Shown here: in pieces, positions 1 to 64,000 of the stretch
Layout: each line of letters opens with the position of its first letter
Position numbering within the stretch: the stretch's first letter is position 1
Assembly: GCF_963921235.1 (NCBI RefSeq)
Contig: NC_086097.1
Location: forward strand, 115,012,001 to 115,076,000
DNA: 64,000 bases
Direction: 5' to 3'
Source of the DNA: Mobula hypostoma
Taxonomy: Eukaryota
Notes under the pieces: model-generated
Database searches by the model: none
What the model saw: the letters and a program-made list of their open reading frames with translations, nothing else
What the model was told of the DNA's origin: nothing
Translations under genes and position numbers: made by a program

Positions 1-172
1 TTTGTTTTTAAGTTTAGTCACTATTCTAATGCAGGAAGCAATTTCACACAATAAGTCACCAAGACGAGATTAAATACAGATCAGATAATTTGTTTCAATG
101 GTGCTTATAGGAGGAGAAATATTAACCATAATTCCCTAAGGGCAGCACAGTAGCATAGTGGGAATAAATTGC

Positions 173-952
173 TGTGTTATATTACATTTTGTAAAACGTT
201 GAATGAATGTCTGAACTGTTCAAAATGACAATTTAACTCTTTGTAACCTTACAGCATTTAGTGTGTCTGTACAAGGTATATACTGTTGTTCTATTAATGT
301 CTGCAGCTGGATTCTTTCTTAGTCTCAGGCATCATTAACATGAAAAAGTCTGCCAATGACTAAATATCTGTTGTTCCCTTTGAGAGCTAAATTGATGGAT
401 TCCTTTTTGGGTTCAGGCTTATCGCTTATGTAACATTAATATTGTTTTGTATGTCAGAATGTTAGGTCCAAACCAGTGGCAGATTGATGGATAAGAAGTG
501 ACCCATTAGAGTGTCTAATTGATTTATAAGGGTATGGTGACCAATATGTTAATGAGCCCATGTATTGTTTGAATGAAAGAAAGGCATGAGAACAAAAGAT
601 CAAAGAATTTATCTGTCTCTGTATGTCCCTCTGTGCTTATGATATTCATATGTACTGGGGGACCTTCCCTGGGTTTGTTGGACTTCACAACCAGTGCCTC
701 GGACCCAGAGGTGGCTTCATGAGCGAGTCCGAATTCAGAGATTCCCGGACAACAGCGACAATCAAGTGGTGACTAAGAATTGAGAGCCCTGAAATATCTG
801 TGGAAATTTTTGTGGCATTCTGTGTTGTTTATTTGTGCTTTCTGTTTTATGACAATAAATTAGCCTTAAGTTACTTTGTTATACTTGTACACTTACTACC
901 ACATCTCGTGGACACCCGAATTGTTTGGGTCTGACCAACTCAGCCCATTACA
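173..952 (+). mobile_element. Solo LTR inserted into a tRNA-SINE head
   Basis: Starts TG (173), ends CA (952); perfect 5-bp TSD ATTGC at 168-172 and 953-957; AATAAA at 854. Removing it rejoins a SINE-head-like GGCAGCACAGTAGCATAGTGG...ATTGCTTCAC. Confidence 0.8.
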
Positions 953-974
953 ATTGCTTCACCGAGTAACACAT

Positions 975-1457
975 ATAAAGACCATAAGACCATAAGACAA
1001 AGGAGCAGAAGGCAGCCATTCGGCCCATCGAGTCTGCTCCGCCATTTTATCATGAGCTGATCCATTCTTCCATTTGGTCCCACTCCCCCGCCTTCTCACC
1101 ATAACCTTTGATGCCCTGGCTACTCAGATACCTATCAATCTCTGCCTTAAATACACCCAATGACTTGGCCTCCATCGCCGCCTGTGGCAACAAATTCCAT
1201 AGATTCACCACCCTCTGACTAAAAAAATTTCTTCGCATTTCTGTTCTGAATGGGCGCCCTTCAATCCTTAAGTCATGCCCTCTTGTACTAGACTCCCCCA
1301 TAACGGGAAACAACTTTGCCACATCCACTCTGTCTATGCCTTTCAACATTCGAAATGTTTCTGTGAGGTCTCCCCTCATTCTTCTAAACTCCAAGGAATA
1401 CAGTACAAGAGCGGACAAACGTTTCTCATATGTTAACCCTCTCATTCCCGGAATCAT
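975..1457 (-). mobile_element. CR1 LINE 3' fragment (ORF2 C-terminus, 3' UTR, short tandem tail)
   Basis: ORF 1050-1475 has LYSLEFRRMRGDL...FFSQRVVNLWNLLP, typical of the CR1 ORF2 end; (TCTTATGG)n-type tail at ~980-998. Confidence 0.9.
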
Positions 1458-1549
1458 GCTAAAATGCGAGAACAAGTCAGCAGGTCAGGCAGCATTAATG
1501 AAAAGGAATAAACAGATGACATTTTAGGCCAAGACCCTTCATATGGACT

Positions 1550-1822
1550 ACTTTACAATGCCAGCTTTCACCGATCGGGATCCTGTTTCTGCCTGTAAGG
1601 AGAACATAAATACATTTTCCCATGACCACGTGTGTTTCCTCCAAGTGTTCCAGTTTCCTCCCACATTCCAAAGGAGTAGTTAGGGTTCGTGAGTTTCTAG
1701 CATGTCATGTTGGCATCGGAAACATGCTAACACTTGTGGGCAGCCCAGCATAATCCTCGCTGATTTGATTTGATGCAAGCCATGTGTTTCAAAGTACATG
1801 TGACACATAAGGCACATCTTAA
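1550..1822 (+). mobile_element. tRNA-derived V-SINE-like element (related copies ~5395-5700+, 6635-6810+, 14220-14350-, 34455-34765+, 42215-42510+, 42903-43220-)
   Basis: Shared central GTTTCCTCCCACATTCCAAA motif, GGTAGCGCAGTGGTTAG-like head in longer copies, and a common GTACATGTGACAAATAAAGCTAATCTTT-like tail. Confidence 0.7.
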
Positions 1823-3039
1823 GCCCTGCCTGAAATAGTGCATTAGTATCGTTACATAGTTGAGGGGCACACAAGATGTTGATTTAATAAGTTATTTGTT
1901 ATATGGCACCTCCAACGAAGCAGCACTTCTCCAATCCTGTGCAGGAATGTCATGCTGGATGGGTTGACATCACTGATGTGTGTAACTTAAAAGAAACACA
2001 AAGGTTTATGATACCCACTGATTCACAGCTTCCCCCATCAATAATACATGTGCAGTGAGCTTGGATGGGGCTATCGCTGTAGTATTCTAAACCTGGAATC
2101 AGATATTCCATTATCCAAGGGCTATAGATCAAAAAAGTAGATGCTTACAAGTGAAGAATATCAATTAGTCTCAGTGAGACAGCTAAATATGAAAGTAGTT
2201 CTTTGATGATAAAGCTTTCATGTGCTTGATCCTCTCCTTTCAAACAAAAATTTTGAAATTCTTTCCTTTTGTGGTTACCTTCCCGAGAGGACTTATTATA
2301 CAAATCCAACAGTACCATGCTTCAGGCAGTTTACAAAACATTGATGTTTTCAGCTACTAATTAATTTTTCACTCTTAAATTGGTGTACAATGGAGGAAGA
2401 TTTCATCTGTGTTCAATGTGTTATGAAATTGTCATCCCATTGTTTTCCAGGCAGTTTTGGAATTAATTTATAACAGGGCACTGAGGAATCATTGGATTGA
2501 TGTTACTGTGGAACCCAGTTGCATGCAAAACACAAAATATTTCATTTCACAAACACAAGATGCTGGACATCCAGAGTAACATGCACAAAATGCTGGAGGA
2601 ACTTAGCAGGTCCGGCAGCAACCACAGTGAGGAATAAAAAGTTGATATTTCAGGCGAGGCACTTCATCCACATTTGGAGGAAACATCTCCAGAATCGATT
2701 TTGTTCATATCTCCTAGAATCTTGTTTATCATAATAAAATTTCCTCTTATTATTTGACACTCCAATGAACAGGAGACCAATCACTCAAATTTTCATCAAA
2801 GGTCAACCCCTCCAGCCCAGGTAACAACCTAAACATTTTTTTTCTGCGTTGTCTCCAATGCAAGTATATTATTTCTTTGATATGGAGATTTAAAAAAACA
2901 GTATGGGTGTACTGGGGTGTGACTAGTGTTTCATGCAAACAACTACTTGGAGCCACAGGTGAGAGCTGAGTGTCCGGTGGGAACCACGGATGAACGAGCT
3001 GCCCTTGTATGGACATTGCAAGCTCATTCACCAGAGGTG

Positions 3040-3610
3040 CTATCCCCTCCCTGGACACCCCATTTACCACATGTGCCAGTCTGGTGTCTTTAAGTGCCTT
3101 CAACGTCATTACCACCATGACCACTTGCAGCACATTCTAGGCATCCACCACTCCCTGTATAAAAACATCATCCTACACATCTTCCATGAACTTCCTCCTT
3201 TTCACCTTAAACTTGTGCTCTCTGATAATAGACATTTTGACTCTGGGCAAAATATTAACAGATACCTACTCTATCCATGCCTCTCAAAATGTTATAAACT
3301 TCTATCAGGTCTCCTCTCAGCGTTCGACACTCCAGAGAAGACAACCCAAGTTTGTCGAATCTCTCCATATAGCACGTGCCACTAATCTATAGATTAGTAT
3401 CTTTGTAGATAATCTGTATCATCTACAAAGCCTCCACGTGCTTCCTGTAATGGGGAGATCCAAAAATAAATGTAATACTCTGGATACGGCCTAACCAGTT
3501 TTATAAAGCTGAAATATAAACTTCTTGATTCATGAACTCATTTCCTTGATTAATAAAGACAAGCATTGAAAAAGCCTTCTTTATCCCCCATCAACAAGTG
3601 CAGCTACTTC
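3040..3610 (-). mobile_element. Degraded CR1 ORF2 3' fragment
   Basis: Reverse complement resembles the RRLRGDLIEVY / 3' CR1 region seen in the other copies. Confidence 0.6.
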
Positions 3611-4574
3611 AGAATCAGATTTAACATAACCGCAGTGATCGGGAAGGCATAAGAGTGCACATTTGAGCCTGCTGATTACACTGCTCTGCTCCTTGAAGGA
3701 TGTGATGTGACTAGCTCAAAAGTGTCACCACACTTGCCAGCACCTACACCTTGGGAACAGGGGTTGATGCACAACCACTTCAGGGCATTGTCAAATCTGC
3801 CCCATCTTCCTCCTTAACACAGATGGTCCCACTGTTTTTTCTGCCCCTTTCTCCCTTCTCTGCACTTTAAAATGTGATTATCTCAAATATAATCTGGTTC
3901 TGAAGATGGTAAGGTTTTCTGTTGGCCCAAATTCCTGCACTGAGCCACTTGCCAGTTAACATTTTTACCTCAAGGTTTAGAACTGATTAATTGAAATAAA
4001 ATTCTGCGAAGCTGCATTAACAATTTACTTTGACACCAATCTGGAAAAAAAATCTTCTCCCGTGATATAATAATTAGATTTCCTACACCAGCCATCATTA
4101 TGGATTTTTGCACAAGATTTGCTAAAATAGTCTTTATGTTTGGTTGTTTTTTAAACTGAGGAGTTTTGCTTAATAGACTGCAGATTGAACACTTCCATAC
4201 GAGCCCTTTTTGAAAACCAATGGGGTCACTTTTTGCAAATGGATTTAAACATGATCCAGAGATAACAGATTGATGGATCCATTATTCCACTGACTCTCTG
4301 GCGCAATTTTTCTGGAAGTGTTTGCACAGGAGGACAGAGCACAAGTCTGTGTTGTATTTATATATACTTGTCCTTCACAAGGTCAGTTATATGGAGAAAC
4401 TGAGAATAAGGCAGAAGGTAATGGACTCCTTATTCATGAATGCTTATCCCCACAGGTTACACTAGCTAATAAGCAATGTAAGGAGAAATACATTTACCCA
4501 TATAGGCATCCTGGCTTGTGTAAGGACAGACTAAATTGTTTAGCTGGTCTGGTTCTTTCCTGATAGATATTTCC

Positions 4575-4908
4575 ATCTAATTGTATGTACTTCTCACTGG
4601 GGTTGGGTCGGACTACAACTAGAGATCACAGGTTAAGGGTATAAGGTGAAACATTTAAGGAGAACATGAGGGGAAACTTCTTCACTCAGAGGGTTGTGAG
4701 AGTGTGGAAGAAGCAGCCAAGACAAGCAGTGCATGCAAGCTCGATTTCAACTTTTAAGATAAATTTGTACAGGTACATGGATTACAGCTGTATAGAGGGC
4801 TATGGTCCCTGTGCAGGTTGATGGGAATAGGCAACTTAAATGGTTTCAACATGGACTAGATGGGCCAAAGGGTCTGTTTCTGTGCTGCACTTTAATATGA
4901 CTCTATAA
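4575..4908 (+). mobile_element. CR1 3' end fragment
   Basis: AACTTCTTCACTCAGAGGGTTGTGAGAGTGTGG (NFFTQRVVRVW) followed by a CR1-type 3' UTR (GGGCCAAAGGGTCTGTTTCTGTGCTG). Confidence 0.75.
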
Positions 4909-6811
4909 CAGAAGAAAATACCATATTTTCCAGCTTTTAATGCCACTGGTACACTTTCAGATTCAGAATCATTTATTTATCACACGTACATCAAAACATA
5001 CAGTGAAAATTGTGTTGGTTATTTTAACAACCAACACAACCTAATGATGAGCTGGAGGTAGCCCACAAGTATCACATGTTCTGGCACTAACAAAGGATGC
5101 CCACAATTTTCAACAGTTTAAAGATGGACTTTTATACCTGACATGAGTACTTGCCTGCCAATATCTAATCCTGATTCAAAAAAAGTGAGGGGATAGATAG
5201 GATAAAAAGATCATCTGTATTTCGTTGAGGCCAAATTTGCCATCAGGGTAATTTGTTTAAGTCCTCTTGTCAAATGGATGAACTGAGCAATCAGTGGGTG
5301 ATAATGCGGAATATGTAATGGGTATTGTGAATAGCAGGGTTGTGGGATGTGTTACCAAAGAGGGAAAGTCTGAGCCAAATCAGATGTCTTAGAGTGACAT
5401 GGTAGCGCAGTGGTTAGGGTAACACTTTACAGTGCCAGCTGTCACACTGAGATCCAATTGCTGCCACTTTAAAGAGTCCGTACAGTCTCCGCATGACTGC
5501 CTCGGTTCTCCAGTTTCCTCCCACATTCCAAACCGTACAGTTAGGGTTAGTGAGCTATGGGCACGCTATGTTGATGTTGAATATGTAGCAGCGAGCTACT
5601 AAGCACAATCCTTGCTGACACAGATGACACATTTCACTCTGTGTTTTGATGTGCATGTGACAAATGAAGCTAATCTTTACTCTTCGATCTTTAACCTTTA
5701 TTCCTTAATCTTTAGAACGGAAACAGACAGTTCTGATACAGATTGAGACACCAAATTGCTTAAGGCTGCAGAATTCAGCTTTGACTACAGAAGGCTGCAG
5801 ACAGAAGAAGAAATTTTGCTTAAGGTTACCATAAGATCTAATCATAAGAGCGTAGATGGCCACAGACTTATGGGTGTAGGATGGAGAATGAAAATGATAT
5901 GTGGTAGAATGGAACATATGGACTTATCTTGGGTTCTAGATGGTGGGAAATAATGAGATGCGAGGATAAGTGCTGCGTACCAGTGAGGTTGGTGGGGATG
6001 GAAGTGCTGATCATGGAGTCATTAAGGCAAGCATCCTTATCAAATGCTGAAAGGATGGAGTGGTGGTCAAAGATGTTTGTGTAGGTGAAAGCATTTGGAA
6101 ACGGGCAGGTATTGTGGAAGCTGATGCATTCAATTCAGAGTCTGCTGAAGGGGATGGTGAGACCCTGGTGAAACTGATCCTTATCCTGTCCAGGAAGAGA
6201 GGGGCTGGGTGCAGGAAATAAATGAGAGAAAGCTCTGATTCAGGAAAATGGAAGACATGCCAGAAACATCTAAGTGGAAAACCCTGTCTTCAGAGCAATT
6301 ACGATGGAGATGGAGGAATTGGACATGAAATAGAGTTTTTACAGGAATCCAATGGTAATGCTTTTTGTGGTCAGTACATGGTCCTGCATAGCATTCCTAT
6401 CTCCAAGACCCTCCTAGGAATCTAAGATGCGAATAGTAGGGTGCTGTTTGAAATCACCACTGGCTCCACTTTAGAAACATTGATATTGGGAGGGTTGTCC
6501 ACCTACACATTTTGGAATGTAGTCAGAGAGTGGACAGGTAGAGGTGGAGGGGCTGTCCATGTTATGATGACAGAACAAGGGAGTTTCTTCGGAAATGCTG
6601 CAACGTGTCAGCTAATTGCTGTACATGGGGGAGGGGGGCACAGTAGCACACTGGCTAGCGTAATACCATTACTGCACCAGTAACCCGGGTTCAATTCCTG
6701 CTGCTGTGTGTAAGGAGTTGGGAACATTCTCTGGGTGCTCCAGTTTCCTCCCTTATTCCAAAGGCATACAGGTAAGTAGGTTAACTAGTCACATGGGTGT
6801 AATTGGCTTGT

Positions 6812-8550
6812 TCAAGTTTCAAAGTTCAAATTAAATTTATTATCAAAGTACATATGTATATGTCACCATATACTACCCTGAGATTGTTTTACTGTGAATG
6901 CCTGCAAGAAAATCAAAGAAATACAACAGAATCAATGAAAAGCTGCACACAAAAAGATTGACAAACAACCAACGTGCAAAAGACAATCTGCACAAACACA
7001 AAAAGACAAATGATAATTAAATAGTCAAACAAATAAGTAAATAACACCGAGAACATGGAGTTATAGGGTCTTTGAAATAAAATCGATAGGTTGTGGAATT
7101 AGTTCACAGTTGAGTTTGAGCAGCCCGTTACTGTGGTGCATTTCTAAGTAATATACTGTAAATTCATCATGAGGGAAAAGCCCCAGTGAGGACCAGGGAT
7201 GGGATTGTTGCTCATATCTAATCTTTGATTTACTAAGAGTTAAACGTAAGTAGTACAAACCACTGGTACAAAAGGAAGGAAATACTTCTTTTTCCACAAC
7301 AATGGGCATTCACCTGGATAATGTGTTGCCTGTGGTTGAACATCTGCCGCACACTGAGGAAGCTGATTCCCTCTTGTTTCATTAAAATAGGAGAGTTCAC
7401 AGCATGTTCTAGTGAAGCAGCTTGAATGCAGTCAAGGGCATCCTCTGCCATGGAGATGGCTGCAATCTGTGCAGACCTTTGCAATCACACCATCTGCTTA
7501 TCTCTGGTAAAAGAAAATAAAATGAAATTGTCTCTTCCATCAGTATAAGGCTCTAACTTTGCTTGGAGTTTCGGTAGGTTTGGTATGTCAAAGACATGGA
7601 TATCTTCACTCACCTCAACCTTGAACTGACTCTACAACCTATTGATATTCTTCCAAGGACTCTACAATTCAGTATCACATATTTACTTTTTTATTATTTA
7701 AGCAATTTATCTTCTTTTCATTGTTTGTCAGTCTTTGTTATTTTTAGTTTTTCAGAAATTCCATTTTTTTTAATTGTCTGCAAGAAAACGAATCTCATAG
7801 TAGTGTATGGTGACATAAACGTACTTCAGTAATAAATTTACTTTGAACACGCTTACAAGTTTCTATAGATGTATGGTGGAATGCCTTCTGGGTGGTTGCA
7901 TCACAGCCTAATATGGATCCTCCAATGTGCACAGGGTTTAGACTCAGCCTGCTCTATCACAGCATAACCCTCTTCACCATCAAGAACATCAAAAGATAAT
8001 GCCTTAAGAAGGCAGCATCCATCACCGAGGAACCTCACCGTGAAGGTCACGCTTTCACGGTACAACCATCAGGGAGAAGGAGCAGGATCCAGAAGACCCA
8101 CACTCAATGATTTAGGAACAGCTTCGTCGCTTCTGTCATTAGATGTCTGCAAGGTCGATGGTTTATAAAGCTATAGGGTCAGAGTTCCTCATTTAAATTT
8201 CCGAAATTATCAAGTTTAGGGATGGGCCACGTTCAGCTCGCTGCTTGGCAAGGTTTACTTACTTCTGCACTGAACTAAGGCTGCGACTACAATGGATGGG
8301 CTCCTGGGTCAGCTCTGACTGGCGTTGTGGCTGTAAGCTCAATTTCGTGAACCTTACTTCTGAATGTTATTTGCAAATGTTCTATTGTTTTCATGATTTC
8401 TTCTTCTTTTTGAACATAGTTTGCCAGTCTTTTCTTCTTAATGGGTTCTACTGAGTTTCTTTGTTTCGTAGCTACCTGCAAGGAGATGAATCTCAAGGCG
8501 ATATAATAGATGCTATATATACTTCGACAATAAATGTACTTTCAACTTTG
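6812..8550. mobile_element. Cluster of Rex1/Babar-type LINE 3' fragments (both orientations)
   Basis: Repeated 3' terminus AAGAAAATGAATCTC...GGTGACAT...ATAAATTTACTTTGAAC (minus ~6812-6900; plus ~7780-7850 and ~8480-8550) and a FYRCMVE..LGGCITA ORF-end remnant at ~7860. Confidence 0.65.
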
Positions 8551-8624
8551 ATAATGCTAAATTTGATTATCTGCCTTCTAATATGTATTTTGTATTGTGG
8601 TAATGAATATTTTTTCTTAATCAG

Positions 8625-8718
8625 CGCTTGGGAAGCCCTCTGGACTGCATTGTTCACAGCACTGACAACGGATGCTGAGACTATGCCTAACCCTTACACA
8701 ATTACTGACAATACAAGG
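8625..8718 (+). CDS. Candidate exon of an unidentified host gene; putative ATG at 8672 (MLRLCLTLTQLLTIQ G/)
   Basis: Acceptor TTTTTCTTAATCAG| and donor AGG|GTAAAG in non-repetitive sequence; in-frame TGA 9 nt upstream of the ATG; 47 coding nt end in phase 2, matching the exon at 20981. Confidence 0.45.
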
Positions 8719-8830
8719 GTAAAGCTAGGTTCGATGCTATACCAATGACTCTGTATTTTGCAGCAAACACCAACGTTATGGAACAAGGATGATGCTCAAG
8801 ACTGGTTATCGTCATTCATTAATACACAAG

Positions 8831-9445
8831 TGTTATGGAGAACAAAACGATTGGTACCCTAGATCCAATTTGGTATGAAAAATAAATAATAAAGCCCAGT
8901 AATTTTGTAGCTTGGGGAAAACTACAAACGCAGAACAACAAATACTGTTCCTGGCCTTTAATTCCTTTATCTGTATTAGATGTTTTATTGCAGAAATAGG
9001 GTATGAAAATAAAAATGATGAAATGTATTTAAAATACACAGTTTCCGCTGTTACAATCTCGGACCACACCCTAGTTATGTATGTAGTATGAAAATAACTA
9101 AAACAAAATATACAAAACCAAAACGGTAGTGGCAATTCTAAAAAAAGCAATACCAACAACGCTAGAATACCACCAACCCTGTACCTTATACACATCATCA
9201 AAAAAAAGAATAAATTAATCTCATCTTAACTAAATGATATACTCACATTTGCACACACGTGCTTAACTTCCAAACTTATATAGGCTAGATCCTGAAACGA
9301 GTTCTCTTCGCTCACACCACGTGAACAGAGAGTAACACATCACATTCCTCCGTTACATTCACATTCGGTCATGAAACAATGAAGAAAGAACATTACAACC
9401 TTTCGTTCTAATCGACCCATGTAAGATGTCTTTCTCTTAAAGACA
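8831..9445 (-). mobile_element. Probable solo LTR
   Basis: TG...CA termini, near-TSD CAAG/CAGG, minus-strand AATAAA near 8985. Confidence 0.4.
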
Positions 9446-10332
9446 CAGGCAGCTATTTTATCATTATCAAGGTGAATATGTAAGTGCACTTTAATAATAA
9501 AAAATTCAACAGTCACCTGGTTACAGTAGGCATAAAGAACACAGTAAAAAATACAATAAATATAAATAAGAGTAGCTTACATACAATACATAGACTGATT
9601 ATTTTCATAAAGTGATGTTATGTACAGGAGGATCTGTACATAGGTGACTTTGACAGGAAATGATAAGGCAGTGATGGCGGAGAGTGTGTTGGGGTGCTTA
9701 ATGGTTGGAGGAGTTGATCAGCCTGCAGGCTTGCAGTGGATGTATATTCAAGCAGGGATTGGGCCCATTTCCGGTGGGAATGAGATTATTTAAGACAAGG
9801 GGCTGATATTTTCATAATATGAAACAAGATTGCTATGCTCTCCTGGTTCTGGTTCATTGCTTGATGGGGCCAGAGAAAAGATTTCTATCCTACAGCTCCA
9901 CTCCTACTCCACCATCCCCAAATCAAACTACACAAATTGTGTTTTCCTTGCCATTTGCAGGGCACCACAAGGGTCATGGTTGCTATTTATGAGTGAGTGG
10001 TGGTTGGTGGGAAAATGACTGTTTAGGGTGATGGCTAGCATTCTAATCAAGTAGGCCGTTTTAGTCTTGGATGATATGGAGTTGCTTGAATAATGTTCCA
10101 GGTGTAGTTACCCAGGTAAGTAGAAAGTGTTTGATTAAACTACTGATTTGTGCCTTATATTGTTGGTTACGCTTTAGTCAGGAGATGAATTATCTACAGG
10201 ACATCCAGCCTCTGTCCTGCTCTTTTCGCTATTGTGTTTGTATGGCTGCTCCAGTTAAAATTCTGGTCAATGGGAATCCCCAGGATGTTGATGGTGGGGG
10301 AATCTGATGACATTCACACCATTGGAATGTCA

Positions 10333-11860
10333 ATTGAATTGACTTTATTACTTACATCCTTCACCTACAGGAGGAGTAAAAATCTTCACATTACATCTCC
10401 ATCTAAATGTGCAATATGCAATTAATAGTAATTTATAATAAATAGTATGTACAACAGGACAGCCAATATTACATAGAAATACAGTTGTATCCGCATGAAT
10501 CAATCAGTCTGATGCCCTGGTGGAAGAAGCTGTCCCGGAGTCTGTTGGTCCTGGCTTTTATGCTGCGGTACTGTTCCCTGGATAGTAGCTGTTGGAACAG
10601 ATTGTGGTTGGGGTGACTTGGGTCCCCAATGATCCTTCGGGCCCCTTTTACACACCTGTCTTTTCAAATGTTCTGAATAGTGGGAAGTTCACAACTACAG
10701 ATGCGCTGGGCTGTCCGCACCACTCTCTGCAGAGTCCTGTGATTGAGGGAAGTACAGTTTCCATACCAGGCAGTGATGCAGCTGGTCAGGATGCTCTCAA
10801 TTGTGTCCCTGTAGAAAGTCTTTAGGATTTGGGGACCCATACCAAACTTCTTTAACTGTCTGAGGTAAAAGAGGCACTGTTGTGCCTTTTTCACCACACA
10901 GCCGGTATGTACAGCCCACGTGAGATCCTTGGTGATGTTTATGCCGAGGAATGTAAAGCTGTTCACCCTCTCAACCCCAGATCCATTGATGTCAATAGCG
11001 GCTAGCCTGTCTCCATTCCTCCTGTAGCCACAACCTTTGCGACATTTGTTTTTTGCTTTTGCGACATTGAGGGAGAGGTTGTTTTATTGACACCACTGTG
11101 TCAGGGTGATGACTTCCTCTCTGTAATCTGCCTCATTATTATTTGATATTAGACCAATCAGTGTAGTGTCATCAGTAAATTTAATTAGCATATTGGAGCT
11201 GTGGGTGGTGATACAGTCGTGGGTATACAGAGAGTAAAGGAGGGGGCTTGGTACACAGCCCTGAGGGACACCTGTGTTGAGGGTCAGAGGGGAAGAGTTG
11301 AGGGAGCCCACTCTTACCACCTGCCGGTGATCTGACAGGAAGTCCAAGATCCAGCTGCACAAGGCAGGGTGAAGGCCGAGGTTTCTGAGCTTCTTGTGGA
11401 GCCTGGAAGGAATTATGGTGTTGAATGCTGAACTGTAGTCTAAGAACAGTATTCTCACATAAACATACCTCTTCTCTGGATGTGTAAGGACCGTGTGTAG
11501 AGCTGTGGCTATTGCATCATCTGTCAATTGGTTGTGTCACTAGGCAAATTGTAGGGGGTCCAGTGTGGGTGGTAGCAAGCTGCAGATGTAGTCCTTTACC
11601 AGTCACTCAAAGCATTTGCTTATTATTGAGGTGAGTGCGACAGGACGCCAGTCGTTCAGGCAGGTTACCTTGGTCTTTTTAGGTACCTGAACAGTGGATG
11701 GTTTTAACTATGGCCACCTCATGTTTCAGTTTCTGCCTGTACTTTGGCAGCAGAAAAATGGAGGAGTGGTCTGATTTTCCAAATGGGAGGGAGGTGAAGG
11801 AACACTTTGTAAGTGTTGCAGAAACGAGAGTAGCAGTGGTCGAGTACGCTATCTCCCTGT
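10333..11860 (-). mobile_element. Rex1/Babar LINE, 5'-truncated and decayed
   Basis: RT motifs [48 protein letters not shown]-terminal FYRDTIESILTSCITAWYG; AATAAAGTCAATTCAATT tail. Confidence 0.9.
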
Positions 11861-12882
11861 GCACTCACCTGGATGTGTCAGCAAAACTTTGGAGAGAGTT
11901 TAGACAGTGACGCTCTATTCTTGAATAATGCCTTGCTAGAGAGAGCTATTAACTGGAACCTTTGTGCAGCAAAAGTTGTGTGGAGCAAAAGTTACCACTT
12001 AACAGATCATGTTTGTCTAACTGCAGGCAGACACAAACATATTTATTTTCTGACAAGTTATGAATGAAAATAGTCACTGTGTCATCAATAGTGAATGTCT
12101 CTGCTTCTGATATTGTTGTGGAAGGAAGAGCAGCAGTTGACAGTGGCTGGTTCTAGGACATAGGCCCAAGGAACTTGTTCAGTGAAGTGTGATGTTGCAT
12201 AGGTAAGCTAATGCTGCCTTCCTTTGTGCAGTATGATCCCACCATTGAAATGATTTCTTCTTGATGCCTTTTTTCTGCAGTTTTACCAAAGTGCCTTAAT
12301 GCCACGTTGGGTCAGTGGATGTTGCTGGAGCCAGGTTTAATCAATGTACTTGATGGATTGGATATCATGATGTGTTTTCTGGTTTATGGTTGCTCCTTTT
12401 TTGGTTGCAATTTTTGGGGCTTTGAATCAGAGCAGCCTGCAGATAATGAACACTGAGCTGAATTGAATATGGACTCTTGGCTTTTGTGTTTTATATTCTG
12501 TGCTTTTGCTTGTTCTTTCACGTTGCCATTGCATTTTTTTGTGTATATGGGGGGTGGGGGCTTGATGTGCCTGTTGATGTTTGAGTGATTTGTGTTTTTT
12601 TTGCTTGTGGGTGGTGTTGATGTTTTTCTTTGAACAGGTTCCATGGTTTTCTTTCTTTTGTGGCTGTCTGTGGAGAAGATAATCTCAGGGTTGTATACTG
12701 CATACTTACTTTGATAATAAATGTAATTTAAATATACACCTTGATATCACATCACCTCTGGAACTGAGCTCTTTAGTCTGTGTTTGGACCAAGACCATAA
12801 ATAATTCTGGGGCAAGCCTTTATAAAACTCTGGCTGGTCATGGGTGAGCAGATTATAAGTAGGCATTTGCTACTTGATAATA

Positions 12883-13275
12883 TTTGTAGTGTGATCACTC
12901 AAATCGAGTATGACTCAAGTCGACTATGGAATTATTTCCTTCATGGAGAACACCCGTGCGTGACTTTGTTTACTGTGGTGAAGCTGCTCCACGGGCAGCC
13001 GCCACACGGTTCAGGGTCAGGGTCCAGTCACATGGGGTGCCAGATGACTGGGGACCTTTCAGTGCTGCAGCCTTCCTCACATTCACTGTCATTGTGATGT
13101 GTCGTCCTTTGCTTTCAGCTCCACCATAGAGGTCTTGGTTGACCCTATCGCCATCGATGATCTTACCACAACAGGTGACCCTACAAGGAGCTAGGCTCCA
13201 GGCGGCTCGCTCTTGGGGTCTCAGAAAGTCACAAGACTCTGCACCACGACAAGGTGACAATTGCTGGAGAAGGCC
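12883..13275 (-). mobile_element. Short non-autonomous RTE-like element (393 bp)
   Basis: 11-bp TSD ACTTGATAATA (12872-12882 / 13276-13286); minus-strand 5' motif CACCTTGTCGTGGTG resembling RTE 5' UTRs; two imperfect 16-bp tandem units at the 3' end (12897-12928). Confidence 0.6.
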
Positions 13276-13954
13276 ACTTGATAATACCATCAATGACACT
13301 TTCACACTGCTGGTGTCTCAGTGAAGAACGGTTGGTAATTTGTGGATTTAGATTTGCCTTTTTTTTGTTGATTAAGCATGCTGGGTAGAGGTTAACGTTG
13401 AATTGTACTGGAACAGCTTGGCTAGAGGGGCAGTCCAAGAATTCAGTACTACAGCTGGGATATAGTTTGGTCCTACAGCTCAAGTTCTGTCCAGTTGTCT
13501 CAGCTATTTCTTTATTTCAAGTGGAGTGATATGAACCGGCTTCTCTGTGGGGAAGGACCTCAGGAAGAATTTGGCGCGGATTGTCCACTTAACACTTCTG
13601 GCTGAACATGTCAGCAAATATTTCAGCCATGCCATTTGCACTCATATGTTGAGCCTCCTTCACTGAGAGTGAGGCAGACCCTCGAACCTTCTCCTCTGTT
13701 CAGCTCTTTAGTTTTCCACCGTGATTCTTGACATGATGCAACAGGACAGCTGAACTTCAATCTGACCTGCTAGATGTGGGATTAGTTGTCTCCTGTTGGA
13801 TTAAAATTTTAGTTTTTAACCTATATTTTCAATCAGCTTCATCAGACTAGAGCTTCATTGTTAGCTCTGTCTGCGTTGTTCCCAACCTGTCCTTATATTC
13901 TCCTAATGGCATTGGTGTTGGTCTCCTTATTTGATTTTGACTACAGAGTGAGGA

Positions 13955-14060
13955 AGGAATGCACAAAATGCTGGAGGAACACAGGAGATCAGGTAGCAAA
14001 AATGGAGACAAATAAGCAGTCGATGTTTTGGGCTGAGACCCTTCATCAGGACTGAAGGAG
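13955..14060 (-). mobile_element. PLE terminal-repeat fragment with decayed hammerhead (other family-1 copies ~1458-1550, 2555-2670, 31880-32140, 33308-33590, 40305-40510, all minus)
   Basis: Minus strand reads CAGTC-CTGATGA-AGGGTCTCAGCCC-AAAAC-ATC-GACTG; the body is homologous to the 3' end of the PLE at 49823-49910. Confidence 0.75.
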
Positions 14061-14382
14061 GTATTGGGTATGTTCTCCTCACAAAGTCAAAGAGAAATAC
14101 AGTATGGAAACATGTCCTTCGGACCATCAAGTTTGCATCAGTCATCAAACACTCATTTCCAACTAACCCTAAACCAAACCCATTTTATTCTCCTTACAGA
14201 ACCATTACCTATCTCCCCCGCCAACTCAGTTGCAACATTCATCCACACCCCAGAGGCAACTTACCATGGACAATTCAGCGACCAATTTTTAGGATGTGGG
14301 AAGAAACTGGGGTGCCTGAAGGAAACCATGTTGTCAGTGAGAGTGTCCACACTTCACACAGACCAATGGTCAGGATTGAAGA

Positions 14383-14582
14383 CAGAAACACTAGAGATTT
14401 CTGTAGATGCTGGGAGTCCAGAGTAATGCACACAAAATGCTGGAAGAATTCAGCAGGCCAGGCAGCACTGAATACTGGGAATAAGCAGTCAATCTTTCGG
14501 GTCTTGGTCTGAAACATTGACTATTTATTCCTCTCTATACTTACTGCCTGAACTGCTGAGTTCCTCCAGAATTGTGTGTGTG
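14383..14582. mobile_element. Palindromic (inverted) PLE terminal-repeat insertion
   Basis: CACACAAAATGCTGGAAGAATTCAGCAG...GTCAATCTTTCGGG followed by its diverged reverse complement GGTCTTGGTCTGAAACATTGAC...CTGCTGAGTTCCTCCAG; pivot at ~14498 in hammerhead stem II. Confidence 0.7.
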
Positions 14583-15420
14583 TGTGTGTGTGTGTGCATC
14601 AGACAGGATTGAAGCCAAGTTTTTGAAGCCATAAAGCAGTGGCTCTACTCATGGTGCCATGGCACCGCCCTTGACTGGGCTCTGCTGCGATACCTATTCA
14701 CAAGAACTATTTTCTAAACTATGGCAATGTCGGACACAAACGAAGTCCTCTCAGCCAGTTGTGACTCTGTTGACTTTTTGAAAGAGTTGCCCAGCTGATA
14801 TACTTTCCACTTGCCTGTTTGGGTGCAGCTTCAACAACAGTCAAAAAGTTCGTCACCATCTAAGGCCAAGCTTCCTGCTTTATTAGTATCCTATCCACCA
14901 CGTTCTCAATTAGGCCACTACAGCACCTACCAAATCTGAAACTTCTACCTCCAGGAATGACAACAGCAACAGGTACAAGGAAAGATCAGCACCGGCAGCC
15001 TACCCTCCAAATTGCACTTATCCTGACCAGGAGGTAAAGTGCTGTTTCTTTGAGGTTGCTGGGTTTAAACCATGCAACTTCCTCCTCAACAAACCCATGA
15101 GAGTGAGTACATTTACCAGTACGTCAGCAGTTCATGAAGTTGTTGAGTCGTGACCTCCAGGATGGATTTAGAGAGGTGCAAAAAAAGTGCTGGATTTGCC
15201 AGAATCCCCAGATCTCCCAAATAGGCATAAATTAAAGTAAAGCCTTTGCCTTTTCCCACAACATTACAAACAGTTTCCTTTTCAAATGTCTAAATAATTC
15301 CATTTTATTGTCCTAGCTGCAGCTTTCATCACGTCAGTTGGAGCTTTTCAGGTCATAAGAACTCACTGAGTAAAATCGTTGCACAACTGCTCCCTGAGTG
15401 CATCACTCATGTTGAGTATA

Positions 15421-18400
15421 GTCAATAGTAAGGGGGTCAGATAGGCGATTCTGTGGACGCAGTCCAGAGACCCGGATGGTAGTTTGCCTCCCTGGTGCCA
15501 GGGTCTGGGATATTTCTGAAGTTGTCCAAGATATCCTGAAGTGGGAGGGTGAGGAGCCAGAGGTCATAGTACATATAGATACCAATGACATAGGTAGGAA
15601 AAGGGATGAGGTCCTGAAAGGAGAATATAGGGAGCTAGGAAGGGAGTTGAGAAAAAGGACCGCAAAGGTAGTAATCTCAGGATTACTGCCTGTGCCACGC
15701 GACAGTGAGAGTAGGAATGCGATGAGGTGGAGGATAAATGCGTGGCTGAGGGATTGGAGCAGGGGGCAGAGATTCAAGTTTTTGGATCATTGGGACCTCT
15801 TTTGGCGCAGGCGTGACCTGTACAAAAAGGACGGGTTACACTTGAATCCTAGGGGGACCAATATCCTGGCAGGGAGATTAGCGGGGGCTACTGAGGTGAC
15901 TTTAAACTAGAATGGTTGGGGGGTGGGAATCAAATTAAAGAGGCTAGGCGTGAGGAGGTTAGTTCACAACAGGGGGATGGGAACCAGTGCAGAGAGACAG
16001 AGGGGTGTAAAGTGAGGGTAGAAGCAAAAAGTACTAAGGAGAAAAGTAAAAGTGGCAGGCCGACAAATCCAGGGCAAGCATCAAAAAGGGCCACTTTTCA
16101 ACATAATTGTATAAGGGCTAAGAGAGTTGTAAAAGAGAGCCTGAAGGCTTTGTGTGTCAATGCAAGGAGCATTCGTAATAAGGTGGATGAATTGAAAGTG
16201 CAGATTGTTATTAATGATTATGATATAGTTGGGATCACAGAGACATGGCTCCAGGGTGACCAGGGATGGGAGCTCATCGTTCAGGGATATTCAATATTCC
16301 GGAGGGATAGACATGAAGGAAGGGGAGGTGGGGTGGCGTTGCTTAAAGAAGAGATTAACGCAATAGAAAGGAAGGACATAAGCCGGGAAGACGTGGAGTC
16401 GATATGGGTAGAGCTGCGTAACACTAAGGGGCAGAAGGCACTGCTGGGAGTTGTGTACAGGCCACCTAACAGTAGTAGTGAGGTCGGCGATGGTATTAAA
16501 CAGGAATTTAGAAATGTGTGCAATAAGGGAACGGCAGTTATAATGGGTGACTTCAATCTACATGTAGATCGGGTGAACCAAATTGGTAAAGGTGCTGAGG
16601 AAGAGGATTTCTTGGAATGTATGCGGGATGGTTATTTGAACCAACATGTCGAGGAACCAACTAGAGAGCAGGTTATTCTGGACTGGGTTTTGAGCAATGA
16701 GGAAAGGTTAATTAGCGATCTTGTCGTGAGAGGCCCCTTGGGTAAGAGTGACCATAATATGGTGGAATTCTTCATTAAGATGGAGAGTGACATAGTTAAT
16801 TCAGAAACAAAGGTTCTGAACTTAAAGAAGGGTAACTTTGAAGGTATGAGACGTGAATTAGCTAAGATAGACTGGCAAATGACACTTAAAGGATTGACGG
16901 TGGATATGCAATGGCAAGCATTTAAAGGTTGCATGGATGAACTACAACAATTGTTCATCCCAGTTTGGCAAAAGAATAAATCAAGGAAGGTAGTGCACCC
17001 GTGGCTGACAAGAGAAATTAGGGATAGTATCAATTCCAAAGAAGAAGCATACAAATTAGCCAGAGAAAGTGGCTCACCTGAGGACTGGGAGAAATTCAGA
17101 GTTCAGCAGAGGAGGACAAAGGGATTAACTAGGAAGGGGAAAAAGATTATGAGAGAAAACTGGCAGGGAACATAAAAATGGACTGTAAAGGCTTTTATAG
17201 ATATGTAAAAAGGAAAAGACTGGTAAAGACAAATGTAGGTCCCCTGCAGACAGAAACAGGTGAATTGATTATGGGGAGCAAGAACATGGCAGACCAATTG
17301 AATAATTACTTTGGTTCTGTCTTCACTAAGGAGGACATAAATAATCTTCCAGAAATAGTAGGGGACAGAGGGTCCAGTGAGATGGAGGAACTGAGCGAAA
17401 TACATGTTAGTAGGGAAGTGGTGTTAGGTAAATTGAAGGGATTGAAAGCAGATAAATCCCCAGGGCCAGATGGTCTGCATCCTAGAGTGCTTAAGGAAGT
17501 AGCCCAAGAAATAGTGGATACATTAGTGATAATTTTTCAAAACTCGTTAGATTCTGGACTAGTTCCTGAGGATTGGAGGGTGGCTAATGTAACTCCACTT
17601 TTTAAAAAAGGAGGGAGAGAGAAACCGGGGAATTATAGACCGGTTAGCCTAACGTCGGTGGTGGGGAAACTGCTGGAGTCAATTATCAAGGATGTAATAA
17701 CACCACATTTGGAAAGCGGTGAAATGATCGGACAAAGTCAGCATGGATTTGTGAAAGGAAAATCATGTCTGACGAATCTCATAGAATTTTTTGAGGATGT
17801 AACTAGTAGAGTGGATAGGGGAGAACCAGTGGATGTGGTATATTTGGATTTTCAAAAGGCTTTTGACAAGGTCCCACACAGGAGATTAGTGTGCAAACTT
17901 AAAGCACACGGTATTGGGGGTAAGGTATTGGTGTGGGTGGAGAATTGGTTAGCAGACAAGAAGCAAAGAGTGGGAATAAACAGGACCTTTTCAGAATGGC
18001 AGGCGGTGACTAGTGGGGTACCGCAAGGCTCAGTGCTGGGACCTCAGTTGTTTACAATATATATTAATGACTTGGATGAGGGAATTAAATGCAGCATCTC
18101 CAAGTTTGCGGATGACATGAAGCTGGGTGGCAGTGTTAGCTGTGAGGAGGATGCTAAGAGGATGCAGGGTGACTTGGATAGGTTGGGTGAGTGGGCAAAT
18201 TCATGGCAGATGCAATTTAATGTGGATAAATGTGAAGTTATCCACTTTGGTGGCAAAAATAGGAAAACAGATTATTATCTGAATGGTGGCCGATTAGGAA
18301 AAGGGGAGGTGCAACGAGACCTGGGTGTCATTATACACCAGTCATTGAAAGTGGGCATGCAGGTACAGCAGGCGGTGAAAAAGGCGAATGGTATGCTGGC

Positions 18401-19044
18401 ATTTATAGCGAGAGGATTCGAGTACAGGATCAGGGAGTACTACTGTAGTTGTACAAGGCCTTGCTGAGACCACACCTGGAGTATTGTGTGCAGTTTTGGT
18501 CCCCTAATTTGAGGAAAGACATCCTTGCCTTAGAGGGAGTACAAAGAAGGTTCACCAGATTGATTCCTGGGATGGCAGGACTTTCATATGAAGAAAGACT
18601 GGATGAACTGGGCTTGTACTCGTTGGAATTTAGAAGATTGAGGGGGGATCTGATTGAAACGTATAAGATCCTAAAGGGATTGGACAGGCTGGATGCAGGA
18701 AGATCGTTCCTGATGTTGGGGAAGTCCAGAACGAGGGGCCACAGTTTGAGGATAGAGGGGAAGCCTTTTAGGACCGAGATTAGGAAAAACTTCTTCACAC
18801 AGAGAGTGGTGAATCTGTGGAATTCTCTGCCACAGGAAACAGTTGAGGCCAGTTTATTGGCTATATTTAAGAGGGAGTTAGATATGGCCCTTGTGGCTAC
18901 GGGGGTCAGGGGGTATGGAGGGAAGACTGGGGCGGGGTTCTGAGTTGGATGATCAGCCATGATCATAATAAATGGCGGTGCAGGCTCGAAGGGCCGAATG
19001 GGGCCTACTCCTGCACCTATTTTCTATGTTTCTATGTTTCTATG
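15421..19044 (+). mobile_element. Young CR1 LINE, 5'-truncated in ORF1: SGNH-esterase ORF1 remnant plus ORF2 (APE endonuclease and RT) with two frameshifts
   Basis: ORF1 C-terminus HIDTND...DGLHLN; APE motifs NARSI, GITETW, MGDFN, SDHNMV; RT motifs YLDFQKAFD, GVPQGSVLGP, KFADD; frameshifts at ~17140 and ~18430; (TTTCTATG)3 tail ending 19044. Confidence 0.97.
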
Positions 19045-19119
19045 ATGTTCTCCTCAGGGGTTATTCCCCTAATGGAAAATGTCTGTGCATGATTTTGTTC
19101 AATGGGGGAAAGCTGCTTT

Positions 19120-19601
19120 ACAGGTAGCCATCACATGTTCCTTGATTGTGTTAGATCCGAGGTGCTCTTCTGCACACAACTGTTGTAATGCATGTTTATT
19201 TGAGTTATTGTCACCTTCCTGTCATCTTGAACCTGTGTGGCCATTCTCCTCTGATCTCTCGCAGCAACAAGCCATTTTTACTCACGGAACTGCCGCTCAC
19301 TAGATGTTTTATGTTTTTATGCCATTCTCTGTAAACACTAGAGCATGTGAAAAACCCAGGAGATCAGCAGTTATTGAGATACTCAAACCACCCTGTCTGG
19401 CACCAAACACCATTCCATGGTCAAAGTCACTTAGATTACATTTCTTCCCCATCCTGATGTTTGGTCTGAAAATCAACTGAACCTCTTGACCATGTCTGCA
19501 TGCTTTTATGCATTGTGTTGCTGCCTCATAATTGGCTGATTAGATATTTGCATTAACGAGCAGCTGTACATGTGTACCTAATAAAGTGGCAACAGAGTGT
19601 A
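19120..19601 (-). mobile_element. Tc1/mariner non-autonomous element (copies ~23660-24140-, 32294-32790+, 35628-36175+, 62125-62250-)
   Basis: TIR CACTCAGTGGCCACTTTATTAGGTACA-like flanked by TA; the 35693 ORF retains a Tc1 N-terminal HTH remnant (MGKKCDFECGIIVGAR...TVSRVYRE). Confidence 0.8.
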
Positions 19602-19729
19602 CTTCTCAACTTCCTTGTCAGTTTGAGTTCAAAGTAGTGCTTTGAAGAATTTCTGGAATAAACTGTATGAACTGGAAATTAAGGAAAAACTGCATTTGTT
19701 TTTGGTTGTATTCATAAAATGTCTACTTG

Positions 19730-20525
19730 ATCCAACCAAGCAGAGTCTACTGCCAAGAAGACCCACCAGCACCTTTACTTCCTGAGGAAGCTAAGGAAAT
19801 TTGGCCTGTCCCCTAAAACCCTCACTAATTTTTATAGATGCACTGTAGAAAGCATTCTTCTGGGGTGCATCACAACCTGGTATGGAAGTTGTTCCTGTCC
19901 AAGACTGGAAGAAGCTACAGAAGATCGTGAACACAGCCCAGCACATCACACAAACCAATCTTCCATTCTTGACGAAGGGTCTCGGCCTGAAACGTCGACT
20001 GTACCTCTTCCAATAGATGCTGCTTGGCCTGCTGCGTTCACCAGCAACTTTGATGTATGTTGCTTGAATTTCCAGCATCTGCAGAATTCCTGTTGTTTCC
20101 ATTCTTGGACTTACTTTACACTGCACGCTGTTGGAGCATTGCTGCCAGGATAATCAAGGACACGATCCACCCAGCCAACACACTTTTCGTCCCTCTTCCC
20201 TCTGGACGAAGGCTCAGGAGCTTGAAGACTCATACAGCCAGATTTGGGAACAGCTTCTTTCCAACTGTGATAAGACTGCTGAACGGATCCTGACCCAGAT
20301 CTGGGCCATACCCTCCAAATATCCGGACCTGCCTCTCGATTTTTTTTGCACTATCTTACTTTCCCTTTTCTATTTTCTATTTATGATTTATAATTTAAAT
20401 TTTTAATATTTACTATCGATTTGTACTCCAGGGAGCACGAAGAACAGAATCAAATATGGCTGTGGTGACTGTACGCTCTGGTATCAATTGTTTGGCGACA
20501 ATAAATTATAAAGCATAAAGTATAA
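19730..20525 (+). mobile_element. Rex1/Babar 3' fragment interrupted by a PLE mini-insertion
   Basis: LYFLRKLRKFGL, FYRCTVESIL, LPSGRRLRS...NSFFPTVIRLLN; 3' tail near 20500. Confidence 0.85.
19972..20096 (+). mobile_element. 125-bp PLE-derived mini-retroelement starting inside a hammerhead core
   Basis: Perfect 11-bp TSD TTCCATTCTTG (19961-19971 / 20097-20107); 4 mismatches versus the copy at 58095-58229. Confidence 0.9.
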
Positions 20526-20980
20526 AAGGTTATTGTCTAAAATCTCTGATATTGTTATGTAATTCATTATAAGACAATTTTGAAAACTTCATAGCCATTC
20601 ATTATCAATTATTGAACGAAAACCACAAAAGGACAGTTGTTGCACTAAGGTTAAAATATTAAGATACAGCTTTCAGAATAAATTAGCTGGCCCGGAATGA
20701 AGGTTTTTTTTGTGGAAAACTGGTAAATACAAAAATGATTCTGGATGCATTTTTGGGTGTTGCTTCGGGAAAAGAATATTAAAATAATGCCGAGCTGAAT
20801 ATGATTGATTTCACTTCTTAAATAAAGAATGATTCTTTGAACAGTAGCAGATTCATTATTTTTGGTTCTAAAGTATATGAAAAGCAAAATGAAATTTTAT
20901 TGATCTAAATTATAATTGTAACAGACATGCTGATTTTATTATGTTCTAAATTTTATATGATATCATTTATTTTCATTCAG

Positions 20981-21033
20981 TGAAGACGAAGACGAGGAGC
21001 CAAAAGCAGCAGCACAAGTACTAATAGAAAGAT
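20981..21033 (+). CDS. Candidate 53-nt internal coding exon (EDEDEEPKAAAQVLIER)
   Basis: Strong acceptor TTTATTTTCATTCAG|, donor |GTAAGG, purine-rich GAAGAC repeats, only one open frame (phase 2 to phase 1), unique AT-rich flanks. Confidence 0.6.
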
Positions 21034-21249
21034 GTAAGGTATACTTGAAGTTCTATGGCATATATGACATATTCACGACAGCAGCCATCCAAAAGTCTCC
21101 ATAGCTAATTAAGCAATTTGATATGCAGACTCCAGAGCAGGGGTTCTCAACCTTTTTAAAGCCATGAACACCTATCATTAACCGTAGATGCCGGGTTGGG
21201 AACCCCTGCTCTAGAGTAATGTAAGAATTGTTGTCACTGGTAAAAATAA

Positions 21250-21505
21250 TGACATAATATGTCCTGCGGTAAATAAGAACTGGATTTTGATTGTAAAAAA
21301 GGTGGGATAGTGGAAACCCGATTGGATGAGGACTAACCAATCAGGAGGTACTGGCAATGGCGGGGGGGGGGGGGGGGAGGTATATATACCACCGGACTAG
21401 ACATTCCTAGGCATCATCCCTGATGAAGATGGCAGAGTTTGCCTTGGAAATGTTGGTTAAAATCAATGCTGGTACCTGGGTGGGAGTTCGAGAAGAGTTT
21501 ATTCG
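21250..21505 (+). mobile_element. Second PLE-type terminal repeat family with decayed hammerhead (also ~49245-49370 minus)
   Basis: CCAAT and TATATA elements, then CCCTGATGA-AGATGGCAGAGTTTGCCTTG-GAAATGTT-GGTTAAAAT, consistent with CpG-decayed GAAACGTC. Confidence 0.6.
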
Positions 21506-22330
21506 TTATTCTCCACAGTCATTTGTGGCAATGAATTCCACAGATTCATCACCCCCTGGCTAAAGAAATTCCTCTTCATCTCTGTTATAAAGAAACATCC
21601 CTCAGTTCTGTGGCTGTGTCCTCTGGTCCTAGACTTACTCACTATGGGAAACATGCTCTCCACATCCACTCTATCTAGGCCTTTCAGTACTTGATAGGTT
21701 TTAATGAGAACCCCTGTCATTTGTTTAAACTCCAATTAGTGCAGGCCCAGAACCATCAAATACTCCTCATGCATTAACTCTTTCATTCCCAGAATCATTC
21801 TTGTGAACCTCTGGACATTCTCCAAAGACAGCACATCTTTTCTTAGATAAGAGGCCCACCTGCTTTCAATATACCAAAGTGCAGTCTGACCAAGGTTGGA
21901 CAGTAGACTAGAGAAAGGTTGAATAGGTTAAGATTGTTTTTTGCTGGAGCGTAGGAGGATGAGGGGAGATTTCATAGAGGTATACAAAATTATAGTGGTA
22001 TAGATAGGGTAAGTACAAGCAAGCTTTCTCCAGTGAGGTTGGATGAGACTAGAATTAGATGTCATGGGTTAAGGGTGAATGGTGAAATGTTGAGGGAGAC
22101 CATGAGGGGGAGCTTCTTCACTCAGAGGGTGGAGAGAGTGTGGAACGAGCTACCAACAAACATGGTGGATGTGGGTTCAATTTCAGCACTTAAGAGAAAT
22201 TTGGATAATTGCAGTAATGAGAGGGGCATGAAGGACTATGGTCCAGGTGCAGGTTGATGTGATTATGCAGAGTAATAGTTTGCATGGACTAGATAGGCTG
22301 AATGGATGTAGTTCTCAATGACTCTATTTA
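21506..22330. mobile_element. Two CR1 3' fragments in opposite orientation
   Basis: ORFs 21499-21735(-) and 22033-22257(+) with FFSQGVMNLWNSLP and FFTQRVERVWNELP. Confidence 0.8.
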
Positions 22331-22789
22331 GTTTCTGCATTCTTCCTGTCCAACTTGTGCCCATTTTGTTCAGCATTTTCTCTCCATTGCGTACTCACCA
22401 AACACTGTCCAGTTTCTTCTGCAGACACCTTGCATCTATTTCACAACTCACCTTTCTATAATCAGCAAATCTGGAAATATTAATCTGTTCCCTGGAAATG
22501 AGATCATGTAACAGTGTGTTTCTGTGTGAGATGTGTTGGAATGAAAAAAGTGAATAAGCATCATGCATCTGCCCTGTTGAATCATAGCGCCTTACAGGAA
22601 ATAAACAGCCCTTGGGCTGACTGCCATCCTCTTCCCCGCTCTTGCCAACTGTTAGGTATCCATCTGCATTATAAACGGGTCATGGCATTTTATGAAACAG
22701 TGATCTTCATCATTTTTGCCTAGCCTGAAGAAGCAGGATTTTATATTGTCGGAGAGACTTTAATCTGCATGACTTGAACTAGTCACAGT

Positions 22790-23076
22790 GTGTTAAAAGG
22801 GCCCGAAGAATCATTGGAGACCTGAGTCACCACAACCACAAACTGTTCCAGCTGCTACCATCCGGGAAATGGTACCGCAGCATAAAAGCCAGGACCAACA
22901 GGCTCCTGGACAGTTTCTTCCACCAGGCATCAGACTGCTTAATTCTTGCTGATGTAACTGTATTTCTATGTTAGATTGACTATCCTGTTGTACATAATAT
23001 TTATTATAAATTTCTATGATTGCACATTACACATTTGAATGGAGATGTGATAAAGTCAATTCAATTCAATTCAATT
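22790..23076 (+). mobile_element. Rex1/Babar 3' end
   Basis: LFQLLPSGKWYRS...SFFHQA and an (AATTC)n tail. Confidence 0.8.
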
Positions 23077-24789
23077 GAGTGTGCTACTCTTTTAGCTTAT
23101 GTACTTACCAGATCTGCTTTGGGCTCTCAAATCCCATTGCACCCTCTACAAGCACCCACCTCAACTGACTGAACTCCTGTTTACCCTGACAATTCATCTG
23201 AATGATGTCAGCAGTCTTTTGACTCAGCAACCGCTCCCCCCCACCCCCAGTCTTTGAGATAGATGTGATTGCTGCAATTGTGAAAAAGAATGGGCAGGAA
23301 ATTAGGGCCCATGAGGCATTGAATGCTTATTTCCTTTCACACAGCAAGTGCTTTAGATTAATTTAGTGAGATCAGCATGGCCCTGCAGTATGCAGGAGTA
23401 TAGTCTTTACTAGATTAATATTAAGATTAGTTGTATTTGTCATATGTACATTGAAGCATTCAATGAAATGTATTGTTTCATAGTAAAATCATCAGTGGAT
23501 GGAGGGGATAGAGCAGAAAACAGCCTTGTGTCAATTGGATGAGGCGTTCGAAACAATGTTGCTTAGAATAACTCACTTAGCTAACTGTCCCTCAGAAATC
23601 TGTTAAAAAAAGATGAATTAATTTTCCAGCTGGGATGGGAAGGCAGTTGTCTCCTTAAGTTCCCCACTGGCCCTCCATGAAAGGGTGTTTGTGGTCTTCT
23701 GCTGCTGTAGCCCATCCACTTCAAGGTTTGACCCGCTGTGTATTCAGGAGATGAACTTCTGCATGCCACGCTTTGTAACAAATGGTGACTCGAGTTACTG
23801 TTAGCTTGAACCAGTCTAACCACACTTCCCTGACCTCTCTTATTAAGAGGGTGTTTTTGCCACAGAACTGCTGCGCTTGAATGTTTTTTTTCGTTTTTCA
23901 CACCATTCTCCATACAGTCTAGAGACTGTTGTGCGTGAAAATTCTATGGTATCAGCAGTTTCTGAGATACTCAAACCATCCCGTCTGGCACCAACAATCA
24001 TTCCATTGTAGATCACATTTTTTCCTCATTCAGATGTTTGGTCTGAAAAACAACTCAATCTCTTGACCATGAGTGTCTGCTTTTATGCATTGAGTTGCTG
24101 CTACATGGTCGGCTGATTAGATAGTTGTCTTAATGAGCAGGTTGAAGTCAGAACTGGGAAGGAGACAAAAGAAATTTGTTAAGTTGCCAGTGGATAGGGT
24201 AGATAGGACGGCTCTAATAGGGTAAAGTGAGGGCATAAGCTGTAAATAAGGTTATCTGCTACATGAGTGAATGGGACCAGTTAAAGAGTAAGAACGTAGA
24301 CAGTAGAGACAAGGACATGCAGTTATGGCCCAAGTGCAGAGGGAGAATCTAAAGACGACAATCTAAATGATAGTCTTCTTTCTCAGAACAAGGAAAATGA
24401 TGAGCAGAGAACATTGACATTGCTGTGTTTTTGGTCAAAATATAAGAAGACTGATATCAGAGGAAAGGAGTTAAATACCACCACAATGAAAAACTAAATG
24501 GCTGGAACGTGCATACACACGAGCATGATTTCCAACACCACTCAGCAGCCAGTCTTGTCACTAGGTCAGAGTGCTGTTTACTGTATATTCCACTGTTTAC
24601 TGTTCCCCTGTGCTAAATGCATTTTGAATTATATTTTATTAACTGATATATGGTAATATTTTTGTTCATGTGCTGTGTGTGTTATATGTTTTGTGGATGC
24701 ACTGTGGTCTGGATGAATGCTGTTTCAGCTTGATCTTGAACTTGAACTATGCCCAGCAGCAACTGTGACCTTCAGCTATGCAACAGCAG

Positions 24790-27700
24790 CAGCAGTTTTC
24801 ATTGATCCATCACAGAAGTTCCAGACATCTTTCTTTTAAGCTGTAGATAGTGGAATTTTGAGGGGGTTCTTGGTAATTTGAAGCCTTTAAGATCCTGAAG
24901 AGAAGAACACCACTGTGGCCACTGTTCATGTTTCTCTTCAGGGAGTGGGACATCCTACCCACAAGTGTCCAAGGTCAACTCTTTTAACATGAAGCATCCC
25001 TGGATACTGACTGGAGCAGCAAATCCAAAATGGTCAACCAGGCTGTTAATGGTCAATAGCACTCCACTACACATAAAGGGTCTTTTAGTATCAGAGATCT
25101 AGAACATAAGGGTGTTGGTAATGAGTTCCCATCCATGGCCCAGACTATGCTGTATCAGACGGAGGTCCTGTACAAGATCAAGATTCTGTAGGTCTTTGGT
25201 CAGCAGTTCAGATGTGAGATGTTGCATGACCTCTGCATTTCAACATTCCTAATATTTTATTAGGAATTCAAAGAGATTTAGTTTGTCAACTAAAACACTC
25301 AAACTTCTATAGATGCACCATGGAGAGCATTCTGACAGGCTGCAACACTGTCTCATATGGGGGTGGTACTGCTGAGGACCGAAAGAAGCTACAGAAAGTC
25401 ATAAAATTAGTCAGCTCCATTTTGGGTACTAGCCTCCTTAGTACTCAAGACATTTTCAAGGAGCGATGCCTCAGAATGGCAGCGTCCATTATTAAGGACC
25501 CCCAACGTCCAGTGCATGCCCTTTTCTCATTGTTACTATCAGGAAGGAGGAATGTTGAAGACCATCATCAACATTGAAATGTCTTTCTGTGTTGCAGTCC
25601 CCAATTCATCTCTCCCTCAGTAGCTGTCCTCTTAAGGCTATAGATTGCCACAGCTGGCGAAGAACAGTTACCAGATACCTGAACTCTCACGTGGTACTGC
25701 AGAATCTTGTCCATTTGGTGGTCACAAAACCACAAGTATCTGATGTAGTTTGAATGATCCTCTCTCACTCGGAAGCTGTGGGACATTTGTTCAATGTCTA
25801 CCATTACTGTGACAAACTCACTTCTGAAGCACATCACAACCCCAAGCAGACTACCATTGAGGTCTGTACCCCGCAGAAGCACATTTTTCAGTGATATACC
25901 TCTGAACTCTGCACTTGAATTAAAGACCATTCTTAATTTTACAGGCATCCTGGGATGGTACACATTATGTTGGAAAAATACCAGTTTGCTTTGTTAGGAT
26001 TTGGTGGAGGAGGTACAGTAGCTCAGCTTGTTCATACTTGGAGAGTCTCTTTATGAACTCCACATAATTATCATTCGTTTCTAGTTTCCTTCTCAATCTT
26101 CAACTGAGGGAGAAGAATTGACTCAGGGCTGGCTCTCTGTTGCTTGGTTGGAGTGGCTGTGGACAGCAGAAAGGAACGGAAGCTACCTAATTGTTTGTCT
26201 CATCTTTGCTAAACTCTTTGTTCATGAGTCGAAGGACATCCTCATCTTTGATGTAAGGTGCCCGCTTATAATCATCTTCTGAGTGACAGAAGACTTGCTT
26301 GCCTAAATCTGGTTGAACAGAGGTAAGCATATCAAGGGCTTGGTTTGTTTATCTACAATCTACTCTTTCATACAGATTCTACTCTCACAGGGTCCGAAAT
26401 GACTTGGCTTCCAGTTCTCCAGGACATTAGTCTTAAATGTGCTGACAGTGGACTGATGAGCACCATCAAGGCAGACTTCACCCACAGTTACCCAGCCCAG
26501 GTCCAATCATTGGGCATAAAGTGCGTTGTGCTGACAACTGCACTGTTCACATACCTTATGTGCATGGATGGTGAATCTCAGGAGAATCTCAGCAGAAGAG
26601 TCAAGTAGGGGAGCCTTGTCAACTGCGTCCCTATGATGTGAATGACTGTGTGCAGCTTCAGGAGTTGGGATTCCAACCCTGTTGTTGGGAATATGGTTGC
26701 ACTCAATGAGGGTTGGCAAGGGTAAGCAGACCTCCCCTCCTGTTGACTCCACGACAGATCCATTGGCTCTTCTTCTGGCAACATTTGATGTTCCAACACA
26801 TGTCTTTAGAGCATATGAGGAAAGAGGATTTTGAACTGAATATGTCAAAGAAAGTTGATTTTACCAAAGACACATTGCTCTGATCATCTGATATCACATA
26901 TGCCTTTATTTTTTGCTCAGGGTATCCGTTCAGGTAGCTGCTGACCAGACATATCTTAGAGCACGATTTGCCTTGGAAGCTTTCCCCCATACCTCTGTGC
27001 GTGAGGATGTTGCTACATCTGATGGATGTAGCTGGCCCCCCAGCGAGCTCTGCTGTGGGAGTGCTGAAACCAGTAGCCAAAGATGCCGGCCCTGATTGAA
27101 GTGTTGATATGTGCTGGTCGTTGTTGCACTCAGTGCAGTTTTTCATAGCTTTACAGCCTTTTGTTTGGTGTGCACAACATTTGAAACACATTGAGTGCTC
27201 TTTTAAAATGTATCTCCAGTGTGCAAGGTTTTTTTTCTCTGAATCCTCTGCATTTCCTTAAGGACTAAGGTTTCTTATGGGCAGGGCATTGTCTATTGAG
27301 TTTCAGATTAGCATTTTCTATTTCAATTTTGCTGACCATGATAAAGATTTTGGTTTTCGTGTATTTACTGGAGGCTTCTCTTTGAGTGAGTTGCTGCTGG
27401 AAGTTTAGAGCATAAAACTAGGGGCATTTCGCATTTCTGCACGGCGGAAGATGAATTCCACAAATAAAGAAAATGTGGATAGTGGGCATGATGCTTTGTT
27501 TTATACCCGAAACCACTGTACTTGGATATTGTTGAGTAGTTTCTTCACTAGAGAGTCTATTCCTCTTGCTGTGTTGAAGAAACTCAGTCCTAGTAGGTAG
27601 CCCTCATCTTTTGATGCTTGCAGTTCTGACAACAGATCTGCAAGTTCCTATAACTTCTGTGGTTCTTTGCGTGAGAGGTTTGGAAAATTATCAAGTCTAC

Positions 27701-30700
27701 TGAAGAGAGATTCTTCAATTGCTTCTGGAGAGCCATAACATTTGTCCAGCTTCTGCCAGAGCTTTTGCAAAGCCATAACTGGATTATTAATGTACACTGC
27801 CGAACCCTTCTTGCATGTATAAGAAATAAGGAGCTTGACCATATTACACTTTTACAGATTGTCAGGTATGATGTTGTGGGCATCACTGAATTGTGGCTGT
27901 AGTTGGGAGCTGAATATCCAAGATTACACATTGTATTGGCAGGATAAGGAGGTAGGCAGAGGAGGTGGCATGGCTCTGCTGGCAAAGAATGGCAACAAAT
28001 CATTAGAAAGACATGACATAGGATGGGAAGATATTGAATCCTTGTGGGTTGAGTTGAGAAAATACAAGGGTAGAAGGAACCTGGTGGCAGTTACCTCCTG
28101 GTGTCCAAACAGTAGCTGAGATTTGGACTACAGATAGCAATGGGAAATAGAAAAGGGATGTCACACGTGCAAACTTATGATGGTCATGGGAGATTTTAAC
28201 ATGGATGTGGACGAGGAAAATCAGGTTGGTAATGAATCTCAAGAGAGTGAAATTGTTGACTGCCTACGAGATGACTTTTTAGAGCAGTTTGTCATTAAGT
28301 CTAATAGTGGATCAGCTATACTGGATTGAGTGTTATGTAAAGAACCAGAGGCCTTAGGAAGCAGTGATCACAATATGATTGAGCTCAACTTGAAATTTAA
28401 TAAGGAGAAAGTTAAATCTGATGTAGCAGCATTTCTGTGAAGTACAGGAAATTACAGTGGTATGAGAGAGGAGTTGGCCAAAATAAATTGGAACAAGATG
28501 CTGGCAGGGATGACAGCAGAGCAGCAATGGCTTGAGTTTCTGGGGAAAAAATGAGGGAAGTGCAGGAAAGATGTATTCCAAAAACAAAAAAAAACCCAAA
28601 TGGCAAAAAAGTACAACCGTGGCTGACAAGGGAAGTTAAAAGCTAAGGTAAAAGCAAAAGAGAGGGCATACAATGAATCAAAAATTAGCGGGAAGATGGA
28701 TGATTGGAATGCTTTTAAAAACCTACAGAAAGCATCTAAAATAATTATTAGGAGGGAAAAGTTAAATATGAAAGCAAACAATATCAAGGTTTACAGAAAA
28801 ATCTTTATAAAAAGTAAAAGAGAGATGAGAGAAAATGAGGCAGGAGAAATAATAACAGAGGACAAAGAGATGGCGGATGAACTAAATGAATATCTTGCAT
28901 CAGTGCTCACAGTGGAAGACACTAGCAGTGTGCCAGATGTTGAAAGGTGCGAGGGACAAGAAGTGAGTGCAGCTACGATTACAAGGGAGAAGGTGCTCAA
29001 AAAGTGGAAAGGCTTAAAGGTACATAAGTCGCCGGATCAGATGAGCTGCACCCAAGGGTTCTGAAAGAGGTAGTGGTAGAGATTGTGGAGGCATTAGTAA
29101 TGATCTTTCAAGAACTCTGGCATAGTTCCAGATGACTAGAAAAGTCAAATGTCACTCCACTCTCTAAGAAAGGAAGAAAGCAGCAGAAAGGAAATTATAG
29201 ACTAGTTAGCCCGACCTCAGTGGTTGGGAAGATGGAGTCAATTGTTAAGGATGAGGTTATGGAGTACTTAATGACACAGGACAAAATAGGGCAAAATCAG
29301 CATTATTTTTCTTAAGGGAAAATTTTGCCTGACAAACCTGTTGGAATTCTTTAGGACATTACAAGTAGGTTAGATAAAGGGGATGCAGTGGATGTTGTAT
29401 ATTTGGACTTTCAGAAGTCCTTTGATAAGGTGCCACACATGAGGCTGCTTACCAAGTTAGGAGCCCATGGTATTACAGGAAAGTTACTAACATGGATAGA
29501 GCATTGGCTGATTGGAAGGAGGCAGTGAGTGGGAATAAAAGGATCCTTTTCTGGTTGGCTGCAAGTGGTGTTCCGCAATGGGTTGCTTTTGGGACTGCTT
29601 CTTTTTATGCTGTATATCAGTGATTTAGATGTTGGAATAGATAGCTTTGTTGCCAAGTTTGCAGGTAGATACAAAGATCTGTGGAGAGGCAGGTAGTATT
29701 GAGGAAACAGGAAGGCAGCAGAATGACTATGACAGATCAGGAGAATAGGCAAGAAAGTGCTAAATGAAATACAATTTGGAAAATGCTTGGTTATGCACTT
29801 TAGTAGAAGAAATAAATGTGCAGACAATTTTCTAAAAGGGGAGAAAACCCCAAAATCTGAGATGCAAAGGGTCTTGGGAGTCCTGTACAGAACAGCCTAA
29901 AGGTTAACTTGCAGGTAGAGTCAGTGAGGAAGAAGGCAGATGCAATGTTAGCATTCATTTCAAGAGGTCTAGAATACAAGAGCAGGGATGCGATGCTGAG
30001 GCTTTATAAGGCACTGCTGAGACCTCACCTTGAGTATTTTGAACTGTTTTGGGCTCCTCATCCAAGAAAATATGTGTTGGCATTGAAGAAGGTTCAGAGG
30101 AGGTTAACAAAGGTGATTCCGGAAAAGAAAAGGTTATCATATGAGGAACGATTGATGGCTCTGTGCCTGTACTCATTAGAATTTAGAAGGATGAGGGGGG
30201 ATCTCATTGAAACATTTTGAACGTTGAAAGGTCTAGAAAGAGTAGTTATTGAAAGGATGTTTCCCATGGCGGGGGAGTCTAAGACAAAAGAGTTCAGCCT
30301 CAGGGTAGAGGAGCTTCCATTTAAAACAGAGATGCGGAGAGATTTCTTTAGCCGGAGGGTAGTGAATTTGTGGAAATTGTTACCACAGGCATCTGTGGAG
30401 GCCAAGTTGTTGGGGGTATTTAAGGTGGAGATTGATAGGTTCTTGACTGGCCACAGCATCAAAGGCTATGGGAAGACGGACGAGGAGTGGGGCTGAAGAG
30501 GTGTAAAAAGGATCAGCCATGATTGAATGGTGGAGCAGACTCGATGGGCCAAATGGCCAAGTTCTGCCCTTATATCTTATGGTTTTATGGTCTTATGTTG
30601 CAGTGATTCCCCATCAAGCCACTTACAGAGAAGCTCTAACTCTTCACTAGGCTTGAGGCTTAGTCTTTCCATGGCATTGAGCAAGCTTGACTTCCAGGAA

Positions 30701-31814
30701 AGATAACTGGCAGGCTAGTTGTCAAACACTTCTAGTCCTGCTGTGACTAGGTGTCGACAAGCCAGGAACTAAGCCAAATATAATGCATCTGCGGCTCCTG
30801 GATGAGAGCTTTGTGGAGACAGGTTTGCCAAATGTGTGTCCTGGGATGGGTCGAAGTTCAGTCTGTCTATGTCTGTATAGATCGGATGGGCATCAGTAGC
30901 ATCTCTTGACTGAAGGTCTTTGCTGTTCAGTATCAATACCTGGACTATGTGACAGATTTGTTGGTTGAGCTGTGAAGAAAACTTCTCCATGAAGAGCTGA
31001 AGAATCCTCCTTTTCAAAATGTGTTCAGACATATTCTTTAGTAAGATGCATTGGCTGTTGCAATGGCAAAACATGACTTGGTTCGGTCGTAGACTCACAA
31101 CTGTCTAAGTCAGCTGGTGTTTCATTCACCTTTGCCTCTGTAGGGACAACCTCAGCTTCATGCCTTTCCTTGAGTGCACTTAATGTAGCCTCTACACGTG
31201 CTCACTCTATGTCTACACATGCTTTCTGCATGTGCATCTCAATTTCATACCTTGCATGCACGGCTCTCATTCTTGCCACTTCACCTTTGGCATGAGCCTG
31301 TGCTGCAACTGTACTATTTGTTGTTTTGCTTGAGCATTGCAAAGACACAGTCGATAAGACACATTCTGACCTGACCTCCAGGTCGTGGTGATTGATGACA
31401 CTTGGGTTGAATGCTGACATTATCATCAACAGTGTTCAGACACGTCTCCTGTCTAGGGTAGTGCCTTTGAAAGTGATTTATCTTTTCACTTTACTGCCCT
31501 CACAGTGGGTGTGGACACAGCTATACAGCGAGCTAAACAACTTCTTGAAAATTGCCCTAGCTGGAAGCTTTATTCAGGGTTTTCAATGAGATTTCTTTTC
31601 AGTGAAAAGATCTTGTTGTTTCAAGGGCAAATAACGAGTGGATGGAGATGTACTGTTTGTCTTTCCAATGTGTGCATCAGATCAAAGTAAAAACTAACAC
31701 GCACAGCAAATAATACAAAAGACAGCTTACCTAGAGGAAGTGATGCTCATACAAAATAAACTGTATCTCTAGAGGCCAGAACAAATAGAATTATGGCAGC
31801 TAACTAGTTTCACA
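24790..31814 (-). mobile_element. Decayed BEL/Pao LTR retrotransposon split by a CR1 and a Rex fragment (~25260-25550)
   Basis: Gag knuckles CFKCC..HQTKGC/CTECNNDQH; protease VISDDQSNVSL; Pao-type RT KLRMVFNSSA..SLKNVLLRGTDL..FR..DIEQM; downstream GVLLTINSLVDHFGFAAPV; possible 5' LTR ~31495-31814. Confidence 0.85.
27841..30595 (+). mobile_element. CR1 LINE (ORF2 only, many lesions) inserted in the BEL gag
   Basis: APE and RT remnants (MGDFN, YLDFQKSFD, RPHLEY); tail TCTTATGGTTTTATGGTCTTA; removal restores in-frame BEL GESLQQVKLL. Confidence 0.9.
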
Positions 31815-32789
31815 AATCTCAGTGGGACGCTAGTTAAGGTAGCTGTTTTCCCATCCCAGCCTGCTCCTTGGCATTATAAAACCAAGATGCTGGAAATGCA
31901 GAGCAATACACAAAATGCTGGACGAACTCAGCAGGCTAGGCAGCATTAATGGAAAGGAGCAAACAGTCGATGGGATGGGCTGAGGTCCTTTACTGGGACT
32001 GGAAAGGAAGTGGGAAGAAGTTAGAATAAGAGGTAGGGGTAGAGGAAGGAGTAAAAGCTGGCTGGAGGGACGTGAAGATGTGGTTAGGTGGTGGAAGAGG
32101 GATGAAGTGAAATGCTGAGTGGTGATAGGAGGAACGGGTAAAGGGCTACTCATAGCTTGGCATATCCTGTCATCCGACACTGTTATTATCATATTAATCC
32201 ACACCATAAATAACATCTTTAACATCTTCCTGGTCTGTGGAAAATCTGTGAGAAGGGAAGAAGGAGGATAAAAGCTAGAATGAATGAAAATTACACTCAG
32301 TGGCCACTTCAGTAGGTACACCTGTACACCTGTTCATTAATGCTAATACATAATCAGTCAATCATGTGGCAGCAACTCAATGCATAAAAACATGCAGGCA
32401 TGGTAAAGAGGTTCCGTTCAAACATCAGAATGGGGAAGAAATGTGATCTATGTGACTGACCATGGAATGATTGCTGGTGCCAGACGGGATGTTTTGAGTA
32501 TCTCAGAAACTGCTGACCTCCTGGGATTTTCATGCGTGAGTTTACCTAGAATGATGTGAAAAACAACGACAAAAAAATGAGTTAGTGTTACTTCTGTGGA
32601 TGGAAAAAGACTTGTTAATGGGAGAGGTCAGAGGAGAAAATCCAGCTGGTTCAAGCTCACACTGATAGTAACTCAAATAATCACACATTGTAACAGTGAT
32701 GTGTAAAAGAGCATCTTCGAATAACCAACACATTGTACCTTGAAGTGGATTGGCGACAGCAGCAGAGGACCACATACATACACTCAATG

Positions 32790-33305
32790 GCAGAATTAGA
32801 CCACTTGCTTATTGAGTCCACTCTACTCGTTCATCATGGCTGATCCACTTTCCCTCTCAAACCCAATTTCCCACCTTTTCCCCATATCCCTTTAAACCTT
32901 GTTTAATCAAAAATCTATCAACCTCTGCCTTAAGTATATCCAGTGACTTAGCTTCCACTGTCACATGTGGCAACAAATTCCACAGATTCACCACTCTTTG
33001 GCTAAAGAAATTCATCCAAATCTCCATTCTAAAGGGGCACCCCTTTATTCTCAGGTTGTATCCTCATCTTAGTCTCTTACCATAGGAAACATCCTCTTCA
33101 CATCCACTCTATCCAGGCCTTTCAACATTCAATAGGTTTCAATGAGGTCACCACTTATTCAGAATTCCAGTGAGTAGAGGTCTAGAGCCATCAAACGCTC
33201 CTCATATGACATCTTTCTATCCTTTTTGTGAGCCTCTTTTGAACACTTCCAAGGTCAGCACATCCTTTCTTAGATAAGGGGTCCAAAACTGCTCACAATA
33301 CTCAA
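32790..33305 (-). mobile_element. CR1 3' fragment
   Basis: Homologous to 975-1457 (CAAATTCCACAGATTCACCACTCT..., TTCAACATTCAATAGGTTTCAATGAG). Confidence 0.75.
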
Positions 33306-34065
33306 TGGGTCAGGAAGCATTTGTGGAGGCAGATGGATAGTTGACATCTCAAGCCAAGACCTGGCATCAGGACAGACCAATAAAGTATTAAGATCTGTGG
33401 GGAAAGTTGTAAGGCAGGAAATGCCAGGCGATAAATGGATCCAGGTGACAGATAGAGTCAATTGACAGGAGGAAGAAGCATGGATATGACAGAGGCTAGA
33501 AGGTGACAAGTGAAAACAACAGAGGGCTGCGGATCCAGGAATTTGTTAACTAGGAAGCTGATGAGTGGAACCAGAAAAGTGGGGGATGATGGGCAGATGA
33601 AAACAGCAAGGATGGAGCGTGAAAAGTCAGGCACAGGCTGAATTGAGCTGCCGAGTCCAGGCCCAAGAGCGTATTGAAGCGACAGAACATGATGTTCAGA
33701 TAGAGATTTACAGGCCAAATCGAGGTGGACTGAGATTTAAGCAGTGGTCAGATTGAAAAGGTCGGGGTGTTGGGGCCTTAGGTGAGGTACAAGCCCGTTC
33801 AGATTGCTGCTCCACGATGTTTTCTTGGCTCAGTGCTGAACTATGGGACTGTCTTGCAGACTTCAGTTCAGAAACACGATTCACTTGCAATTACTATTTG
33901 CATGATGTTTTTTCTCGAGTCTTTTTAATGGGTTATTTTATTTTATTCTTTTATTTTTATGAGTTCTTTTTAACGGGTATGATGTGGTTTTTATTCTCTG
34001 CACTTTGGATGTTAGACAGTCTTCTTTATATATTTTCCTTGGGGGGATATCTTTGTTTCGTGGCT

Positions 34066-34245
34066 ACACTCACGACACGCTGGTGGAACTCAGCAGGTTG
34101 GGCAGCATCCGTGGAAAAGATCGGTCGACGTTTCCGGCCGGAACCCTCGACCGATCTTTTCCATGGATGCTGCCCGATCTGCTGAGTTCCTCCAGCGTGT
34201 TGTGAGTGTTGCTTTGACCCCAACATCTGCAGATTATTTTGTGTT
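34066..34245. mobile_element. 180-bp palindromic PLE mini-insertion
   Basis: 14-bp TSD TTTGTTTCGTGGCT (34052-34065 / 34246-34259); ~63-bp inverted arms 34066-34128 and 34147-34209. Confidence 0.9.
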
Positions 34246-35365
34246 TTTGTTTCGTGGCTGCCTGTTAGGAGATGAACTCAAAGTTGTATAGCGTATTCGT
34301 ACTGTAATAATAAATCTACTCTGAACATTTGAACTTCTGTTTTTCTTACTCACCTCTCCACAGCAGAAAAGGGGTAGTGTTTTCCGTCCTTCCTATTCAC
34401 CCTATCAGCCTGCACGTACAGCACATCATTCTTCGGCATTTTGCTGCACGGTAGCATTGAAAATCACGCAATGCTTTACAGCTCCAGGTGTAAGACAGGG
34501 ATTCAATTCTTGCTGTTTTCTGTAAGGGGTTTGTACATTCTTCCTGTGACCACATGGTATTCTCCTCGTGCTGCAGTTTGCTTCTGCATTCCAAGAACAT
34601 ATGGTTGGGGTAGGCGAGCTGCAAGCTCGGTATGTTGGTGCCAAAAGCACAGTGACACTTCCAGCTTGCCCAGCACAATCCTCGTTCATTTGACAACCCA
34701 AATGATGCATTTCACTGTATGTTTTTATGTACATGTGACAAATAAAGCTAATCTTTATCTTTATTTCCATCAGCAGCTTTGTAAGCATGTCGCCAATCAC
34801 ATCATGCCCCTCACCCCACCTCTTTGTGCTTTCTACAAGTAACAAACTCTCCATAACTCCTTGGTTCATGCATTCCTCCCCGCACACATCTTCCCAATGA
34901 TGACAATTTGCCCTGCAAATGGTGCAGCACCTGTCCCTACACCCCTCTCAGTTGTACCTTATGTAGACATCCGTTAGTCTCATGAGACCATGGATTTGGG
35001 CCTTGAAAAGTTTCCAGGGCACAGGCCTGGGCAAAGTTGTATGGAAGACCAGCAGTTGCCCTGCTGCAAGTCTCCTCTCTCCACACACCGATGTTGTCCA
35101 AGGGAAGGGCATTAGGACCCATACAGCTTTGTCCTTGGCAAGATAGAGCCTGCCTGTCAGCCTTGTTCACCTTTGAGTGTGAAAAGGCTCTTGCCCATCT
35201 CCCTTACCATACACTCATACCATCAATCCCTCTAATCTCCTGTGTCAGCTAGTCACTGTAAGCAATTTTTCCTGTAAGTACATCTTTGTGCTGAAAATAG
35301 CAAAGAATTTATTGCCTCATGTTACGTACAGTACAAGTGTGACCATTTATTATTGATCTCTAATG

Positions 35366-35367
<2 letters not shown>

Positions 35368-35406
<39 letters not shown>

Positions 35407-35457
35407 TGTGTGTGAATGTGTGTGTGTGTGTGTGTGTGTATGTGTGTGTGTGTGTGC
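35368..35457. repeat. (TG)n microsatellite
   Basis: About 90 bp of nearly pure TG repeat. Confidence 0.98.
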
Positions 35458-37044
35458 GCACGCACGCGCGCCTGCATGCATGTGTATAGGGAAGAAGGGA
35501 GCTATTCCTCAATGTGGGTTTGTATCTGTTGAGGATCTGGTAGATGTGTGATGACCAGCCCTCATTGTGGACATGTGTATGTGTGGGAGTGCCAAGAAAT
35601 GTGATAGTGAGATGAATAACTGGATGATAGCCACTTTATGAGGTACATCTGTACACCTGATCATTATTGCAAATATTCAATCAGCCAATCATGTGGTATC
35701 AACTCAATACATAAAAGCATGCAGGCATAGTCAAGTGGTTCAATTGTTATTCAGACCAAACATCAGAATGGGGAAGAAATGTGACTTTGAATGTGGAATA
35801 ATTGTTGGTGCCAGATGGGATGGTTCGAGTACCTCAGAAATTGCTAATCTCCCGGGATTTTCATGTACAACAGTCTCCAGAGTTTACAGAGAATAGAGCA
35901 TAAAACAAAAAAAGAAACATCCAGGAAGTGACGAAAGTGCCTTGTTAATGAGAGAGGTCAGAGGAGAATAGCCAGACTGGGTCAAGCTGACAGGAAGGTG
36001 ACAGTAACTCAAATAACCATGCACTACAACAGTGGTGTGCAGTAGTTCATCTCTGAATGCACAACATGTCGAACCTTGAACTGAATAGGCAACAGCAGCA
36101 GAAGACCACAAGCATACACATACTGGCCATTTTATCAGGTACAGGTGGTGCCTAATAAAGTGGCCACGAAGTGTATTTGGCAGTTCAGGATACTTATCTT
36201 CACACATATGACCCATTACCACTATTAGTATTGGTCGGTGCTCCTCCTACCAGCTCTATCAAGATATTGTTGTTGAAGTCCTTGTGATTGTCTCAATTAA
36301 ATCTTCAAGGTCCCTTTGTGTTCACCTGATTCTCACCAGCTGTAGCCCTCATAACTGGCTTTCCACAGAATGCCCATTTGAGGGTTTGAATCCTGTGTGT
36401 TAGCAGTGTGGCTAGGTATTAGCAGCTGTGCTAAATTGATTTGGACAGAAATATCACGAGTACCCTTATTAAGAAACAGTGTCTGGTGAGAATGAACTTA
36501 CATTGTTGAATCAAGATCACAACTGATAACTAAGGCATTAATACTGAAATGGTGATGCTGAACCTTCCAACAATATGTTAGTGCTTCCACTATAGCGTTA
36601 ATTAATCTCTCAGCCACAGTTTTTTAAACCTCTGACAATAGTTGGAAATTAGATTTTACTATCTATCATCATACCAATTTCACATCAAAAACCTTCCATG
36701 GTAACAAGCAAGACCCATGATTAAGCAGCAAGATATAAATGAGTTTTTCATTCAGATTCACATAGAAAGTTGGCTGAAGCTTCTTGTACTGTAGCCAGTA
36801 ATGAGAATTAGACATTTCATAGATTCAGCTTTATCACAGAATAAAAGAAATTTATTCAAAGTTTGAAGTTGAAAGTAACTTAATTATCGAACTATGTATA
36901 TGTTTTAATATAGAGTCATCTATCTTGCAGACAGTAGAACAAAGAAATACAATCGAAGAATTGAAAAACTACACACAAAGACTGGCAACCAGTGTGCAAA
37001 AGAAGACATTCTGTGCAAATATTATGACAGTGATAATAACAGTA

Positions 37045-38965
37045 AGCAAAAAGGGTGCCTTAAGGGTAGGAATGAATATAAAGAAAAACTGATAATAGAT
37101 TCTATAATTCTAATTCAAGACCGGCGGAAAAGCAGAAATCATTCATGTTGTATTTACTACAAAAAAGCATTTGGTTCTGTCCCACACTCATGGTTAATAG
37201 AAGCTCTTAATATATATACTACACCCAATACTTGTGAAATTCCTTCAGCATCTGATGAAGCATTGGCATACTATAATCACCCTATCTATTAACAACCAGA
37301 AAAAGAACAACAGCCATTATCAGATGGCTTTGTCTAGTTTTAAACCAGCTCTCCAATTTACTGAATTGGATGAAAATTGGGTATCAAATCAGAAACACAT
37401 AAACAAATTATATCTAGGCACACTTTCTACACATGGATGATTTGAAATTACACACTCCTTCATCAGTAAAGCTAAAGCAAGTTATTGAAATAGTAGTACT
37501 ATTTCCGAAAGATATAAACATGAACTTTGGACTAGATAAGTGCAGAATATTAAACATAAGGAAAGGTGCAATAGATGTAATAGAGCACAAAACAGAGCAA
37601 GAGGACACAATACAACTGATGGATGATTATGAAACATAAAGTACATGGGATTCAGCAACAAAGAAAATAAATCATAGTACGAAAAAGGGAAAACCTTTGA
37701 CAGAATTTACTTCACGGCTTAAGAAAATCTGCCAAACAGAGTCAATAGTAAAAATATAACAAAGGCAATAAATGCTTTCACGGTACCCATACTAACATAC
37801 TAGTTTGGCATAATACCTTGGTGTGAAATGGATGTGAAAAATTTACAAAGAAAATTAAGAAGTGAAATGGCAAATTTTAGAAAACACAATGTACACTCGA
37901 ATGTACTTAGATGAACTCTATCAAGGACAGAAGGAGGAAAGGAAATAACAGACATAAGAAAATTGCACAATTCAGATAAAACTTCTAAGGATATATTTTC
38001 ATCAATGAAAACAGGATTCAACACTCCACATCAGCATATGTAATTCTGATTTTAAAAAGTACACACCATTAAAATTAAATAAAAGCACACCCCAGAAAAA
38101 TGAAGAAATTATCACTTTTGAAAAAAGGTTTAGCAATGGAAGAGCATGACCCTCCATGGAAGACATCACAGACCTGAGAAGACTAGATGTCGACAAGGAA
38201 GTTTTGAAAACCTGGCTCAGAGTTGGAGATCTCTTTCCAGAAGCAGAAGGATTACTTGTGGCAATACAGGACCAGGTGGTTAACACTAAAAACATCAAAA
38301 TACATGATAAAAGACCAACAAATTCAAGCTGATAAATGCAGAAAATGACCAAGAGAAACCAGAAACAATCCAACACATTACAGGATCCTGTAGCAGTTTA
38401 ACTCAATCTGATTAATTACACAGACACAATCAAGTAGCAAACATCTTTCACCAAGATCTTGCTTTCAAATACAAATTCATAAAAGACACCATGCCTTACT
38501 ATAAGTACAAGCCTGATACAGTTTTCAAGTCAGAGTCTCACAGATTATATTACAACCAATTAGTTATTACAAATAGGACAATCCATAATAACCATCTGGA
38601 TATAATAATACAGGATAAACAATCAAGAACAACTTACTCAATTGGTATGGCCATTCCAAACACATGACATAAAGAAATCAATAAGTCAAAAACACCAGAA
38701 ATATGCTGAATTAAAAGAGGAAATTGAAAGACTCTGGAACATTAACAGGGTATACATTGTCCCAATATTAATATCTACAAATGGTATCATCCCGAAGTCA
38801 CTGTACAATAGTATTAAATACTGGCCTACACAAAAATAGTTATGTGAATCTCCAGAAAGCCACAATACTAATCACCACTAGAATAGTCTGAAAGCTCCTA
38901 GGAATTGAGAAATGAATGTGTTTGGCTAGTCCAGTCATTAGGTCTTAACGGCTTGAGCTGAGAAG
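37045..38965 (+). mobile_element. R4/Dong-type non-LTR retrotransposon (RT plus restriction-like endonuclease), decayed
   Basis: KAFGSVPHSWL, MDDLKL, MNFGLDKC, AIQDQV, ETIQHITGSC..RHNQVA (CCHC remnant), KHQKYAELKEEIERLW..IVPILISTNG, LQKATIL; TAA-rich flanks. Confidence 0.85.
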
Positions 38966-40510
38966 AAAATAAAATCATAATAATATAGAAGTAAATAAAT
39001 AATACTGAGAACATGAGCTGTAAGGTCCTTGAAAGTGAGTCCATTGGTTGTGGACTCCATTCCGTATTGAGATGAGTAAAGTTATCCACTCTGGCTCAGG
39101 AGGCTGATGATTGGAAGGTAATGACTGTTCTTGAACTTGGTGGTGTAGGAACTAAGGCACCTGTACCTCCTTCCCAATGGCAGCAGCAAGAAGCGAGCAT
39201 GGCCTGGATGGTGCTGTCCTTGATGATGGATGCTGATTTCTTGTGGTAGCATTACTTGTATACATGCTTCAGAATCATAATCGGAATCAGGTTTATTATC
39301 ACCGCCGTGTGTCGTGAAATTTGTTGTTATATTCATTAAGTTTGTTGACTTATATTCATTAAGAATACAAGAGCGCAAGAAAAATCCTGAAGATAAATAT
39401 ATCCCCAAGCCTACCTTTCCTTTAATACCTTGGCTGTTCCTTCACCTCAAGCTTACTTCCAACCTGATCCCTCATCTCCTAATTTCACTTTATCAACTCC
39501 ATGCCAACTATTGAGCTCCCATGGTCCTTGGATGGGGAATTAAGATTAGCAAGCTTTAAATTCTTCATTAGCTGCATCACGCTGACTGTAGCAGCAGGAA
39601 CAGTTGGTGTTCAGCTGTTCCCAGTTAAATAACCCTGGACTCATATGGGCCTACTCTAAATCCGGGAAGCACTGAGCTGCAGATACTGCAGAGTTCTTGT
39701 AGTCTACATGGACCTCAATATTGATTAATTAGTATATTAATAAATATTTTTGGCGTAAAAATTATTTAACCTATGTCAGAACATGCTAGTCAACATCTAC
39801 TGTTGAAATCACGCCAGTGGCAAAATTGCACTTCTGAGAAATAACCGCCAGCACACCAATTTTCTTTGCGGATTCAGATCCACATTTAATGATAGTACTA
39901 ATCACATGACAGACACTTCCATCTATACCAATTTAAATTTGAAGTTTAGGGTCTAACCTGCAGTTTGTCTTCTCATTCAGGATTTAATGCTGTCCCCTGG
40001 TGGCATAGCACTTCCTACAATGCATGAAGCTCCTCCATTATGGCGGAAATTAGCCATCAAGCTGATTAATGCTGGTGCAGCATTTTGTGTGGCCTGCACC
40101 TGTGTTTCTGCAGCAACTATCAACTGAACAGCATCGTTTCGGTGAAGGGCTTGTCCTGAATACCCAGTAAAGAAATGCCACAAACTCCAGAATAAAGATT
40201 GTGATCTCCAGGCCCCACACAACCTCTTGTGAGGGCATTGAAATGGATCCTTCCAAGTTGTAGGTTATCTCCTGTGATTGAACAAACAGACATATGGATT
40301 CAAGACATAAGAGGTTCTGCAGATGCTGGAAATCCTGAGCAACACACACAAAATGCTGGAGCAACTCAGCAGGTCAAGCAGCATCTGGGTAGCGGAATTA
40401 ACAGTTGATGTTTTGTTCTGAAACCCTTCAGAAGAACTGCAAAAGAAGAGGAAAAGAAGCCAGATTAAGAAACTGGAGGGGGAGAGGAAGGAGTACAAAC
40501 TGGCAGGTAG

Positions 40511-41630
40511 TAAGTTCAGCATTCATTACCATCATCGCCTCAAAACTAATCAATAGGCTTCAAGACCTTGGCCTCAATATCTCCTTGTGCAATTGGATTC
40601 TTAATTTCCTCACTTGCAGATCCCCCAGTCAGTTTGGCTTGGCAACAGCATCTCCTTCATAATCTCCATCAGTACAAATGCGAAGCTGTGTGCTTCGCCC
40701 CCTGCTCTGTTTGCTTTACACTTATGACTGTGAGACTTTGCACAGCTCCATTGAAGTTTGCTGACAGCACCAATGTCACTGGCCAAATCAAGGGTGGTGA
40801 GGAATCAGCATATAGGAGGGAGATTGAAAATCTGGCTGAGTGGTGCCACAACAACAACCTCTCATTTAATCTCAGCAAGACCAAGGAGCTGATTATTGAC
40901 TTCAGTAGAAGGCATCCCGAAGTCCATGAGCCAGTCCTCATTGGGGAATCAGAAGTAGAGAGGGTCAGCAACTTTAAGTTCCTTGGTGTTATCATTTCAG
41001 AGGAACTGTGTGTGCCCAACACCTAAGTGCAATTACAAAGAAAGCAAGGTAGTGCCTCTATATCCTTAGAAGTTTGTGAAAACTTTGATAAATTTCTATA
41101 GATGTGTGGTGGAGAGTATCTTGACTGGTTGCATCACAGCCCTAGAATGGAAAATCCTAGTCCATCACTGGTAAATCCCTCCCTATCATTGAGTATATCT
41201 ACATGGAACACTGTCGCTAGAAAGCAGTATCAATCGTCAAGGACCCCACCATTCAGTCCATGCTCTCTTTTCACTACTGCCATCAGGAAGCAGGTACAAG
41301 AAGCCTCAAGATGTACACCTCCAGGCTCAGGAACAGCCATTAGCCCCTCAACCATCAGGCTCTTGAGCCAGAGAGGATAAGTTCACTCAACTTCACTTGC
41401 CCTATCGCTGAACTGTTCCCACAACCTATCGACTCACTTTGTTTCTTTATTTATTTATTCTCTTTCTTTCTGTATATGCATAATTTGTTGTTCATCCTAT
41501 TGGGTGCAGCCTTCAATTGATGCTATTGTGTTTCTTGTATTTACTGTGATCGCTTGCAAGAAAATGAATCTCAGGACTGCATATGGTGACATATATGCCC
41601 TTTGATAATAAATTCACTTCGAACTTTCGA
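40511..41630 (+). mobile_element. Rex1/Babar 3' portion
   Basis: [44 protein letters not shown]; typical 3' tail at ~41600. Confidence 0.85.
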
Positions 41631-43499
41631 TCTTCCATTGGACTGAGAACAAAAATACAGGACAGTTAAAGTTATTTTGCTTTAGTGAAGCAAGATGATT
41701 TAATGTATAGAGAAGTGCAGCACAGTTATTATTGCTTATATAATGCAAAGGCAGGATCTATTCATTGAAGCAAAAGAATCCATTTATTGATAATATTCCA
41801 TATTATTCCTTTAAGTGGTCCGAGTGTTAGTGTGCATCAGAGCTGCTTAATAATTCTTCACATAGTGGTATAATCAAGGTACGTAATTCTAGCATCCACA
41901 AAGACTGCCTAGTGAGAACAGGTGATTGCACAGTACTGCCTATAAAGAGATTCTTTAATTTCGAAGGTTTAAATATGCTTATGCATAATATAAAATAATG
42001 AACATGCTCTACCTCCATGATGGATTATTGTGTTTGATCAAAGCAAAAAAATTCATTGATCCTGTATTTGCCATCTTAACGTGTAAGTTTTTTATGCTGA
42101 TTTGCATTTACTTGGTTTAATGGACTTTGCAGTATCAATGGAACCTGGCTGGCTGGCAGCATTCTGATTCACAAATCTCTATTTCTCTATCCTCTCTTGC
42201 ATATAGGGTGATCAGGTAAGGAGCGATTAGTGCAACACTTTGCAGGGGTGCGATTCTCGCCGCAGTCTGTAAGGAATCTTTACGTTCTCCCCCTGACTGC
42301 ATGGGATTCCTCTGGCAGCTCCGATTTCCTCCCACATTCCAAGTGGCATACAGTCAGTGTGAGGGTTAGTGAGTTGTGGGCATGCTATGTTGGTGCCAAC
42401 ACATGCAAGTTGCCCAGTGTCATCCTCGCCGATTTGACTTAATGCAAACGATGCATTTCACTGTGTGTTTCCATGTACATGTGACAAATCAAACTAATCT
42501 TTAATCTTTTATAGTCAGATAAGGACTGAAGACTTATGCCATGCTAAGTGCTGTGATGCATTTCAACTTGTGAGATGGGAGCTTGGAATTCCATCACGGA
42601 GCACATTTGTTTTGAAGCACTGTACTGTTGATGTTGTATGTCAATGTTTAACATTGATCAGTACTGTTTGCTGCTCGTAATGCTGAAGCAATCTTTTGTT
42701 AGCCACTTCTATATGTGTGATGTGTTTGTGTGTTGAGCAATAGAGTACACAAAAGAAATGTTAATCTCTTTCAGGAGCAATTGGTAGCTCATCCGTGAAA
42801 TTAATATGTGGTTATGTAATTAATCTTTAGTGTGGACAGAAAAATAGGGATATAGTGTGCACAATGGTATCATCAAATAATACAGACCTGATGAGCGTCA
42901 TTTAAAGAGAAAGATTAGTTATTTGTCCTGTGTACATCAAACACCAAAACATACAGTGAAATGTGTTGTTTATGCCAATGACCAATACAGTCTGAGGATT
43001 GTGCTCGGGACAGCCCGCAAGGGTTGCCTTACCTCTGGCTCCAAAATTGAATGCCCAAGTTTCACTAACCCTAACCATACATATTTGGAATGTGGGAGGA
43101 AACCAGACCACCCAGAGGAAACCTACATGATCATAGGGAGAACGTACAAACTCCTTAAAGACAGTGGCAGGAATTGAACCCTGATTGCCACTGTAAAGCA
43201 TTGCACTAACTGTTATGCTACTCTACTGCACACTTCGGAATGAAGTAAGGTTTTCTGTTGCCGGGGCTGTCAAGGGTCCTCTAGGAATCTGTCCTCCAGC
43301 AGATACTGATGTTCTGGGGAAGATTTAGTGTGTCTGTGGTGTTCAAATATAAAGTCCTTTCTCAGGATGAATGTGCCTCATAGAGTGATCAATGAAGTAG
43401 GTTGCTTCAAACTGAGTAAGGCATTAAGTTCTTCAGTGACTTACAGAGACAAGAACGAAGTGCTTTGAAAATAGAAGCTGGAGAATGTTCAGGGAGGCT

Positions 43500-45555
43500 G
43501 CTACCCATGGCAACCATGGAAACCGAGGAATATGTGGATTCTGTGACCGGCTACATGAAGAAGTGTACTAAAGATGTTAGCATCAGGAAACATATCCGGA
43601 TGAGGGCAAATCAGAAGCCATAGCTTACTGCAGAGGTCTGTGCACAGCTGAGAGATCTTGATGCTGCCCTTATATTGATGGACGTGACAGCTCTCAGGGA
43701 AGCAAGAACTGTGTTTTCCCACTCCATCAGCAAGGCGAGACGGGAGCATTCTCAGAGAATATACAACCACTTATGTGATACCCGAGACACGAGGCGCATT
43801 TGGCAGGGAATTCAGAGGATTACAGACTACAAGTCTACTCTGTGCATCTGTGACCAAGATGCCTCACTCTCTGACAGGCTGAATGTCTTTTATGCCTGGT
43901 TTTGATGCAAAGAACAAAGTGCTGGCAAGGAAGGCACCCCTCTCCCCAGAGGAGCAGACACTCCTGGCTGATGCTGAGGTGAGGAATATCCTGGCCAGAG
44001 TCACGCAAAGCTGTGGGGCCTGATCATGTACCAGGTTGGGTTCTGAAAGACTGCGCAGCCCAACTAACTGAGGTGCTGACGGATATATTCAACATAAAGC
44101 CTTACTCCCAGTTACACTGGATCCTTTCCTGTTTTCTTATCACTCAAATCGATCCACTGATGATACCCTCTTCCTTCTATTCTGTTCTATCCCACCAGGA
44201 AAATGGGGTCTCGTATGCTAAGCTGCTGTTTATAGACTTCAGTTCGGCATTTAAAAACATCACGCCCCAGAAACTGGTGGGGAAACTGTTCTTGCTGGGC
44301 CTCAACACTTCCCACTGTAATGGGATTTGGGATCCTAACAGATAGGCTGCGGACAGTCCGTGTGGCCAGCAATGTCTCTAGTCCTGTTACTCTGAGCACT
44401 GGCACTCCCCAGGGCTGTGTGCTCAGCCCGCTGCTGTTCACACTGCTGACGCATAACCATGTCGCAGGACTCAGCTCAAACCGTGTCATCAAGTTTGCAG
44501 ATGACACAACAGTGGCTGGCCTCATCTACAACGATAACGAGTCGGAGTACAGAGTACAGAGGCTGGTGGACTGTGTGAGAACAACAACCTAAGCCTGAAC
44601 ATGGAAAAGGCCAAGGAAATGATTGTGGGCTTCAGGAAGGTGCAGACAAACCATCCCCCTCTGGAAATATATACTCCTCCATGGGGAGAGTTAAGTGCAC
44701 CGAGTCCCTGGGACTTCACCTTATGGATGAATTCACCTGGTTCCTGAACATCATCTCCCTGAACAAGAAGGAACAGCAGTGTCTCCACTTCCTTAGCAGA
44801 TTGAGGCAAGCAAGGCTCTCCCCAACTTAACTAAATTTTCCAGGAGCGTCATTGAGAGCATCCTGACAAGTTGCATCTCCGTCTGGTATGGGAGCAGTTG
44901 AACATTGGACCAGAAGCCCCTACAAAGGACTGTAAGAACAGCTGAGAGGATCATAGGGGTCTCCCTACCATCCGTCGGGGATGTTTATCAGGAGCACCGT
45001 GTATGCTGGGCCCTTAGTATTATTAAGGATCCCACCCATCCATCCAGCGTTCTCTTTGACTTTCTACCATCAGGCAGGAGACTCCGATGCACAAAATCAA
45101 GAACGGTCAGGATGGGAAACAGCTTCTTCCCCCAGGCCATTCAGCTTCTGAACTCCCTGCCACATCGTATTTGAAGTGTCACTGGTTAATCTGTTATGTA
45201 CCTGTCAATATTTAATTTATGCACTTTACGAATAAACTCTTCTTGGGCTTCCAGCCAGATACAGGTGTCAAATTTAACCGGTTAGAATCAGGTTAAAATG
45301 GATACCTGTACCTGGCTGTAAGCCGAGGAAGAGTTTATTCATCATATATGCCAGGAAAGCACTGGATCCTTTCTTCTGCACTTTATTTATTTATGTGTAA
45401 TTCATCTGTAGATTTTACCTTTACTATCCTAAATTATTGTGTGTTATGTGTACGCACTACTGCGCTTTACACCCTGGTTCGAGAAACATCATCTCATTTG
45501 AGGGTATACATGTACATAGTTAAATGACAATAAACTTGATTTAACTTGACTTGAT
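43500..45555 (+). mobile_element. Rex1/Babar LINE, decayed
   Basis: GPDHVPGWVLKDCAAQL, LFIDFSSAF, TGTPQGCVLSPLLF, KFADDTTV, LPSGRRLR..NSFFPQAIQLLN; (ACTTG)n tail. Confidence 0.9.
45229..45376. mobile_element. 148-bp palindromic insertion of the second PLE family
   Basis: 9-bp TSD TGCACTTTA (45220-45228 / 45377-45385); inverted arms ~45230-45279 and ~45291-45340 homologous to 21455-21505. Confidence 0.8.
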
Positions 45556-46067
45556 AACATTGTTCAGGACTCTTGCAGATCTGGAGAAATGTTCCTGCAT
45601 TCCCCTGCAGGTTGTTAAATGATGGGGGAGCAGTGGGAGTGCCATTTTAATTATGTCCTGTTTCTGGTTATGTTTTCCCATCAGTGGTACAGCCCAGTTG
45701 CTCCTAAAGGGGGAGGGCAATGTTGTTAAACGTTAATGAAACATAATGAGGTTTCAACCTGATATAAGGAAGACCACATTAATAATCAACGTGCAGAGAC
45801 TGGGTGAATGAGTGCTGAGCTTAGGTTTGCCTTCAATACTGTTATCTACGGGAGCTTTAGTAATGTTCTCCCTTGGCAGGTAACTAGGAGCAAGAGGCTG
45901 CGCCCAAAGGCAAGGGTAGTGTCAGAGATATGGGCTGCAGGAGAACTTATTATTCGAAAATCTTAAAGGAATCACTTTTTTATTCCAACAATAAATTTTA
46001 TTTATAAAAATAAGAATACAAAGCAATCAGCGCAGGTTTTGCTCTACAATGAATGTGGCAGCAAATT

Positions 46068-47520
46068 AGAACATAAGACTTTAAGACATAGGAGCAGAAT
46101 TAGGCCATCAGCCAGTCGAGTCTCCTCCTGCATTCCATCGTGGCTGATTTATTATGCCTCTCAACCCAATTTTCCTGCCTTCGCCCTGTAATCTTTGATG
46201 TCCTTATTAATCAAGAACCTATCTCTTACCTACTGCCTGTTACACCACTGGCATTTAGGGCAGCAGTGCAAGTCCTCCATCTCTGCCTGTCCTTGTTCAC
46301 TCAGAGGTAGAGGGTTTCTTCATTGCTGTTTCCATAACAGATTGTTTTAGTTGTCAGCCCTGAGATGAACCCCCAAACCTGGAGGATTGGTGGACCACTC
46401 TTAGTCTGGCCTCTACTCTTTGACTGGTTTTGGCATGGGTGACCCTGCCAAGAGCCAAAACACAAATCCCTGATTTCAGCCAGCATAGCTCTCTGGGTCA
46501 TTGAGACACACAAGCCTCCAAACCACAACAAGGTTGTGGTTCTCTTGGCGGCAAGAACCTATTGACCTCTTCTTTCAATATACTCTATGACTTGGCCTCA
46601 ACAATCATCTGTGGCACTGAATTCCACCCTCTGGCTAAAACATTCTTCCTTATCCCTGATCTAAAGAGATGTTCTTGTATTCTGAGCTGTGCCCTCTGGT
46701 CCTAGACACCCCCACTAAAAGAAATATCCTCTCCATGCGCTTTATCTGGACCTTTCAATATTAGATAGGTTTCATTGAGATCCCCCCTCATTTTCTAAAC
46801 TCCAGAGAGTACAGGCCCAGAGATATCAGACACTCCTCATACACTAAACCTTTCATTCCAGGAATCATTGTTGTGAATCTCCTCAGGACCCTCACAATTG
46901 CCGTCCATCCTTTCTTAGATAAGGGGCCCAAACCTGCATACAATACTCCAAGTGAAGTCTGACCAATCCCTTATAACGCCTCAGTATTACTTTTTTGTTT
47001 TTATATTCTAGTCTGCTCAAAATGAAAGCAAACACTGTACTGGCCATCCTTACCATCGACTCAACCTGCAAGTTCCTTTGCACTTCGGATTTCTGAAATT
47101 GCTCCCTGTTTAGAAAATAGTCTCTGCCTTTATCCCTTTTACCATGGTGCATGACCATACACTTCCTTACACTGTATTTCATCTGCCACTTCTTTGACCA
47201 GTCTCTTAAATCCTTCTGCAGACTCCCTTCTTCCTCAAAACTACCTGCCCCTCCACCTATCTTTGTATTGTCTGCAAACTTGCCCACAAAGCCATCAATA
47301 CCATGAAAAGAAGCAGTCCAAACACTGATCCCTACGGAACACACTAGTCACTGGCAGCCAACCAGAAAAGGTTTATGCCCACTCTTTGCCTCCTGCCAGT
47401 CAGCCAGTAATCTATCCATTGTAGCATCTTTCATATAATACCATGGGCTCTTATCTTTGTTGGGAGCCTCATCAGCAGCATCTTGTCAAAGGCCTTCTGA
47501 AAATCCAGGTAAACAACATA
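46068..47520 (-). mobile_element. CR1 3' portion
   Basis: KFADNTKIGG, KCMVMH, VRLHLEYCMQVWAP; tail at 46068-46095. Confidence 0.85.
46223..46551 (-). mobile_element. Bipartite non-autonomous RTE-like element (329 bp)
   Basis: 11-bp TSD CAAGAACCTAT (46212-46222 / 46552-46562); RTE-like 5' AACCTTGTTGTGGTTTGGAGGCTTG and 3' GCTGCCCTAAATGCCAGTGG...AGTAGGTAAG. Confidence 0.7.
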
Positions 47521-47524
47521 CATT

Positions 47525-49235
47525 ATAGAAGCATAGAACTTAGAAACAAAGAAAACCTACAGCACAATACAGGCCGTTCAGCTCACAATACTGTGCCGAA
47601 CATGTACTTACTTTAGAAATTACCTCGGGTTACCCATAGCCCTTTATTTTTCCAATCTCCGTGCACCTATCCAAGAGTCTCTTAAAAGACCCTACTGTAT
47701 CCGCCTCCACCACCATTGCCGGCAACCCATTCCACACACTCACCACTCTGCATAAAAAAACTTACCCCTGACATTCCCTCTGTACCTACTTCCAAGTACC
47801 TTAAAACTGTGTCTTCTCGTGTTAGCCATTTCAGCCCTGGGAAAAAGCCTCTGACTATCCACACGATCAATGCCTCTCATCATTTTATACACCCTTATCA
47901 GGTCACCTCTCATCCTCCGTTGCTTCACGGAGAAAAGGCCAAGTTCACTCAACCATTTTCATAAGGCATGCTCGTCAATCCAGAGAACATCCTTGTAAAT
48001 CTCCGCACCATTTCTATAGTTTCCACACCCTTCTTGTAGTGAGGCGAACAGAACTGAGCACAGTACTCCAAGTGGGGTCTGACCAGGGTCCTGTATAGCT
48101 GTAACATTACCTCTCTGCTCTTGAACTCAATCCCATGGTTGATGAAGGCCAATGTACCGTATGCCTTCTTAACCACAGAGTCAACCTGTGCATAAGCTTT
48201 GAGTGTCCTATCGACTCGGACCGCAAGAACCCTCTGATCCTCCACCCTGCCAAGAGTCTTACAATTAATATGGTATTAATGCCATCATATTTGACCTACC
48301 AAAATGAACCATCACACACTTATCTGGGTTGAACTCCATCTGCCACTTCTCAGCCCAGTTTTGCATCCTATCAATGTCCCGCTGTAACCTCTGACAACCC
48401 TCCACACTATTCACAACACCACCAACCTTTGTGTCATCAGCAAATTTAGTAACCCATCCCTGCGCTTCCTCATCCAGGTCATTTATAAAAAATCATGAAG
48501 AGTAGGGGTCCCAGAACAGGTCCCTGAGACACACTACTGGTCACCGACCTCCATGCAGAATATGACCCATCTGCAACCATTCTTTGCCTTCTGTGTGCAT
48601 GCCAGTTCTGGATCCACAAAACAATATCCCCTTGGATTCCATGCCTCCTTACTTTCTCAATAAGCCTTGCATGGGGTACCCTATCAAATGCCTTGCTAAA
48701 ATCCATATACACTACATCTACGGCTCTACCTTCATCAATGTGTTTAGTGACATCCTCAAAAAATTCAATCAGGCTCGTGAGGCACGACCTGCCTTTGACA
48801 AAGCCATGCATAATATTCCTAATCATATTATCTCTCTCCAAATGTTCATAAATCCTGTCTCTCAGGATCTTTTCTATCAACTTACCAATGGCTGAAGTAA
48901 GACTCACTGGTCTATAATTTCCTGGGCTATCTCTACTCCCTTTCTTGAATAGGGGAACAACATGCGCAGCCCCCCAATCCTCTGGAACTTCTCCCATCCC
49001 CATTGATAATGCAAGGATCATTGCCAGAGGCTCAACAATTTCCTCCCTTGCCTCCCACAGTATCCTGGTGTACATCCTGTCTGGTCCCAGTGACTTATCA
49101 AACTTGATGCTTACCAAAATCTCCAGCACACCCTCTATTTTAATGTCTGCAAGCTCAAGCTTTTCAGTCCGCTCTAAGCCATTCCTACAATCGCCAAGGT
49201 CCTTCTCTGTAGTGAATACTGACGCAAAGTATGAC
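47525..49235 (-). mobile_element. CR1 LINE RT half (different subfamily)
   Basis: ORF 48479-49237: GNYRPVSLTS, HGFVKGRSCLT, YMDFSKAFD, QGPVLGPLLF; RPHLEYCAQF; tail at ~47525-47560. Confidence 0.92.
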
Positions 49236-49822
49236 AAACTTATGATGAATAAACTCTTCTCATGCTTCTAGCCAGGTACAGGCATTGATTACAACCCATG
49301 TTTCAATGACAAAATCTGCTGTCTTTTTCAGTGATGATGCCTGGTCATGTTTAGTCTAGTAGTATAGACATGTTCTCAGTATAATTTATTTATTTGTTTG
49401 TTTGCTTGCACAATTTCTTTTCTTTCCCATGTTGGTTGTTTGTCAGTCTTTGTTATGTATAATTTTTAATAAATTCTGTTGCATTTCTTTATTATAAATG
49501 CCTGCAAGAAAATGAATCTCAAGCTAGTTTGCCACATGCTTCTGAATCTGGGGTTCAGATTCAGATTCGAGATTCAAGATTGTTTAATGTCATTTCCAAT
49601 ACAGAAGTGTGAAGGAGAACAAAATAATTGTTCCTCCGGACCCGATGCAGCACAAAATAAAACACAAAGAGATAAAAAACATAATAATATCAAAAAACAC
49701 AATAAATAAGGTAGTTTATACGCAGGGATTGATTGCATGTCTGTAAAGTGAAGCTAGGCACAAGTGTTTATGCACATAAAGGGACTCTGACCAAAACGAT
49801 AAGGTATTGAACATAAATAATT

Positions 49823-52800
49823 CTTCAGATGCTGGAAATCCAAGCAGCACCCACAGAGTGCTGAGGTATTTTAGCAGGTCAGGCAGTATCCATGGAAAGG
49901 AATAAACAGGTGCTCAGCAATGCAGTCTCCCAATCTATATCCCACCGATATGTCGGAGGCCACACCTGGAGCACCGGATACAGTCGATGACCCCAACAGA
50001 CTCACAGGTGAAGTTTTACCTCCCCTGAGAGGACTGTTCAGAGCCCTGAATGGTAGTGAGGGAGGAGGTATGGGGGCAGGTGTAGCATTTGTTCTACTTG
50101 TAAGGGTAAGTACAGGAGGGCGATCAGCGGGGAGGGACAAATGGACAAGGGAGTCGCATAGGGAGCAATCCCTGCGGAAAGCAGAAAGTGGTCGGATCTC
50201 GTTGGATATGGCAGAAGTTACAGAGAATTATGTGCTGGATACAGAGGCTTCTGTGGTGGTAGGTGAGGACAAGAGGAACCCTATCCCTGGTGAAGTGCAG
50301 GGAGGATGGGGTGCTTACAGTCCCTCACCGGGTTTGTATGGAAACTTGGCTTGTTGCTAGCCTCGCTTACAGCCATGGTACTCAGTGGTGAGAAGGCCAC
50401 CTTTCATAAACAATAGGCACTACAGTTGATATGATTTTGGTTCAACCAAACAGGAATGTCATGATGTTCCGATTAAAGAATCCTCAATTTCAGCGAATAC
50501 TGTGTAAATACTGCCCATACACAATTATCGGTCAGCAAGAAATGACATTGTACACCACATAAAATTATAAAGTAAGTATATTTACAAATTTCTGCTTTAT
50601 TGAATAGTTAGTAGGAAAAAGAAAATGGGAAAAAATAAAAGGGCTCATTACAGTTAAACCAGTCTAAATGTGCACATCATTGGAATTCACCTTGAACTTA
50701 TCTTTTTACTCATGCTTTGGACCCACGGTCTGTGTGAAAGCACACACCACATTCTGAGCTTCACTTGACATCCATCTTGAACAAATGGGCACTTCCTCAG
50801 GAGTTTTGGCCCTTCCTCCTTGGAGCCATTCATATGCACAAAGCACTTTGTGCAATAGGGACTCTCCTTCCCACAACATCCTCAGCTATCTTCCCTCCTG
50901 TCCTCTCTGCAGCTCCCGCCAAAAAGACTACAATCCCCACCAGCGTCCGTCACAAATCTCTTTCCATCCAGCTTTCTCTAGAACCTTCTCTCAATTCCAC
51001 CACCCTGATTGGCTGACACAAAATTCCAAAGTTGAACATCATAGCCCCTTTAGCCGAAACCCAAACATGCTATCAGCAGGACACATTACTTCTACAGAAA
51101 GCTACTAAATGAAATAAGCTACAGCATTAGCAGTAGAAATCTTAGCCAGGGAATTACACGTGAAATAGAAGAGATATGGGTGAGGTCAGCATTGATGGTG
51201 GAGGAAGGAAAGATTCAACAGATATAGAGGAACTGAAAGAAGGGGATGGCATCTTTACAAGTGACAGGGTGGGAAGAGGTGTAGTCCAGGTAGCTGTGAG
51301 AATCAGTGTGATTATAAAAGATATCAGTAGATAAACTGCTTCCAGGGATAGAGATAGAGAGATCGAGAAAGGGGAGTGAGGTTTTGGAAATGGACCAGGT
51401 GGAAGTCAGAGGCAAAGTTAATGAAGTCGACAAGCTCAGCACGGGTGCAGGAAGTAGCCCTATTGCAGTTGTCGATGTAGCGTAGAAGAAGTTGGGGAGT
51501 GATACCCCTGTAGGCTTGGAACATAGACTGTTCCATTTAGCCAACAGAAATGCGGGCACAGCTGGGACCCATGTAAGTGCCCATGGCTATATCTTCTGTT
51601 TGGTGGAAGTGTGAGGAGAAAAAAGAGAAATTATTGAGAGTAAGGACCAGTTCTTCCAGACGGAGGAGAGTGGTAGTGAAGGGGAACAGGTTAGGTTTGT
51701 TATCTAGAAGGAAGCAGAGAGATTTAAGGCCCTCCTAATAGGAGACAGAGGTGTATTGGGGCTGGATGTTCATGGTGAAAATGAGACGATTGGCACCAGG
51801 GAACTTGAAGTCATTGAAAAGATCCGGAGCACGTGAAGTGTCACGGATGTAGGTAGGAAGGGACTGAACCAGGGGGGTTAAAACAGAGTCAAAGTATGCA
51901 GATATAAGTTAGGTGGGACAGGAACAAGCAGAAACAATTGGTCAACCTGGACAGGCAGGCTTGTGGATCTTGGGTAGGAGGTAGAAATGGGAGCTGCAGG
52001 GTGAGGGAACAATGAGGTTGGTGGCAGTGGAAGGGAGATTCCCAGAGTTAATAAGGTCCGTGATGGTGCGGATGATAATGGCCTAGTGCTACTTAGTTGG
52101 CTCGTGTTCAAGGGGTAAGTAAGAGGAGGTGTCTGAGAGATGTCATCTAGCCTCAGCAAGGTAGAGTTCAGTCCGTCAGACTACTACAGTATCCCCTTTA
52201 TCTGCGGGTTTGGAAGTGAGGCTGGGATTAGTGCGGAGAGAGTGGAGAGCAGTGCGTCAGAAGGAGTGAGGTTGGAATTGGAGAGAAGATCTGTAAAGTC
52301 AAAACGGTTGATGTCTCATCAGTAGTTGGCAATGAAAAGATCCAGAGCAGGCAGAAGACCAGGGTGGGGTGTCCAGGAAGAGGAAGAGGGTTGAAGATGG
52401 GAGAAGGGGTCACTGGTGCGGGTTAGAGAGTCCTTGCCAAAGAAATAGTCTTGGAGACAGAGGCAGCAGAAGAAGAGCTAACCGTGATGGCAGGCACGGA
52501 ACTCACTGAGGTGTGGGTACAGGGGGACAAAGGTGAGGCCCTTACTGAGGACAGAACGTTCTGCCTCAGAGAGGGAAAGTTCAGAGGGAATGGTGAAAGC
52601 CCGGCGCGGATGAGAGCTGGGATCGGAGGGGGAAGAAGTTTGGTAGTGTCTGAGGAGAGGGGAGGATTGGGGTGATCAGGGAAGGTGAGGTGGGCGGAAT
52701 ATGGAGTCTCCGAGGGCTCAAAAGCTAGTGGTGGGACCTGAGAGACATGAAATTGCAGAGTGGTGGTGGGGTAAGTGGAGCCAGGATCCAACAGCAGTGT

Positions 52801-52890
52801 GTGAAGACCTGGCCTGGAGGTCAAGGTCCAGACTGGAGTCGGAGTTAGAGGTTGTGCAATAGGCACTTTGAAAGTGTTTTGGTTCGTTGG
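49823..52890 (-). mobile_element. Penelope-like element (RT, GIY-YIG, 3' terminal repeat), interrupted by a solo LTR
   Basis: FYLLPKIHKP (~51960-51990), AMGTYMGP, LRYIDNC, TDSHSYLDYTSSHP; GIY-YIG remnant TCESVGVIDCIRCSRCGL at ~49950-50010; terminal repeat at 49823-49910. Confidence 0.9.
50312..51158 (-). mobile_element. Probable solo LTR related to the Gypsy LTR at 53345-53795
   Basis: Minus strand starts TGTAAT and ends AAGCA; shares a GTGCACATTT-GACTG...AATG.GCCCTTTT...TACTAAC segment with 53537-53600; no clean TSD. Confidence 0.55.
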
Positions 52891-52891
52891 A

Positions 52892-53335
52892 ACCTCCTGG
52901 CTCACAACCAATCAGGGCCCCAAACAGTCCTACCAGGAGAGACAACACTTCATCTGTGAGTCTACTGGAGTCATCTACTGTATCTAGTGCTCCCAGCATG
53001 GCCTCCTGTATATCTTTTTTTTATGGTGTCGCACCAGACAGTCAGCCATTCTTGTCTGGAGCATGGTGTCAGGATTGGTCTCCTTTCGGATTAACCGGGT
53101 CACAATATGAACGTTCCTGACTCGACCCCTTTTTTTTTACGAGGTCGATTGGCTAGCTCGACGCTCAACCCGGCACAGATGGAAAGCGTGCTCGGGGGGT
53201 GGCCGGGCTTGGATTCGAACTTGGGAGCCTTTGCCCTGGAGTCTGGCACTGATGCCATTACGCCACCAGCCGACCCTGATATCAGTGAAACCTGGCATAG
53301 ATTGGGAGACTGTTTTGCTGAGCACCTACGTTCAA
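52892..53335 (+). mobile_element. Inverted PLE GIY-YIG segment, split by a SINE
   Basis: RQHFICESTGVIYCI*CSQHGLLYI | SETWHRLGDCFAEHLRS once 53015-53274 and one TSD copy are removed. Confidence 0.85.
53015..53274 (-). mobile_element. Young tRNA-derived SINE
   Basis: A box TGGCGTAATGG, B box GTTCGAATCC, A8 tail, near-TSD CCTGTATATC/CCTGATATC; CpG-rich. Confidence 0.85.
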
Positions 53336-53344
53336 TGAGAGACA

Positions 53345-56300
53345 ATAATGCTGGTCTGGGGCTTTTCTTTCAGCGGGAGATGAAAAGAGAAGATGCTGGG
53401 GAGAACTGGTGCTAGCATACGATCCGGTGGGAGACCCGTTTGGACTGCGAGTGACGTTCGGAGGGTGGTGTGGGCTTTCACACCGACTGAGCACCCAGCA
53501 CGTGAGCGACTGAGAAGTTCAGGCTGAGCTCCAGCTTGTGCACATTTGACTGTTTAATTAAAATGGGCCCTTTTCTTTTTGTTATTCTTTACTAACCCTT
53601 TAGTTAAGATTCATAAAAATAATTCCTTTAATCGTATGCAGTGTGCTGTCTGTTATTTCATGGCACTAGTTTGTAGCAGGGTAGCAAATTACACAGCATA
53701 CACACAAACCGGGGTCATCTCAATCTCACGAGTTTGGCAGGACTTGAGTGCGTCTTCCCTACACTTACGCAGCCAAGGAAAGCAGGGTGCTTTATTGTGG
53801 GGGCTTGTTTGGGGTCAATTTCGTTGGATTCTCTGTGATTGGCCTGAGCAGTGGGTTGTGTGTTTAAGTCCGTATTAAACTATTGTTCGGTGAAGTGATT
53901 ACGATATGTGGTTATGGATGTTGCAGGGGTTGAGTAGACTTTTGATAAAATGGCGGGCAAAGACTTTGTTCTAGTTCAGACTAGCGCTGACGTAATGGCA
54001 GTGGAACTGCCTGGTACTATTGGGGCGCTGGGAGAGGAGGGGCTATGAGCTGTCCATGCTTTCCGGGAGGAGGGGAATGTAGGAGAGTGGGCTGAATTGC
54101 AAGCTGAGTCTCCTGTAGCTGGGAGCGGAGACTTCAAAGACAGGTTGCTGTTGTTTCTCTGGAGTGAGGAGAAGGAGTGGTCAGATTTGAAATGTTTAAT
54201 GAGTCCCTGACCCCCAGTGAAGAGTGAGAATTCTGAGTTCGTATCAACCCTTACCCCTCTGGCGAATAAATGGCCCAGTGCACAGGCAGAGGGTCCTAGC
54301 TATCAAGAGCTGAGAATGTTCTCAGGGGTGAAGCCCACCCCTGAGGGGGAAGAGGAGTATGAGACTTGCGCAGAGCAGACCTCTTAGATGCTGATGAGTG
54401 GCAGTGCTCTGATGACGTAAAAGACAGTGACTGGTTGAAAGTTTGAAGGGGCCAGCTGCTGACATAGTGAAATCCGTAAAGGCACAGAGCCCCTTGCTAC
54501 GTCTGAGGGCTTCATGCAAGCACTGGAAAATGTGTTTGGTGAGACGAGAAGCCCAAAGGAGCATATGACGGGGTTTTGGAACATGTTTTAGGAGAAGGGG
54601 GAGAAACTTTCCACCTACGTTTTCCGACTAAGGAGGCAGTTGAGTTGCTTGCAGTATAGGGGAGCCATTCAAACAGCTGAAGTGTATCAGCTAAGAATGG
54701 ACCAAGTAGCAAAAGGTGCCCAGGTGCCAGACCTGATCGCTTGGGGTCTCCGAATGTTTCGTAAGATGTACCCCCTTCCCTCGTTTGTTGAGCTGATCAG
54801 AGAAGTAAGAGAGGAGGAGGATGCAATGGAGGCGCAGGAGGCCTCTGTCAGCAGGGTACAGCCCTCGGTAGTGGTTCCTTTGGCTGAGGTGACTGCTGAT
54901 AACCCACTCCGGTGAGTGGTAAAGGATCTTGTGGCAGAGCTGTCCCAGTTGTTATCGGTGGGTGCGGCCACCCCGCACAATAAAGCCAACAGGGAGTTGG
55001 ACACCCTAAGGGGACAGACTGAAAAGAGGGCTGCAAGTGAATGGGGTCCTGCGAGAAGGGGCGAGACCAGGATTGTCTGTTATAACTGTGGTGAAGTGGG
55101 ACACATCAGGCGGGAGTGTGAAGGGCAGGAAAACCCTCGAAGAGTGAGCCGCCGGGTACCTAAGCGGAGAGACCCAGAGAGGGAATGGCCTGGCACCTTG
55201 GGAGACACACGTTCCCAGCAATATATAAAGGAACACCCTAAAGCAAAATATCCTATATCTGAAAGCTTAGTGGGGCTAAACTCCAGTGTATCGCTACAGA
55301 TTGAGAGTATTTATGTTAGAGCCATAATTGATACTGGCTCTCGGGTTACTCTGTTGTACCGTTTGTTTTAGAACTGGTATTTGACGCATTTCCCATTGAT
55401 GCCACTCAGTGCGCTAGAGATCCGGGGTCTTGGCACGGACGACTATCTGTACGGTGGTTACTTGTCATTGAAGCTGGAGTTCTCGGAGTCAGATGCAGAA
55501 GTAGCCGAGGTCCTTGACACATTAGTGCTGGTTTGTCTGGAACCAGCAGAGAAGGACGAAGCTTCAATTCTTGTGGGGGACAAATACCCCTATTCTGAGG
55601 AGGCTAGTGGTAGCCTGCAAGGAGAAAGTTGGAGAGAGAGTTCTGAACACATTGTCCTTTCTGAAAACATTGTTCTGAGCTGTTTTTGAGGAAGTGCGTG
55701 GCCACGCTGGGATGAATGACGAGCATAAACGAGGGATTGTGTGGTTCACCCAGTCAAAACCAGTCATATTATGGCCTGGGGAAGTAGTGAGAGTGATGGG
55801 AAACCCCAAATTCCCCGGAATACCTGAGGCCAGGGCCCTCTTGGAGGATGCTCCGGAAGACTATGAAGAGGAGTCAATCTTACCTGCTGGGGTACTGGTG
55901 AGGCCCAAACTGCAGAAGCCCTCGGTTGTACAGGTGAACAGGATGACAGTGAGTGTCAGGAACACTTTAGAGCGAGAGGTCACTCTCAGGCAGGGGATGC
56001 CAATGGCACACCACTTCCTGGTGATGGTAATGTCCAGTGTCCCTGTGAGACAAGCCAGGGAGAAGCTCTCTCCAAAAAGAGCAAAGATGACTGCCAAGTC
56101 ATTCAACTTTGGGGTCTTCCCAGTACCTAGAGGTTGGAAGAAGAGGTTGATAGAGAAAATGTTGAAGCTGGAAGATGTCTTTTCTACTGACGAGTTTGAT
56201 GCAGGTTGTTCTAAGAGCACTCGCCACACTATCCAGGTGACAGAGGACACCCCGTTCAGAGAAAGATCGCAGTGACTGGTGCCTGCAGAGACGGAGGATG

Positions 56301-56885
56301 TTCCGCAGCATCTGCGGAAGTTGAAGGAAGCTGGGATCATCACTGAGTCCAGAAGCCCTTACGTGCCTCCAATAGTGGCGGCCAGGAAGAAGAATGGGAA
56401 GCTACATATATGTATGGACTATCGGACTCTGAACAGGTGTATAGTCCCCAACCAGAATACAGTCCTGAGAATCGAGGACATGCTGTCCTGCCTGAATGGG
56501 GCAAAGTGGTTCAGTGTGCTGGACTTAGAAGTGGGTATTACCAGATCCCCATGTGTAAGGCTGATAAAGAGAAGACAGCATTCATATCTCCACTGGGATT
56601 CTTCTAGTTTGAATGGATGCCCCAGGGCATATCAGGAGCTCCTACGACTCTCCAGCACGTCATGGAGAAAATGGTGGGAGATATGAACTTGCTTGAGGTA
56701 TTGGTGTACCTGGATGACCTCATAGTGTTCGGGTCCACCTTGGAGGATCACAAAGTGAGGCTACTGAAGGTGCTGGGCCGCCTGAAAGCTGAAGGGTTAA
56801 AACTTTCCCTGGATAAGTGCCAGTTCTGCAAGATGTCTGCCATGGGATGGAGTAGCTACGATCTGTCTAAGATAGAGTCGGTGAC
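53345..56885 (+). mobile_element. Gypsy LTR retrotransposon with PNMA-like gag, 3'-truncated
   Basis: Partial LTR, PBS-like TGGGGGCTTGTTTGGG (~53797), gag LRMFSGVKPTPEGEEEYE, knuckle CYNCGEVGHIRREC, protease IDTGS, RT CMDYRTLN / MPQG / YLDD; many stops. Confidence 0.92.
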
Positions 56886-58089
56886 TGTGGTGATATGACG
56901 TGTCAGAACATGACCAGAGAGAGTTCTGAGCAGGCGCAGAAATGATAGAATGATTGAGAACATGGTACTGTAAAAACGTGGTTTGGTTGTTGCTGTAAGT
57001 AAAAGTTCTATTTCTTTCAGAAAATGTTTCTTTATTAGTAACCCAAGGTACGTATAAATATCAAGAACAAAACATGTTGTCAGAGGTCAGTCTGGAAGAA
57101 TAATACGTTTCCTAACATGGGAGAATCGAAGATAAAAACGAGTTCAAAATGTTTTGGTGTTTACTAACAATTTTACAAATGGAAGGGCTGCGACCTCCAC
57201 CAACCCTTCAATTGTCTGGGAACATAGCGGAGAACAAATTTGATGCATTTTGTATACCGAAGTGTAATGTGACGTACGAAAGGCATAAATTTTTTACATG
57301 TGTGCAGAGATCCAGTGAAACAATTGATCAATATGTTTCTGAGTTGAAACACCAGAGTAAAACATGCGAGTTTAGAGAACTAACAGACTCTCTCATTAAA
57401 GACAGAATTGTTTGTGGCATTCGGGATAATGGTCTGAGAGAAAGACTGTTAAGAGAACAAAATTTAGACTTGGAAAAAACTTCGATGCTCTGCAAAGCTT
57501 CGGAAATTGTCACGTCACAGGCTAAAGACCTTTTCATGGAAAACTGCAACATAAACGCTGTAAAAAAGTGCGAACATATTAAAAAAAGTAAAACGACAAC
57601 AAAACCAACAGAAAGCAAGACGTCATCTGAGAGAAAAAAGCTATGTGATCACTGTAGGTGCAGGATCGGCCAAAACAGTGTCCAGCATATAGCAAAATGT
57701 GCAATGACTGCGGTAAGAATAATCATTTTTTCACGCTGTTGCAGAAGTAGAAAGAAAATAAAACAAGTAAATGCAGTGTTTGAAAATGAACTTGAGGAGT
57801 CTTATATAGATGTGCTTTGTGAAAACAAACAAAGTAAGAATGACTGGACAATTCCATTGCAAGTGAACCAAAGCAATACTCTGTTTAAACTTGATACTGG
57901 AGCACAAGTAAATGTTCTTGCAGAATCTGAGTTTAATGCATGGAAGCCAAGACTAAAGTTACATAAAACAAATATAAAAGTGATTGGGTATTCAGGTGCA
58001 GACATTCCATTTAAAGGAACATGTGTGGCAAAAGTATCACAAAAATTACTGTGCACATGGTTTCATTTGTGGTGGTGCCAAAGAAAGTA

Positions 58090-58127
58090 CAGTCCTGACG
58101 AAGGGTCTCGGCCTGAAACGTCGACTG
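58090..58127 (+). ncRNA. Minimal type I hammerhead ribozyme motif
   Basis: Stem I CAGUC (58090-94) / GACUG (58123-27); CUGACGA 58095-58101; stem II 58102-58114; GAAAC 58115-19; GUC cleavage triplet 58120-22; palindromic ACGU in place of stem III. Confidence 0.75.
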
Positions 58128-58229
58128 CACCTCTTCCTATTGATGCTGCTTGGCCTGCTGTGTTCACCAGCAACTTTGATGTATGTTGCTTGAATTTCCA
58201 GCATCTGCAGAATTCCTGTTGTTTTTGTT
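58095..58229 (+). mobile_element. 135-bp PLE-derived mini-retroelement inside the Gypsy protease region
   Basis: Perfect 11-bp TSD AAAGTACAGTC (58084-58094 / 58230-58240); the empty site restores VVPKKVQSILGLSVCERLNLVKR. Confidence 0.92.
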
Positions 58230-59008
58230 AAAGTACAGTCAATACTGGGTTTATCTGTCTGTGAGAGACTGAATTTGGTGAAAAGAGTATTAGTCCTGGA
58301 CAGTGAAACAGAGTCAGAATACAGTGACTTGATGAAAGAGTACAAGGACTCGTTCAAAGGGCTTGGTTGTCTTCCAGGAGAGCACACGATTAAAATTGAC
58401 AATACAGTGCAACCCATAGTACATCCATGTAGAAAAGTACCTTTTGCATTACATCATCAACTGAAAACAGAGCTTGACAAAATGGGATGGCTAGGAGTCA
58501 TAAAAAAAATTGATGAACCAACTGAATGGGTCAATTTGCTTGTTATAGTTGATAAGAAAAATGGAAAACTGAGGATTTGCTTAGATCCAAGAGACTTGAA
58601 TCAAGCCATTAAAAGAGAGCATTTCAAATTGCCTACTTGTGAAGAAATTATGTCACAGTTTGCTAATACAAAGTACTTTAGTGAATTAGATGCATCCTCT
58701 GGATTCTGGCAACTGAAACTAGATGAACCGAGTTTGAAGTTGTGTACCTTTAACACTCCTTTTGCTAGACACTGTTTTCTCTGGCTTCCATTTGGAATTG
58801 CATCAGCTCCTGAAGTGTACCATAAAACCATTCACATGCTATATGAGCACATTGAGGGCGTAGATAATTCCATGGATGATATTATTGTTTGGGGATCATC
58901 TAAACAAGAGCATGACGCTAGACTCAGACAAGTCTTTGAGGCTTAGGGACTTAGATCCAGAAACAAGGTCTGCCCAAATTGAAAAAGAATTGCTCAGCAT
59001 TCAGCGCT

Positions 59009-61980
59009 CAGAATCTAAAGAGTTTCGAAAAATTATCACTAATGCATCCACTATTTCTTGGGCTACTTCCTTAAGCACTCCAGGATGCAGACCATCTGGC
59101 CCTGGGGATTTATCCGCCTTTAATCCCTTCAATTTACCTAACACCACTTCCCTACTAACATGTATTTCCCTCAGTTCCTCCATCTCACTGGACCCTCTGT
59201 CCCCTAATATTTCCGGAAGATTATTTATGTCCTCCTTAGTGAAGACAGAACCAAAGTAATTATTCAATTAGTCTGCCATGTCCTTGCTCCCCATAATCAA
59301 TTCACCTGTTTCTGTCTGTAGAGGACCTACATTTGTCTTAACCAATCCTTTTCTTTTCACATATCTATAAAAGCTTTTACAGTCAGTTTTTATGTTCCCT
59401 GCCAGTTTTCTCTCATAATCTTTTTTCCCCTTCCTAATTAAGCCCTTTGTCCTCCTCTGCTGAACTCTGAATTTCTCCCAGTCCTCAGGTGAGCCACTTT
59501 TTCTGGCTAATTTGTATGCTTCTTCTTTGGAATTGATACTATCCCTAATTTCCCTTGTCAGCCATGGGTGCACTACCTTCCTTGATTTATTCTTTTGCTA
59601 AACTTGGATGAACAATTGTTGTAGTTCATCCATGCGATCTTTAAATGCTTGCCATTGCATATCCACCGTCAACTCTTTAAGTGTCATTTGCCAGTCTATC
59701 TTAACTGATTCACGTCTCATACCTTCAAAGTTACCCTTCTTTAAGTTCAGAACCTTTGTTTCTGAATTAACTATGTCACTCTCCATCTTAATGAAGAATT
59801 CCACCATATTATAGTCACTCTTACCCAAGGGGCCTCTCACGACAAGATTGCTAATTAACCCTTCCTCATTGCTCAATACCCAGTCTAGAATAGCCTGCTC
59901 TCTAGTTGGTTCCTCGACATGTTGGTTCAAAAAACCATCCCGCATACATTCCAAGAAATCCTCTTCTTCAGCACCCTTACCAATTTGGTTCACCCAGTCT
60001 ACATGTAGATTGAAGTCACCCATTATAACTGCTGTTCCTTTATTGCACACATTTCTAATTTCCTGTTTAATACCATCCCCAACCTCACTACTACTGTTAG
60101 GTGGCCTGTACACAACTCCCACCAGCGTTTTCTGCCCCTTAGTGTTATGCAGCTCTACCCATATCAATTCCACATCTTCCCAGCTTATGTCCTTCCTTTC
60201 TATTGCTTTAATCTCCTCTCTAACCAGCAATGCCACCCTACCTCCTTTTCTTTCATGTCTATCCCTCCTGAATATTGAATATCCCTGAATGTTGAGCTCC
60301 GATCCTTGGTCACCCTGGAGCCATGTCTCTGTGATCCCAACTATATCATATTCATTAATAAAAATCTGCACTTTTAATTCATCCACCTTGTCACGAATGC
60401 TCCTTGCATTGACACACAAAGCCTTCAGGAACGCTTTTACAACTCTCTTAGCCCTTATACAATTATGTTGAAAAGTGGCCCTTTTTGATGCTTGCCCTGG
60501 ATTTGTCGGCCTGCCACTTTTACTTTTCACCTTACTACTTTTTGCTTCTACCCTCATTTTACACCCCTGTGTCTCTCTGCACTGGTTCCCATCCCCCTGT
60601 TGTGAACTAACCTCCTCTCGCCTAGCCTCTTTAATTTGATTCCCACCCCCCCAACCATTCTAGTTTAAAGTCACCTCAGTAGCCCTCGCTAATCTCCCTG
60701 CCAGGATATTGGTCCCCCTAGGATTCAAGTGTAACCCATCCTTTTTGTACAGGTCACGCCTGCGCCAAAAGAGGTCCCAATGATCCAAAAACTTGAATCC
60801 CTGCCCCCTGCTCCAATCCTTCAGTCATGCATTTATCCTCCACCTCATTGCATTCCTACTCTCACTGTCGCGTGGCACAGGCAGTAATCCCGAGATTACT
60901 ACCTTTGCAGTCCTTTTTCTCAACTCCCTTCCTAACTCCCTATATTCTCCTTTCAGGACCTCTTCCCTTTTCCTACCTATGTCATTGGTACCTATACGTA
61001 CCATGACCTCTGGCTCCTCACCCTCCCACTTCAGGATATCTTGGACACGATCAGAAATATCCCGAACCCTGGCACCAGGGAGGCAAACTACCATCCGGGT
61101 CTCTGGACTGAGTCCACAGAATCGCCTATCTGACCCCCTTACTATCGGGTCCCCTATTACATCCGCCCTCCTCTTCCTTTCCCTACCCTTCTGAGCTACA
61201 GGGCCGGACTCTGTGCCGGAGGCACGGCCACTGTTGCTTCCCCCAGGTAAGCTGTGCCCCCCAACAGTACTCAAACAGGAGTACTTATTGTCAAGGGGCA
61301 CAGCCACCGGGGTACTCTCTATTACTTGACTCTTCCCCTTCCCCCTCCTAACCGTGACCCACTGGTCTGCCTCCTGTGGCCCCGGTATGACCACCTGCCT
61401 GTAACTCCTCTCTATCAACTCCTCACTCTCCCTGACCAGACGAAGGTCATCGAGCTGCAGCTCCAGTTCCCTAACGCAGTCCCTTAGGAGCTGCATCTCG
61501 GCGCACCTGGCGCAGATGTGGATGTCCGGGAGTCTTGGAGACTCCAGGGCCTCCCACATCCGGCACCGAGAACAACAAACTGCCCTCACACTCATACTGC
61601 CCCTCTCCTCAAATAACAACAGAAAATGAATACCAAACCTTCCCCGCGTCGCCCGTTTCCGCCTAAGCCCATTGAGCCGAAGCCTTAAGCCTTCACTCTG
61701 CTCCCGGCTCACTCTGCCGCCCACAAACCACGCTGCCCACTGTATGAGGCTCTGTTCCTTTTAAATCTTCCGCGCTTCACTGCCCGACGTCACACGCCTG
61801 CGCAGTCCCGCCTCTCTGAACGCCGATGGAAAAAAACCCCGAAAAATTCAAAAATGTCTTCCTCCGCACTCCCGCTCCAACTCTCAGACTTCCTTCTTCA
61901 AATCAAACCCAAAGCAGGATTTCTGTCCTTTTAAATCTTCCGCGCTTCACTGCCAGACGACACAGGCTTGCACGTCTCCT
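59009..61980 (-). mobile_element. 5' half of a CR1 LINE (5' UTR, zinc-finger/esterase ORF1, APE domain), 3'-truncated
   Basis: ORF1 MSVRAVCCSRC...CARC, coiled coil, VIGDPIVRG, GTND; APE ORF 59598-60557; near-identical to 15421-17555 in reverse. Confidence 0.95.
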
Positions 61981-62325
61981 GTCCCAATTAAGCAGCATAG
62001 TGTCCCAAATAAATGAAGGGAATCCCAGCTATCCTCAACTATTTTTTGTTCCTTAATGGATGGCCCTAATAAGTGGCAACTGCAATTACCCAGAATCCAC
62101 TATATATATTTATATATACAGTATACTGCACCTAACAAAGTGGCCACTGAATGTATGCTCATGGTTCTCTACTGCTGTAGCCCATCCATTTCAAGGTCCG
62201 ACATGTTGTGCATTCATAGTCACTGTTCTGCACACTACTGTTGCACCACAAGGTTATCTAGAGGTACCGGTCTTCACAGCACACCAATTGCAGGAAAAAT
62301 GTTGTGAACAAGGGAAACCTCTACC

Positions 62326-63560
62326 TGTCATGGTCCGGATCGGGGTTCCTTTAAATTTACCTTGTTTATGTTATGATCTGAACCGTTGATTCCCTGTTTT
62401 ACCCGTGTCCCTCTGCTTTGGTGATTAGAGGCAATCAATGCTCGGCTGAACCAGTAGTTTATAGTCTCCGGCTTTCAGCCGTTTGGCGCGGGAGCATCTG
62501 CAAAGTCATCAAAGGCATGGAGTGCCGATGTCATCTGGCCGGAGCAAGCCTAGTCTCTGCCGAAGCGAGTGCTGGTATTTCGCCCTTCCTCACCGGAGCA
62601 ACCCAGTCCAGTTACCTCGACGAGGCGAGCCTGCGAGGTTTCCTCATCAAGGTGGGTCCATCAGTTAACCCGCCGGATGGAATCAAGAACCGCTGCCTAC
62701 TGTTCCCGGGCCGAGTCGAGAGCTCGCCACTACCCAGAGGCTCCAAGTCAAGTCCTGGCTCTGGCAGCATTCAAGCACTAAGTCAAGTCCTGTCCCTGGC
62801 AGCATTCAAGCACTAAGTCAAGTCCTGTCCCTGGCAGCATTCAAGCACCAAGTCAGGTCCTGGTCCTGGCACAGTCAAGCACCAAGTCAAGTCCTGGCCC
62901 TGGCAGCATTCAAGCACTAAGTCAAGTCCTGTTCCTGGTGGCTTCCCAGTTCTGAGTCAAGTCCTGGCCCTGGCGGTCTGTGATTCCTGTCATGTTTTGA
63001 CTTGTCCTCACCTCCGTGGGGTAGGTCAGGCCATCTTGCCGTTGCCCCACAGAGGGTCATGCATCCCGGCCCTATGTCCTGTACCCAAGGAGGGGTCCCG
63101 GCTCTCTGTTCTGTGTGCGAGTCCCAGCCCTATGTCTTGTACCCAAGGAGGGATCCCGATTCTGTGTTCTGTGTATGTGTCCATGGTTCCATGTACCTGC
63201 TCTCCCGATACTGAGGCTCTGTTTTCCATGTTCCTCCTCTCCCTAGCCCATGTCATGTCCATGCCTGGTTCTGGGGTCCGAGCCCGAGGCAAGACCCAGG
63301 TACTGGGCCCTTGCCAAGTCTCGGGCTCGGAGTCCATACCCTAGCCTCTTCATGTCTCCTCTAGTTCTGGGAGCCGATTCCGAGTCCTAGCCCAGACCCT
63401 CGGTCCCAGCCTAGTCGTAGTCCTCAGTCCTTGTCCAGTTCGCTACTCCTGCTCCTGCCTAGCTCTCCTGGTATCGTAAATAAACTAAATCTAAGTAACC
63501 TCACAAGATGTGTCTTGCTTTTGGGTCCACCCTTGCTCCCAACGCCCCACCATTGTGACA
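62326..63560 (+). mobile_element. 1235-bp solo LTR with internal tandem repeats
   Basis: TGTCA...TGACA termini, perfect 5-bp TSD CTACC (62321-25 / 63561-65), AATAAA at 63479. Confidence 0.92.
62745..62975 (+). repeat. 35-bp minisatellite (~6.5 copies) inside the LTR
   Basis: Unit AAGTCAAGTCCTGTCCCTGGCAGCATTCAAGCACT at 62745, 62780, 62815, 62850, 62884, 62919. Confidence 0.92.
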
Positions 63561-64000
63561 CTACCTGACTTTCATAGATTTGACAACAGCATTTGATATG
63601 GTAGAGCACCAAGCTCTCCGGCGTATACTATCAAGTACAGTATACTATACTTTGCCCTGACAAGTAATTACAAATACTGAGGCCACTGTATGATGGCATG
63701 TCAACCATTGTATTCAGCAATAGTGGTGCTGAATCAGAACCCTTCACTGTCAATACAGAGGTCAAGCAGGGCTGTATTTTTGCACCCATCCTATTTGCCA
63801 TCTTTATTGCACCATCCTTCAACTCATTGGTCAAGCCCTGCCACAGGGAATCCCAGTCGTGTATAGAATGGGCAATAGGCTTTTCAACTTTAACTGGTTC
63901 AAGTCAGCACCACCACTATTATGAAGCTTCAGTGTGCAAATGGTAATGCCTTCACAGCACACTCTGAAGTCAAAAGCAGAATTTCCTGGTGACCAACCAT

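Follow-up and report, generated by a model that had tools for sequence, protein, structure and literature searches.

Penelope-like elements (PLEs) coding for a GIY-YIG endonuclease (EN+ PLEs) are described as leaving copies with inverted 5' arms, an optional tail and target duplications (PMC8557442, PMC3846280), and the CX2-5CXXC linker between their reverse transcriptase (RT) and endonuclease (EN) domains is given as a feature of the Neptune clade that is common to Nematis (PMC8557442). Minimal hammerhead ribozymes of PLEs occur mostly as solo motifs derived from truncated elements, according to the published survey (PMC4209133). For a PLE of the anole, internal RT starts were reported at two sites bounding the tail, and in vitro the protein of that element needed RNA beyond its start sites (PMC11167929). 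An internal, TATA-less promoter has been described for Penelope of D. virilis (PMC2377424), and retrocopies of back-spliced circular RNAs are known in mammals (PMC4897178).

Here, two short inserts are compared with these systems. They lie in a stretch of 64,000 nucleotides of Mobula hypostoma (NC_086097.1, positions 115,012,001 to 115,076,000), called the window below. PLE pseudo-LTRs with minimal hammerheads are already known, and the value of the present family lies in a mechanistic footprint, not in a new class of element. In our preferred reading, to which a probability of about 0.7 is given, the inserts and their genomic relatives ("stubs") are pseudo-LTR-only copies, for which RT would start about 130 (or 95) nt inside an uncleaved RNA and run off 3-4 bases before the hammerhead core.

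Materials and methods

Positions within copies were numbered from the hammerhead, with +1 at its C3 (window position 58095) and -1 at the base preceding C3. The copy sample consisted of young tail matches on contig C1 (the first 100) and of older-subfamily matches (the first 90 of 100 listed); ten of its alignments were mended by hand, and 12 of its copies were moved to the inverted class. Breakpoints were counted genome-wide with patterns of two non-matching bases before a 29-nt body, and their shares were computed by hand by dividing the counts by the share of allowed dinucleotides and by the body counts, the latter estimated from checked loci. Conservation was scored on 63 diverged relatives chosen by similarity from 1.46 Mb of DNA. 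Transcripts were sought with the ORF start as query in assembled contigs, which are unable to show RNA ends and of which one run only is on record as RNA.

Inserts in the window and their hammerhead motif

The 135-bp insert at 58 kb and the 125-bp insert at 20 kb (Table 1) differ at 4 of 125 positions, and each is flanked by exact 11-bp direct repeats; both statements of the sequence-only reading were borne out when the sequence was re-read. It had further stated that each insert disrupts the ORF of another transposable element, and this holds: the first lies in a Gypsy-like pol frame, with a protease motif upstream and RVT_1 downstream, and the second near the end of a LINE-like ORF, both hosts being broken elsewhere as well. 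The inserts had been described as having no ORF, to which it must be added that the first ~14 codons of the parent ORF close the insert (ATG at 58183). A search of the window gave eight weaker matches at 70-85% identity, the number of older copies counted before as a minimum, except that a single inverted pair, with its two arms, accounts for two of the eight. The PLE at 49.9-52.6 kb, in which the same body had been seen, does carry a related match, of 74.7% over 83 nt only, and is a distant relative. It was ruled out as the parent by this low body identity, by 53-74% amino-acid identity to the young ORF and by its missing hammerhead and 3' UTR. The window also holds a 2.1-kb pair in opposite orientation (15425-17556 and 59009-61145), 95% identical, which probably represents two young copies of another repeat.

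Table 1. Position of the inserts, their target site duplications (TSDs), motifs and surrounding elements in the window
Feature	Position	Strand	Basis or remark
Left TSD, 58-kb insert	58084-58094	+	Last 4 bases are also native -4 to -1 (microhomology), giving the stem I 5' arm
5'-truncated pseudo-LTR of the young Penelope-like family (+1 to +135)	58095-58229	+	Sequence comparison with genomic copies
Right TSD, 58-kb insert	58230-58240	+
Minimal type I hammerhead motif	58090-58127	+	Sequence; features as given in PMC4209133; no Rfam match; cleavage predicted
Hammerhead core	58095-58101	+	Followed by an extra A
Hammerhead stem II	58103-58114	+	G10.1.U11.1
Hammerhead GAAA	58115-58118	+	Followed by palindromic ACGU; predicted cut after 58122
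Hammerhead stem I 3' arm	58123-58127	+
Parent ORF start frame and ~35-nt PLE tail (+95 to +130)	58183-58224	+	Between two putative RT start sites; basis includes PMC11167929
Host Gypsy-like pol region	57500-58952	+	Interrupted between protease and RT; already broken elsewhere
Left TSD, second insert	19961-19971	+
Second pseudo-LTR insertion, start +4 (or +2 with microhomology)	19972-20096	+	Incomplete hammerhead
Right TSD, second insert	20097-20107	+
Older head-to-head inverted pseudo-LTR pair, related family	34079-34251	.
Older decayed related PLE, RT and partial GIY-YIG, no hammerhead	49819-52603	-	Body match 49819-49899, 74.7%

A complete minimal type I hammerhead had been claimed for the 58-kb copy. 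The motif is present there, but the claimed 5' arm of stem I (CAGUC, 58090-58094) lies inside the left target duplication and belongs to it; the native arm of the young family is UAGUC, and only AGTC is common with the target, i.e. a 4-base microhomology. The core nucleotides, the extra base after A9, the palindromic 15.2-16.2 and helices I and II are found together in the 58-kb copy and not in the 20-kb copy, which has no complete hammerhead because the stem I 5' arm and C3 are absent from it. The pair G10.1-C11.1 is replaced by G.U in the young subfamily; the older subfamily, like 30 of the 63 diverged relatives, has G-C.

Scanning of the insert with the Rfam hammerhead models gave no match at E<=1. 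The minimum-energy fold of the monomer (-11.7 kcal/mol) pairs the core away, and the hammerhead fold, at -7.7 kcal/mol, is predicted to be disfavoured by 4 kcal/mol; the folding z-score of the insert was -1.38, and z-scores were not significant. Among the 63 relatives, conservation was 0.84 in the core and 0.79-0.83 in the stems against 0.59 and 0.66 in the adjacent flanks, with 0.83 also at +48 to +75, and changes in stem pairs of this similarity-chosen set were one-sided only.

Parent element and copy number

By their sequence, the inserts are assigned to the pseudo-LTR of a young, very abundant autonomous Penelope-like element with RT and GIY-YIG domains. This pseudo-LTR consists of the minimal hammerhead, about 95 nt, and then a 35-nt tail with the first codons of the ORF. 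When the 30 best matches in the genome were followed upstream, most ran into one RT and GIY-YIG frame; the PLE origin proposed by the sequence-only reading was right. Representative loci are a tandem with a 3,516-bp (3.5-kb) unit (L200/L201), an open frame of 1,043 amino acids (L206) and a full pLTR-ORF-pLTR copy of 3.65 kb with a target duplication, whose 5' end lies at -4 to -2 (L202). The L206 protein matched RVT_1 at E=6e-5, under the Pfam cut-off, and its GIY-YIG and CCHH residues were seen in the translation, the GIY-YIG domain not being called by Pfam. Between RT and EN it has a C-X4-C-X2-C linker, which fits CX2-5CXXC, and by two features, the linker and the CCHH residues, the parent protein would be of Neptune/Nematis type. 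The parent shows the features of EN+ PLEs, namely a single ORF with RT and C-terminal GIY-YIG, pseudo-LTRs, partial tandems and an inverted 5' arm.

In the 3.48-Gb assembly, the exact 33-nt core occurs 39,061 times and the exact 34-nt tail 30,902 times, in keeping with the abundance proposed before; the exact tail of the older subfamily occurs 4,161 times, and the exact 31-mer just past the tail 534 times. Recent activity and mobilisation by a PLE RT/GIY-YIG protein, also part of the earlier proposal, were upheld.

An apparent cluster of ends near -2630 is a place where the element continues upstream, and two loci 1.4 Mb apart (L070 and L083) have the same rearranged internal junction, in which an inverted arm that stops near -2629 is attached to -804. 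Two long copies (L303 and L323) have a common internal duplication (+1017 back to +809), which suggests a variant master. One insertion is present three times in a locally duplicated block (L005, L012 and L013; G000:C40, 25.2 Mb), the flank of which, read by eye, translates like an antigen-receptor V segment.

Arms and ends of genomic copies

Simple copies number 44 among the 100 young ones anchored at the tail, and the other 56 have an inverted or other arm; 35 of the 100 start in -19 to +5, and 31 reach past -300. The copies match the published PLE pattern cited above, and the optional 30-40-bp PLE tail is present in the family. The 3' ends fall into two classes: most inverted arms stop at +83 to +103, i.e. 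without the tail, and the others at about +128 to +138, which fits the two internal RT start sites of the anole element (PMC11167929). Where target duplications are clear, most measure 11-16 bp. Within a copy, the 5' end of one arm correlates with that of the other (rho 0.61, n=80), and the two lie within 8 nt of each other in 20 cases, against 10.4 after shuffling.

The 5' ends of simple copies pile up near the hammerhead. In the young sample, 18 of the 39 simple copies at risk end in -19 to +5 (0.024 per base, against 0.0012-0.0024 on either side), and in the sample of the older subfamily (n=90) 11 of 42 do so (0.013 against 0.0011-0.0023 per base); the Poisson probabilities of the excess are 5e-15 and 2e-7, respectively. 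A smaller peak at -18, which abuts a branch-point-like A at -19, is formed by eight young simple copies and no old one (p=0.002). The sequence-only reading had set a smooth distribution of copy lengths as the mark of ordinary 5'-truncated PLEs; the lengths are not smooth, and because the 5'-end peak is sharp the length distribution does not refute that reading.

Genome-wide, the breakpoint patterns gave 2,002 matches at -3, 286 at -18, 101 at the control position -23 and 435 at +29, the cleavage site, corresponding to hand-computed shares of about 9%, 2.6%, 0.6% and at most 1.8%. Checking of 30 loci at -3 showed every one to be a true breakpoint, with another arm adjoining in 12 cases and a simple copy in 18; 10 of the simple ones have the tail and eight are without it, two being one duplicated site. 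At +29, 27 of the 30 checked loci are true, 26 adjoin another arm, 18 via 2-5 shared bases, and one may be simple. Cleavage-defined 5' ends were rejected as the main source of the copies, simple inserts that start at the cleavage site being nearly absent; since 26 of the 27 true +29 breakpoints adjoin another arm, the ribozyme cut product is not the usual template. The hammerhead heads the insert and was copied uncleaved, so that it is retained uncut, which parallels the anole element, for which uncleaved RNA was reported as the main substrate in vitro (PMC11167929).

Two further arrangements were seen at these positions. One inverted junction is common to three separate loci (L409, L410/L396 and L411/L398); in it, a single additional base separates an arm that stops at -3 from one that stops exactly at the predicted cleavage site. 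At G000:C58, 30,976,585-30,976,711, three matches to the -23 pattern stand 48 bp apart as a very short tandem of the pseudo-LTR start.

Jumps and tandems

Of 67 matches to the sequence past the tail, 37 continue into the ORF and 30 break off at +172 to +782 (21 of them at +250 to +325). Most of the latter (22/30) rejoin a pseudo-LTR between -138 and -3, and both segments of such copies often begin at nearly the same point. At two loci the rejoining is exact and repeated, with a GT donor at +305 joined to the AG acceptor before -6 and a unit of 310 nt: four junctions at L346 (G000:C2, 157.816 Mb) and two at L373 (G000:C50, 58.412 Mb). Their flanks, target duplications and haplotypes differ, which makes them independent, each a single insertion, and a genome-wide search that allowed up to one mismatch gave no other match to the +305/-6 junction. 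In L346 a variant alternates, which suggests that a later duplication produced half of this locus. The mini-tandems at L347 (+239 to -28) and L308/L309 (+318 to -126) each repeat a junction of their own twice, there without splice sites. About half of the long copies have GT as the dinucleotide at the +305 donor, and the rest have AT.

The simplest reading of L346 and L373, judged by their junctions, is the rolling copying of a candidate back-spliced circle (-6 to +304), a reading that rests on n=2 loci; alternatively, a long tandem transcript may have been spliced. Neither canonical splice joints nor a bridge across the 310-nt junction occurred in the assembled contigs, whose step in depth near -9 was set aside as unusable. 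The rare mini-tandems attributed to jumps, together with the two repeated-junction loci, look like precursors of retrozymes.

Relation of short to long copies

Over +13 to +95, the mean distance of 22 short simple copies among themselves was 0.059 and that between these and 61 long or full-length copies 0.058, the third mean being 0.055. The smallest of nine p values in site tests of short against long copies was 0.013, not significant after correction, and haplotypes were common to both. Retrozymes form a lineage separate from the autonomous element; the 22 short copies do not stand apart in this way from the 61 long ones, with which they interleave, and short-only masters were not seen in this sample. 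Tandem hammerhead units, the other mark of retrozymes, occur only at rare loci (L346, L373 and L347), and the copies in the window are monomers. Because haplotypes are shared with long copies and the short copies are not tandem, the latter are not a separate retrozyme.

Discussion

The following course of events would account for the copies. RT would start at about +130 or +95 of an uncleaved RNA and run off at a preferred 5' end of this RNA, 3-4 bases before the hammerhead core; the two target ends may each prime one cDNA, one from +130 and one from +95, which would give the inverted pairs; and run-off cDNAs would sometimes jump to RNA at +200 to +320, which would give the mini-tandems. The stubs would be unable to move again, dead on arrival, because they end at the tail, without the downstream RNA that the anole protein needed (PMC11167929), a need for post-tail RNA that is borrowed from a Poseidon-clade element. 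A more tentative form of this reading, held at clearly less than even odds, makes the template a short RNA that reaches from just before the uncut hammerhead to about +300: run-off would have produced tens of thousands of stubs and jumps the mini-tandems, a 310-nt back-spliced circle would have been copied at least twice, and retrozyme-type tandems would be born at insertion without ribozyme cleavage. If this were true, the family would be a genome-wide fossil record of PLE RNA handling.

The point at -3/-4 probably is a physical 5' end of RNA. Only two of 27 long copies that cross the upstream pseudo-LTR stop in -19 to +5, against 52 of 142 tail-anchored arms (p~0.003, computed as 2/26), and several junctions at -4 have extra untemplated bases before the jump; because long copies read through and such bases are present, a physical end is favoured over a sequence barrier. 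This end could well be, at slightly less than even odds, the initiator-type start site of an internal promoter. Hexamers that we take to be initiator-like overlap -10 to -1, but the peak is at G(-3) and not at A(-4) or A(-8), as would be expected of an initiator. The junctions at -3 were also read by eye for an extra G derived from a cap, and none stood out; G was enriched next to -18 but equally next to the -23 control, and a cap-derived G is not supported. A stop of an exonuclease at a ribozyme/protein complex and a fold-back stop of the cDNA share the remaining probability.

In the fold-back model, which we consider unlikely, the template is long and RT stops at -3/-4 either when the cDNA folds back after both stem I arms have been copied or at a protein-bound structure. 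The cDNA end at -3/-4 can fold back on +29 to +32, and folding back through stem I would stop at the same place as the peak, at the base of stem I; moreover, at 7 of the 27 inverted +29 junctions the link to a -4 arm is the 4-base complement of stem I, the extended hairpin is the predicted fold, and many ancient relatives also appear cut near -4. The same sequence was read through by 25 of the 27 long copies, however, and run-off typically shows itself in untemplated bases and jumps such as those after -4, as with R2-type enzymes. Ordinary random 5' truncation with no preferred end has next to no probability left: about a third of the copies are long, ends are scattered, and heavy truncation is known for PLEs (PMC8557442), yet the stop rate is ten-fold higher within a 24-nt window in two subfamilies, and the 2,002 breakpoints at -3 against 101 at -23 refute it unless -23 happens to be exceptionally cold.

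A distinct non-autonomous ribozyme mini-element, retrozyme- or SINE-like, self-transcribed and mobilised by the PLE protein, was the proposal of the sequence-only reading and now appears improbable. Lengths do fall into discrete classes of about 133 and 97 bp, and retrozyme-like mini-tandems exist, 30 of the 67 post-tail matches breaking off and most of these rejoining the pseudo-LTR, so that mini-tandem loci could serve as small masters. What decides against it is that the short copies have no private or diagnostic variants and no clustering against the long copies, that their 5' ends range from -19 to +12, that a full-length copy (L202) starts at the same place as the stubs, that the window copies are monomers, one of them without a complete motif, and that there is no sign of cleavage-defined ends. 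Still less probable as a general source are splicing intermediates, in which RT would stop at -18, the branch point, or at a 3' splice site that had been cut, and would sometimes copy round a circle made by splicing or back-splicing. A branch-like heptamer, a pyrimidine tract and an AG stand just before stem I in young and old copies, an arrangement like the intron end described for Penelope of D. virilis (PMC4209133), and two independent loci have four and two exact GT-donor/AG-acceptor junctions with a 310-nt unit. Yet the main peak (-3) lies three bases off the acceptor used (-6), the older subfamily has equally good branch sites and no -18 peak, and no more than about half of the long copies have GT at the +305 donor. 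The junction expected from loss of an upstream intron (-132 donor to -6 acceptor) had 0 genomic matches for the one donor tested, repeated junctions without splice sites also exist (L347 and L308/L309), and no assembled contig of the runs, which were guessed to be RNA, bridges the 310-nt junction.

The preferred reading, run-off of internally started RT at a preferred RNA end, touches the open questions of how PLEs copy themselves, what the hammerhead does and how retrozymes arise, for which one in vitro system was found in the literature. More than 30,000 near-identical insertions give coordinates exact enough to be tested: putative RT starts at +95 and +130, an end at -3, a cleavage site that is almost unused, jump donors at +250 to +325 and a candidate spliced circle from -6 to +304. 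For annotation, it is a warning that such 135-bp repeats resemble SINEs or retrozymes but are by-products.

Compared with EN+ PLEs of the Neptune clade as described in PMC8557442 and PMC3846280, the family is alike in its single ORF with RT and C-terminal GIY-YIG, CX2-5CXXC linker and CCHH residues; its copies likewise show partial tandems, inverted 5' arms and heavy 5' truncation, and the ORF start lies within a 30-40-bp tail. It differs from these descriptions in the sharp 5' end 3 nt before the core and in the dominant classes of ~133 and ~97 bp. A preferred PLE 5' end at the hammerhead and splice-junction PLE tandems were not found reported in the literature searched (main texts, few of them subscription papers, and outside Repbase and Dfam). 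The motif resembles the minimal metazoan PLE hammerheads (PMC4209133) in its core, the extra base after A9, the absence of loop 3, the palindromic 15.2-16.2, the short helix I and, as here, its occurrence mostly as a solo motif; unlike those described there, the motif of the young subfamily shows G10.1.U11.1 in place of G-C, with a helix II of 4 bp, and its activity is predicted. With the Poseidon element of Anolis (PMC11167929) it has in common two RT starts bounding the tail, a hammerhead near the ORF start, the copying of uncleaved RNA and the extension of both target strands, whereas that element is of another clade and its ORF is reported to start in stem II, not about 90 nt after the core. 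Non-LTR retrozymes, as presented in PMC7229834 and 10.64898/2026.07.22.740005, are likewise derived from PLE pseudo-LTRs, and the 310-bp tandems of L346 and L373, with a hammerhead motif in each unit, are like them. The window inserts differ from the retrozymes of these sources in being monomers that carry a minimal motif and form no separate lineage, and the tandems of this family differ in that their unit boundary is a splice-site pair or a jump instead of a ribozyme cut, and in having arisen at insertion instead of by later satellite expansion.
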